Shown one piece after another: positions 1 to 64,000 of a stretch of 64,000 nucleotides of DNA. Each line of letters starts with the position of its first letter. Position 1 is the stretch's first letter. The DNA is from Pristiophorus japonicus (taxonomy: Eukaryota): contig NC_091990.1 in NCBI RefSeq assembly GCF_044704955.1, forward strand, positions 30,256,001 to 30,320,000, in the 5' to 3' direction. The position numbers were made by a program, and so were the translations under genes. The notes under the pieces are model-generated. The model did no database searches. It had not been told where the DNA came from and saw only the letters and a program-made list of their open reading frames with translations.

Positions 1-32
1 GTTTCCAATTCCATCACCCAATCCTTATATTT

Positions 33-303
33 CTTATATTTGCTTCATGGGTTCTTTGCTTAAGAATTCATAGCAACACATTGCTATTAAGAACTAGTTG
101 GTTTATTAACAAAGGTTTAACAATCACACTCCACATTACCAGTTCATCCACTAGGTTCACAACTGCATACCTCATTGTGGATGACCTAGACCCAACTGAC
201 TGGGGTTTTATTGAGTTTTGTGAACATCACGTGGCTGGCTAAGCCACTCACAATGCAACAACTCAACAAACCTGTGAGCATACCCACAGCTGCATACACT
301 ACA
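33..303 (-). mobile_element. Solo-LTR-like repeat, inverted relative to the copy at 1040-1671
   Basis: Reverse complement aligns by eye to 1040-1087 + 1453-1665 (e.g. ctcaataaaaccccagtcagttgg, gttaataaaccaactag, aagcaaagaacccatgaagcaaata). Confidence 0.7.
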
Positions 304-1039
304 GGGCGTGTCTGACAAGATCCTGGATGCACACTGGAAACCCTGCCAGTTATGTGGCCAGCGGTATGCGTGCCTGTAAGCTGTATGTATCATACTGGGC
401 ACTGTTTGAGCCCCATAATGCCATATTCAAACTTTCAAATCTGGGGCTCCCTTGCAAGGGAGCTTTGGTACAACATTTTTGAGCAGCTCCAATCTTTGGC
501 CAGATCGACCTGTGGCCCTCTTACAACGGTGACTACACTCCAAAAGTACTTCATTGGCTGTAAAACGCTTTGGGACACCCAGTGGTCGTGAAAGACGCTA
601 TATAAATGCAAGTCTTTCTTTTTTCTTTCTCTGCTGCCTGTCTGGAGTGGTGAAGATTCGCTGTGACATCTGGCCGGGTCTATGGCAGATGCCCCAGTAG
701 TGACAGTGCTGGTGTGGGCACCTGCCCAATAGATAGATCATCCAACCTAGGATTTGGGGTGAGGCAACGACAAGGCAGATTGGAAAGACTGCAATATACA
801 GCCGGACTTTCTAGCCTCTTCATTTGACTATTTTGTTCTTTTAAATCTGGCTTTGATTCTACTGCTCTGTGCTTCTTCTACTCCTTTGCCTCGTTCTGCT
901 TTCACTTTGTGTTCTGACTCAGTTTACAGTTTTCTCTCTATTATTGTTTGCGATTCTGGCTTTTTCTCTCTGCTGCACGCTCTATTTGTGTGCACGCCAC
1001 CTGTGTGGGCCACCCCCTGGAAATAATTAATTTACTGGG

Positions 1040-1671
1040 TGCAATGTATGCACCTGTGAGTATGCTCATAGCTTTGTAGAGCTGTTGTTCATCCTGTGCG
1101 GAGGGAAGCGGACAGGTCAGAAGGGCTGCTCCTGGGCATGGCCATGGTAACCATTAACCGATCCAAGTAGCGGGCTGTCGTTCAGCCTGACTGCCTGCCT
1201 CTCTTCCGCAGTTACATCCGAGCCAGGGTGTCCCTGGAGATGGAGCACGCGGTGTTCACCGGTACGCTCGTGGCCTTCCGTGAGAGGTGGGCACCAGAGA
1301 AGCTGGAGTGCATCATCACCCCGGCAACCAAATTTTAATTTGACCATTTATTGTTTAAAAAGTTTTATTGGTTAATTTGTCGATTCTAGTGCCCCTTTAA
1401 TAAGTGGGCACTTGATTTATTGTTTTACACCAAAATAGTTGTAGAGCTGTTGCATTGTGAGTAGCTTAGCCAGTCACGTGATGCTCACAAGACTCAATAA
1501 AACCCCAGTCAGTTGGATCTAGGTCATCCACTATGTGGTTGTGAGTCTAGTCGATGAACTGGTAATGTGCAGAGTGATTGTTAAACCTTTGTTAATAAAC
1601 CAACTAGTGCTTAATAGCAATGTGTTGCTACTAATTGTTAAGCAAAGAACCCATGAAGCAAATACATTACA
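1040..1671 (+). mobile_element. Solo LTR (~265 bp) interrupted by a Tx1-like insertion
   Basis: Ends TGCAATGTAT...ATACATTACA (TG..CA, short inverted termini); flanks ctggg/ttggg (near 5-bp TSD); internal AATAAA. Confidence 0.7.
1088..1439 (+). mobile_element. 5'-truncated Tx1-like non-LTR retrotransposon (3' end)
   Basis: Degenerate ORF2 C-terminus (LLLGMA...PDCLPLFRSYIRARVSLEMEHAV...AFRERWAP); TSD TGTAGAGCTGTTG at 1075-1087 and 1440-1452; second copy at 52327-52670. Confidence 0.7.
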
Positions 1672-1810
1672 TTGGGGACCATAGGAACAAAGTTGTATTT
1701 AAAGTAAACAATTGAATTTGTCATCTGTCATTTTGAGGTAAAATCAGAAAGAGCTTAACTGCTTCGTTTATAATTTTAGCTTTTTGTGGTAAAAACAGAA
1801 TCTGTGATTA

Positions 1811-2279
1811 AGAAAGATAAGAAAGACCGGATTTATATAGTGCCTTTCACGACCACCAGACGTCTCAAAGCACTTTACAGCCAATTAAGTATTTTTGGAG
1901 TGTAGTCACTGTTGTAATGTAGGAAACGCGGCAGCCAATTTGCGCTCAGCAATCTCCCTCAAACAGCACTGTGATAATAACCAGATAATCTGTTTTTGTT
2001 ATGTTAATTAAGGGATAAATATTGGTAAGGACATTTGGGATAACTCCCTTGCTCTTCTTCGAAATAGTGCCACGGGATCTTTTACGTCCACTTGAGCGAG
2101 CAGACTTAGCCAGTTTAATGTCTCATCCAAAAGATGGCACCTCCAACAGTGCAGCGCTCCCTCAGTACTGCATTGGAGTGTCAACCTAGATTTTTGTGCT
2201 CAAGTCCCTGGAGTGGGACTTGAACCAAGAACCTTCTGACTCAGAGGTGAGATTGCTACCAATTGAGCCATAGCTGACA
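1811..2279 (-). mobile_element. Full-length tRNA-derived DeuSINE (SacSINE1-like)
   Basis: On -: tRNA-like A/B boxes (tggctcaattgg, ggttcaagtcc), Deu-domain core ggaggtgccatcttttggatgaga, tail gtcgtgaaaggcactatataaat. Confidence 0.8.
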
Positions 2280-2709
2280 TGGCCGATATCAGAAAAAGAT
2301 GTTAGAATATTGGTACTTACAGTGCACCTGCCCTTCACCTGTGGCTTGCAACAAAGTTCCAGCTCCATGTATCCGTGGGCCTGAATTTAGAGCCTCTCAG
2401 CTTTTGGGAAGTTGCAGAGAAAAACAGAGAGCAGTCGAAAAAGTATAAAAGCGCAAACAAATTAAGCACAGGGCATTAGTTTATGAGAGGTCAGTGAGAG
2501 TGGCCCTCAAGCAAGTTATTGCTGGAGACTGTGGTCCCAATAAAAGTGAGCACCTCTGTATTAGAACACGCTCTCAAATCCAATGTACAAAACTAACATG
2601 TGAAAACTTGAAAAATTAACTTCGGAACTGGACAACATTTTTGTGTATAAAATGATGATTCAGAAATAATTGGTGCTTTACACTAATTGTTTTAATTGTG
2701 TCCCTACAG

Positions 2710-2847
2710 TCACATATCCGTAGTGCTACACTGGCAGGAGGAGTCGCTGTTGGACTTTCTGCTCCTCTGATACCATCTGCTTACATCGCAATGATAATCG
2801 GCTTGATTACTGGTGTTCTCTGCACCCTGGGGTTCAAGTACCTGAAG
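2710..2847 (+). CDS. RHCE: Rh30 (RHD/RHCE-type) coding exon, equivalent to human exon 6
   Basis: tacag|TCA...AAG|gtaatg; 138 nt; SHIRSATLAGGVAVGLSAPLIPSAYIAMIIGLITGVLCTLGFKYLK carries the Rh/Amt 'ATLAGGVAVG' motif. Upstream exons lie outside the window. Confidence 0.93.
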
Positions 2848-3604
2848 GTAATGTTGAAAAATAAATCATTAAATGTAACATGTGCTTATGGATGTACAGT
2901 TATTCCATCTATTTTTATTTACTGTCTTTCTCTGTTGAAATATACATCAAAGTTGATAATTAAGGATGCAGGACCATGGGGCAGTAAGACTTCAGGAGTT
3001 GTTGGTCAACAGCAAACAATCCTGTCAAGTCCAATCGGTGAATCCAATCTTTTTTTGTAGGTTTTTAAGTAAACCTCGAGTCTAGGAACTAAAGCGTCAA
3101 TATAGCTGATCTTACATTGACTGGCTGCCCCACATAAATTCACAAGTGTATCTTTTAAACTGATGCAACCAATTTACTGGATTTTATGACACTTACTGTT
3201 TATACACAGATGGCTATCAGAAACAGATTGTAGAAAGTCTGCTCGAGAAGCTTTCTGGCTAAGCAAGCCAAATGCAGTGAGCATATGTCAGTGTAAGAAT
3301 GCATTCATCCATGCAGACCGCTAGGTCCCAGGTTTGATCTCTGGTTTGTGCTGACTTGGCTCGCCATAACTGTGGAGCAACTGGGCTGCTATAACAAGGC
3401 AGGGAAAAAATATCAGCCAGAGTTCCTACTCCTGATCGCTGATCAGTGACTCGTACTGGAGAGTGCACAAGTGTGGAGAGCAGGAATATGTTTGGCTCTG
3501 GTGCACATCCAGGTACCTGCTGATACTCAGTGTCAAAGCTTACATGTGAAGAATGGCCAGTTGTATCAGGTACCAGAGGGCTGCAGGCGTATGTGAAACT
3601 GTAC

Positions 3605-3966
3605 TCTTCTTAGGCATGACTTGCTGCCACACTAAAATGAATTCTCAGGTGACTGTTGAGACCAATGCGGGATCTACAGTCTCGGTCACAGGTGGGGTAG
3701 ACGGTGGTTGGAGGGACGGGTGGGTTGGGTGCTTAATTTGCCGTATGCTCCTTCTGCTGTTTGTGCTTGGCTTCCACATGTTCCCAGCGAAGAGACTCAA
3801 AGTGTTCGGCGCCTTCTCGGATGCATCTCCTCCACTTTGAGCAGTCTTGGGCCAGGGAATCCCAAGAGTCGGCGGGAATGTTACATTTTTTCAAGGAGGC
3901 TTTGAGGGTGTCCTTGAAGCATTTTCTCTGCCCTCCTGGGGCTCGCCTGCCGTGATGTAGCTCGGA
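3605..3966 (-). mobile_element. 5'-truncated RTE-clade LINE (3' end)
   Basis: ELHHGRRAPGGQRKCFKDTLKASLKKCNI...W..LAQD.SKWR is a typical RTE C-terminus; 16-bp TSD GTATGTGAAACTGTAC at 3589-3604 and 3967-3982. Confidence 0.85.
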
Positions 3967-4217
3967 GTATGTGAAACTGTACACAAACAAGAGTCAACAC
4001 TTTCAGCGGAGAAGGGGATAAAATCTTTTTTTTAAATCTTTTTTTTTTAAATGCATTCAATATCAAACCGATCTCATTTTCACTGCCAAAGATCCATTCT
4101 TGCATTTGCCAGTCTTAATTTGTGTCAATCTTATTCGGAGTACTCTAAAGTATTGTTTGGTTTCCTCTCTTTGTGCATGTGTGCAGACAACGCCTAACAA
4201 TTTAACATCTCTTCTAG

Positions 4218-4342
4218 GCCATGTTTCAATTATATTTGGGTGTGCATGATACCTGTGGGGTTTTATATACCCATGCTTTGCCTGGAGTAATAGGAGGCAT
4301 AGTATACATCATCTTACTTTCCATAAGTGATGATTTGCAAAG
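4218..4342 (+). CDS. RHCE: Rh30 coding exon (exon 7 equivalent)
   Basis: ttctag|GCC...AAG|gtatgt; 125 nt, ends in phase 2; AMFQLYLGVHDTCGVLYTHALPGVIGGIVYIILLSISDDLQ matches the Rh DTCG..H.LPG motif. Confidence 0.92.
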
Positions 4343-5792
4343 GTATGTTTTCACTTTCTATGATAAATAAAATGTCTAAGGCCTTTTGCTGTGTGATATC
4401 AGCATTCAAATGTGTAACATATTTGTACAAGATTGACTTTATCTAACATTTTAATAAAGGGTTTGTCATATAAATGCATTAAGTATCTAGGGGCTCTTAA
4501 TTATATACAGTGTAATTTCTCGGCTGGTATGGTCTGTGTTGCTTTATAAGCGAAATTTTACTTCAATTTTCCACTAGTTCCGTTCTTTTGTTCCCTGTTA
4601 CTTTATATTGTTTTCAAATTTATTTTCAGTCTAGTTTGCCCTTAAGTAGAGAAATCTTCCATTTATTTTGCCAGTTCCTTTCTTTTTCTTTAAATTTGTG
4701 CTGAAGAATTAAATATTTCTGCTTTTTGTACCTGTGTCAGAATCAAGCACTCCCACATTATACAGACTGTGGTAAAGTTGCTTTTAGACTGATTCAAGGG
4801 TAATTTTAATCAGCCATTCTCATTTTCATTAGACTCACAGTGTTCCCCAAGTCTCATGGGGTCCCTAAGCTCTTGGATTTCTGCTCTCACAGAGAACTTG
4901 TAGCTTTAAAGAAAAGTAAGAGAACAGTGTCATTTGCCTCATTCTGAACAAGCCGTGTACAGTGGATTAATAAGTGCAAAGCCAATTGCCAAGTGCCTAC
5001 CCCTCCAAATATACAGTTAGTTGCCTTTGGGGATGTCTAAGTAAACAGTCTCCACTGCAGGAATCGTAGGTTTGCTAATCATTAACTTTAAACATGCATT
5101 TGAATTTAAGCTGCAAGGGGATTTCCTTTATGGCCTTGAAATTTGTCTCTGCTGATGTGAAAAATAGAAAAAAAGATGTATGAGGTTCTTGAGGTTTTGG
5201 ATACGATACATTTTGTGACAGATATATAAGGCCAACGGCATCCCTGAGTGCCAGTACCAGAGCCCCATGATTCTATAGCAGTGGAAATTGCATTAGAATT
5301 TCTCCTCGCATAGGATCAGAAAGAGGCTGTATTCGGGCCGGGGCTGGGTTTTCTCCCATTCTTATTGGTGGGTGCCAGCATTTCTTCCAGCCCCTGCTGA
5401 TTCGCAGGTTCGATTGTTTTGTCTCTGATCTGGGTCTACAGCCACAAATTGATGGCTGGGCCAGTGCAGCACATGTCAGGTGGAATGGCTGCGGGGAAGA
5501 CCTCCATCATTACACACGTTGAACTTAAAAAATTGGAGCATTCCTTTTCTAAATTTAAATGCAAAAGTCTGGAGGGCAGTCATCTTTGATAAAAGTGCCA
5601 TCATCAGTCTCAATACACGGTTATATATTTGTGGAAGATATATATGAAACTAAAAATCTGGCTGCATGCTGGTGATGTATGGTGCTGACGGCCTAGCTGG
5701 TGGGGTGTCTGTAGCAGTTGCAGTGTGGCTGGCTGACTATGGATTGATTGATTGATTGGCTGTAGGCTGGCTGGCTACGGATTGATTGGCTG

Positions 5793-7383
5793 TAGAAACA
5801 TAGAAACATAGAAAATAGGTGCAGGAGTAGGCCATTCGCCCCTTCGAGCCTGCACCAACATTCCATAAGATCATGGCTGATCTTTCACCTCAGTACCCCT
5901 TTCCTGCTTTCTCTCCACACCCCTTGATCTCTTTAGCCATAAGGGCCATATCCAACTCCCTCTTGAATATATCCAATGAACTGGCATCAACAACTTTCTG
6001 CGGCAGGGAATTCCACAGGTTAACAACTCTCTGAGTGAAGAAGTTTCTCCTCATCTCAGTCCTAAATGGGCTTACCCCTTATCCTTAGACTGTGATCCTT
6101 GGTTCTGGACTCCCCCAACATCGGGAACATTCTTCCTGCATCTAAGCTGTCCAGTCCCGTCAGAATTTTATATGTTTCTATGAGATCATCTCTCATTCTT
6201 CTAAACTCCAGTGAATACAGGCCCAGTCAATCTAGTCTCTCCTCATATGTCAGTCCTGCCATCCCGGGAATCAGTCTGGTGAACCTTCACTGCACTCCCT
6301 CAATAGCAAGAACATCCTTCCTCAGATTAGGAGACCAAAACTGAACACAATATTCCAGGTGAGGCCTCACCAAGGCCCTGTACAGCTGCAGCAAGACCTC
6401 CCTGCTCCATACTCAAATCCCCTCGCTATGAAGGCCAACATGCCATTTGCCCTCTTCACTGCCTGCTGTACCTGCATGCCAACCTTCAATGACTGATGTA
6501 CCATGACACCCAGGTCTTGTTGCACCTCCCCTTTTCTTAATCTGCCACCATTCAGATAATATTCTGCCTTCATGTTTTTGCCACCAAAGTGGACAACCTC
6601 ACATTTATCCACATTATACTGCATCTGCATGCATTTGCCCAGTCACCTAACCTGTCCAAGTCACCCTGCAGCCTCTTAGCATCCTGCTCACAGCTCACAC
6701 TGCCACCCAGCTTAGTGTCATCTGCAAACTTTGAGATATCACTTTTAATTCCTTCATCTAAATCATTGATGTATAATATAAATAGCTTGGGTCCCAGCAC
6801 AGAGCCCTCGGCACCCCACTAGTCACTGCCTGCCATTCTGAAAAGGACCCGTTTATCCTGACTCTCTGCTTCCTGTCTGCCAACCAGTTCTCTATCCATG
6901 TCAATACATTACCCCCAATCCTATGTGCATTAATTTTGCACACCAATCTCTTGTGTGGGACCTTGTTAAAAGCCTTTTGAAAGTCCAAATACACCACATC
7001 CACTGGTTCTCCCTTGTCCACTCAACTAGTTACATCCTCAAAAAATTCTAGAAGATTTGTCAAGCATGATTTCCCCTTCATAAATCCATGCTGACTTGGA
7101 CCGATCCTGTCACTGCTTTCCAAATGCACTGCTATTTCATCTTTAATAATTGATTCCAACATTTTCCCCACTACTGATGTCAGGCTAACCGGTCTATAAT
7201 TCCCTGTTTTCTCTCTCCCTCCTTTTTTAAAAAGTGGTGTTACATTAGCTACTCTCCAGTCCATAGGAACTGATCCAGAGTCGATAGACTGTTGGAAAAT
7301 GATCACCAATGCATCCACTATTTCTAGGGCCACTTCCTTCAGTACTGTGGGATGCAGACTATCAGGCCCTGGGGATTTATCGG
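5793..7383 (-). mobile_element. 5'-truncated CR1 LINE (frameshifted RT + 3' tail)
   Basis: NYRPVSLTS, YLDFQKAF and KFADDTK motifs across the ORFs at 6367-7459; (TTTCTATG)n tail; inserted into a ggctg/gattg low-complexity repeat. Confidence 0.93.
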
Positions 7384-8156
7384 CTAGCTGGCTATGGATT
7401 GATTGGTCGGCTGTAGGCTGGCTGGCTCCTGTTCTGCGGCTGACCGCTGCAGTTCTCACTTCAGCTCTTACTCTGCTGCTCTCTGTACCCTCACCTCCTC
7501 ATTGGGGACCATAAGATTAAAGTTCGAGAGTTCTTCAATCTAAAAATTGCTGTTGTTATACTATTCTTAAGGCTTAAACATATTTAGCTCACTTGGTAAT
7601 GTGCTGCAGAATCTATATTCCCTTGCTAAATTGGACAGCTCTTTCAAAGAGCCGGCCCAGGCATGATGGGCCGAATGGCCTCCTTCTGTGCTGCCAGATT
7701 CTGTGATTCTATTATATGCTGCAGTAATTGATTGGCTTGTGACAGCGATTGGCTTTGAGGTGTTGTAGAATTCTAGAGATCCGGCTTAATACTGTCACTG
7801 GTACCAAAGTTGGAAAGGTATCCTAGTCCTCAGCAGTCACATTGTTCACTTTGATAAGCGCAAAATCTTTTGGTTTCTTGTCCAAGAAGCATCTATGTCA
7901 TAGATAGGTTATCAAGCTTCCTGGGATCTGCGACTTCTAAATGAGGGTGTAACTTCACAAGTCCACCCGAAGCACAAATCGTAAATTCCGGCATGCACTG
8001 CCCATCATTTTCTCAGCATTCATTTTAATATTGTGTGTCTCAATGACCAATCTCTGCTGCCGGTGGCTGAGACTCCCCACCAACAATGCAGACGTCAAAG
8101 GTATGCCTGTAGTTTTCTTGTCACAATTTTAAGCTCTGTGGATGTTTTGCTTTCAG

Positions 8157-8236
8157 AAAGATGTTACATACGGAATACTGGCAGACAGCTATGTTTATTA
8201 CCATGGCAATGAGCATTCTAACAGGATTAATCACAG
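8157..8236 (+). CDS. RHCE: Rh30 coding exon (exon 8 equivalent)
   Basis: tttcag|A...ACAG|gtgagt; 80 nt; phases fit both neighbours; KMLHTEYWQTAMFITMAMSILTGLITG (last TM helix). Confidence 0.88.
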
Positions 8237-8610
8237 GTGAGTTTGTAAAATATCTTATATAGATAGAATTTCAATAATGTAGCTGTCATTTATGGAGTGT
8301 GATGGTACAACATCTGTGTGCAGGAAAATGCCTTAACTCGTTCTGAATGATATCAGGAACATAAAACCCATGCCTCCTCCCTCCCAGTGATATTCTAGTT
8401 TTCTTTCATCAGTTGCTAAGCTACACAATGAACTCCAAGCAGATTTGTGTCACTGCTGACATTAAATTAGTATCTAGACAGACATTCTTAGAATGCAGCT
8501 CTTTGCCACACACAATTTCGTGACAAGGAAAGGAGTCACATTAAGTTTAATTATATATTCTTCGGGACTAGGTTAAGGGGAATAGCAACAACCTTGTGAA
8601 TGCTAATGGT

Positions 8611-8906
8611 GTAAGAACAAAGAGTAGGCCATTTGGCCCCTCGAGCCTGCACCAGCATTTAATAAGATCATGGCTGATCTGATCTTGGGCTCAGCCCAAC
8701 TTCCCTGCCCGCTCCCCATAACCCTTCACTCCCTTATCTTTCAAAAATCTCTCTAACTCCACCTTAAATATATTCAGTGACTCAGCCTCCACAGCTCTCT
8801 GGAGCAGAGAATTCCACAGATTTACATCCCTCTGAGAGAAGAAATTTCTCCTCCTCTCAGTTCTAAATGGGTGACCACTTATTCTTAAGCTATGCCCCCT
8901 AGTCCT
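8611..8906 (-). mobile_element. CR1 3' fragment
   Basis: TRGHSLRISGHPFRTERRRNFFSQR..NLWNSL, followed by the CR1 3' UTR. Confidence 0.85.
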
Positions 8907-9633
8907 CACAGACAGCGCGACATCTTTGAAGATGATCTACATGGTCGGTAAAAGTGAGCGAGTGCACCTATCATTGATGATGGAGCTTGGTTACATGGCC
9001 TGCTCTGTGACACTTGTTTCCAGGAATGAAAAGTTTCCCTTTACTTGGGGGTACTGGAGAGTGGGAGGCAAGCCTGGCACAATCCTTGAGGATTTTGTCA
9101 CAGACAGATTGGATGGTGACAGTGATCACAAGGAGGTTGGGAACACATTTGTGCAGTGGGACAGAGGATACAAGCTCTTGAATTGTGAATGCTAATGGTG
9201 TAAGAACATAAGTAAGGCATCGTGGTGCACCTGGGGTAGCGTTAACCTTACAAAAAAGGTTTTAACAAATCAAATGCATTCCAGAATGAAACTTCCTTCA
9301 TTTGATTTTGTAGAAACCATAACAAAGCATTAAATTTGTTGGAAGTACATAAGTAATGAATGAAAATGTTATTTGAATAATCATAACACCATGCTGTAAA
9401 AATAAAGTGTTTCTTATTTTTAGATCTCCGTCAGTGATTTTCAAGTTTGCAGATTGAGAGATACGAAACATAGTACCTTCCTGATTCAGTACCCTCTCAG
9501 ACAATGCATTGATTCTCTGCCCCAGAGAGCTGTGGAGGCTGGGTCATTGAATAAATTTAAGACAGAGATGGACAGCTTCTTAACCGATAAGGGAATAAGG
9601 GGTTATGGGGAGCGGGCGGGGAAGTGGAGCTGA

Positions 9634-10208
9634 GTCGCCCTCCTGCACCAGCTCATGCTGCTCCCTGAAATAATCTCCCAGTGCCTGCACGCTGCTCCCG
9701 AAGCCGCTTGCCGCTCCTTTTATGGCCCCGACCTGCCGCTGGTGTTCTCACGCAGGTCGGGGTCGCCACTCCAGCGAAGAGGGTCATAATCAAAGTCCAG
9801 ATCGGTGATTGGAGCGTGGACAGGTACAGCAGGAGCGGCGAGGTCGGGGCGAAGGAGTGGCGAGAGATTGCGGAGCGACATAAGCAGGGCCCAGGAGAGG
9901 CGAGAGTTCATGGCCCAGGAGAGCCGAGGGCCCAGGGACAGCACGGGCCAGCCCACACCGCGCTATGTGTGCGCACTGGGTCAGTGCAGCAGACCTGGTT
10001 TCCCGACGTCCTGGTTAACCCTTGCTACAAGACCCAGCTCTGCCAAGCCCGTGTGGTGGCTGTTGTGCAACGGTCACCACACGTTAAAAAAATCCATGCA
10101 CTGGCATCTTCCACCCCTTCAGGATGTAGTTCGCGACCTGGAATATTAGGTCCCTTTTCGGCGTGGAAGCAAGTCATCCTCAATACGAGGGACTGCCTAT
10201 GATGATGA
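9634..10208 (+). mobile_element. GC-rich non-autonomous retroelement with RTE-type tail; 5'-inverted copy
   Basis: Similar to 53273-54887 and 58380-58968; ends gtggaagcaagtcatcctc...gcctatgatgatga. Confidence 0.75.
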
Positions 10209-10409
10209 GACAATACATTTCACCACTGAGCCACACAGGGTGTACTACTTTATAAAAGAGCACAATCACTCCATCTACAGGTCATACAGGTCATTGCACC
10301 TGTGTCCCAATAGCGTAGTTTTAATCGGTGATGGGTTTGTTAATAAAAATGGACGTTTTTTTTAAACTATTCTTTTAAAATTCTTTATCAAAGTTGGGAA
10401 GAATAACTA

Positions 10410-12370
10410 GGAAAGCTCCTAGATTGCTGTAAAAACCTAATCAGTTCACTGCTACCCTTCAGAAAAAGGGATCTGCCACCTCTGTCCAGTCTGGCCTACA
10501 AGTGACTCGAGTCCCACACGTTGTGGTTGACTCTTACTGCCCTCTGACTTCGCCGAGCAAGTTGTAAGTAATCACTACATAATTCAATCATATGAAGACA
10601 ACTGGAAGGACCTATCGGAGATGACTCAGCCACAAGATCAGAATAAGACCGAGGCAATCTCAGCCCAGTCAACCTTGCAGAGTTATCTTCGCCAGCATCT
10701 GGTGCCCAAGTTGGGAAAGCTGTTCCCTAGACTAGTCAAGCAACCGCCTGATGTAATCATACTCCCAGAATCGTGTCTTTCAGTCAGCATCAAGGCAGAA
10801 AAGCATCCTTGGTGAACGCAGAGTGTAGCAGGGCATGCCAGGAGAAGCACCTGGCATACTTTAGAATGAGGTACGATCCACGTAAAGCTGCTACACATGG
10901 CTGCCTGCATGCTAAACACTTAAAGCAACAGGCTATAGACAGAGCTTGGCTGTTCCACAATCAACGGATCAGAGCAAAGCTCTGTAGCCCGACCACATCT
11001 GGTCAAATGATGGTGCACAACCAGGAGGAGGAGTGTCCATGCACACCACCATCCTCAGCCATAGTAGAGCCCAGAATATGAGTACAAGAGACAAGGCAAG
11101 TGTTTGCAAGTGTCTTCAGCTAAAAGTACCAAGTGGATGATCTCTCTCGACCTCCTCCCAAGGTCCCCACTATCATAGATCCCAGTGTCCAGCTAGTTCA
11201 GTTCAATCCAGGTGACATTAAGAGGTGGCTGAGTGCATGTGATACAGTAAAGGCTATGGGTCCTGACAACATCCTGGCTGCAGTGCAGGAGACCTGTGTA
11301 CCAGAGCTAGTTGTTCCCCTAGCCAAGTTGTTCCAGTACAGTTATGGCACTGGCATTTACCTGGAAGATTGCCCAAGTTCTGTGTCAGCTGTGGCTCAGT
11401 GGGTAGCACATTCGCCTCTGAGTTAGAAGGTTGTGGGTTCAAGTCTCACTCCAGGAACTTGAACACATGAATCTAGGCTGACACTCCTGTGCAGTGCTGA
11501 GGGAGCGCTGCACTGTCGGAGGTGCCGTCTTTCGGATGAGATGTTAAAATTGAGGCCCTGCCTGCTCCCTCGGGTGGATGTAAAAGATTCCATGGCACTA
11601 TTTTGAAGAAGAGCAGGAAAGTTATTCCTGGTGTCCTGGCCAATATTTATCCCTCAATCAACATAACAAAAATAGATTATCTGGTCATTATCACATTGCT
11701 GTTTGTGGGAGCTTGCTGTGTGCAAGAACTTGTGGTGCGCAAATCGGCTACCGCGTTGCCCACATTTCAACAGTAACTACGATCTATAAAGTATTTAATT
11801 GACTATAAAGCACTTTGAGATGTCTGGTGGTCGTGAAAGGCGCTATATAAATGCAAGTCTGTCTTTCTTTCAAATATGTCCTACCTACAAAAAACAGGAT
11901 AAATCTAACTCAGCCATGTGCTACCTTAATAACAATTTCCAAATCATCAGCAAAATAATAGTAGGAGTCATCTATAATGCCATCAAGTAACACCTACTCA
12001 CTTGTTCTCCAATGCTTAGTTCAGGTTCTACCAAAACCATTTGGTGACAAACCCCATTATAACCTTGATCCAGACATGGACACGAGTTAAATGCCAGAAG
12101 AGAGATGTGTATAGCTGCCCTCAACATCAAGGCAACATTTGACCAAGTATGGACCAAAACTGGTCAATGAAGGTCAAAGGGAAAACCCTTCAGTGGCTGG
12201 AGTCATACTTGACCCAAAAGAAGATGGTCGTGGTTGTCATTACAGTCCCATAACATCACTGCAGGAGTTCCTCAGGGAAGCATTCTCGGCCCACCTATCT
12301 GCAACTGTTTGATCAATAGTCTCACTGTCAGGGCAACTAGGGATGGGCAATAAATGTGCCCACATACTGA
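10410..12370 (+). mobile_element. Degenerate CR1-group LINE of a second family, interrupted by a DeuSINE
   Basis: KAMGPDNI...PELVVPLAKLFQYSY and gvpQGSilgp-like remnants; tail gggcaactagggatgggcaataaatg. Related tail fragments at about 13623-13780 (+) and 36452-36716 (-). Confidence 0.7.
11382..11870 (+). mobile_element. Full-length DeuSINE (SacSINE1-like)
   Basis: gtggctcagtgggtagc / ggttcaagtc boxes; ggaggtgccgtctttcggatgag core; tail gtcgtgaaaggcgctatataaatgcaagtct. Confidence 0.85.
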
Positions 12371-13318
12371 GAACAAAGAAAAGAGCAAAGAATAGTTAAT
12401 AACAGTATTTACAATATATATTTTTCTTAATGTTAAATTTGGCATTTCCTCTTATCTTGGAAAGACAAATATCCTGATAGGTTCAAATTCAAATCTGGCT
12501 TTGGATCATCTGAAGATGAAACTAACCATCAGGCTCTCATTCCTCAGTATTAACCTTTACCCAAATAACATGTGGCTCAGAAAAAACACCATGATGCATG
12601 TTTGTTAAATCATACATTTGGAATTCCATGGATGTAATAGAAGACCTTGCTGGAACTGCTGCTTTTCAGTTAAGACTCATTAAAAACCCAACCATTTTGT
12701 TTGTACCAATGGCAAATGAAAGTGTATCCAAGGCAACGACCTCACCTGTTCATAAGCATTGTGAAGAGCCCAATGTAGAAAACCACGCTCACTGATGCTA
12801 AAAGGACTTGCAATGCTCACAGGATTAGTTTACTTGGAAAAGAGAATTAAATTATGTAGTGCTTTATCATGTTTCTCAAAAATGTCTCAAGGTGTCTCGT
12901 ACTGTGATATGTTTCGAAGTGCGATTACTGTGGCCTATTGTCCGATAGGCAAATGTGGTAGCCATTTTGCACACAGAAAGATCTCACAAACACCAATGAG
13001 ATGAATAGCCAGTTAATTTGCTTTTGTTAATTTTGCTTGAGGGAAAAATGTTGATCAGAACAGAAGGAACTGGCTGACTGCTGTTCCTGGATTAGTGCAA
13101 CATCCATTTTAAGCCCCAGTGCAGATAGATGGAGCCTTGGTTTAACACCTTATTCAAATTTTGGCACCTCTGACAATGCAGCACACCCCCATTATGGCAC
13201 TGGGTTGTTGGTTTAGATACTTAATTCGTGGAGTGGAACTTGAATATATTTTTAAAAGAATAAAGTTTGTGCCTTTAAGGATGCAACTTATGCAAGTTTC
13301 CCCTTTTTTTATTTGCAG

Positions 13319-13392
13319 GTTTTATTCTGAAGTTAAACATTTGGAAGCAGCCCCCTGATCTAAAATGCTATGATGACCAAGCATATTGGCAG
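13319..13392 (+). CDS. RHCE: Rh30 coding exon (exon 9 equivalent)
   Basis: ttgcag|GT...CAG|gtaagg; 74 nt; FILKLNIWKQPPDLKCYDDQAYWQ resembles human RH LLLNLKIWKAPH..KYFDDQVFWK. Confidence 0.93.
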
Positions 13393-13935
13393 GTAAGGAG
13401 AAAATTGCCTGTGCAAATAGGACCCACACCCAGAAATGCCTTATTTTCCTTTGGGGAATGTTGCTGTCATTTTGAGTTAATTATTCTAAATGACATTTTA
13501 CTCAGGTTCAAATTATCAGTGAAGGAGTTTGTTAATTTTTGAATAATTATTGACTGGTGCACATAATATATTGTACAGCAGCACTGTTTTGGATGTGAAT
13601 TCTCAATTCTTTTTGGTTCTTTGGAACTCCCTCTCCAACAGCACTGTAGGAGTACTTTCACCACACGGACTGCAGTGGATCAAGAAGGCGACTCACCACC
13701 ACCTTCTCAAGGGCAATTAGGGATGGGCAATAAATGCTGGCCTTTCCAGCAACGCGCACATCCCGGAATGAATTTTAAAAAGTTATAAATAGTATTTTAA
13801 ACAATATTTTTTGGGCAGAATTCTACTGACTGTGGTCTCTGCAAAAATAATGGGGGTGAAATTTGGCTTGGGCGGCAGTACAAAACAGGCAACAGTGCAT
13901 CGGCAGCCTGGTTTACACTCTGGAAACAAAGTTGC

Positions 13936-16900
13936 ACATAGAAACATAGAAAATAGGTGCAGGAGTAGGCCATTCGGCACTTCGAGCCTGCACCGCCATT
14001 CAATAAGATTATGGCTGATCATTCCTTCAGTACCCCTTTCCTGCTTTCTCTCCATATCCCTTGATTTGCAGTATCTCCAAATTTGCGGATGACACTAAGT
14101 TGGGTGGCAGTGTGAGCTGCGAGGAGGATGCTATTAGGCTGCAGAGTGACTTGGATAGGTTAGGTGAGTGGGCAAATGCATGGCAGATGAAGTATAATGT
14201 GGATAAATGTGAGGTTATCCACTTTGGTGGTAAAAACAGAGAGACAGACTATTATCTGAATGGTGACAGATTAGGAAAAGGGAAGGTGCAACGAGACCTG
14301 GGTGTCATGGTACATCAGTCATTGAAGGTTAGCATGCAGGTACAGCAGGCAGTTAAGAAAGCAAATGGCATGTTGGCCTTCATAGCGAGGGGATTTGAAT
14401 ACAGGGGCAGGGAGGTGTTGCTACAGTTGTACAGGGCCTTGGTGAGGCCACACCTGGAGTATTGTGTACAGTTTTGGTCTCCTAACTTGAGGAAGGACAT
14501 TCTTGCTATTGAGGGAGTGCAGCGAAGATTCACCAGACTGATTCCCGGGATGGTGGGACTGACCTATCAAGAAAGACTGGATCAACTGGGCTTGTATTCA
14601 CTGGAGTTCAGAAGAATGAGAGGGGACCTCATAGAAACGTTTAAAATTCTGACGGGTTTAGACAGGTTAGATGCAGGAAGAATGTTCCCAATGTTGGGGA
14701 AGTCCAGAACCAGGGGTCACAGTCTAAGGATAAGGGGTAAGCCATTTAGGACCGAGATGAGGAGAAACTTCTTCACCCAGAGAGTGGTGAACCTGTGGAA
14801 TTCTCTACCACAGAAAGTAGTTGAGGCCAATTCACTAAATATATTCAAAAGGGAGTTAGATGAAGTCCTTACTACTCGGGGGATCAAGGGTTATGGCGAG
14901 AAAGCAGGAAGGGGGTACTGAAGTTTCATGTTCAGCCATGAACTCATTGAATGGCGGTGCAGGCTAGAGGGGCTGAATGGCCTGCTCCTGCACCTATTTT
15001 CTATGTTTCTATGTTTCTATGATCCCCTTAACCGTAAGAGCCATATCTAACTCCCTCTTGAATATATCCAGTGAACTGGCATCAACAACTCTGCGGCAGG
15101 GAATTCCACAGGTTAACAACTCTCTGAGTGAAGAAGTTTCTCCTCATCTCAGTCCTATATGGCCTACCCCTTATCCTAAGACTATGTCCCCTGGTTCTGG
15201 ACTTCCCCAACATCGGGAAGATTCTTCCCACATATAACCTGTCCAATCCTGTCAGAATCTTATATGTTTTTATGAGATCCCCTCTCATCCTTCTAAACTC
15301 CAGTGAATAAAGGCCCAGTTGATCCAGTCTCTCCTCATATGACAGCCCAGCCATCCTTGGAATCAGTCTGGTGAACCTTCGCTGCACTCCCTCAATCGCA
15401 AAAACGTCCTTCCTCAGACTAGGTGACCAAAACTGAACACAATATTCCAGGTGAGGCCTCACTAAGGCCCTGTACAACTGCATTAAGACCTTCCTGCTTC
15501 TATATTCAAATCCCCTAGCTATGAAGGTCAACATACCATTTGCCTTCTTTACCGCTTGCTGTACCTGCGTGCCCACTTTCAGTGACTGATGAACCATGAC
15601 ACCGAGGTCTCGTTGCACCTCCCCTTTTCCTAGTCTGCCGCCATTCAGATAATATTCTGCCTTCGTGTTTTTGACCCAAAAATGGATAACCTCACATTTA
15701 TCCACATTATACTGCATCTGCTATGCATTTGCCCACTCACCTAACCTGTCCAAGTCACCCTGCAGCCTCTTAGTGTCCTCCTCACAGCTCACACCGCCAC
15801 CCAGTTTAGTGTCATCTGCAAACTTGGAGATATTACACTCTATTCCTTCATCCAAATCGTTAACGTATATTGTAAAGAGCTAGGGTCCCAGCACTGAGCC
15901 CTGCGGCACTCCACTAGTCACTGCCTGCTATTCTGAAAAGGACCCATTTATCCTGACTCTCTGCTTCCTGTCTGCCAACTAGTTCCCTATCCATGTCAGT
16001 ATATTACCCCCAATACCATGTGCTTTGATTTTGCACAGCAATCTCTTGTCAAAAGCCTTCTGAAAGTCCAAATACACCACATCCACTGGTTCTCCCTTGT
16101 CCACTCTGCTAGTTACATCCTCAAAAAATTCCAGAAGATTCGTTAAGCATGATTTCCCTTTCATAAATCCATGCTGACTTGGTCCGATCCTGTCACCGCT
16201 TTCCAAATGCGCTGCTATTTCATCCTTCATGATCGATTCCAACATTTTCCCCACTACTGATTTCAAGCTAACCGGTCTATAATTGCCCGTTTTCTCTCTC
16301 CCTCCTTTTTAAAAAAGTGGTGCTACATTAGCTACCCTCCAGTCCATGGGAACTGATCCAGAGTTGATAGACTGTTGGAAAATGATCACCAATGCATCCA
16401 CTATTTCTAGGGCCACTTCCTTGAGCACTCTGGGATGCAGACTGTCAGGCCCCAGGGATTTATCGGCCTTCAATCCCATCAATTTCCCTAACACAATTTC
16501 CCGCTTTATAAGGATATTCTTCAGTTTGTCCTTCTCACTAGACCCACTGTCCCCTAGTACATTCGGAAGGTTATTTGTGTCTTCCTTCGTGAAGACAGAA
16601 CCAAAGTATTTGTTCAATTGGTCTGCTTATTTCTTTGTTCCCCATTATAAATTCACCTGAATCCGACTGCAAGGGACCTACGTTTGTCTTCGCTAATCTT
16701 TTTCTCTTCACATATTTATAGAAGTTTTTGCAGTCAATTGTTATGTTCCCTGCAAGCTTCCTTTCGTACTCTATTTTCTCCCTGTTAATTAAACCCTTAG
16801 TCCTCCTCTGTCGAATTCTAAATTTCTCCCAGTCCTCAGGTTTGTTGCTTTTTCTAGCCAATTTATATGCCTCTTCCTTGGCTTTAACATTATCCTTAAT

Positions 16901-17620
16901 TTCCTTTGTTAGCCATGGTTAAGCCACCTTCCCAGTTTTATTTTTACTCCAGACAGGGATGTACATTTGCTGAAGTTCATCCATGTGATCTTTAAATGTT
17001 TGCCATTGCTTATCCACCGTCAACCCTTTGAGTATCGTTTGCCAGTCTATTCTAGGCAATTCACGCCTCATACCGTCGAAGTTATCTTTCCTTAAGTTCA
17101 GGACCCGAGTTTCCGAATTAACTTTGTCACTCTCCATCTTAATAAGGAGTTCTACCATATTATGGTCACTTTTCCCCAAGGGACCTCGCACAACAAGATT
17201 GTTAATTAGTCCCTTCTCATTACACATCACCCAGTCGAGGATGGCCAGCTCCCTGGTTGGTTCCTCGAGATATTGGTCTAGAAAACCATCCCTAATACAC
17301 TCCAGAAAATCCTCTTCCACCGCATTGCTACCAGTTAGGTTCGTCCAATCAATGTGTAGATTAAAGTCACCCATGATTACTGCTGTACCTTTATTGCACA
17401 CATCCCTTATTTCTTGTTTGATGCTGTCCCCAACCTCACTACTACTATTTGGTGGTCTATACACAACTCCCACTAGCATTTTCTGCCCTTTGAATTCCAC
17501 AGCTCCACCCATACCGATTCCATATCATCCAGGCTAATGTCCTTCCTTACAATTGCAGTGATTTCATCTTTAACCAGCAACGCCATCCCGCCTCCTTTTC
17601 CTTTCTGTCTATCCTTCCTA
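13936..17620 (-). mobile_element. Long CR1 LINE (endonuclease C-terminal half + RT, disrupted), carrying a nested CR1
   Basis: APE motifs GVVYRPP, MGDFN and SDHN (ORF 16919-17512); RT fragments 15082-16861; TTTCTATG tail at 13936. Confidence 0.93.
14066..15020 (+). mobile_element. Young 5'-truncated CR1 nested in opposite orientation
   Basis: Uninterrupted ORF2 C-terminus (SISKFADDTK...GYGEKAGRGY*); (TTTCTATG)3 tail; host sequence resumes at 15021. Confidence 0.93.
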
Positions 17621-17724
17621 AATTGACTTTAATCTCTCCACTCCCCCCGCCTAATCTCTCTCTCCTCCTCCCCCCCCCCCACCCCCCCACTTGCTGATGA
17701 TAAAAAGCTACTTGGGAATGTATG

Positions 17725-18226
17725 TTGTGAGGTGGATGCAAAGAGACTTCAATGGGAATATAGACAAGCTAAGTGAGGGGGAAGAACATAGCATGTGGAG
17801 ATTGAGTAGACTAGGCCTATATTCTCCAGAGTTTAGAAGAATGAGAGGTCATCTCATTGAAATATACAACATTCTTACAGGGCTTGACAGGGTTGATGCA
17901 GGGAGAATGCTTCCTCTGGCTGAGGAGTCTAGAACCAGGGATCACAGTCTCAGAATAAGGGGTTGGCCATTTAGAACTGAGATGAGGAGAAACTTCTTCA
18001 TGCAGAGGGTAGTGAATCTCTGGAATTCTCTACCCCAGAGGGCTGTAGAGGCTCAGTCTTTGATTCAAGACAGAGATTGATAGATTTTTGTATATTAAGG
18101 AAATCAAGGGAAATGGGGATAGTGCAGGAAAATGGAGTTGAGTTTGAAGATCAGCCATGATCTTATTGAACAGTGGAGCAGGCTCGAGGGGCCAACTGGC
18201 CCATTCCTGCTCCTAATTCTTATGTT
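17725..18226 (+). mobile_element. Older CR1 3' fragment
   Basis: RLGLYSPEFRRMRGHLIE...NLWNSLPQRAVEA plus 3' UTR ending ttcttatgtt. Confidence 0.85.
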
Positions 18227-18693
18227 CACTACTCTTTAGCTCTACTTCCATTTTTCTTTCTCTTTCTCTCTCCAAAGAGTGGACTGCTCAAAAGAAAATT
18301 GGTAAGCTGCTTTCCTAATCGAAACTAAAACACTAAGCCTTTTAAATGATTGCCTCCAGCTTTAATCTGAAATGCAACATGCCTTTGCATTGGAAATGAC
18401 GGCGGGTGTTTTAAATTAGCACTGGTTCGTCTTCAGACGCTCAAATCTTTCCAATCATATTATAGATGAACATGTCTGCAATTTCAAATATCACAAAAGC
18501 AGCAGTGAGTGACTAAGAATGAACTGCTGTTATATCAATCTTCCAGTAAATCTAGTTTATTTTTTCCTGAGAAGAACTCTGTAAAGAATTATGAGGGTAG
18601 TTTTGCTCTGGGGACTAATGTCTACCAGAAACTGCATTGAAAGTAGTTAACAGTAGAGCTGATTCAATTAATTTCTTTTTTTTTTTAAAACAG

Positions 18694-18720
18694 TTTCCAC
18701 ACTTGGCAACTATAATCTGA
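18694..18720 (+). CDS. RHCE: Rh30 terminal coding exon (exon 10 equivalent)
   Basis: Poly-T tract then aaacag|TTT CCA CAC TTG GCA ACT ATA ATC TGA = FPHLATII*, compared with human RhD/RhCE FPHLAVGF*. This C-terminus indicates Rh30 rather than RhAG/BG/CG. Confidence 0.9.
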   Translation, partial: FPHLATII

Positions 18721-19075
18721 AGAAAGAATTTCAAAAACTTCGTTCTTATTTTGAAACAAAGAACAGACACCAGAGTTTAAGAATTATTTCAGAAGATTGG
18801 AACTAATTTCATAAAAAGTGTACAAAGAAAAAGAACAAAAATCTATTGAATTTTAGCAAAGGATTAACGTAATGTGAAGTGTGTTCGTTACATGTTGAAC
18901 ACCCACTGAAGTGGGTAGAGCCTTTGTCGAAATGCTATAGCTTATGCATTATTCAGTTGTATCTGTTTTTTGATTAAATGTTGTATTGAATGTGTGCAAG
19001 GATGCATTCTGATAATGTGAAAACTTTTACCTAGAGTTAAAAAAGGTTAAAGAATTTTTAAGTAAGTAAATATTC

Positions 19076-19081
19076 AATAAA
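19076..19081 (+). terminator. Candidate polyadenylation signal of the Rh30 gene
   Basis: AATAAA about 355 nt after the stop, at the end of an AT-rich UTR-like stretch and just before a repeat. Confidence 0.55.
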
Positions 19082-21546
19082 AAAAGCAACGAGCTCCCCC
19101 AATGGCAGCATTTGGCAAATAAATGTATAGCACAATGTGGAACAGAGCCACACAGACCAGGAAGGCTCCAAGTTCAATCCATAGTCTGTGCTGAGTAAGA
19201 TGCGGTCAACCAGGGCAATAGTGCAGTGCAGTGCAGTGCCCCTTGGAAAGGAATGGGAAAATTAGAGGGCTCCCATTCTTGATCACTATTCAGTATTACC
19301 TGCAGGCAAAATGTCTGCGGATGCAAAAAAAAATCAAGGTTGGCTCTTGTACCGACTGTCTGGGCTCACACATGAAGAATGGTCATTTGGGAACATTACT
19401 GGAGGATTGATTTATGGTATGAAATTAGAGAGTATCCACTTTACAAATTTGTCCTCCAATGTAAAGTGTGCCAAGAGCATACATCAGAGCATTGGACATG
19501 GTCAACACACCAAATGTTTTTCAATTCAATTTTTTTTTTTAAGTTTCTACACCTGGAAACTACAAGCTGAAGAAACCGAGCACACCCTAAATGGACAGAA
19601 AGTCTGAATTGCTGACATGTTCTGTTGGGTGTGAAGCTCATCAGGAGCGCATATTCATAAAATCCATCTTTATTTCTACTAATATGACACCATCATTGAA
19701 AATTGATATCCGATTTTCTCCAACTTTAAGTAAAACCTTTTTAAAATTGAAAATATTTTATAGGTGTTCTAGTCAGAAGTGGGATAGGATTCAATATTTT
19801 CCATTCATAAAGCTGACTAATCCATAACCCACTCGACAGGTGAGTTTTTCACCCAGCATCGCTCATGGAAATATTTCTATCTAATTTCTATCTACAACAT
19901 TCCTCCAAGCTAGTTTTGTGTCAGCTCCAATACATTGCTTTTACTTTTATATACATAAAGATACTGGATGATGGACAAGTCATTCTTAATGGGATGAAAC
20001 ATATTTTGTAACAAGCCACAATTTCTTGATGTGCTTATCTGTTCAATAAAGTAAATCACTTGAAAATTAAAGGGGGAGTGTTTAGTCTGATACAAATGAG
20101 TATTTTAGTTTAGAATATTCCCATAAAACAATTAAACCTATTTCAATTGTTGCATGGTTACCAGATGTTGCTCCTTGCTTTTAACAGTGAGGATCCAATT
20201 TATGTTTTTTTTGGTCAGCCAAAAATCTGACTGACAGGAAGTCAAATGTAAAGGTTTCCAAATCAAGTTACTCAGAAATCTACACCCACCTGTAGGGTTT
20301 CCGTTTGTCCAAAATGAGCTGCATTCTCCCCATGGGGGACACATCCCACTTATCCAAGTCCACAGAGCTTTAGTGCAGGTTAGCAAGCCAGGTCTAAAGA
20401 CCGGCAAGTGTGTGCAGGATTATTACTGGAGTTCAACCGGCTAAAACTCCGCAACTTACCAGAGCTACTTTCTGTTGCTTGTCCACTTACATCTGCTCCA
20501 GGCGTTGGATTAATTGGAGCCAAGTGAGAAGAATCCTGATCCCCATCAACAACGCTGCCAGATTCTATGAGCCAGACTGGCTGGTAAATTATTAAAAAAA
20601 TGCCCTGGGATACTGCAGACCTACCTGGTTCAGGTATCAGATTGCCAATTTGATCACAAAAAGGGTTCTTTTAGTTTCAGGCTTCCACTGATAAGCATGC
20701 CATCATGAAACCACCAAATACTTTATTTGAAATGAGTCCCCAGGCTATATCGGATTACTAATGGGAGATGGTCTTCACCTTACTCTCTCTCTCTCTATCC
20801 TTCCTCCAAATTACATGAGAATCAGGTAGTAATAGCTATAGCAACACAAGATAGCAGTTATGCTCATTTTACATCACAAAAAGGTGCTAGTGCACATCAT
20901 CAAACCTATCAAGGGACTGATCATCTTCAATTTGGGCCTTCTATGGAATGCTCATCACTTTCAGTATAATAGGACCTGAAATACTCAATGACGATTCATC
21001 AATCTAGGGCTGATTACATACCTAAAGTTTGTTAATCCAGTAATATGAATGCTTTACTGTATTGATCATATTAGGCTAAAGTGCTCTTTACAGAACATCT
21101 CTTCAGATTAATTCTTAAATGCAGGAATCTGGGTATTAGCTACTCTCTCCCGCCACCATTTCAAAACTGTTCATACACTAACCACAATAGTAGCGTCAGT
21201 CAGACGTGTTTTGCCAAACCACTTCTTCTAAAATCACTGATAGCCCCATAAATTTTCCCCAAATTATATTTTCCTCTCCCAGGACAGGTAAAATAGTTCC
21301 CAAATCCCTGCAACCAGCTGACAGATGGAGTGCAAGAGTGAACAACTCACTCAATAACATTTCCAACCCTTCTTGTGAGGAAGCAATGTTTGATGTTGAT
21401 CTCTAATCATGTGACCAAGCTAATACATTCACAGTGCAGAGAATTATGGGCCCAGGTCCTTAGTTTATCCTTTCATGGCACAGCACATCGTACAATAACC
21501 TCCTGCATTAGCAGATAATTGTAAGTATTACAACAAATATGTCCAC

Positions 21547-21552
21547 TTTATT
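21547..21552 (-). terminator. Candidate distal polyadenylation signal of TMEM50A
   Basis: AATAAA on - (tttatt), with a second one near 21580, at the end of a largely repeat-poor AT-rich stretch downstream of the stop. No transcript evidence. Confidence 0.3.
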
Positions 21553-24110
21553 GCTACAGCTTTGAAATTTGGCTCTTATTTATTGAAGCGATTTAATATT
21601 TAGTAATTTTGCAATAATTTACATTGCATGTACACTTCATTAAAACAAATTTAAAAATATTGATTACCAAGTCATTAAAATACATGATTGAACTCCACAG
21701 TAACTTTACCAAAGCAAGAGAAAGGTCACAAAACTATAATTGCACTAAATTAAAGTTTGCATTGCATGTCTCTGCAAAACTAATATTCAAAATACAGGAT
21801 TATAAAAACATTTTCATGGGAATCTTTTGTACTGGTTTTTATTATCAGGAATGCAACAGTTACAGCACTACATATAAAAACAAAAACTGCTACATTAGCT
21901 ACCAAGCCAAAATGTGTGTAGGGTCACCCTACCCAATATCGCCATCAACTTAACCCATTTACACTCATGATTTGCAAATAAACTAACATTCTAAGGATGC
22001 CACCACAGCTTATCTGATCACTGAAGTTTCTCCATCATCAAATACATGGTTAGACACAGTTGATTAGTTAAAATGAATGTCATTATCGTGTAAAACTGGA
22101 ATTACAAGAACGCCCCTGCATTAACATTTCCCCTCCAACTCTGACAATGGCCCTCTATCACTGAACTACCCAAACCATCTATTGCTACTTGCTTTTCCGA
22201 GCCAGACTGATTTCAATAATGGATTCAGACAACTTGGATTTGGCAGACTGGAAAAGGGAGAACTAGCCAATTTAAAAGAGGAACGGTCATCAGGATTTTC
22301 CGGCTTACTAGCCCTGAAACCTCTGATGTAACTTTGCAATAATCATCAACACCGTTTCAACAAACAATAGCAAAGAGGTTGAACAATGCAGAAATTTAAC
22401 TCATTGCTATCTATGGAAACATTTTTTTTTAAAGTAGGTAATCACATAGAAATAGAAGACTAAACATCATCAAGAGTATTTCATTGGCTGTAAAGTGGCA
22501 GGACATCTTGAAGTCGTGAAAGTTAGTTTTATACAGAAGCTTCCATATTTAAAATACATTGGACGGGAATTTCCTGGAAATATCTGCCATAACAATGCCA
22601 CATCTATATTGCAAAGCTGTTTCCAGCGCAAAAATCTAAGGAAAATAGGGCATGTAAACGAGTTCACGCTATTCTAAATTTCCTGGAACTTTTGCAGAGA
22701 GCTCAGACGAAACACTCCCATAACTGCGCCCCTAGCTGCAAGCACAAATCTGATTCAGGTTGGTTTACTTGTAGTGTTCAGTTATGCCCAAAAAATCTAC
22801 ACACAAGTGGGCCTGATGTCACCTACTAGTAGCATCATTTATGACTCTTAGGATTCTCAGCCAGGCTAGACTATTTGCAGCTTGATTTTTAGAACAGATT
22901 TTTTTTCCATGTTTTTTTTTGCGTTGTCTCTTACTTTGCTTGGATTAGTTTTCCTGACCCAGATTCCTGCAAGTTCCTAAAGCTAATATTTGTAGGATCT
23001 CCACTCGTGTTCAGAATGGCAAAGTAGCACCAGTGGCTGTTCCACGGGACAATTCGCTTTTCACCATTATCATGGAGGGGCAGAGGCATGAGACACACGA
23101 TGGCAGGACATAGCACAAACTCGCTATTACCTCCCCCCCCCTGCCCCACTTCCCCTAAAGGGTGCACAGAATGGACTTGCAATTTCTAGAATGTTCGAGA
23201 CTTACAAGTGAAATTGTGTATTGGGCGGAGCAGTTTACATATCTGGGATCATTGTTTCACAAGTCACGTCGAAGCAAGGCAGAAATATGACACAGAATTG
23301 CACTGATGTGCCAGGCGATGATGGACTACATATGGTCGTTGCATTTCCTGCCTCCAACAAAACTTTACTTGTATAATGCGTGCATCATTTGAATTCTCCA
23401 GGATGCATTGGAGACTTGGACTGTCTCCCACACAGTCCTGCAAAAGTTAATACAGCGGACGAGTGGTGTTTTTGTTGCATCTGCCGGTCTGACCATGTCA
23501 TCATTAGTTAGGTCAGAAAGAGGGCTGCCCAATCTCCAAAAGATGTGCAATCACTGTTTGTGGCTACCTTCAAGCAGTCACACACCTCCAAAGCAATCAT
23601 TCCTCGTCCTCTGAAAATATGGAAACGGCCCCCTAAAGAAAACAAATAGCACTTGGCTCTCGACTGTTATATCTGTCCACACGTCAAGAGAATACGCGGG
23701 TTTTCTCTAGAACAGAGAACCGAGATGGAGACACCAGATCCACCAAGCAACGCTGTGAAGGAGCATGCTACAAAGAATGCTTACAGGGCATAACGGTCAT
23801 ACCAAGACCCACCCATTGACTTCACTTAGAGATAGCACCTGTGTGAAATGGTGCCCACCCTTGGTTACACCTCTTCCGAGGTCCATGGAACAGCAGGTTT
23901 GTTGCGCCATATGCAAATTAGTTTCCCAGGAATTATGGAATAAGCTCACGTTGGGAGGTTCGGTGTGAAACGCAGGGTGACTTGTGACAAACGTACCAAT
24001 TACGCCTTGCCAGGATATTCCCATCCATTTTTTTTTTAAATCATGCTCCGTTTCATCTGCAATCCTCCACCATTTTGAATTCGGCTACTGTTACAGTTTA
24101 ATCTGTTCTA

Positions 24111-24111
<1 letters not shown>

Positions 24112-24141
<30 letters not shown>
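24112..24141. repeat. (TAT)n microsatellite, probably in the TMEM50A 3' UTR
   Basis: About 10 ATT/TAT units. Confidence 0.85.
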
Positions 24142-24345
24142 GTCACTCATCCTGTCAATGCCCCTTTAAAAACAAGCCAGATATCAATATTACAAAGTCA
24201 GATATGAGTGACAAACTCAAGGAAAGTTTGTAGTGTAATGGCAGCATGTAAATTGAACAGCAAAAAAGTTACAAATATAGCGAGATACAGGTTGTATGAG
24301 AAATAAAATACAGAATATAGTTAATACACTGCAATGCCTGGATAT

Positions 24346-24391
24346 TTACTGCCACAGATCTTCTGTACGTCCAAACTTGAACACCAGGCCC
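24346..24391 (-). CDS. TMEM50A: TMEM50A last coding exon
   Basis: ttgcag|G GGC...CAG TAA; GLVFKFGRTEDLWQ* (TMEM50A-type C-terminus). The six exons sum to 480 nt = 159 aa + stop. Confidence 0.95.
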
Positions 24392-24523
24392 CTGCAAGAA
24401 ATGAGACATTTCATGAGCAAAAGATTAAGAAAAAGATTTTGTATTTTAGTTGCTTAGAATTAGTGTTTAAAAGTTTTAGAAATAGACCTTGTGTAGACTT
24501 TACACGACTGCAAATATACTTAC

Positions 24524-24584
24524 CCAAAGAAGATAAATGCATTTTGGAAGAAGACCGCTATACCAGGGTAAACATCAGACCTTT
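24524..24584 (-). CDS. TMEM50A: TMEM50A coding exon 5
   Basis: ctttag|AA...GG|gtaagt; 61 nt; QRSDVYPGIAVFFQNAFIFFG. Confidence 0.95.
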
Positions 24585-25718
24585 CTAAAGAAGGAAAAGA
24601 AAATCAAAAATCATTTTTATTAGCTGAAAAAAATACTGAAACACAGAACCAACAAAAACTTGCATTTATATAGCGCCTACAACTTGAATAGACACAATTG
24701 CGTTCAAAACGGAGGGATATTTTTCCAAGTCATTGATACGTAGACACTGATATCCCAACAGATGCTTTAGTAGATTTATTTGGCGTTAAATGTTTGTGTT
24801 ATGGATGGTGGCAACTTTAAAGAAAAGGATTTGCATTGACAACACTTTTCACATCCTCATGATGTCCCAAAGCACTTGAAGCACACAAATTACTTCAGAA
24901 ATTAAGTCCCTGTTGTGTAGGCAAACGTTTACAACAAAGGTCCTACAAATGAGATCAGTTAATCCACTTTGGTGGTGATGGTTGAAGAAGAAATGTTGGG
25001 CAAGACACTGAGCCAAGATGACACTTGTTCAAATACACAAGAAAAGCTACCTCTACTGGAGTGATAAACTGTGTATTTGGGACTGCAAGGAACTCTAGAA
25101 TTCATCTGCATACCAAGACTGAGTTTGGGTAAAAATCATGTTTCCCCCTCTTCAAAAAGTTACCATGAAGACAGGCAAGAGAAATCATTAGTGGCTTTGC
25201 ACTCAGTCAAAATTGCAGCTCAACTAGATTGGGTGATGAACATGACAACGGTGAAGATTTTTTTCTTGCACTGACTGGAAAAAAAATCAATTTTTTGGGA
25301 ACAGGATATACAATTTCAAATCCCTGTAATGTACTGTAACTACTGTTTCTCCACCCCCAGCCACCAAGTGCAATTAAAAAAAATCATGCAGGTATTGCTG
25401 AACTGTGCAGTATTCAGCAAGTACATACACCGATACAAAGTCCAATCTTAACTCAGCCTGAGGTTTAACCCCAAAATGTATGAAAAAAAACAAAAATTAA
25501 TTAGCCACAGTTCTCTGTGATTACAAACAACTCGTGATCAATCTATGTGCTCTTACTTTCTTTTTAATCTTTAGGAGGCATTGACAGAGAAGTGACCCAA
25601 TGACTCGACAAAAGCGAGCAATAAATCACACCTAATTATCTGTGTTTCAGTATCAGTCAGGCATGGGACTCAATAAGTGAGTTTTCAAACAGCAGATTAG
25701 AGGAATTACTTGCAATCA

Positions 25719-25886
<168 letters not shown>

Positions 25887-26575
25887 TTAAAATATACAGC
25901 AGCAACTTTTTAATAATGCAGTCTTCAGGAATCTTTCAAAAAGTATGGTACAACCAGATGGGCGTTATAGACAGGATTCTCTATTAATAAAGTCATAAAC
26001 AACACGAGTTATATAACATTGTGACAAGCTCTTTTATCAATCATACTTGCCACACAGTACCTTTCAACTATGACGAAAGGACAAGCAAAGTGTTTTCAAT
26101 GGAAGAACAGGTTGCAGATATAATGACTTTCCGGAGCCAGTTAGGCAAACTAGTGGATAAGCAAATGCATAACTGAGACACATTGCCCTCTGGCTGCTAC
26201 AAAGGTGAGCAGATCCACAAGCATGTCCTCCATTAGGTGGCAGAACTCAAATTTCAAATAAAGATGGACAGGGTACAGATGCAGCACACTCTTCATTGGT
26301 TACAAAAGTGGGGAAGAAAAACATTGATATTTTTTATATAAATTTAAAAGTTGATGAATGTTATTTATGTATTTAGATTCTCATTTGTCTGTTTGTAAAC
26401 TGCGTATGTTAAAGCAGTTTTGAAACAAATGATTCAGACAGAGTTTGATTAAAGGGAATCGTAACCCATACAATCAGAATAGAAACAAAATGGCAAAAGG
26501 CCCAGAAAAAACAGAATTAGAACAGAATTTAACCAGAATCAGCCTCATACAGATAGTAGACTTCACCTTATGTTA

Positions 26576-26695
<120 letters not shown>

Positions 26696-26919
26696 TCATT
26701 AGGATTAGAATAAGATTGAGAATTCATGCATGTGAAACAAGTCAACAATTTAGTACTGTTTCCCTTTGGCAGACTAGGAAAGACGAGTGCATAATTTTAA
26801 AACATTACATACAAGTGCAACTCACGTTTCATACATGTTGTGCAAGCATATCACTGAGTACTGAGGAAATGCAGCCCTTCTGCATCCCTGTGGAATTGTG
26901 CTGTTGGGGCAAGGGGACT

Positions 26920-27620
26920 TAGGCACAGCTGCCAATGGTGGGGTGAAGGGAGTAGGCAAATATGGACGATGTCAGAGGTGGAAGTAGGCAGTCCTGGTGA
27001 TGCAGAGGATAGATGCTAAAGTCAGGGTCAGATAGGACACCAAGGTTTCAAACAGTCCGATTCAGCCCAGGACAGTGGCCAAGGATGGAGATGGAATCGG
27101 TGGCTTTTGTGGCCGGGGCTGCAGACAATGGCTTCAGTTTTTCCAATGTTTAATTGAAGGGAGTTTCGGCCCATCGAGGACTGAATGTCGGACAACCAAT
27201 TTGACAAAGAGGCAGTGGAGAGTTTGAGTGAGGTGATGGGGAGGTACAGCTGGACATTGTTAGTGTACATCAGGAACCTGAAGTTATGTCTTCGGACTGA
27301 GGTCGCCGAGGGACAACATGTAGATGAGAAATAGGCAGGGGCCAAGGATAGATCCTTGAGGGACTCGAGGAAAACAGTACAGAAAGGCTATTGTAGGAGA
27401 TTCTCTGGCTATGACTGGGTGAGAGGAGTGGTACCAAGTGAGGGCCACTCAGCTAACAACAGAGAGGCAAGGCATTAGAGGAGGATAGTGTGGTCAACTG
27501 GCTGCAGAATAGTCAAAAAGGATGAGGAAGGAGAGTGCACAATGTCACACAGGATGTTATTTGTGACTATTAGAACCATTGCAGTTCTGGGGGCGGAAAC
27601 CTGATATGGAGAGATTCAAA
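26920..27620 (-). mobile_element. Degenerate L2-clade LINE RT fragment
   Basis: MYTNNVQLYL (degenerate YADDTQLY) ... LSDIQSSMGRNSLQLNIGKTEAIV. A further L2-like fragment lies at about 32490-33080. Confidence 0.7.
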
Positions 27621-27659
27621 CATAGTTATACAAAGATAGGTATGGATTTGGGAGATGAC

Positions 27660-28425
27660 AAAAAACACGAAGGCAGAACATTATCTGAATGGTGGCAGAT
27701 TAGGAAAAGGGAAGGTGCAACGAGACCTGGGTGTCATGGTTCATCAGTCATTGAAAGTTGGTATACAGGTACAGCAGGTGGTGAAGGCAAATGGTATGTT
27801 GGCCTTCATAGCTAGGGAATTTGAGTATAGGAGCAGGGAGGTCTTACTGCAGTTGTACAGGGCCTTGGTGAGGCCTCACCTGGAATATTGTGTTCAGTTT
27901 TGGTTTCCTAATCTGAGGAAGGACGTTCTTGCTATTGAGGGAGTGCAGCGAAGGTTCACCAGACTGATTCCAGGGATGGCTGGACTGACATGAGGAGAGA
28001 CTGGATCAACTGGGCCTTTATACACTGGAGTTTAGAAGGATGAGAGGGGATCTCATAGAAACATCTAAGATTCTGATGGGACGGGACAGGTTAGATGCAG
28101 GAAGAATGTTCCCGATGTTGGGGGAAGTCCAGAACCAGGGAACACGGTCTTAGGATAAGGGGTAGGCCATTTAGGACTGAGATGAGGAGAAACTTCTTCA
28201 CTCAGAGAGTTGTTAACCTGTGGAATTCCCTGCCGCAGAGATTCGTTGATGCCAGTCATTGGATATATTCAAGAGGGAGTTAGTTATGGCCCTTACGGCT
28301 AAAGGGATCAAGGGGTATGGAGAGAAAGCGGGAAAGGGGTACGGAGGCGAATGATCACATTGAATAGTGGTGCAGACTCGAAGGGCTGAATGGTCTACTC
28401 CTGCATCTATTTTCTATGTTTCTAT
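27660..28425 (+). mobile_element. 5'-truncated CR1 in a TMEM50A intron
   Basis: YLNGGRLGKG...[11 protein letters not shown]...; TTTCTATG tail. Confidence 0.9.
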
Positions 28426-28475
28426 GACAACACGTTCAAGGACTGGAATGTCACTATAAATCTAATTTCTACTTA

Positions 28476-28589
<114 letters not shown>

Positions 28590-29489
28590 CTAAAGATACA
28601 AAGTGCTTCAAAATTCCATAAGTGGATGGTTAAGTAAAATTTAGTATTCATTTTCTCTAATTCACATGATTGGAAAATTCCCAAGTACAAATAAAAATAT
28701 CTTGGGGGAAAAACAAAGTTAGCAGATAAGGCACAACAAAAATAGTTCACCCATAGAGAGTAAACCCACACAGACAGAAACTCCAGATTCAATCCCACAG
28801 CTGCATCATTAGCTGCTCTAAGCCAAGGCATCAGTAGCACTGTTACAATTTGCCTCAGTCCCAGTCCCCTAGATTGGGATAAGCAGACTGGATTCCTGCT
28901 CTTGATCATAATAGATACCTTTACATGTAGTAGCTATGTACAGTTTTTGGTTGAGGAGGAGATAGGCTTGGCTATGACAATCCCATGGTCAAACAGTCTG
29001 CTGACACTCAAGGCTCACATACGAATATTAGCTTGAGTGACGTACCAGAGGATACCCAGTATCTATGCAATCAAATCAGCAAAGTGTTAATTCTTCAGGA
29101 GAGAAAAAGAGGGACGACATTTTAGAGGGTGGAAGAGAAGGGGAAAAACAAATGATTTATTTATGTATGTAGTATAGAAGTGATTAGGCTTCAAGTAATA
29201 TTCAACATACTGGACTCAACTAACTCAGCACACACTTCATATTTAGTGCTCCACTCAAATGTTTAGATGCTGTACCAACACAATAATGTACGTAACTTCA
29301 GTGATAATGATGCTACTCAATCATGGAACACAACAGAATAATTTAAACAGCGTTAGGAGGATTAACTAGGCGAATTCTGAGTGCAACATGCTCTAGAGCT
29401 TGGTTAGTGTCAGGTATTAGTGCTTCTGCAATTACATACAAATCTTGTACCTACTCTATTCCAAATCATCACTTCTATAATGATAATTA

Positions 29490-30325
<836 letters not shown>

Positions 30326-30419
30326 AACTTGATAAAGTAATTTTGCTAAAGTGCTTAATCAAAATATAATTAGGTTTGAGGGAGAAGAGAGAGTCACAAA
30401 CCAAGGTTTTAAATTTAAG

Positions 30420-32140
30420 TACCGGTACAACAAACTTTGAAGGGATGAGACACAGATTGACCGCAGTAAATTGGACTGGACTGTTAATGGGTAAACCTAT
30501 AGATAAACAGCAAAAAGTCTAAGTATTTGGTATGGTACAAAACCAGTATATACCCTGAATGCCAAAAACTCCACTTGTGCAGTTAAATCAACCATGGTCA
30601 ACAAATGAGGGAAGAGAAATCAAAAAAGGCTTACACAAATGCAAGGAAAAAGTAGAAGAGCAGACAGAGAGCTATAAAAAGCAACAATGGTATACATAAA
30701 AGATGCACAAAAGATGCAAGAGGTGCATAAAGGAATATGAAAAAAATTGCTAAGTATATCAAAGCTAACAGCAAAAGATTTCATAAATATATTGAAATAG
30801 TGTGGTAAAGAGAATTATGGGCCCATTAAATTTGGATGCAGGCATGACTATAATGGATGAGTAGAAAATGGCAGACCTTTTTAAAAAAAAAAAGAGTACT
30901 TTGTAAACATTTCCAGTGTGCAGGAAGGGGACAAGTTACCGGCAGCACAAGTGAACCTAAAAATAAGTCAAGATGAGGAACTAATGGATTTAATACAAGT
31001 TAAAAAATGATAATGGAGAAAATGATTTGTCTACCTCGAATCCAATCTCCATTAACCTGATGGTCTCTGTCCCAGGGCATTAAAAAAAAAAGGTGAGGAG
31101 ATTGCAAATGCATTAGTCAGTTTTCCAAAGCTCTCCAGATTCAGGAATCGTGCTTTTGGATTGGAAAATTCCAAATGTCACTCCATTATACAAGAGATGG
31201 TGAGAGAAATCAGGTAACTACAGACCTGTCAGTTTAGCATTAATTATGGGGAGTTATTAGAATCTATCATCAGAGACAGAGTGACTGTGCACTTGGATAA
31301 GTATCAGTGGATCAAACAGAATCAACATGAATTTGTGGAGGTTAGATCATGTCTGGCTAATCTAGTTGATTTTTGAGGAGATTACTAGTATGGTTAGAGG
31401 AGTGTCTGTATGGACTTCCAGAAGGAATTGTTACAGTTCCACACAAGAGACTATCAGCAAAAATATCACATGGAATTGGAGGCAACCTTGTAGTATGGGT
31501 TGGTAATTGGTTGCAAGGTAGGAAACAGAGTTGGGATAACGGGTTCATTCTCTGATTGATGAGATGCAATCACATAGGGATTCGTACTGGGGTCTCATCT
31601 TATGCAGGTATATTAATGACTTGAATGAAGGGAGAGTGCGCTGTATATCCAATTTTCAGATGACATTAAAGAGATGTTGCAAGATATGTGGATTGGAGGA
31701 AGTTATAAAGGGACATTGACAGATTAAGCAAGTGGGCAAAACTATGGCAGATGAAATTCAGTGTGGGGAAGTGGGAGGTCATCCCCTTCGAATCAGAGAA
31801 GCACAAATCAGCATATTTTCATAATGGTCAAACACTAGGAGCTGTGGAGAAATAAAGGGATTTAGGTGTCTATGTACACAAATCACAAAGCCAATGCACA
31901 GATCCAAAGAGGCTAATGAAATGATGGTCTTTATCTTGTGGATTAGAATTTTTAAAAGTTTCAGTTGTACAGAGCTTTGGTCACACCCACTGGAGTAGTG
32001 TGTTCAATTTTGGGCACTGAACCACTAAAATGATAAGTATTTGATCGGGTAGTTACAGAGAAACTATTTCTTTTGTTGGGAGAATCCAGAACAAAGAGGG
32101 CATAATCTTTGAAGTGAAATCAGAAAGTATTTTTCACCCA
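30420..32140 (+). mobile_element. Highly degenerate CR1 body
   Basis: Recognisable remnants (ggtaactacagacctgtcagtttagca = GNYRPVSL; VPHKRL; FSDDIK) with many stops and indels. Confidence 0.7.
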
Positions 32141-33909
32141 CAAAGAACTTGCATAGAAAGTGCCTTATTCACATCTTTAGGGCATCAAGTGCCAATGAAT
32201 GCTTTTTGAAGTGTAGTTACTGTTGTTAAATAGGCAATCACCAGTAATAAGAGTCAGCATCCAAGTTACACACAGCAAGATTCAACAAACATCAAAGTAG
32301 GGGTTGATCAGTCAGTCAGTCAGTGTGGGGCAGTGAAACAAAAAATGTGAAGTGGGGAATGTTGGCCAAGACATCAGGGGATTTCTCAACTCATCCAAGT
32401 GGAGCTGAGTCCATGATCAGATCAGCCATGATACTGATGGCAGAACAGGCTCGAGGGGCCATATGGCCTACTCCTGTTCCTATTTCTTATGTTATGAGAT
32501 ATCACAAGGGTGGTCAAATATGTGAGTTTTGAAAAGGGCAGCAAAACAGAGGTGGGGCCAGCAGGTTTGGTGAAGCCCAGAGCCGAAACAACTAAAGGCA
32601 CATTCACCAATGGTGGGGCGCAGGCAGAATACACAAACTGAAAGAATCAGAAGGGTTCCCAGGGAAGGGAAACATTGTAAGGCTGGAGGAGGATACAGAA
32701 ATAGGGAGGGGCAAGACCATGAAGCGCAGGGGAGGGAGGGGGGGGGGGGGGGGTGGTGCAAGATTGCTGAAAGACTGGGAGGCAGTGTAGGTGATCAAGG
32801 ACAGGGGGGGGGGGGGGGGAGAAAGGGGGTGGTGATGCAGGTAGAATACATGCAACAGAGTCTTGGATGAGCTGAAGTTTACAGATAATATAGGATGAGA
32901 GGCCAGGACAGCATTGAAAGTCAAATCTGGAGGGGACAAATGCATGGATCAGGATTTCTGTGACAGGTGAGCTGAGCAGGCAATGAAATCAGAGAATATC
33001 ATAAGCTCCGCTCGGGGTTAAATAGGACACCAATGAGCTGGAGACAATGATCAGAAAGGAATTGGTGGCAGGGGTTTGGGTTTGTGGTGACAAAGGCTAG
33101 AGATAAACGTGATAGTAAATTAGAGAGCACAATGCTCAAACAGGAAATCAACTAGTTCAAATTATAAAAATGTAATAATGAATGCTTTCAATGCAGTAAT
33201 ATCAGCATTATTCATCAGTTTGGTGTTACTGAAGGGGCAACAACAATTAAGACATACCAGCATATTTTAAAAAGGTAGTCACTGCACTCAAAATAAATAC
33301 CAGTTCCTTCCACTTTAGAATAGATATTCCAGAACACAGTAAAATACATACAAATCTTAAGTTAACTAAATAACCCAAATCATTAATACAATCAACAAAA
33401 AAAATGAATACCATTTGCTTAAATCATGAGCGGCAACTTCTTGTCAGTTATATGAAAAAATGATCCATTAGATAAATTAATGTTAGCTAAATTATTAGGA
33501 GGATGCAAAGCAGTCAGAGGATTTTACTGAGACGAGTCGGGAAAGTGAGTGAGTAGGCCTTGCAGTGCTCTCGGGATTTATAGTCCTGCAGGATTAGCAC
33601 TCGGTTGTGAGTGGCTGGAAGCCCGTGCTCCAAAACACGACACTCCCTATGCAAATAGCGCTGGCTGTGCGCATGCTCATTGCGCCCAGACTTCCACACA
33701 CAGCTGCGACAATGTCTTTAATTAGATAACAACCGCCCAGTCCACCTTCATTCACAACGGCAACGACGCCCGAAGACTGCACATCGTGAAAGAAAACATC
33801 CGAAATAAAATCGTTAAACCTTAAAACGAACAAAACCGAGAAATTAAAGACAATCCATACTTGCTTATCCACCGATTAAAAACGCTCACAAACAATGCTC
33901 GCTCTTCTC

Positions 33910-34290
33910 TCAGCAGCGAACCCTAACGCGCATGCCTATTAAGGCCCGGAATATCACGTGACTCCTGACGTCACGTCCAATGACGCATCCTTTAAAAAAT
34001 ATATAAACGACGCCTGATGATCTTGCGGCGCATGCGCTTCAGCAGCCAAGTGCGAGTGCGCATGCCTATTAGGGCATGAATCATCATGTGATCCGTGACG
34101 TCACGTCGAATGACGTAATCCTTTTAAAAAAACTGTAAAAATGCTCCAGGTGACCTTACGGCGCTTGCGCGTCAGCAGTGAAGTGGCAACGCGCATGCCT
34201 ATTCCATCAAATGGCCTGGCCCATCAAGTGACGTCACGACGATTGACGCCTTCAACAAAGGACCAAGTGACCTTACGACGCATGTGCACA
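33910..34290. promoter_or_regulatory. CpG-rich promoter built from three ~130-bp tandem units with NRF1 and CRE motifs; probably bidirectional (TMEM50A / SNRPC)
   Basis: GCGCATGCCTATT at 33928, 34058 and 34191; TGACGTCA at 33966, 34096 and 34229; perfect GCGCATGCGC at 34028; TCACGTGAC E-box near 33954. Lies between two divergently oriented genes. Confidence 0.8.
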
Positions 34291-34324
34291 ACACCACCAA
34301 CAGCAGCAGCGCCGCGCCGACAAA

Positions 34325-34810
34325 ATGCCGAAGTATTACTGCGATTACTGTGATACTTACCTCACACACGACTCCCCGTCTGTCCGCAAAACGCACTGCG
34401 AGGGCCGTAAGCACAAAGAGAACGTCAAGGACTATTACCAGAAATGGATGGAGGAGCAGGCCCAAAGCCTGATCGACAAAACGACAGCCGCTTTCCGCCA
34501 GGGTAAAATCCCTCCCACCGCGCCGTTCCCGGCGCCGGCCGGCCCGCCTCCCGCCGGGGCCGCCATCCCTCCGCCGCCGGGCAATGTCGGCGTGCCGCCG
34601 CCGCGCCCCGCCATCTTGCCGGGGCCGCCGATGGGAGGGCCGCCCATGATGCCGATGATGGGCCCGGCGCCGCCCGGGATGATGCTGGTGGGCCACGGGA
34701 TGAGACCGCCGATCGGAGGCCCGATGCCCATGATGCCGGGCCCGATGATGGGGCCGCACCGGCCGATGATGGTGCCGTCCAGGCCGGGATTGATCCGGTC
34801 GGGCAGATGA
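34325..34810 (+). CDS. SNRPC: U1 snRNP protein C (U1-C), intact intronless ORF, 161 aa; probable retrogene
   Basis: [57 protein letters not shown] (matrin-type zinc finger) plus the Pro/Gly/Met-rich tail; one continuous ORF; Kozak-like AAAATG. Confidence 0.96.
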
Positions 34811-35538
34811 GCAGTGCCGTGAGGGAGTTTATTCAGTGCAGTTTTCCCGTACCCCCTGAAGCCAAGGCAGTCGGAGGGCAGCGTCGCCGTGTGAAGATCA
34901 GATTTGTAACCGTCTTTTGTTGTCAATTGCGGCATTGCATCTCCACCGCCATCTTTATTGCCACCAGCCCGCTGCGGGTATTACCAGCGCATTTCTGGCT
35001 TGTAACCCAGCGATTTATTGTAGTCTTCATTAGTGCAACTTTCACCTTTTGTAAATGCCCGGTTGAGAGCGAGGGTTTCACTGATTCTGGAATTCTACAG
35101 CTTTTGCAGAAAACAGACGGCTTGCGTAACATTTTTCTGTTTTTTTAATATATATGCCCCATGTGTTTAGCAGATGAACGGCAATCTGGCTTTCTAATTG
35201 TCCATTCATTTCTGGTCTTCCTGTGCCACATGCCATTCCTTGGCCGGAAAGAGGATGGCTGGTTGGAAATCCTCGAGTTCCCATACAGTTCTAAATTTTG
35301 TTTCTTATCCACTAAATCAAAGATTCGCGGCTGTGGCTGACCCATTTGACTGTGCAAATGCATTTAGTCATAAAATATTGGATTAAATTGTATGTGGATG
35401 TTCTTATTTCTTTCTCCATAATGGTTTTGAGTAACTGAACCAACCAGCTGAAAAACTTAACTTGGAAGTGCACTGATATTAAACGTAACAATTTGTTTAG
35501 TTGCATTCTTTTGCAATTAATTTAGTGGAAATCTCTAT

Positions 35539-35544
35539 AATAAA
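35539..35544 (+). terminator. Candidate polyadenylation signal of SNRPC
   Basis: AATAAA about 730 nt after the stop, followed by a T/GT-rich tract; a second AATAAA near 35590. Confidence 0.5.
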
Positions 35545-36716
35545 CTTCATACTTTGGACAGACCTGGTTTCTTTTGCTGTCTTATAAAAAATAAAATGAA
35601 GCTGTTATTTTGGACCTGAAACGTGGTGTAAAGAAACAGAAATAATTGTTCATCTCAGATACTGTATTAATAGGTGAGTTGATTGCCCAAAAGTGGAAGG
35701 AATTTGTAAATGGGATTATCTCATTTTGAGAGAAGCTTATTGTGCAATTTTAGACTAGTTTCTTGTACAAATGTTGTCAAATTATCTAATTGGGGATGTG
35801 ATTATGCTAGAGCTGTTGATTTGTGTGTATTTATAAGAGAATGAGGGTTGCCCTATGTAGATTATATTCTATATTCTAACATACTTATTGTATATAATTA
35901 AAAGAAATGAGACAGGACAGTTTTATTCCACCAAAAGCGTTTAAGACACAGCAGTATTGCGTAACTCCTGCTGTCAAAAGTGAAGCTATATAGAATAGAA
36001 TGTTTCTAACCTATCTTGTGTCTGTCTCAAACCTTTCCACTACAAGTGCCACATTCTGCCTTTGCTGCAATGACATAAAACCAGCATTTCTGCACCAGCG
36101 TGCTATTTGCTATTTTCCCACTCCAATAAGTAAGGTCTCCAGTGTTAGCATTCATTCCTCGAGTCAGAAAATCAAGGGTTCAGAGACTTCAGCATATAAT
36201 TTAACCTAACATTTTAATACTGCTGTCTAAGGTGTGTTCTTTTGGATGAGATGATAAACTGAGTTTGTCTCCTCGAGTTGTAAAAGATCCCATGAAATAT
36301 TTGAAGAGGAGTATCCCTTGGCTAATCTCACCAAAACATTATCTGGTCATGTATCTTTGCTGTTTTGGCTGCTGTACTTCCCTACATTACAAGCGAATAC
36401 GCTTCAAAGTACTTCAGTTGGCTGTGACGTGTTTTGAGATTGTGAAATGTGCTTTTTTTTTAATATTCATTCACGGAATGTAGGCGTTACTGGCGAGGTC
36501 AGCATTTATTGCCCTAATTCCCCATGAGAAGCTGGTTTGGAGCCACCTTATGCAACTGAGTGGCTGGTGAGCCTTTTCAGAGGGCAGTTAAGAGTCAACC
36601 ACATTGCTGTGGGTCTGGAGTCACACATAGGCCAGACTGGGTAAGGACGGCAGATTTCCTTCCCTAAAGGACATTAGTGAACCAGATGGGTTTTTACGAC
36701 AATCCTGTAGTTTTAT

Positions 36717-37519
36717 GGGCCCAAGTTTCCGATATTCGCTAGAACAGTGCACCTCTGAGAGGCCTGCCTATTTTGTGGAATGAAAGGCGCACCAAAAACT
36801 TACCTTGCAATTCTCAGAGTGCAGCAGGCCTGTTCAGCAATCGGCGCAACACAGCACAACAGCGGGGAGGCGGAGCTACAGCCCTGGGCCAAAAAGAGTG
36901 CCGGCAGCTGCGCACATGTGCAGTGGAGTCTGCGCGTGTGTGCGCAGTAGCTCCTGGCCCCCAGGTTCTGTGTGCGTGTGCTACTGGCTGTGTGGGAGGG
37001 GCCTGAAGCATGCAGCTCCTAGCCCTTGCTCCTGGAGCGGACAGAGTGCCAATTTCCAGTCTGCAGCACCAGTCCCTAGCCCTGGTCGGGCTCTCGGTGC
37101 TCCCGAACGGGTAGGTGAAGTGGGAACTTTTTATTTATTGATTTATCATTTATTATTGATGGTTATTTTTAAAAGTGAAGTGTTTAATGCTTTGGAAAAT
37201 CCCCTAACTTCTCCCTTTAAACCCCCCCCCCGCCCCCCAAAACAAAATCTCTGGCTTACCTGCGCCTAATTCTAAAGTGTACGCAAGGTTTTTCTGAGCG
37301 TACAAAAGTCAACAATTAGTCCATTCTAAGTTAGTTTGGAGTAACTTTTCGGTGCCTAAACTTGCAAAACAGGCATAAGTGGCTGGTATTGCCCCCTTTT
37401 GGGGAAAAAAACGAAACTAACTCACTAGAACTGGAGCAAACTAAATGCCGAGAATTGCAATTTCTAAGATACTCCAAATTAAACCAAAAAAAATAGGAGC
37501 AACTCCATCTGAAACTTGG
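36717..37519. mobile_element. MITE-like DNA element (PIF/Harbinger-like termini)
   Basis: Starts GGGCCCAAGTTTC and ends GAAACTTGG (inverted termini, right end clipped); non-coding. The flanks join as ...ttttatgg|tcaccattact. Confidence 0.55.
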
Positions 37520-39349
37520 TCACCATTACTGATACTAGATTTTTACTTCATTGGCTGTGATGTGTTTTGGGGTGTCTTGAGGTTGTGAAACGTACTATGT
37601 TCATTTGTTTTACTCACTCGCTACTGGGATCAGATTGTTGGACCTGTTATAATGGGTGATGTTCATTTGATTAGTCTGTACTGAATTTGAACCCAGACTC
37701 GTGAGGCTGAAAGATTGGTGTTCTTATTCACTGACCTGTTCAAAGTACTTCCCAACTTTAGATAAATGTTGGCCTTGGTTGCAGATTTAAGGCAAAAAGA
37801 AAATGTTCTGAATGTCTCACAGACCATCGGATCTCCCTCAAATATCGTCACTGGGATGGAGTGTTCTGTGCTGGGTGTACAGGAAATAATAGCATGCTTC
37901 TTCAATTTGGTCTGAGAGTTCCTGATCCTTGGAAACCAGGCTACTGGCTGGGAAATCTGCATTTCCAGTCTGTTTTTTAGGACCCCTCAACTTGGTTTGA
38001 AATCATGTTTCCCGTTTGCTCTCGTGAAGCATCCAAGCAGCCAGTGTCTCATAGTAGAAACAATTTACCTTTTTTCAATTGAGGCAAATATGTTTTATGA
38101 AATAGGATGGCACTTTGAACAAAAAGTATTTCTCCTAAGAAAACTTGACTTAAATATTGCCTCTACACATATGGCTATTGCATGCTCTATCATACAAGGT
38201 GAGTGCTCCTTGTGAAATATGTAATCCTTTCCCAGTAATGAAAGTAGTCCTCGGTTATAACAAATTGGCAATAATTGGACCATCAAACATGATCTTCTAT
38301 TACTGCATCATCAACCAACTGTACTTTCCTGTGGACACTCCATTAATGAAGATCGTTCACATGGCTAATTGGCTGCATCCCAAATTTATGTTTGGGTACA
38401 AATGTGAATTCTCTACCACAGAAAGTTGTTGAGGCCAGTTCGTTAGATATATTCAAAAGGGAGTTAGATGTGGCCCTTACGGCTAAAGGGATCAAGAGGT
38501 ACGGAGAGAAAGCAGGAATGGGGTAGTGAAGTTGCATGATCAGCCATGATCATATTGAATGATGGTGCGTGCAGGCTCGAAGGGCTGAATGGCCTACTCC
38601 TGCACCTACTTTCGATGTTTCTGTTATTCATTGGGAATAGAAGTCTTGTGTACACTGCATGCTACTACTATCTTTCATACTGAGGTAAGCTTGTCCATAA
38701 TGGAAATGGTCTCCTTTTATGATCTTTTAAAGTATATAACCGCAGTAGAAATCAGGCCCACACTGAAGTGCTTGGGTTCTGACAATCACTTTTTTTTAAT
38801 AATTCTCCCAGCATATTTGCTACCATTGCAAAGTCGATTTTATAAGCCTTGCCACAATGAGGCCTAGGCGATAATTAAAATTGAACTTTAAATGTGTTCT
38901 TTCCCAATAGTGAACAAATTTATTGTCTCCATTTTTAAAATTAAAAGTGCTGACCATGTACAGATTTAAACCTAGCCTGTAATTTTTATGGGACATTAAC
39001 TGGTTTAAAGTGGTAGGCCATGTGCAACAGTAAACAAGGTGATTACAGTGTGGTATAACTCACTGATCACAAGGCTAAGTAAGATGATTTGGTTCATCCT
39101 CCATTCAGAAAGGCTCTAAAGTCTCCCCACTGCAGCATCCATTTGGCTCTTAAAGGATTCCAGGGTTTCTATCTCTCTTGGTCTTATCCAGGAGTCCATT
39201 CCATGGATTGATCACTCTTTTAAAAACTTCCTGATATCTGTCCTAAATTCCTCCTTTACTAATTTGAACCAGTACCCTTTAACCCACTCTTACAAATACT
39301 TTTCTGGATTTACTTTTTCGGTACTATTTATCATATACCTCTCCAAGAC

Positions 39350-41487
39350 AACATAGAAACTAGGTGCAGGAGCAGGCCATTCAATGAGTTCATGGCTGAA
39401 CATGAAACTTCAGTACCCCCTTCCTGCTTTCTCGCCATACCCCTTGATCCCCTGAGTAGTAAGGACTTCATCTAACTCCCTTTTGAATATATTTAGTGAA
39501 TTGGCCCCAACCACTTTCTGTGGCAGAGAATTCCACAGGTTCACCACTTTCTGGGTGAAGAAGTCTCCTCATCTCGGTCCTAAATGGCTTACCCCTTATC
39601 CTTAGACTGTGACCCCTGGTTCTGGACTTCCCCAACATTGGGAACATTCTTCCTGCATCTAACCTGTCTAAACCCGTCAGAATTTTAAACGTTTCTATGA
39701 GGTCCCCTCTCATTCTTCTGAACTCCAGTGAATACAAGCCCAGTTGATCCAGTCTTTCTTGATGGGTCAGTCCCACCATCCCGGGAATCAGTCTGGTGAA
39801 TCTTCGCTGCACTCCCTCAATAGCAAGAATGTCCTTCCTCAAGTTAGGAGACCAAAATTGTACACAATACTCCAGGTGTGGCCTCACCAAGGCCCTGTAC
39901 AACTGTAGCAACACCTCCCTGCCCCTGTACTCAAATCCCCTCGCTATGAAGGCCAACATGCTATTTGCTTTCTTAACTTCCTGCTGTACCTGCATGCCAA
40001 TCTTCAATGACTGATGTACCATGACACCCAGGTCTCGTTGCACCTTCCCTTTTCCTAATCTGTCACCATTCAGATAATAGTCTGTCTCTGTTTTTACCAC
40101 CAAAGTGGATAACCTCACATTTATCCACATTATACTTCATCTGCCATGCATTTGCCCACTCACCTAACCTATCCAAGTCACTCTGCAGCCTCATAGCATC
40201 CTCGCAGCTCACACTGCCACCCAACTTAGTGTCATCCGCAAATTTGGAGATACTACATTTAATCCCCTCGTCTAAATCATTAATGTACAATGTAAACAGC
40301 TGGGGCCCCAGCACAGAACTTTGCGGTACCCCACTAGTCATTGCCTGCCATTCTGAAAAGTACCCATTTACTCCTACTCTTTGCTTCCTGTCTGACAACC
40401 AGTTCTCAATCCACGTCAGCACACTACCCCCAATCCCATGTGCTTTAACTTTGCACATTAATCTCTTGTGTGGGACCTTGTCGAAAGCCTTCTGAAAGTC
40501 CAAATATACCACATCAACTGGTTCTCCTTTGTCCACTTTACTGGAAACATCCTCAAAAAATTCCAGAAGATTTGTCAAGCATGATTTCCCTTTCACAAAT
40601 CCATGCTGACTTGGACCTATCATGTCACCATTTTCCACATGCGCTGCTATGACATCCTTAATAATTGATTCCATCATTTTACCCACTACTGAGGTCAGGC
40701 TGACCGGTCTATAATTCCCTGTTTTCTCTCTCCCATCTTTTTTAAAAGGTGGGGTTACATTGGCTACTCTCCACTCGATAGGAACTGATCCAGAGTCAAT
40801 GGAATGTTGGAAAATGACTGTCAATGCATCCGCTATTTCCAAGGCCACCTCCTTAAGTACTCTGGTATGCAGTCCATCAGGCCCTGGGGATTTATCGGCC
40901 TTCAATCCCATCAATTTCCCCAACACAATTTCCCGACTAATAAAGATTTCCCTCAGTTCCTCCTCCTTACTAGACCCTCTGACCCCTTTTATATCCGGAA
41001 GGTTGTTTGTGTCCTCCTTCGTGAATACTGAACCAAAGTACTTGTTCAATTGGTCTGCCATTTCTTTGTTCCCCGTTATGACTTCCCCTGATTCTGACTG
41101 CAGGGGACCTACGTTTGTCTTTACTAACCTTTTTCTCTTTACATACCTATAGAAACTTTTGCAATCCGCTTTAATGTTCCCTGCAAGCTTCTTCTCGTAC
41201 TCCATTTTCCCTGCCCTAATCAAACCCTTTGTCCTCCTCTGCTGAGTTCTAAATTTCTCCCAGTCCCCAGGTTCGCTGCTATTTCTGGCCAATTTGTATG
41301 CCACTTCCTTGGCTTTAATACTATCCCTGATTTCCCTCGATAGCCATGGTTGAGCCACCTTCCCTTTTTTATTTTTACGCCAGACAGGAATGTACAATTG
41401 TAATTCATCCATGCGGTCTCTAAATGTCTGCCATTGCCCATCCACAGTCAACCCCTTAAGTATCATTCGCCAATCTATCCTAGCCAG
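39350..41487 (-). mobile_element. Young 5'-truncated CR1 with nearly intact RT
   Basis: 467-aa ORF (40063-41466) continuing in another frame as a 220-aa ORF; full set of RT motifs; 3' tail at 39350. Confidence 0.95.
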
Positions 41488-43741
41488 GCTTTCTAAGGCT
41501 GAGAAGCCCTAAATTATCTAATCTTTCTTCATAACCTGGACCTTTAACCCTAGTGATTACCCTTGTGGTTCATTCTGCTGCTGTTGGCAGTTGAATATTT
41601 CCCTGGTGTTTCATTGACCTTGTGCCAGTATTGTTTGATGTGGAGTGATCTAAATCCAGTTTATAATACCTGTCATTCCTTGTTATTTATTAACCAGGAC
41701 CACAGGGGAAGTTGGGTAGGTAGAGAAAGAGACTATAAGCCCTTTGCAACAGAAGGAAAGGAAAATTAGAAATTTAATTGATATGGGCCTTTTTATGCTG
41801 CTCATTTCCTTAAGAATTACTATAACTTGGGAATGGTGTGAGATCTGAAACAGGTAAAGTAACTTTGATTTTTTTTTTAAATCATCAAGGCACAAAATAT
41901 ATTTTAATCTTTTTGCAAATAAGAAAAATGTTTCTTCCATGATCACTCTTGTAACTAAGGTAGTACATTTTGTTTACTTATTCTCTTACCGACCAGCATA
42001 GGTCTTGAGCACCTCACCTAAGTGAACATCCTCTGAGTCGAGACATTGTTGGACTATTTAACCATGAGCAGCCAAGCTGGATCCTATCATTACTGATAAT
42101 AAATAGGAGAAGGCCATTTGGCCCTTTGTGCTTGCTCTGCCATTCAATAAGATCATGGCTGATCTGTTTCCCAGAAACCGATTGGGAATGGGATTTAGTT
42201 TTCTTCCATAATTGAAGAACTTTGTAGCATCCCTACCACTGCCCTAGTTGGGTTCAGATGATACAGGAGATAGGGCTTGTGACTTGCATAGCTTGTATGA
42301 TGCAAGTAAAAACTAGATAACCTGGTTGAGACATGGTGTTAAGCAGCACAAGAGGGATAGACATTTAACTTCATCTGACTCATATTTACAAAATGCACAC
42401 GTGTTTTCTTGAACCAATGTTGCTGATTCCCATCATTTTGCCGTTTAACTTTCAGACAGGCAGTTGGTCACTGTAGTTTGGTTCAGGCATCAGTCTAAAG
42501 AATTTTACCTGCCAATGTCTTGCTGCAGTATATGAAAGGTTACATCATTTGATGCTTCTACATCATCCTGTAATGTGAATTGGAAAAGGGTGGCTTGTTG
42601 CTGTCCATAAGTGGTTTAAACTACAGAAAGTTTTCTTAGAGTGCTCACTTTCCTTTTGCGGATAAAGTTGTGGATTTTCTCAAGTAACTTAAACCCAAAA
42701 CAACTATTGCTTTTAAAATTGATTTTTAATTCGAAATGAAATGTAATGAAACATGAAGCCACATCAAGATTCGCATACCCATCTAAACAAAACAGTAAAA
42801 AATCTACTAATGTCAATCATCAATTATAGTTGGATCCTGATAAATGGTTACATTAAAATTTCTATAGAAAACTTGAAGCAAGAAAAAATTATACCTCAAG
42901 GCATTTCATTATTTAATCTGAATCCAATTTTAAACTGACAACTTTTAGTGGTCCTGAAAATCTGATTTTAAAAACAGACAATGCTGAAAATGTACAGGTC
43001 AATGACATCTGAAAGAAATATGCATGTATGTTTCAGGTGCAAGTCTTTATCAAAGTTGTGGGTATTCTCATGATGAATCACACCCCAATCCGTTAACCTA
43101 TCTTTCTCAATCAGATGTTCATCATCCTGCTGTACACTTCAGCCATTATCTGTTTATTATCTTTCAATTGATTTAATTTCAAATCATCGTGCATGCTGAT
43201 GCTATGAGCTACCATTGGAAACCAACTTGAAATATTGAGCACCCTTGGAACTAAAACACACATAACTGAGGGGAAAAAAAGTTAAACTTGGTTCAAGATT
43301 ACACATTCAATTTAAACTACCAAGAATTACATACCCTCAACTGGAGTAAAGAGGAATTCTGAGTTTAGAGCAGAGGATGCAACAGCCATCTGCCCATCTG
43401 TTTGGAATTTAGATTCTGTTTCGGGTTTATCTATAGTTACCCAGTTTATAAAATGCAACTTTTTAGTATTTTGTAGTGCATCATTTTTGTTGAATGGAAT
43501 AGAAAATCTGTTTTGTGCCACAAAACCTAATCAAAATGCAGTGCTTAACATATCAGGGTGAAAACTCCACCACAGGCTGACCATTTTAAAATGATTGGTC
43601 ATTAAACAAATAGCAGGAAGTGGCTAAGATGATACTCATTTCAAAATGGCTGCATATGTATGATACCGGAGAACTGCTGGGCAGCCAATCACAATTATTT
43701 CCTACGCCCATCGTAGTGACAGAATGTATAATGGCTCTTTA

Positions 43742-43842
43742 TCACAGCAAAATGAGGGTATTAATAGCAATAACTATGGACAGGAAAATGACTCCCAGTA
43801 GACCAATGTATCCATAGGAACCATTCATTCTTTTCTCTGGCA
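43742..43842 (-). CDS. MGST3: MGST3-like last coding exon
   Basis: tcacag|TG CCA...CTG TGA; VPEKRMNGSYGYIGLLGVIFLSIVIAINTLILL*. The four exons sum to 453 nt = 150 aa + stop. Confidence 0.9.
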
Positions 43843-45484
43843 CTGTGAAGAAAAAGCAGATAACGTAGCTGAACCAAAGTACATAATGTAAAACAAAATA
43901 TGGTTTCATTATTTGAGATAACTAACACTATAAAGTACTTTTTTTTTTAAGTATAAATTGCAGGTTTGATCTGTTACCAGTTATAAATAAGTATAAATAT
44001 TGGACTATTTTTTTCCAATTTTTTGTTGAAGTAGGAGTTTCATAGCTTGATCTATTATGATCCAGTGAACTCCATGTGCCCCTCACTATTTGCAGACCAC
44101 ATGCAGAACAAAGGTGGGGTGGGGTGGGGAAAGGAATCAAAGGTTTCAAAAAAGTTTGAAAATTTAGGGGGCAGGGAGAGAAAAACAAGCCAAGGCTGAG
44201 ATGACAAAATCAAGCAGGTAGACCAGGAGAGGGAAAACAGTGATCGTTGGGTAGATCAAAAGAAAGCAACCACCGAAACAAACTGCTGCAAATACACAAC
44301 CAGTTAGTCAGAATCTGTGAAGAATAGGTTATGATATTTCTGATGTGTAAGCCTTCATCAGAAGGAAAGACAGATAAATGGGCATTTTGGTGAGGTTGGA
44401 AATGGGAGAGAATTGACAAATACCCCAACTGGGGGGAGGGAGTTAAGGTGTTGTGATCCATAAGCTGCTTAATAAGACTTGAATGATTAAAAGATCGGAG
44501 TGCATGCGTCTCCTGATGCATGTGCAGAAGCGAGAGTTTGGACAAATCACCGACTCCACCCACCTCCCAGCACAATTTCCACCTAAAGACTTTTTTTCTG
44601 TCTAAAGCGGTTAGTCAGCTTGTCAGTTTTCTAGGTTAGCACATTTGCATTATCTAACTACTGACACCAAAATACTTCACCAATAGAATCCTACTCTAGC
44701 TAAAGACCGCATGTTTTGGTTGTGAAAAACACCTATTGCTTTTCTGCTATTTAGCCTTTATTGTTAACGCTGACTCTGCATGTCAGTTTGTCTTGGTTAG
44801 TAATGTTAGCTGGTAGGTTGATAACCCTCTCCAGAGCTTCAGTATTTTATTGCTGATTGCAGGAGAGGTTATCTTTCGGGCGAGACATTAAACTGAGGCA
44901 CAGTTTTCAGGTCTCTGGTTTTGGTGGATGTGAAAGATCCCATGGCATTAACTGAATTAGAGTAGGGAGCTCTTGTATCCTAGCCAAAATTTCTCCCTCA
45001 ACCAATATAGCCAAAATCAGATTAACAAGCCGTTGCTGTTTGTGTAACTAAATGGCTGCTACATTTTCATTGGACCTCAAAAACTTTATCATAAATGAAG
45101 AGCATTGACACTTTTCTGAGAGACACAGCGAATTGTCATAATCTGGAATGCACTGCCTGAAAGTGGTGGAAGCAGATTCAACAGTAATATTCAAAAGAGT
45201 TGACCAAAGAGTGGACAAATACTTGAAGGGAAAAAACATTTCAGGGCTATGGGGAACGAGCAGGGGAGTGGGACTCATTGGATAGCTCTACCAAAGAGCT
45301 GGCACAGACACGATGGCCTCTTTCTGTGCTGTATCATTCTATGAGATACAGAAAAGCATGTTTTTCCATCAATATTGGAGTACTTTAAAGTAACATAGAT
45401 AATAAATGTGTTTAACAATGTAATTTGTTTTCTTCTAAAATATAAAATATTTGTATAGAAAAAGAGAATTTGAATAATACGTAC

Positions 45485-45557
45485 CCCCTGAGTAATATCC
45501 CCATGCATAACTAAATCGGCTGGTTACCCAGATGATACCAAGCAGAGAAGCAGTGAT
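45485..45557 (-). CDS. MGST3: MGST3-like coding exon 3
   Basis: tcacag|ATC...GGG G|gtacgt; 73 nt; ITASLLGIIWVTSRFSYAWGYYSG. Confidence 0.93.
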
Positions 45558-45659
45558 CTGTGAAATATTAAATAAACTGGATTATTTTATTGTTCAGTGT
45601 GCGATATGAAAAAATGTTTGGAACCCACAATGAAGGATATCATTAACAAAGAAAATCAG

Positions 45660-46316
45660 TGGTCCAAATTTTGCGGGGCTGATGATGGCGTACGCCTTCT
45701 AAAATTCCCCCGCATGTTCCGGGTTTCCACATGCACTTTGCGTGCATGAAAATCCAGAACTTGCGATCTATCAAGGTTCACATCGACAGATATAGCGCAT
45801 CGCCTCAAAAATCACTTCGCTGGCGCAGAGTTGGACTATTTGCCCAACTGCCCAGCAAATGCCCACGAAACCCTTACGCCTGGTAAAAGTGTTAAGTTAA
45901 ACATTTTATAATTTTAAAAAATCATCCACAAACATTTAAAATTAGTTCACACATTTTTTCCTGGATTAAAATGTTTGAAATTATTTTTCAAAAAATTAAA
46001 TGTTATTGTATATGCTTTATTGAAGGGAGTTTTAATTACATTGGAAAATGGGAACATTTATTTTTATAATTTAATTATTTGGGGATTCATAATATGCTTA
46101 TGGGGATTCCATTCATAAATGGAATCCCTATAAGCATATGAGAACCTGGCCCGCGTGAACCCAGGGACGCTTCCAAACCACCTACGTCCCTGGGATCTGT
46201 GGGCCTTTCCACAGGCGGACACCTGCAGGCCCAGGACCTGAAGCCTGGGAACCTGAAGGTAAGTGTGGATATTTTTAGCAGGTTGGAAACATACTCCAAC
46301 CCCCAATTCCGGGCCA
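45660..46316. mobile_element. Possible MITE-like element in an MGST3 intron
   Basis: Imperfect inverted ends tggtccaaatt / aattccgggcca; CpG-richer ends flank an AT-rich core. Confidence 0.35.
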
Positions 46317-47093
46317 ATGGAAAATACTTGGTTTTGTGTACATGTCTAAAATTATACTTTTTGTTCTGGAGCAGAAAATAGCTGTTAGTATATACTAAAA
46401 GTCACTGCACTTCAAAATATGTATGCACTTTGAGATGTTTCTAAGATTAAGATGTTATCCAAATGGTAGATTTTCTTGTTCGAATTTGTATATTTCTCAT
46501 AAATATAAGAGTCACTAATAAATCCAATAGAAAATTCAGGAGAAGCTTCTTTAACCAAAGAGTGATAAGAATATAACTAAGTATGCCAACCAACCCAATT
46601 TTACCTCTACCCTGTCACATAGTTTTCTTTCAGCAGAAGGATGAGGCAGTGCAGATTTGCCCATGGTCTGTGGGAGGGTGTAAGACAGAAAGTGCCTTTT
46701 ACTCTGTTCTAATGCAAAATGTGTCACTACTGCAGGACCATTCCCCTCTATAAAACTGAGGCAGGCAGAGCGACGTGAACCCCAGGATTAAATGAAGTGC
46801 ATTTTCAGGAAGCTAAAGTTATGTCAATCATGTGATAATTTGTTGAAGAATCAATATTTTGCATCAGTGCCTGTTGAATTATGTAATCTTTTTAAGTTAT
46901 TTGCTCTTTGTAGAAACAAGACAGTGTTCGTTATAAACTCATGAACTATACAGTCCTTCAGATAAAAGCTGTAGGAGTTACGTACTGTGGAACTAGTTAC
47001 CTTACTGGCTGGAGAACAGCATGGAAAAGGACAGCACAGATTATTTTGGGCAGAATAGTTCCCTGAGCTACAATGCCATATCCTCATCCTTAC

Positions 47094-47216
47094 CGGATAG
47101 ACAACTCCAGCTATCAGTTGGAAAATCAGCCACTGAGGAAATATCTCCAATGTGTTTTGATGTGCTAGTTGGATGCAGTTGAATATTGGCTCTTTATCAC
47201 TATACATGGCTGGATA
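47094..47216 (-). CDS. MGST3: MGST3-like coding exon 2
   Basis: ttccag|TAT...CCG|gtaagg; 123 nt; YPAMYSDKEPIFNCIQLAHQNTLEIFPQWLIFQLIAGVVYP. Confidence 0.93.
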
Positions 47217-47954
47217 CTGGAAGGAAATAAAAGGTATCATTACAAAACTTAATGATCAGCCGCACGACCTAATTCCAGAACTCTCATGAATGTTTCAGCT
47301 TAAAGTCCATTATTACTGACAGTCGATGGGAAATTAATCCAATAAATTCTACTTCAACTAAACAGATCCCAGCTTTCCATGAATGCTTCAAATTATGTTG
47401 CAGAGCTCACTAACTAATGCTGTATTTTAATATATTTTGTAATTTACTGATCAAAGACCAAAGTAAGAATTAAACCAGTATCTTCCAACTAAAACCCTTT
47501 CCTCAACCCTAAAAATAATAATTCCTATGAAAATTGCAGTATCTCATGCATAACCTATTGTACATCAATCACTGCCATAAGAGTAGTCAAGTTAGCTCAA
47601 ATATTAACAGTGTGGCCCTTAATTGCATACCAAGAGACTTAAAAGCACCAACTACTAGTGAAAGAGAAAACTGCTGTGACTGGTCTCTAAAAGACTAATG
47701 ATGGAAAATTCCTGGAGCAGACTGTCCTTTATAAACATTAGATTAGTCTAGTAAAGGGGAATCCATGTCCTGTACACTGTCAGAAACTTCTAAATGTAGA
47801 ATAGTAAAAATGGAAAAAAAAATATCCAGGACCATGGAGGAACTCTAAGTCCCTTTCAGTAATAGTATTTATCCTAAAAGTTATCTTCTCTCAATTGTGG
47901 TTACATGCAAAAATAATCAAGGACAACTTTACCTTCTGAAGTTACTTAGCTACT

Positions 47955-48752
47955 AAGAACATGAGAAATAGGAGCAGGAGTAGACCATTCGCCCCTCGAG
48001 CCTGCTCTGCCATTTAATAAGATCATGGCTGATCTGATCATGGACTCAGCTCCATTTCCCTGCCCGCTCCCCATAACCCTTTATTCTCTTATCGCTCAAA
48101 AATCTGTCTATCTCTGCCTTAAATATATTCAATGACCCAGCCTCTGCAGCTCTCTCGGGCAGATAATCCAAAGATTTGCAACCCTCCGAGAAAAAGTTCC
48201 TCCTCGTAGTTTTAAATGGGCGGCCCCTTATTTTGAGACTATGTCCCCTAGTTTTAATTTCCCCTATGAGTGGAAATATCTTCTCTGCATTCACCTTGTC
48301 GAGCCCCCTCATTATCATATGTTTCGATAAGATCACCTCTCATTCTTCTGAACTCCAATGATTATAGGCTCAACCTATCTTCATAAGTCAACCCTCTCAT
48401 CTCCAGAATGAACCTAGTGAACCTTCTCTGAACAGCCTCCAATACAAGTAATATCCTTTCTTAAATACAGAGACCAAAATTGTATGCCGTACTCTAGATG
48501 TGGCCTTACCAATACCCTGTACAGTTGTAGCTGGACTTCCTTACTTTTATACTCTATCCCCCTTGCAATAAAGGCCAACATTCCATTTGCCTTCCTGATT
48601 ACTTGCTGTACCTGCATACTAACATTGTGTTAACAAGGATCCCCAGGTCCCTCTGTACTGCAGCACTGCAATTTTTCTCCATTTAAATTATAATTTACTT
48701 TTCTATTTTTTCTGCCAAAGTGGATAACCTCACATTTTCCCACATTATACTC
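47955..48752 (-). mobile_element. CR1 3' fragment
   Basis: QVIRKANGMLAFIARG...RPHLEY...; frameshifted; ttcttag tail. Confidence 0.88.
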
Positions 48753-49448
48753 TTAGTTTCAGTTAATGTACGAAGATTTCTTGGTTGGAGATCATCAATT
48801 TCCAACTGCAATGTATTTTGATGCTATTCTGATTTCCCGAATTACTTCACACCATTGCTGAATTATTTGCAAGAATTATTCACATTGTATAATGTCTTGC
48901 CAATTAGTCTCCTGATGGGCCTTTCACATGGCTTTTCATTATCACCTTGTAATACACAGTGCATTGAAACAAGAATAGCTTTCCCTGCAAAGACAGAGGA
49001 AATGTAGTGCCATTACACACTTCAAAATACTTTCATCCTTACTTAAATTCATAATCTCTGACCAAATTAGTTTCCCACATTACAATAGTGACTATGCTTC
49101 AAAAGTACTCCATTGGCTGTAAAGCACTTTAAGATGGCCAGTGGTCGTGAAAGGCGCTATATAAATGCAAGTCTTTATTTTCAAATATATTAATTGTAAT
49201 GTTTCTAGAGAGAAAAGCAAAACCTTCCTCTTTGCGAAGGTATTTATCCTTTAATTCTATTTTCACATTTCTCCTCTTTGGGCTGCCAGGGCTAACTATT
49301 CATTAATCAAGAAGGATATAATAATTGTAGTTAGAAAATAGTTTCAGACATTTAATATATAGTCAACCAAGTGGAGTTGACTATTTAATTGGTATTCGCA
49401 CACCATTGCTCTTGCAACTCAGCTGCAAACTAGGTGGTATATTAGGTG

Positions 49449-49900
49449 GCAGCCTTGGTTCAGTGGGTAGCAATCTTGCCTTTGAGTCAGAAAGTTGTGG
49501 GTTCAAATCCCACTGCAGAGACTTGAGCACATAATCTAGGCTGGCGCTCGAGTGCAGTGCTGAGGGAGTGCTGCACAGTCAGAGGTGCCATCTTTCGGAT
49601 GAGACAGTAAACCAAAACCCCGTCTGCTCTCCTAGGTGGATGTAAAAAAAAATTCCACGGCACTATTTCGAAGAAAAGCAGGGGTGTTCTCCCGGGTGTG
49701 CTGGCCAATATGTATCCCTCAACCAACATCACTAAAAGAGATTATCTGGTCATTATCACATGGCTGTTTGTGGGAGCTTGATGTGTGCAAATTGGCTGCT
49801 GCATTTCCGACATTACAACAGTGACTATAACTTCAAAAAGTACTTCATTGGGATGTCTTGCGGTCGTGAAAGGCAATATATAAATGCAAGTCTTTTTACT
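49449..49900 (+). mobile_element. DeuSINE copy
   Basis: Same head, core and tail as 11382-11870. Confidence 0.85.
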
Positions 49901-50239
49901 TTAGCAGCACATTGATACATCAATGGCTCACAATTGTGTTGTTAAAAGTATCTAATCATTTTTTTGGGTGGACTGAACTTGTATCCATTGAGGTGAGGGA
50001 CATCGATGCTGGGGACTAAATTCTTTTCTACTTTGGCATCCGGTGCCAGTATCAACTAGTCTTACTCCAGTTACGGCATAAACTAGATGCAAAGTAATGT
50101 ATCTCAGCTACAAATAATGCACTTTAACCCCATTCTCAGAAAAGTACCGGCAACTGTGTGGCATTTTCCAAGCCAGCTATCTTTCTAATCTCTGAGTAAC
50201 ACTACCATTTTGTTTTTTGTGTTGTGTACATTGGCGGCC

Positions 50240-50715
50240 TCCTGTGCTGTAAGGCTCTATCAGCCCATTGTGCCTGTGCTGGCTCTTTGAAAGAGCTGTC
50301 CGATTAGTCCCACGCCCCTGCTCTTTCATCATGGCTCTGCAAATTTTTCCTTTTCAAATATTTGTCCACTTCACTTTTTAAAGTAACTATTGAATCTGCT
50401 TCCACCGCCCTTTCAGGTAGTGCATTCCAGATCATAACATCTCACTGCATTTACAAAATTCTCAGCTCCCCTTGGTTCTTTTGCCAATTATCATAAATCT
50501 GTGCCCTTTGGTTATGACTCACTTTTGTGTCAGTAAACAGTTTCTTTCTATCTACTCTGTCAAAACCCTTCATAATTTGAATACTTCTATTAAATCTACC
50601 CTTAACCTTCTCTGCTCTAAGGAGAACAATCCCAGTTTCTCCAGTCTCTCCACATAACTGAAGTCCCTCATCCCTGGTACCCTTCCAGTAAATCACCTCC
50701 ACACTCTCTCCAAGG
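50240..50715 (-). mobile_element. Old CR1 3' fragment
   Basis: Similar to 29706-30325. Confidence 0.7.
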
Positions 50716-51142
50716 CCATGCCAGACACCCGCTAGGAAGTGAGTTGAAACTGCTAAAACTTATTTCATTTAGGACTCTTAAAGGTAACATGGTTTAGCAA
50801 GTTTACTCCAATCAGTCGAGACTGGATTTGAACCATGGTCCAAGGTAAAGCTATATACAAAAAGTGTGTCTGCAGTGATCTGTTATGACTCAATTTTGCG
50901 CTTTCTGAATAACCCAGATTGTTTGATAATACTGTCAATAGGTTGGAGATATGACAGCAGACCACCCAATTTCTGAGCTTTCCAGTTACTCCAACACATT
51001 TCATTGACAGCACTCTGGTGCAATGAGGTGGAAAATCTGACCGAGGTCCTATTAATCGGAATGGATGGGAGGATTCCAATAAAAATCCAGATAGCATTAC
51101 AATTCTACATTAAGCCTGAAGTAATTTTATGCACAAATGCCT

Positions 51143-51576
51143 ATGTCAGCTGTGACTCATTGGGTAGCACGCTCGCCTCTGATTAGAAGGTTGTGGGTTC
51201 TCATCCCACTCCAGGGACTTGAGCACATAAATTTAGACTGCCATTCCAGTGCAGTTTTTCGAAAGAGATGTTAAACCGAGGCCCCATCTGCCCTCTCAAG
51301 TGGACGTAAAAGATCCCCTGGCACTATTTTGAAGAGCAGGGGAGTTATCCCCGGTGTCCTGGCCAATATTTTCCTTCAATCAACATAACAAAAAAACAGA
51401 TAATCTGGTCATTATCACATTGATGTTTGTGGGAGCTTGCTTATGCGCAAATTGGCTGCTGCGTTTCTCACATTACAAAAGTGACTACACTCCAAAAGTA
51501 CTTCATTGGCTGTAAAGCGCTTTTAGACGTCCGGTGGTCATAAAGGCGCGATATAAATGTACGTCCTTCTTTCTTC
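51143..51576 (+). mobile_element. DeuSINE copy with a small internal deletion
   Basis: Same head and tail as 11382-11870. Confidence 0.85.
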
Positions 51577-52326
51577 TATTGTGCAGAGAAAACATTTACA
51601 GATGATCTAAATTATTTACTTTTCTCTTTCCTGGATGGTCTTTGCTTATTATCCTGTGTACAAAAAGCCACTTTAACTGGATATTTTTACCTACTTGATT
51701 CATGTTGCTTCTGAGTAGGTTCCCAGTTGAAACAACTTTTTACACATGCAAATTAAACATTTGTTTAACTCAAACTCCAAAGAGCACACTAACAAGGTTC
51801 CCACTAAAGTATTATTGGATTTAATTTATCTACTTATTAAAAATGAAAACAAGGAATATGCATTATGTTTGAATATACAATGTATGCATCTGTTTTATAG
51901 GAACAGTTACTTTGTGTTTTAAGTTTAGAGAGTATGTTTTGTTGTTAAATCATATATTTATGTAGATCAGCCTTCAACATTATTTTCTCATCCATAATCT
52001 AATATTTAGAATATGGGTGATTAAAGGGATATGTTATGGAGAGGCTTACATTTTATTTTTATTTACATCAGAATGGACAATTCATCAGAAATAAAGTTAC
52101 AAATGAGTTATAGTCACTCAAGAATGGGCACTCTCAAGAACGTCATTTTTTACTTCCTTTTAATTCGCATAAACTGTTTCCCATGTCCTTTCCCTCAACT
52201 TTGTTAAGATTGTTAATTTGAATTGTATTTAAATAATGGCTCCAGGGAGGCTTGTTTGTGCTCTGCTGGGCCATAAACTGCACATATGGCTCTGCTGCTG
52301 CACTTGAATGATAGAACTAATGTACA

Positions 52327-52670
52327 ACTATTTTAAAGTTGAAACATTAATACAAGTGCCTCCTGATTAAAGGGGGGCACTAAAACTGACAAACAAATTA
52401 AACTTTAGACAGTAAACTTGAATCAAATGAAAATTTGTTTTTCGTGGGTGATGATGCACTCTAGTCCCTCTGGCGCCTACCTCTCGCGGAAGGCCGCGAA
52501 CGTACCAGTGGACACCGCGTGCTCCATCTCCAGGGACACCCTGGCTTGGATGTAACTGCGGAAGAGAGGCAGGCAGTCGGGCTGAACGACCCCCTCGACC
52601 GCCCGCTGCCTGGGCCGGTTGATGGCCACCTTGGCCATGCCCAGGAGCAGTCCTACGAGGAGGCCTTCCT
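52327..52670 (-). mobile_element. 5'-truncated Tx1-like element (3' end), second copy
   Basis: EGLLVGLLLGMAKVAINRPRQRAVEGVVQPDCLPLFRSYIQARVSLEMEHAVSTGTFAAFRER; TSD GAACTAATGTACA at 52314-52326 and 52671-52683. Confidence 0.75.
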
Positions 52671-53272
52671 GAACTAATGTACATGATTGCACGTGGGTAG
52701 CAGGTGCAGTTTAAGCAGGATGGATGAAATGGCAGCAGAGGAAAGAAAGCCACAAACATTGCTGAATTTCAGAGTCAGGAGAAAACAGCTGATGGCAAAG
52801 AAGCTGTAGAATGCACTTACAATTGGCCAGATGTATGGATATGTAAAGTATCTTTGTTGGATATATTTACAACACGAATATAGAATGTGAGGCCTACAGT
52901 GCTGTATTTAAAACTCAAGGAGCATTATTGTCAAGTAACTGGTGAAAAAGATTGCATAATACACAAGTGTAGAACCAGATGCTAAATTAAGATCGATGTC
53001 AAAACAAAAAATGTAATTAACCCACAAAATAGCAGTCAAAATTCTGGAGCAAAGTTTTTAAAAAAAACAGGAAAAACCTGTCTACAGAATACTTGCATCC
53101 GCAGTGGATTGCATCAAGATTTCTTCCCACCTGACCAGAAATGGTCAGCCATATTTGGACTGCATTAGTTGGGGTTAATTGAAATAAAAATACTAAATCT
53201 GTCTCTGACATTCGGCTGATTACTGATAATTGCCGAGTCAGTTAGCTGCCCTGCTCTCAACCATTGAATAAT

Positions 53273-54887
53273 GACGGCAGCGAAGAGTGACGTCATCAAA
53301 GTCCAGGTCGGTGATTGGAACGTGGGCAGATACACCAGGAGCGGCGAGGTCGGGGTGAAGGAGTGGCGAGAGACTGTAGAAGGACGTGATTGGAGCCCAG
53401 GGGAGCTGTGAATTTGGGACCAGGGGCAGCACAGGCCAGCCGACACTGCGACATGTGTGTACATAGAAACATAGAAAATAGGTGCAGGAGCAGGCCATTC
53501 GAGCCTGCACCACTATTCAATGAGTTCATGGCTGAACATGCAACTTCAGTACCCCATTCCTGCTTTCTCGCCATACCCCTTGATCCCCCTAGTAGTAAGG
53601 ACTACATCTAACTCCTTTTTGAATATATTTAGTGAATTGGTGTTAACAACTTTTTGTGGTAGAGAATTCCACAGGTTCACCACTCTCTGGGTGAAGAAGT
53701 TTCTCCTCATCTCGGTCCTAAATGGCTTACCCCTTATCCTTAGACTGTGACCCTTGGTTCTGGACTTCCCCAACATTGGGAACATTCTTCCTGCATCTAA
53801 CCTGTCTAAACCCGTCAGAATTTTAAACGTTTCTATAAGATCCCCGCTCATTCTTCTGAACTCCAGTGAATACAAGCCCAGTTGATCCAGTCTTTCTTGA
53901 TATGTCAGTCCCGCCATCCCGGGAATCAGTCTGGTGAACCTTTGCTGCACTCCCTCAATAGCGAGAACATCCTTCCTCAAGTTAGGAGACCAAAACTGTA
54001 CACAATACTCCAGGTGTGGCCTCACCAAGGCCCTGTACAACTGTAGCAACACCTCCCTGCCCCTGTACTCAAATCCCCTCGCTATGAAGGCCAACATGCC
54101 ATTTGCTTTCTTAACCGCCTGCTGTACCTGCATGCCAACCTTCAATGACTGATGTACCATGACACCCAGGTCTCGTTGCACCTCCCCTTTTCCTAATCTG
54201 TCACCATTCAGATAATAGTGTGTCTCTCTGTTTTTACCACCAAAGTAGATAACCTCACATTTATCCACATTATACTTCATCTGCCATGCATTTGCCCACT
54301 CACCTAACCTGTCCAAGTCACTCTGCAGCCTCATAGCATCCTCCTCGCAGCTCACACTGCCACCTAACTTAGTGTCATCCGCAAATTTGGAGATACTACA
54401 TTTAATCCCCTCGTCTAAATCATTAATGTACAATGTAAACAGCTGGGGCCCCAGCACAGAACCTTGCGGTACCCCACTAGTCACTGCCTGCCATTCTGAA
54501 AAGTACCCATTTACTCCTACTCTTTGCTTCTTGTCTGACAACCAGTTCTCAATCCACGTCAGCACACTACCCCCAATCCCATGTGCTTTAACTTTGCACA
54601 TTAATCTCTTGTGTGGGACCTTGTCGAAAGTGTACACTAGGTCCATGCAGCAGAGCTGGTCTCCAGTCGTCTTGGTTAATCCTTGCTACTGGACCAAGAC
54701 CTAGTTCTGTCAAGCCTGTGTGGTGGCTGGTGTGCAACAGTCACCACACATTAAAAAAAATCCACGCACAGGCATCTTGCACCCTTCAACATGTAGTTCA
54801 GGTCCTTCATTGAAAAACCTGTGAACTCGTCCTTTTTTGGCGTGGAAGCAAGTCATCCTCATTTCGAGGGACCGCCTATGATGATGA
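53273..54887 (+). mobile_element. RTE-tailed non-autonomous element split by a CR1 insertion
   Basis: 53273-53463 + 54630-54887 join into a copy of the 58380-58968 element; ends cctatgatgatga. Confidence 0.78.
53463..54629 (-). mobile_element. Young 5'-truncated CR1
   Basis: Uninterrupted ORF from FDKVPHKRL to the stop; GTGTACA duplicated at 53457-53463 and 54630-54636. Confidence 0.95.
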
Positions 54888-55521
54888 ATGACCCAGTCAA
54901 AAGTGCAGGTGGTAATCAGTGAGCGGTTTCCTTCATCACAAAACTATTTTCCCTGTTCTTAATGATAGTGAGCTAACAGGATTGCAACCCTCTCCCCCAA
55001 ACATCTTTAATCAGCAGGGATTCTGCTCCAATGAAATGGCACTAATCTTTTTAAGAATTATTCTGAAATTATCAGCCACATAAGTACTGTGCAGAGAAAA
55101 TAAGTTGGGCCAAAAGTTAATTTTTTTTGTTAATGAAGTAACCTGTTGTGGCTGCAACAGGATCACCCTTTGTGCCCTGCCTCAGGAAACGCAGTGGTGG
55201 GGCCCTGACACAGAACAGGCCTTTGGCTCTGCTCGTCAAGTCTCTCAAACTCAGTGGGACCGTGAGAAAATCCATTTAGATGTCAACCTTGTGAAACAGC
55301 AGTGGGCATTTAATAACAGCGGCTGAAAGGGTTAAAAAGAAAAAAAAAGCCTCAGCAGAGAATGAAGTAAAAACAAATAAATAAGACCATTTCACCTCGG
55401 GGACGGTGAAGGAATGTGGAAAATGTCAGTCGCTGACCGTCAGGCCCTCAACAATGTGCGGCTCAAGCACTGACCGCTGGAGGCCTGTGCCGATGCGGGG
55501 CGGGGGCGTCTGCTGTCTTAC

Positions 55522-55677
55522 CTTGACGTTGTATTTCTTCCTGGCAATGCCCACCTTGACTCCCAGGTAAGCCAGCATGACCCAGCTGTAGATAAAGACC
55601 AGGATCACGTAGCCGAATTGAGGGGGGATGAGCTGGGTCGGGTGGGGGATCACATTCTGCGGGGGGACGTACTGCAT
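55522..55677 (-). CDS. MGST3: MGST3-like (mgst3b-type, MAPEG family) first coding exon
   Basis: MQYVPPQNVIPHPTQLIPPQFGYVILVFIYSWVMLAYLGVKVGIARKKYNVK|gtaaga; acceptor ctttttcag with exon start at 55696. The start codon is inferred. Confidence 0.85.
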
Positions 55678-55954
55678 CGGGCTGACACTGACCGGCCTGA
55701 AAAAGGGGGACTTGCGCCAACAACAGGGGCAGAGGGTACCAGCACTGTCCAAACCCACACAGCAAGTCCTCGGAGCAGGGCAGCGCCCCCTCTCTCTGCC
55801 ACTGGTGCTGCAACTCAAAATCCCACACGTGTGTGTGTGTGTGCACCTCATTATTCTCCTCTTCTCTCTCCCTGTCCAGGTGAAAATTGTTGGGTGTCTC
55901 TCCCCTTCAGCTTTTTTTTTTCCTTTTGCTTTTTTTTAAAAAAAATTGAAATTA

Positions 55955-56431
55955 AAAAGACTTGCATTTATATAGCGCCTTTCACGACCAACGGGCATGC
56001 CAAAGTGCTTTTGAGATACTTTTATTTGAAATGCAGTCACTGTTGTAATCATAGAAATTTACAGCATGGAAGGCGGCCGTTTCAGCCCATCCTGTCCGTG
56101 CCGGCCGTGTAGAAAACGCGGCAGCCAATTTGCGCACAAGCAAGCTCCCGCACCAAACAGCATTGCGGCGATGACCAGATGATCCGTTTGTGATGTTGGT
56201 CGAGGGATAAATATTGGTCCAGGACACCAGGGGCAACTCCCCCACACTTCTTCAAAATAGTGCCATGGGATCTTTTACATCCACTTGAGAGGGCAAGCAG
56301 GGCCTCGGCTTAATGCCGCATCTGAAAGACGGCACCTCCGACAGTGCAGCAGGCCCTCAGCACTGCACTGGAGTGTCAGCCTAGATTTTTTTTTTTGTTC
56401 AAGTCTCTGTCTCACTAAGACACAGCTGACA
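55955..56431 (-). mobile_element. DeuSINE copy (5' part partly deleted, small internal insertion)
   Basis: Reverse complement of the Deu core and of the tail (gacttgcatttatatagcgcctttcacgac). Confidence 0.8.
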
Positions 56432-56672
56432 CATTTTTAAATTTTATAGTCTTTTATTTAAATTACATTTCCATGATTGTTCATTGCAAGGGTTTGGTAA
56501 TAAATCAAGTCTTCCAACAAGAATTTACATACAAAACTCTCAGATAGGAACGTACCAGCTGCTTCATCTAGCCTGTCCAATAAGTTGTGATCACAATAGA
56601 ATTACATATATAGAATATACAGAAACAGGCTATTCGGCCTAACTGGTCCATGCCAGTCTTTATGCTCTGCCG

Positions 56673-57366
56673 CAGGGCCAGCCTTGGGGAAAATGGCACC
56701 CTGGGAGAACTTTTACTTTTGCGCCCATTCTTTGTGTTTAAGTATGTAGTCGTATTTGCGAAAGTTTGAGAAATAAAGCTGTAATCTCAAAAGTCTTTTA
56801 TGATTTACTAAAAGAAACGAGAGGAAATGACACAAAATTAAATTCAATTTTATTCAAATAATAAATAATACAAGTCGTAAAAATAACATTATACCTAAGT
56901 AACAAATAAACTAAACATTAAATTAAACACTAAACTAATAAATAACAATAACAAATAAACTTTGTTTTCCAAGATTCAGAAGGTGACTCTGTGTGTCTTT
57001 ACTCCCCCAAACTCTGACATTGCTTGTGACAGGTCTATCTTTTGATCCACACCATTCTCGATAGACAGGATGGCCAGCGAAGATAGCTTGTCATCTCCCA
57101 TGGTCGATCGCAAATATGTTTTTATGAGCTTCAACTTCGAGAAGCTCCATTTGCTACTCGCTGCCAATATGGGCATAGTTAATAGGATCCTGAGTGCTAT
57201 CCATGTGTATGGAAAGATGTCATGAAGTTCATTGTTGTAAATAAATTGTAGAACGTCTTGAGGAGCACTACAGTCTGTTGGAAGCAGACAATTAACACGC
57301 TCTTGACCAAGGTGGCCCCCTGACCATGGTGCCCTGGATGGTCGCCCACCCATAAGGCTGGCCCTG
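56673..57366 (-). mobile_element. hAT DNA transposon internal-deletion derivative
   Basis: Perfect 13-bp TIRs CAGGGCCAGCCTT / AAGGCTGGCCCTG; retains the hATC dimerisation domain (IFPYTWIALRILLTMP...SFSKLKLIKTYLRSTM..KLSSLAILSIE). Confidence 0.85.
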
Positions 57367-58379
57367 TTTGCACGAGCCTCCTCCCACCCCTCTATATATA
57401 ACCCTATTAGTCAGGACTTGGCCCGTACTGACTTGTGAATAATTTACCCGCTTAACTTTACCTTTGGCAGATGTTTAATTTTTCTGCAGATTCATTGTCT
57501 AATTAAACAGGCCCAACCTTTATATTATTTTTTTTTTAAATTGCTTCTGTTAAAGGAAAGAGAATCATAGGTGCTTGGTCCCAGTGGCAGAGTTAGTGGG
57601 AGTCTGACTGGGATGGGAGCTCTGGTCTTTGGGTCCTGGCTGAACTTTAGGCACTGATTCTGGGGACTGACTTTCACTTTAGGATTGCTGATACTGTGCT
57701 GCTAATGAGTGTAGGGGTCAGTTTCTGGGATCCCAGAGGGCAAGGAGGGAGAGTAATCAAGTTGGCAAGAGAGGTCAGGAGAGAGAGAGAGAGAATGAAA
57801 AGGTGCACAATCCCCTCACATGCTGGGGTTGGGATACAATCCCCTCTTACCCTGGGATCAGGGTTATATTCCCTCTCGGGTAAAGGGGGCGAGTTATGGA
57901 GTGAAAGTGTCAGTTACTGAGAGAGTGCATAAGCTCGAGTGTGTGCAAGTGAATACGAGAGTGAGGGAGAGTATGAATATGAGTGAGTGGGAGTGAATGA
58001 GTGAGCGAATAAGTGAATACGAGGGGAAAAAAGTGAATTACCGAGTAAAGAAAGATTTGCATTTATATAGCGCCTTTCATGAAAACCGGACGTCTCAAAG
58101 CGCTTTTCAGCAATTGAAGCACTTTTGGAGTGTAGTCACTGTTGTAGTACAGGTACCACCAACAATGTCTCTGCAAGATCCTGCAAATCCACTGGGAGGA
58201 TAGACGCACCAACATCAGTGTTCTCGATCAGGCCAACAACCCCAGGGTGATGATGGTGAGGGTAATGGGGTGTGAGAGGGTGTGTTAAAGAGTGCGAGTG
58301 AGTGAGTCTGAGAGTGAATATGAGAGTGACTGAGTAAGAGAGTGTGTGAGAGGGAATGTGAATCAGCGCCCTGGGTGCA

Positions 58380-58968
58380 GCGTGGAGGCCCCGACTTGCG
58401 AGGGACCATCAGCGGCAAGTTGATGCCATAAAAGGAGTGGTGAGCGGAGGCCTGGGAGCAGCGTGGAGGCATGCCACTACAAGGTACAGTGTGAGCTGGT
58501 GCAGGAGGGCAACGGCAGCGAAGAGTGACGTCAGCAAGGTCCATGTCGGTGATTGGCACGTGGGCAGGTGCAGCAGGAGTGACGAGATCGGGGCAAAGGA
58601 GCTGTGAGAGACTGTGGAGGGATGTGATGGGGGCCCATGGGAGGCGTGAGTTCGGGGCCAGGGGCCCAGGAACAGCATAGACCAGCCCACACTGTGATAT
58701 GTGTGCGCACTAGGTTCGTGCAGCAAAGCAGGTCTCCAGTTGTCTTGGGTAATCCTTGCCACTGGACCAAGACCTAGCTCTGTCAAGCCCGTGTGGTGGC
58801 TGGTGTGCAACGGCCACCACACGTTAAAAAAATCCACGCACAGACATCTTTCACCCTTGAGGATGTAGTTCGGGTTCTTCTTTCGAAACACCTGTGAACT
58901 CATTCTTTTTTTTGGCGTGGAAGCAAGTCATCCTCGTTTCGAGGGACCACCTTTGATCATATGATGAT
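58380..58968 (+). mobile_element. RTE-tailed non-autonomous element
   Basis: Colinear with the copies at 9772-10208 and 53273-54887; embedded in a GAGT-rich low-complexity tract. Confidence 0.75.
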
Positions 58969-59371
58969 GAATCAATAAAAGTGTGTCAGTGAGTGAATAT
59001 GAGGGATTGTGCATCAGCGAGTGAGCGCGGTAGAATGAAATCCATGGGACATGCAGCAACCTGCAGCTGTCGCCTTTCTCACTTTCCCCACTCACCTTCC
59101 TCAACAGTCATGACTGAGGTGAGAAAGGAGAAGACAACATTTAGTTCTTAAACTGTAAGTACCATTTGACTACTCAGAAATTATACAAGACTTCTCTGAA
59201 GGTAAAGCACACAAAGATAGGTTGAGTTGTCATATGGTTTATATACTGAAATAACATTAGTTTTCAAGAACTTTATAATCGTTCACTGTCAGTTACTCTT
59301 ATGTTAACTATCGCTCATCATTTTAACATAGAATTACATTTTTATATTACCTATTGCAAAGATGCCTTTTC

Positions 59372-62300
59372 TGTCATGTATTTAACTGTCATTGTAACCC
59401 ATGTATAAACTGACCTAAGTTGTACACCGTGAGAACATTGACCACTAGGTGGTGAACTTGTGGGAGATACTCCTAACCTGGACTTTCAGGTATAAAAGGG
59501 AAAGCTCCAACCACCTTCATCACTTCAGTGCTGGCAAATAAAGGTTACTGGTCACAGAGTGACCTTCTCTCAAGTATGGGCCTCGTGTGCATTTATACTG
59601 TAGAGTAAGGACATATTATTGGCGACGAGAAACTGGGATTTAAACCACACGAGCATGGCCACTAGCAGCACAGACGTGAGTTACTGTGTTGGTGATGATT
59701 GGGACGATTTTATTGAGAGACTACAGCAACGTTTCATCACTAAGGAATGGCTGGGACAGGATTCGGCCGACAAACACAGGGCTCATCTCCTGACGGTTTG
59801 TGGATCCAGGACATACTCCCTGATGAAGGACCTTCTAGCGCCAGAGAAGCCGGCGGACAAGACGTTCAAAGAGCTCAGTAAGTTGATCACATAAGTGATT
59901 CACATAAACCCGGACACCAGGCCAGTACACCACAAGGCCAGAGTGGTGCCGTACGTGATGCGGGAAAAGATAGAAGGCGAATTGGACCGCCTGCTGAGGG
60001 AAGTCATCATCTCGCCAGTCGAATTCAGTGATTGGGCGAGCCCGATTGTGCCAGTGCTCAAGGTGGATGGGTCGGCCAGGATATGTGGTGATTACAAGGC
60101 CACCATCAATTGGGTGTCACTCCAAGACCAGTACCCGCTACCGAGAGTGGAGGACCTCTTTGCGACGCTATCCGGTGGCAAACTTTTTTCAAAATTGGAC
60201 CAGACCTCAGCTTACATGACCCAGGAGCTGGCGCGTGAGTCGAAGAAGCTGACCACCATCACGATATACAAGGGGTTGTTTGAGTACAACAGATGTCCGT
60301 TTGGGATTCGCTCGGCCGCCGCGATCTTTCTACGAAATATGGAAAGCCTCCTCAAGTCGATTCCAAGGACAGTGGTTTTTCAAGACGACATCCTCATCAC
60401 GGGTTGTGATACTGAAGAAGACTTCCGCAACCTGGAGGAGGTGCTACGCAGACTGGACTGGGTAGGTCTGCGACTGAAAAAGTCAAAGTGCGTCTTCCTA
60501 GCTCCAGAGATAGAATTCCTGGGGATGAGGGTAGCAGCAGACGGGATCAGACTACTGCGTCCAAAACGGAAGCGATCCAGAGAGCACCCAGACCCGGTAA
60601 CACAACGGAGCTACGTTCGTTCCTGGGGCTCCTGAACTATTTTGGTAACTTTCTTCCCAAATTGAGCACGCTGTTAGAGCCGCTACACGTGCTCCTACGC
60701 AAAGGTCGCGAATGGGTCTGGGGGGACAGCCAGGAAAGGGCTTTTGATAGAGCACGAAATTTGTTATGCTCCAACAATCTGTTAATGCTATATGACCCAT
60801 GTAAGAAACTTGTTTTAACGTGCGACGCGTCGTCCTATGGGGTCGGGTGTGTGTTGCAGCATTTTAATGCCAAGGGTCAGTTACAGCTGGTAGCTTATGC
60901 CTCCAGAAGTCTGTCCCAGGCAGAACGGGGCTACGGGATGGTAGAAAAGGAAGCGCTTGCATGTGTATATACTGTAAAAAAAATGCACTGGTGCCTGTTT
61001 GGCAGGAAATTTGAGCTGGAGACAGATCACAAACCCCTAACATCCCTTTTGGCTGACAACAAGGCCATAAATGCATCGGCCCGCATACAGAGATGGGCAC
61101 TCACGTTAGCCGCCTATGACTATACAATTCGGCACAGACCGGGCACTGAAAACTGCGCCGATGCACTCAACAGGCTTCCACTAGCCACCACCGAGGGGGC
61201 AACTGAGCGTGCTGCTGAGATGGTCATGGCTGTTGAAGCTTTCAAAAGCGAAGGCTCACCAGTGATAGCCCGTCAGATTAAAGTCTGGACAAATAGAGAC
61301 CCGCTATTGTCTCTAGTCAAGAAATGTGTCCTGAATGGGAACTGGACAGCCACGTACGGGGCATGCCCTGAGGAATTCAAACCATTTCACAGTCGCAAGG
61401 ATGAACTCTTGATTCAGGCCGATTGCCTACTATGGGGAAACCGAGTAGTCATGCCCCAGATGGGCAGAGAGATGTTCATCAGAGAACTCCACAATGAGCA
61501 CCCGGGCATTGTCATGGTGAAGGCAATTGCCAGGTCACACATTTGGTGGCCAGGGATAGATGCAGACCTGGAACTTTGAGTTCGCAGGTACAACACGTGT
61601 GCCCAGCTGGGCGATGCACCCAGGGAAGCCCCCCTTAGCTCCTGGCCATGACCCGCCAAGCCATGGTCACGCATCCATGTGGACTACGCAGGTCCTTTCA
61701 TGGGAAAAATGTTTTTGGTTGTAGTAGACGCCTACTCCAAATGGATCGAGTGTGACATTCTCAATTCAAGCACATCCTCTGCCACGGTAGAAAGTCTACG
61801 GGCAATGTTCGCCGCCCATGGTCTACCGGACATCTTGGTCAGCGACAATGGCGCGTGCTTTACAAGCATTGAATTCCAGGACTTCATGGCAGGAAATGGT
61901 ATCAACCATGTCAGAACGGCACCGTTCAAGCCGGCCTCAAACGGCCAGGTGGAACGAGCAGTGCAGATAATCAAACGGGATGCTCAGAATTCAAGGGGGT
62001 TCCCTTCAAAGCCGCTTATCACGCCTCCTGTTGGCCAATAGATCCCGACGACACTCGCTCACAGGGGTCCCACCCGCAGAGCTGCTAATGAAAAGGATGC
62101 TCAAAACCAGGTTATCCCTTATACACCCCACCATGAAAGAAATTGTTGAGAGCAGGCGCCAGTCACAATGTGACTACCATGACAGGAATGCGAGGGCACG
62201 ATGTATTGATGTTAATGACCCTGTCTTTGTCCTCAACGACGCTACAGGGCCTAAATGGCTAGCAGGCACTGTGATTGCCAAAGAGGGGAATAGGATTCTG

Positions 62301-62848
62301 GTAGTTAAACTTACCAATGGACAAATCTGCCGCAAACACGTGGATCAAACAAAAAGGAGGTTCAGCAACCCCATAGAAGAAGCAGAGGAAGAACACGATG
62401 TAGAGTTCACTCCTCCACAGGTGACCGAAACACCGGAACCAAGTGGAGGAGAGCCCTGTAGGCAGGCCTGAGGCACCGCAAACAACAGACACTCAGGCCA
62501 GTGCCCAACAACCTGAGCCCCAACTCAGGCGCTCTACAAGGGAGCGTAAACCACCAGAGCGACTTAACCTGTGATCCCAATAAGACTTTGGGGGGAGGTG
62601 ATGTCAGGTATTTAACTGTCATTGTAACCCATGTATAAACTGACCTAAGTTGTACACCGTGAGAACATTGACCACTAGGTGGTGAACTTGTGGGAGACAC
62701 TCCTAACCTGGACTTTCAGGTATAAAAGGGGAAGCTCCATCCACCTTCATCACTTCAGTGCTGGCAAATAAAGGTTACTGGTCACAGAGTGACCGTCTCT
62801 CAAGTATGGGCCTCGTGTGCATTTATATTGTATAGTAAGGACAGATTA
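59372..62848 (+). mobile_element. Ty3/Gypsy LTR retrotransposon with both LTRs; internally deleted and frameshifted
   Basis: 247-bp LTRs at 59372-59618 and 62602-62848; PBS TGGCGACGAG; PPT ggggggagg; 5-bp TSD TTTTC; gag N-terminus, then RT (FQDD), RNase H (TCDAS, ETDHKPL) and integrase (SDNG, SNGQVER) in Gypsy order. Confidence 0.95.
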
Positions 62849-63250
62849 TTTTCGTGATTGTACATATGAGGATTTGTCACCACATTAAGTAAGTAGTATA
62901 ATTATCTCGTGAAATGTAGGGGCTCAGCAAAGCAAACACTGCCCCTGTAGATGGGATGAGAGTGTTTTATTTGAGGAGGAGGGCTATTATTGTGATTTTG
63001 AAAGGGAGAGGAACACTCCCCAAGAGAGGGAACAATTATAAACTCCTCAAAGTTTTGAAAGAAAAACTCAAGGGTGAGGAGTAAATAAAGTTTAAAAATG
63101 TTAATTGTTTGGTAATGACAAGGGGCACAGTCTCAAAATAAGGCGTCGGCCATTTAGGATCGAGATGAGAAATTTCTTCACTCAGAGGGTTGTGAATCTT
63201 TGGAATTCTCCACCTCAGAGGGCTGTGGATGCTCTGTCATTGAGTATATT

Positions 63251-64000
63251 CATAGAAACATAGAAACAAAGAAAATAGGTGCAGGAGTAGGCCATTCAGC
63301 CCTTCTAGCCTGCACCGCCATTCAATGAGTTCATGGCTGAACATGCAACTTCAGTACCCCCTTCCTGCTTTCTCGCCATACCCCTTGATCCCCCTAGTAG
63401 TAAGGACTTCATCTAACTCCGTTTTGAATATATTTAGTGAATTGGTCTCAACTACTTAATGTGGTAGAGAATTCCACAGGTTCACCACTCTCTGGGTGAA
63501 GAAGTTTCTCCTCATCTCGGTCCTAAATGGCTTACCCCTTAACCTTAGACTGTGACCCCTGGTTCTGGACTTCCCCAACATTGGGAACATTCTTCCTGCA
63601 TCTAACCTGTCTAAACCCGTCAGAATTTTAAACTTTTCTATGAGGTCCCCTCTCATTCTTCTGAACTCCAGTGAATACAAGCCCAGTTGATCCAGTCTTT
63701 CTTGATAGGTCAGTCCCGCCATCCCGGGAATCAGTCTGGTGAATCTTCACTGCACTCCCTCAATAGCAAGAATGTCCTTCCTCAAGTTAGGAGACCAAAA
63801 CTGTACACAATACTCCAGGTGTGGCCTCACCAAGGCCCTGTACAACTGTAGCAACATCTCCCTGCCCCTGTACTCAAATCCCCTCGCTATGAAGGCCAAC
63901 ATGCCATTTGCTTTCTTAACCGCCTGCTGTACCTGCATGCCAACCTTCAATGATGTACCATGACACCCAGGTCTCGCTGCACCTCCCCTTTTCCTAATCT
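63251..64000 (-). mobile_element. Young CR1 3' portion (runs off the window), abutting an older + strand CR1 fragment at about 63115-63250
   Basis: Nearly the same sequence as 53463-54200; TTTCTATG tail at 63251. Confidence 0.92.

Follow-up and report, generated by a model that had tools for sequence, protein, structure and literature searches.

The U1-C (SNRPC) gene of Pristiophorus japonicus, located in a 64-kb stretch of DNA that was analysed as a whole (the window), is likely an orphan retrogene that lies beside TMEM50A and has replaced a lost intron-containing parent. The replacement probably took place in the chondrichthyan stem, ahead of the split between sharks and chimaeras.

The U1-C gene and its neighbours

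The features of the window are as follows.

2713..4334, plus strand, RH-family exons 2713-2859 and 4221-4334 (Pfam PF00909 in this genome), a context marker
24349..29621, minus strand, TMEM50A coding exons (29523-29621, 28476-28589, 26597-26665, 25724-25814, ~24520-24584, and the last near 24349-24390)
33500..35000, no strand, CpG island taking in exon 1 of TMEM50A, the promoter and the ORF of U1-C, from CpG counts
33860..33936, minus strand, TMEM50A non-coding exon 1, minimum extent (joint 29621/33860, CT..AC, in X5 and X7)
33928..34290, no strand, shared promoter region of three tandem ~130-133-bp modules (starts 33928, 34058 and 34191)
34290..34324, plus strand, U1-C 5′ leader, minimum extent, from contig cover
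34325..34810, plus strand, coding sequence of U1-C (SNRPC), 161 aa in one exon (ORF; same as database protein P0125)
34811..35915, plus strand, U1-C 3′ UTR, unspliced, from sequence and contig cover

The complete 161-aa ORF that had originally been predicted was confirmed at 34325-34810, with no stops, frameshifts or introns in the genomic DNA, where a DNA contig spans 32846-36594. Pfam zf-U1 was found in this ORF (E = 6e-23, 80.8 bits, cut-off 22), and human U1-C aligned with it from end to end (E = 4e-70). The zinc finger consists of C6-C9-H24-H30, followed by a helix to about residue 61 and a Pro/Met/Gly-rich tail. The ORF is, as had been noted, very rich in GC and CpG (GC 67%, GC3 83%, CpG o/e 1.04), and the 97 CpGs in 34001-35000, versus 5 to 52 in each other kb, make up the strongest island of the window.

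Poly(A) signals are present at 35539 (AATAAA, 729 nt past the stop codon), 35590 (AATAAA) and 35897 (ATTAAA), at which alternative 3′ ends may be formed. Since contigs extend to 35846/35896, toward the ATTAAA, the gene end first set at 35600 was too short. The ~730-nt, repeat-free 3′ region described with it does carry its AATAAA, but a single diverged copy of 120 nt from it is present on another contig (C36), the only match beyond the gene itself in a genome DNA search with U1-C. This copy was rejected as a parent remnant, being 120 nt of UTR only with no coding trace in the surrounding 20 kb; U1-C mRNA was probably retroposed again to give it. Part of the 3′ UTR (35054-35512) shows about 87% likeness to that of a second species. 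Within 34811-37000 there is no stretch of eight or more A, and no 8-mer was common to 34230-34325 and 35540-35960, in agreement with the earlier statement that poly(A) remnant and TSD are missing. Such traces decay in old retrogenes; their absence leaves less direct proof of retroposition, which therefore rests on intron absence and relocation, and does not lower the retrogene reading itself.

Five spliced junctions on the minus strand, joining exons that agree with the database protein named TMEM50A, placed exon 1 of that gene from 33860 to at least 33936 and so upheld the predicted head-to-head arrangement with U1-C. The three promoter modules, 73-77% alike, each carry GCGCATGC (which we take to be NRF1-like), TGACGTCA (presumably a CRE) and an E-box-like hexamer; this three-fold tandem module was missing from the original account of the promoter. 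On the far side of TMEM50A, the RH-family gene lies tail-to-tail with it, and the order RH-TMEM50A-RSRP1-like is preserved on contig C14. The RSRP1-like gene, about 37 kb downstream of U1-C on the same strand, was identified from a weak Pfam match (E = 0.198, below cut-off) and has an RS-rich exon, itself without Pfam match. A strong donor (AG/GTGAGT) is located inside the U1-C UTR at 35674. A U1-C gene nested in, or bicistronic with, RSRP1 was nevertheless rejected because contigs of X5 and X6 cross this donor unbroken, the plus strand has 9 copies of this 8-mer across 144 kb, and the RSRP1-like gene appears, from sequence only, to have its own CCAAT/GC/TATA/YY1 promoter and donor ~3.8-4.0 kb past the window end. 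A rare spliced form may exist, exon 2 lying beyond both ranges covered by reads.

Transcription and purifying selection

All five TMEM50A GT-AG junctions in range were contained in runs X5 and X7, versus none in DNA run X1; the RNA type of X5-X9 is not on record, and X5 and X7 are RNA-like by these spliced junctions, none of which was seen in X6. X5 covers U1-C from 34340 to 35896 in one unspliced contig with no differences. Cover starts at 34290 (X6), 34313 (X7) and 34310 (X8 and X9), in contigs that cannot fix the true start and give no strand or level; X5-X7 belong to one study and X8-X9 to one study. The lack of contig cover at 33940-34289 in X6-X9 carries no evidential weight. Being covered in runs with spliced TMEM50A, the U1-C gene is apparently transcribed.

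Compared with organism B, 25 of 25 listed coding differences were synonymous (neutral P = 2e-16, with 40 of the 91 total differences listed). Up to 6 further differences may lie in the X8 coding contig, and even if all of these were non-synonymous pN/pS would stay below 0.08; pS for the second species was 0.22. The protein is 93-98% identical to those of 5 other chondrichthyans. The dN/dS check proposed beforehand thus gave dN far below dS, not a ratio near 1, and U1-C is under strong purifying selection. Together with the RNA-type cover, the synonymous differences support the proposal that a functional retrogene at the TMEM50A CpG island was kept by selection. The contact residues named for human U1-C in PMC4383343, T11, Y12, T14, H15, S19, R21, K22, H24, R28 and K29, are all retained. 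Conservation and single copy suggest that the shark protein is incorporated into U1 snRNP.

Single copy and the empty ancestral slot

Searching the 5.9-Gb assembly with the full U1-C protein gave 1 match among the best 150 of 169-174 candidates scored, and the 62-aa N-terminus at E ≤ 10 gave U1-C itself plus 2 matches of 32-35% identity. A degenerate pattern of 26 bases, taken from the conserved helix and allowing up to 1 mismatch, hit a single place in the 5.92 Gb, against 0 for the control. Pfam zf-U1 was found at 6 places, again among the best 150 of 169-174 candidates; the 5 others, at 27-47% identity, were not accepted as exons of a parent, since they look like other zinc fingers, of ZMAT/WBP4 type, or like chance matches. 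As a check of sensitivity, the same genome search recovered 27-49-aa exons of TMEM50 and TAF11, and the single-copy claim is bounded by assembly completeness. The tBLASTn-type search that had been called for thus revealed no intron-containing parent in this genome.

Human SNRPC is multi-exon, and bony vertebrates presumably keep the gene between ILRUN and BLTP3A. The three genes have been placed in one chromosome 6 locus, the order itself not being given (PMC6448992). In P. japonicus, ILRUN, BLTP3A and TAF11 are kept together, in order, on contig C17, while U1-C is on C14:

C17:80,108,029, minus strand, ILRUN ATG
C17:80,192,620, plus strand, BLTP3A ATG (located by ORF scan and Pfam; the PF12624 profile search missed it)
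C17, ~80.38 Mb, minus strand, TAF11

Within the ILRUN-BLTP3A interval (84.6 kb, 0 N) the best tblastn match for an SNRPC remnant had an E of 0.18 and was low-complexity, and blastn for SNRPC or flank DNA over 320 kb around the old locus gave a best match of 18 nt. A parent hidden in an assembly gap was rejected, as the two 200-N gaps fall beyond the interval, within introns of ILRUN and BLTP3A. With no other coding copy found and the slot empty, the suggestion that the retrocopy replaced the parental gene is supported, and the gene described here would have to be the general U1-C.

Other cartilaginous fishes and the age of the proposed replacement

The 7 chondrichthyan U1-C sequences were separated from all the others by one branch in 100% of the bootstrap trees, and E26 was present in 9 of the 164 U1-C-like proteins compared, all 9 chondrichthyan. 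In the five species with both records, chimaera included, U1-C and BLTP3A are on different contigs, as told from contig size, without positive control and with assembly versions or breaks able to mislead:

Chiloscyllium plagiosum, U1-C contig 51.7 Mb, BLTP3A contig 53.3 Mb
Amblyraja, U1-C contig 36.9 Mb, BLTP3A contig 40.6 Mb
Rhinoraja, U1-C contig 32.8 Mb, BLTP3A contig 36.9 Mb
Scyliorhinus torazame, U1-C contig 426 Mb, BLTP3A contig 191 Mb
Callorhinchus, U1-C contig 22.4 Mb, BLTP3A contig 13.3 Mb

Intron absence and TMEM50A adjacency are established for P. japonicus only. It is conceivable, if unlikely, that a genuine replacement took place only recently or more than once, with separate retrocopies in several shark and ray lineages. 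Insertion is not datable from protein identity, and the UTR piece on C36 is probably another retroposition of U1-C mRNA. In Narcine, the sole other species with TMEM50A and U1-C-type records, TMEM50A sits on a 179.7-Mb contig and the U1-C-type record, a degenerate 111-aa 'U1-C-like' copy, on one of 376 Mb. However, the separation from BLTP3A in all five species, the conservation of the 3′ UTR in a species with pS 0.22, and the complete loss of any trace of the parent, which argues for great age, speak for a single early replacement.

Alternative origins

Less probable still is relocation of the gene as DNA or through rearrangement, combined with in-place intron loss by recombination with its own cDNA, rather than insertion of a new retrocopy. 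This would be consistent with the missing poly(A) and TSD and with the long conserved 3′ UTR, and would account for the single copy too, but it requires two rare events. Both neighbourhoods (C17 and C14) kept their gene order and U1-C alone moved, no flanking DNA in common with the old locus was found, and every intron is gone, including one in codon 3, whereas in-place intron loss tends to spare 5′ introns.

That a multi-exon parent persists outside the assembly, the window gene being a second, possibly germline-biased U1-C, is very improbable. Assemblies of 5.9 Gb can miss GC-rich genes, and our searches scored the best 150 of 169-174 candidates; yet the interval expected to hold the parent is gap-free and empty, X6 and X7 at 80% likeness reveal no diverged second coding form, and the plain-named 'U1 small nuclear ribonucleoprotein C' of five other species is of the same type as the window gene. 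No chondrichthyan S26-type U1-C was found among the best 120 of 771 matches and parts of the protein clusters. The suggestion in the original prediction of a second, possibly germline-specific U1 snRNP variant that could shift 5′ splice-site choice is not supported, as no other coding copy was found and the RNA-contact residues are unchanged. Nor was a broadly expressed parent found alongside the gene, as would be expected for a germline-specific retrogene of the RBMXL2 kind.

Predicted N-termini depart from standard U1-C at residue 3/4 in 27 and at residue 17/18 in 9 of the 164 proteins, including hagfish (P0076 and P0129) and lamprey (P0127) models and none of the 9 chondrichthyan ones. Breaks in the jawless-fish models fall at residues where bony-vertebrate models break too, taken here as ancestral intron sites; this points to U1-C introns older than jawed vertebrates and to intron loss as the derived state. 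An intronless gene at TMEM50A as the ancestral jawed-vertebrate state, changed in bony vertebrates, is hardly tenable given these matching breaks. None of the observations named in advance as refuting the original prediction was made: contig cover is present in RNA-type runs, dN is well under dS, orthologues are intact, and jawless-fish models suggest ancestral introns.

Under the orphan-retrogene reading, spliced SNRPC mRNA would have been reverse-transcribed, probably by a LINE, and the cDNA inserted between the divergent genes TMEM50A and RSRP1. There, judging from the anatomy, U1-C would be driven by a housekeeping-type CpG promoter that it shares with TMEM50A, its head-to-head neighbour. 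In this assembly the ILRUN-BLTP3A interval retains no trace of the multi-exon parent, and the copy is under strong purifying selection. From what is known of the family, the protein would act as ordinary U1-C, binding U1-70K/SmD3 and stabilising, through backbone contacts, the duplex of U1 snRNA and 5′ splice site.

Comparison with known systems

No published report of a shark SNRPC retrogene beside TMEM50A was found among the papers listed, though subscription journals, gene-browser records or supplements may hold one; in PMC8792474, tmem50a appears only as a BLAST hit, and the main text of PMC4772013 makes no mention of SNRPC. If true, this would be a very old case of a retrocopy taking over fully from an essential gene of the core spliceosome, in a lineage other than the mammals whose orphans have been catalogued. 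The relocation would provide a rare-genomic-change marker for cartilaginous fishes, account for a synteny break able to mislead orthology calls, and offer a natural test of a housekeeping gene swapping its regulation (bidirectional promoter, no introns) with function unchanged. A new splicing mechanism is not indicated by the present evidence. We regard it as a long shot that for more than 400 My an entire class of vertebrates has relied, for recognising 5′ splice sites, on a retro-replaced U1-C whose own production needs no splicing, and that its class-specific E26/R58 changes near the RNA-facing R28/K29 retune how far mismatched 5′ splice sites are tolerated in the very long introns of sharks.

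Similar to human U1-C/SNRPC (PDB 6qx9, 4pjo; PMC4383343), the shark protein has 58 of the first 61 residues identical, a Pro-rich tail, and the zinc ligands and RNA/SmD3 contacts preserved; it differs by F4Y, S26E and Q58R, and its gene by the lack of introns and a different chromosome. Y4 is also found in lamprey, hagfish and acorn worm, whereas S26E and Q58R are chondrichthyan-specific among the proteins compared. Mammalian 'U1-C-like' processed pseudogenes, judging from names and divergence, would likewise be intronless copies of U1-C mRNA, but they drift beside a live parent, whereas the shark copy is the sole one, with 0 aa changes in 25 listed differences. Retrocopies on bidirectional promoters number 11 in human and 12 in mouse, head-to-head within 2 kb, e.g. 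HTR7P1-HEBP1 (PMC4772013); U1-C/TMEM50A resembles these pairs, with about 350 bp between observed 5′ ends and one CpG island, except that in the shark three tandem copies of a ~131-bp module make up the shared region. Orphan retrogenes form an established class (Ciomborowska et al., PMC3548309; Carelli et al., PMC4772013), with mammalian RNF113A, MARS2, TRMT12 and UTP3 as examples, a CpG-island promoter in 9 of 10 orphans (PMC4772013), and parent loss soon after retroposition. Shark U1-C would be a further case, sharing with them an intronless gene, a lost parent, strong purifying selection and a CpG-island promoter, and differing from those surveyed in human and other mammals in its cartilaginous fish host and in encoding a core U1 snRNP subunit.

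Structure and annotation of the U1-C gene

The U1-C gene, its 3′ signals and the first exon of its neighbor were located as follows.

34325–34810, plus strand, U1-C (SNRPC) ORF, 161 aa, uninterrupted
35539 (AATAAA), 35590 (AATAAA) and 35897 (ATTAAA), poly(A) signals 3′ of U1-C
33860 to at least 33936, minus strand, TMEM50A exon 1

The ORF aligned with human U1-C over its full length (E 4e-70), contained the zf-U1 domain (Pfam) and had 67% GC, 83% GC3 and a CpG o/e of 1.04, lying within the strongest CpG island of the window, which bore out the intact, intronless and GC/CpG-rich frame of the original prediction. As it had also stated, neither a poly(A) run nor a target-site repeat was found at the gene. 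Because an identical protein (P0125) is present in NCBI/UniRef, the gene is already annotated, and its origin and status, not its existence, are at issue.

Neighborhood and promoter

The gene order on C14, the contig carrying the window, was RH (+), TMEM50A (−), U1-C (+) and an RSRP1-like gene (+, ~37 kb further), with TMEM50A identified by its exons matching database TMEM50A. Between TMEM50A exon 1 and the first U1-C cover (34290) lay three tandem modules of 130–133 bp, 73–77% alike, every one containing GCGCATGC (NRF1-like) and TGACGTCA (CRE-like). The TMEM50A/U1-C promoter (33928–34290) is a tandem triplication of an ~131-bp NRF1/E-box/CRE-like module, and no further copy was found in the 464 kb compared. 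In chicken and human, RHCE and three genes per side keep their order, TMEM50A, RSRP1 and SYF2 being named, and SNRPC goes unmentioned in the excerpted account of this neighborhood (PMC11188259).

The RSRP1-like gene (C14:30323740–30329980) had its own CCAAT/GC/TATA/YY1 promoter and began with a short exon; another of its exons bore a tandem SSTSSSGSSR-type repeat ahead of the RS region. Many CR1/L2-type LINE fragments were scattered across the window, and pol remnants of a Gypsy-type LTR element occupied 59895–62470. On another contig (C12:169230215–169231450), a nearly full-length ammonium transporter lay in a single frame (PF00909 3–380 of 399, within an open frame of 480 aa); it lacked introns, in contrast to the Rh genes, and could be an Amt-type gene, a retrocopy or a contaminant.

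Copy number and the ancestral locus

In the 5.92-Gb assembly, which is possibly incomplete, the full-length U1-C protein matched one place (best 150 candidates scored), its first 62 residues (E≤10) matched the gene itself plus two sequences of 32–35% identity, and a degenerate 26-base pattern based on the invariant helix, with ≤1 mismatch, matched one place. Pfam zf-U1 gave 6 places (best 150 candidates scored), 5 being unrelated fingers or chance. Since the same tool recovered 27–49-aa exons of TMEM50 and TAF11 as a sensitivity control, the parent's 36-aa exon should have been detected; no intron-containing parent was found in the genome. A DNA search with the locus returned itself and one 120-nt, 82%-identical 3′ UTR piece (C36:36716133–36716249), repeat-interrupted and within an intron of a minus-strand gene with a BAZ2-like exon; this piece is probably a truncated secondary retrocopy.

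Human SNRPC lies between ILRUN (C6orf106) and BLTP3A (UHRF1BP1), adjoining TAF11. These three neighbors kept that order and orientation on shark contig C17, where the ILRUN-to-BLTP3A start-codon interval spanned 84.6 kb with 0 N, and no U1-C remnant above noise was found in 320 kb (tblastn with nine U1-C proteins, blastn with the locus). Thus, with a sole U1-C coding copy found and this interval empty, the predicted replacement of the parent holds, while the alternative of a second, possibly germline-specific variant was not supported, no other coding copy being found. Excerpts of PMC6448992 place SNRPC, UHRF1BP1 and C6orf106 at one chromosome 6 locus.

The interval also contained a broken endogenous-retrovirus-like element (C17:80176000–80181500) with zinc knuckle, protease, RNase H and an env-like frame.

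Age and polarity

The standard N-terminus was left at residue 3/4 in 27 and at 17/18 in 9 of 164 U1-C-like proteins, hagfish and lamprey included, and in 0/9 chondrichthyan proteins. These departures are probably exon-border marks in gene models; their presence in hagfish and lamprey and absence in chondrichthyans indicate introns older than jawed vertebrates and a derived intronless state, arguing against an ancestral intronless gene, the state that would have undone the original prediction. In a 23-row tree (23 of the 164 proteins), a branch separated the seven chondrichthyan rows from the rest in every bootstrap replicate, although their fork was drawn with 84/92 support.

U1-C and BLTP3A were on unequally sized contigs in 5/5 other species with both records, chimaera included, a comparison that has no positive control and bears on separation from BLTP3A, not on adjacency to TMEM50A. 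A TMEM50A contig was on record for Narcine alone; its degenerate 111-aa U1-C-like record (P0088, N. bancroftii), carrying the chondrichthyan E26, was on a different one, and no intact Narcine U1-C was among the matches listed. The Callorhinchus model (P0046) had an in-frame extension upstream of the ATG and skipped residues ~60–104, not at ancestral exon borders, which is weakly consistent with a gene of one exon and a frameshift in the assembly. That one event preceded the divergence of chimaeras and sharks appears quite probable.

Expression and constraint

Nine sequencing runs contain the stretch; none is recorded as RNA, and four may be the assembly source. Runs X5 and X7 (study P2) contained five GT-AG junctions of TMEM50A missing from DNA run X1, from which we infer that both are RNA-derived; none was seen in X6 of the same study. 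A single X5 contig crossed 34340–35896 with 0 differences, and X6 and X7 covered the ORF and UTR piecewise, such cover indicating presence only, not strand, ends, level or tissue. A consensus 5′ splice site (AG|GTGAGT) at 35674 in the distal 3′ UTR, between proximal and distal poly(A) signals, was left unspliced in X5 and X6; this motif could be chance, or a putative U1-binding site affecting 3′ end choice. A link between U1-C and RSRP1 was dropped, given this unspliced donor and the separate promoter of the RSRP1-like gene.

Runs X8 and X9 (study P3) of a second species, organism B, provided a contig spanning both ORF and UTR. The 25 coding differences listed were all synonymous third positions (40 of 91 rows listed; pS 0.22, pN 0, neutral P 2e-16), with at most 6 further, unlisted differences in the X8 coding contig, in line with the predicted constraint. 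Among the matches listed, the closest named proteins were from sharks, skates and chimaera, those of Chiloscyllium, Scyliorhinus, Rhinoraja, Amblyraja and Callorhinchus being 93–98% identical. Shark and human U1-C differed in the first 61 residues at F4Y, S26E and Q58R, none among the contacts named in excerpts of PMC4383343, which also shows that U1-C does not touch the bases and that its effect is limited to fine-tuning mismatched sites. Jawless fishes have G and an acorn worm has Q at position 26, so this position tolerates change.

Proposed origin and comparison with known retrogenes

U1-C mRNA was likely retrocopied by a putative LINE agent, and the window has many RT frames of the CR1/L2 type. 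The retrocopy would have landed next to the TMEM50A promoter and gained broad expression from it; the parent, made redundant, would then have decayed, leaving the retrocopy-encoded protein to work as ordinary U1-C. The known U1C/U1-70K feedback works through the splicing of U1-70K and the stability of the U1C protein (PMC3798272); introns in U1-C would therefore be dispensable for it.

No published account of this retrogene was found in literature listings (supplements and subscription journals excluded). The finding is well supported as real and fits a known class. Orphan retrogenes, as excerpts of PMC3548309 and PMC4772013 describe them, have lost their parent, are under strong constraint, and use a CpG-island promoter, sometimes head-to-head. 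Shark U1-C agrees with them in every testable feature save the poly(A)/TSD marks. Such marks vanish from old retrogenes, and by analogy shark U1-C appears to work as known orphan retrogenes do.

Follow-up and report, generated by a model that had tools for sequence, protein, structure and literature searches.

A tandemly triplicated NRF1-CRE module between TMEM50A and an intronless SNRPC gene in a sawshark: a probable constitutive promoter

Gene content and setting of the locus

The sequence considered here is a 64-kb window of the sawshark Pristiophorus japonicus, the window being the whole stretch of DNA that was analysed. From approximately 2700 to 55700 the gene order is Rh (plus strand), TMEM50A (minus), SNRPC (plus) and mgst3b (minus). 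We take the plus-strand exon near 2.7 kb to be of the Rh type, and the N-terminal extension of mgst3b is common to a catshark record. Three mgst3b exons are identical at every letter to those of a Pristiophorus japonicus record. TMEM50A and SNRPC are arranged head-to-head. The first coding exon of TMEM50A is found at 29523-29622 on the minus strand, with further coding exons running down from 29622, and the coding sequence of SNRPC, which specifies an intact U1-C protein of 161 amino acids, is found at 34325-34810 on the plus strand (GC3 0.83). Between the two genes lies an array of three tandem units. A CpG island (33501-35000, no strand; observed/expected 0.98-1.2) spans both the array and SNRPC, and is the sole strong island next to a gene start in the window.

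In chicken and human, RSRP1 presumably faces TMEM50A in the RHCE neighbourhood. That neighbourhood includes RSRP1 and SYF2 in both species, according to the accessible part of PMC11188259. In the present window, a weak test with a few short motifs detected no RSRP1 exons. Elsewhere, the remnant of an LTR retrotransposon with broken reading frames, which we take to be of the Gypsy type, occupies 59600-62500, and many LINE fragments, presumably CR1/L2-like and Tx1-like, are present across the window.

Transcript-like cover of SNRPC

Contigs of four (X5, X7, X9 and X14) of nineteen available runs were compared, with X5 and X7 deriving from the same organism and X9 from another. None of the nineteen is on record as RNA, and X5, X7 and X9 are read as RNA-like because they cover SNRPC and the region 3' of it deeply, and no other part. 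In the two samples of this organism, cover of SNRPC begins at 34290, where an adapter-like loose end precedes it, and at 34340, and in the other sample at 34310 (with 16 additional loose letters), the 5'-most cover coinciding with the end of unit 3 of the array. As assembled contigs reveal neither starts, strand nor level, the start at 34290 is a weak hint, and 34290-34324 (plus strand) is best described as the probable SNRPC 5' UTR. Cover on the 3' side defines a 3' UTR at 34811-35896 (plus strand), the end of which is extrapolated from contig overhang past 35800; poly(A) signals are found at 35539, 35590 and 35897. An initial annotation of this DNA had placed the array at the position of the SNRPC sense promoter, and this placement is consistent with a location directly 5' of the intronless gene and with RNA-like contigs of that gene that start no earlier than the end of unit 3. 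The array itself and a candidate TMEM50A exon 1 lack cover in the RNA-like contigs, which is evidence neither way. One low-depth RNA-like piece in X5, at 33597-33750, lies over a second promoter-like cluster that is described below.

Origin of the intronless SNRPC gene

In bony vertebrates, SNRPC has introns. The sawshark coding sequence is a single ORF, and is also one continuous piece in DNA of a second species (hereafter organism C). The protein carries the plain U1-C name and belongs to a 90% cluster of seven that includes catshark, bamboo shark, two skates and a chimaera, with 93-98% identity from shark to chimaera. Glutamate is present at position 26 in all nine cartilaginous-fish U1-C proteins fetched, versus none of 236 others, and in a tree of 18 rows a 99/96 branch separates six of the nine from all other rows. 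The lineage-wide Ser-to-Glu change at this position lies in the U1-C zinc finger. In Narcine, a truncated and diverged U1-C-like copy of the Glu26 type, which is likely to be secondary, is found on a contig other than that of mgst3b.

The SNRPC and mgst3b accessions are one or two numbers apart, on contigs of equal length, in four elasmobranchs (Scyliorhinus torazame, Chiloscyllium plagiosum, Amblyraja and Rhinoraja) and far apart in four of four teleosts (Lampris, Neoarius, Vanacampus and Genypterus), where accession adjacency is a proxy for gene neighbourhood. Pampus was excluded from the teleost count, as the species of its SNRPC accession is ambiguous. No poly(A) remnant or target-site duplication is obvious by eye at SNRPC, nor would either be expected at such an age. 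In metagenome contigs, best-segment identities and labels (80 kept of 100) gave no sign of a shark U1-C locus. On these sequence comparisons, we lean towards regarding SNRPC as an old orphan retrogene of cartilaginous fishes, in which a retrocopy has replaced its parent. Neither this likely orphan retrogene nor the locus is described in the papers searched, a set outside which most subscription papers lie.

Many retrogenes are testis-biased, and the initial annotation had noted that CREM-tau acts on post-meiotic genes through CREs. On a testis reading, CREM-tau acting on the three CREs of the array, all of them perfect, would drive a post-meiotic retrogene. We regard this reading as very improbable. 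A second, canonical U1-C was not found in cartilaginous fishes among the 120 listed of 1247 matches, nor were cartilaginous-fish names found in ten other clusters, of whose 205 members 131 were listed. The records of these fishes thus appear to hold a single U1-C lineage, to which SNRPC belongs, and this points to a housekeeping role, and the high identity of the protein from shark to chimaera and the CpG island with its NRF1 sites likewise speak against a testis promoter.

Architecture of the array

The array is composed of three head-to-tail units with periods of 130 and 133 bp, and both the units and the periods of the initial annotation were recovered. Unit 1 (33910-34038, plus strand, 129 bp) is nearest to TMEM50A, unit 2 (34039-34171, plus strand, 133 bp) is in the middle, and unit 3 (34172-34289, plus strand, 118 bp), in which an A-rich linker is shortened and a 25-nt spacer replaced, is nearest to SNRPC. 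Over ungapped columns, identity is 93/129 (72%) between units 1 and 2, 72/116 (62%) between units 1 and 3, and 76/117 (65%) between units 2 and 3, with 64 of 116 columns invariant across all three. Units 1 and 2 are the most alike, which would fit two successive duplications. No fourth unit was found in the 130-bp flanks up- or downstream (eight shuffle tests, p 0.23-0.77), nor by a search of the 64-kb window with a three-unit profile at E below 1.6. An NRF1-like site at 33669 was considered as part of the array and rejected, as it is a separate site.

CRE motifs were called with the standard consensus pattern. The palindrome used for NRF1 is that given in the part of PMC3874167 consulted. In each unit the CREs are central and flanked on either side by an NRF1-type site, creating a roughly symmetric arrangement of motifs (to which, as to the adjoining block, no strand is assigned). 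The left NRF1-type core and its flank (33928-33940, 34058-34070 and 34191-34203) are invariant over 13 bp in all units, with perfect GCGCATGC cores at 33928, 34058 and 34191. The CRE palindrome and 2 bp beyond it (33966-33975, 34096-34105 and 34229-34238) form an invariant block of 10 bp, and the three perfect 8-bp palindromes, at 33966, 34096 and 34229, represent three of the five in the window. A half-CRE follows at 33981, 34111 and 34244. The spacing from left core to CRE is 38 bp, and from CRE to half-CRE 15 bp, in each of units 1, 2 and 3. At the right end, a TGAYCTTRCG block precedes the second NRF1-type site (34018-34037, 34151-34170 and 34268-34287), which is a full palindrome in unit 1, has one change in unit 2, and two in unit 3. 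The initial annotation had described both the CREs and the NRF1 cores as kept; this holds for the CREs and for the left cores, and for the right-hand site in unit 1 only.

Additional motifs in unit 1 are those that we take to be a CArG-like box (33935-33944, perfect), an E-box (33955-33960), a CCAAT box (33977) and a TATA-like run (34000-34006). The CArG-like box, one of six perfect matches in the window, has one mismatch in unit 2 and is lost in unit 3; a pairing of CArG and CRE recalls signal-responsive promoters. The unit 3 spacer at 34197-34230 resembles a 17-nt tandem pair (76% alike, borderline by chance), with the 38-bp spacing unchanged.

The units could also be read as a small-RNA gene, as a mobile element or as viral DNA, and for a small RNA there is the observation that unit 2 on the plus strand folds better than shuffled sequences (z -2.74, in one of six folds). 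However, no Rfam match was found at E values up to 5 and no tRNA, and none of 18 predicted pairs shows two-sided change. For mobile or viral DNA, blastn and nhmmer found no other copy of the unit within the 64-kb window, and no pattern match was found in viral and metagenome contigs, which also argues against the dispersed repeat that the initial annotation had named as a way for its own reading to fail. We consider all readings of this kind highly improbable. Two further candidates were rejected. One was an snRNA-type enhancer that would include the octamer at 33649, as two letters of the octamer differ in organism C and no RNA family is near. The other was a splice donor on the minus strand within the TGAYCTTRCG block, given low rough scores.

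Comparison with a second species

For organism C, a single DNA contig covers 33789-35398. On the TMEM50A side, a conserved block at 33789-33911 (minus strand, 15 differences in 122 positions), with a weak donor after 33861, is a candidate non-coding exon 1 of TMEM50A, and it stops where the array begins. The array interval, 33911-34316, is represented by 367 letters in organism C versus 405 here, whereas two units would give approximately 275. Within it, only 34146-34233, which includes the unit 3 spacer, aligned at 80% (10 differences and 7 gap letters); no alignment at this level was obtained for 33912-34145 (units 1 and 2) or for 34234-34315, and the unit number in organism C therefore rests on length alone. 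When 34146-34233 is compared with the unit 1/2 junction of the sawshark itself, 18 of 81 positions differ and there are 14 gap letters. Given the 367-letter length, and a unit 2/3 junction that is closer between the species than between the junctions of one array, the triplication probably predates the split from organism C.

Beyond the array, a motif that we take to be ZNF143-like (33567-33592, 26 bp) and the separate NRF1-type site (33666-33681, 16 bp), neither assigned a strand, are unchanged in organism C (p 0.03-0.04 for this invariance, from 40 listed of 229 difference rows). The interval 33567-33681 appears to be a second promoter-like cluster, and could be the promoter of TMEM50A instead of the array; its presence makes it less certain that TMEM50A is driven by the array. 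In the 5' intron of TMEM50A, a 65-bp block at 33289-33353, near a weak donor after 33301, has five differences in organism C, and is possibly a small non-coding exon or element.

Retention of motifs and drift of spacers

The units provide their own test of constraint, in that motifs can be called on one unit by consensus patterns and identity scored between the other two, a design that reduces circularity. In the three such held-out comparisons, identity of motif versus remaining positions was 31/41 versus 44/75 (p 0.051, a borderline result), 30/37 versus 42/79 (p 0.003) and 26/27 versus 63/89 (p 0.003). When no motifs are defined beforehand, the longest stretches invariant in all units are three blocks of 13, 10 and 7 bp. 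Their sum of 30 bp was reached in none of 630 identity-matched and none of 1055 total neutral simulations with indels, whereas the longest block of 13 was reached in 4, and the runs score in 2, of the 630, under a neutral model with uniform rates and without gene conversion. Retention of motifs thus exceeds that expected from uniform neutral change, by simulation and by held-out test, as the initial annotation had anticipated in stating that motifs outlast spacers.

Spacers adjoining the motifs are at the random level of identity, and are 45-66% different between units. For instance, the spacer that separates the left core from the CRE, 25 nt long in every unit and approximately 50% GC, has 2 invariant letters of 25, with unit 3 matching the others at just 4 and 5 positions. 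Kept blocks extend past NRF1 and CRE to the unit border, to the flank of the left core (CArG-like in unit 1), and to the TGAYCTTRCG block. The near saturation of the spacers to unit 3 indicates that the duplication event is old.

An improbable reading of these patterns is that the array is a mutational by-product of duplications at an NRF1 promoter active in the germline, with one or two units mattering and the identity of blocks resulting from conversion or uneven rates. At sites active in human spermatogonia, motifs such as that of NRF1 are often duplicated by short insertions of 5-20 bp, as reported in the available part of PMC8559717, and in organism C no alignment at 80% was obtained for units 1 and 2. 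However, the duplications described in human are far shorter than 130 bp, and the identity in the array is three-way and coincident with the motifs, the middle unit included, beside spacers at the random level.

A constitutive promoter of three copies

The three copies jointly probably form a constitutive promoter for SNRPC, and probably also for TMEM50A, as judged from the sequence. Under this model, a single CpG-island module of approximately 130 bp, with the order NRF1 site, CRE, half-CRE and NRF1 site, would have lain between the head-to-head TMEM50A and SNRPC genes. Two rounds of duplication in an early ancestor among the sharks would then have produced the array, probably because a short CAGCAG repeat bordering the units allowed slippage or unequal exchange. 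To judge from the motifs, all three copies may still bind NRF1 and CREB/ATF-type factors, and together would form one homotypic cluster. This cluster would hold the island open and sustain constitutive SNRPC transcription that starts immediately downstream of unit 3, with TMEM50A probably transcribed from a point immediately ahead of unit 1. Under selection for factor binding, the motifs and their inner spacing would be held, and the spacers would drift.

The presence of the full motif set in every unit implies that the motifs predate the duplication, and that an existing NRF1/CRE CpG-island promoter was multiplied. The suggestion of the initial annotation that amplification created the sense promoter is thus not sustained; that it strengthened the promoter is plausible.

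Components of this model have precedents. NRF1 and CRE activate the Plk4 promoter, according to the part of PMC3874167 available, and the same two motif types are there combined in one short promoter, whereas here three copies of the whole predicted module stand in a row, each with the same inner spacing. Bidirectional promoters are enriched in NRF1, bZIP and ZNF143 motifs, as stated in the accessible text of PMC11754675. The human germline duplications of PMC8559717, in the sections consulted, likewise raise the number of NRF1 sites within active regulatory DNA by tandem duplication, but are rare variants of 5-20 bp, as opposed to a fixed multi-motif unit of approximately 130 bp with extensively diverged spacers. 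Promoter capture in a head-to-head arrangement is described for mammals, as are orphan retrogenes, in the consulted part of PMC4772013. To the extent of that text, the resemblance to retrogenes on bidirectional CpG-island promoters lies in an intronless copy head-to-head with an older gene at a CpG island, and that to orphan retrogenes in the lack of a parent in the protein records of the lineage, loss of the parent being likely in the present case. The differences are that the lineage is that of cartilaginous fishes, that the gene product is a core component of the U1 snRNP, and that the promoter between the two genes occurs in three tandem copies.

A more far-reaching proposal is that the duplication enabled the retrocopy, in that a one-unit TMEM50A promoter was too weak on the opposite strand, tripling raised its output, and the parental SNRPC was then lost; we consider this possible but unlikely. 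The array fills the gap between the TMEM50A-side block (ending at 33911) and the cover of SNRPC (from 34290), and the event is old. Retrocopies can also use the bidirectional promoters of neighbours, and orphan retrogenes are mostly associated with CpG islands, in the portion of PMC4772013 seen. Against an enabling role, a single unit already carries every motif, and the proposal hinges on the order of SNRPC retro-insertion and duplication.

The locus is a good new instance of known processes, and no new mechanism is required. For cartilaginous fishes, an unlikely, fuller form of the enabling proposal would be that the intron-bearing U1-C gene was lost and that the spliceosome runs on a retrocopy across the TMEM50A promoter, the triplication of which permitted the loss of the parent, with this last causal link being the uncertain step. 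The array can be read as footprinting done by nature, in which an old module present in triplicate reveals which motifs and spacings are kept. On the fuller form of the enabling proposal, the copies would record the letters and the spacings, of 38 and 15 bp, that an NRF1-CRE module needs.
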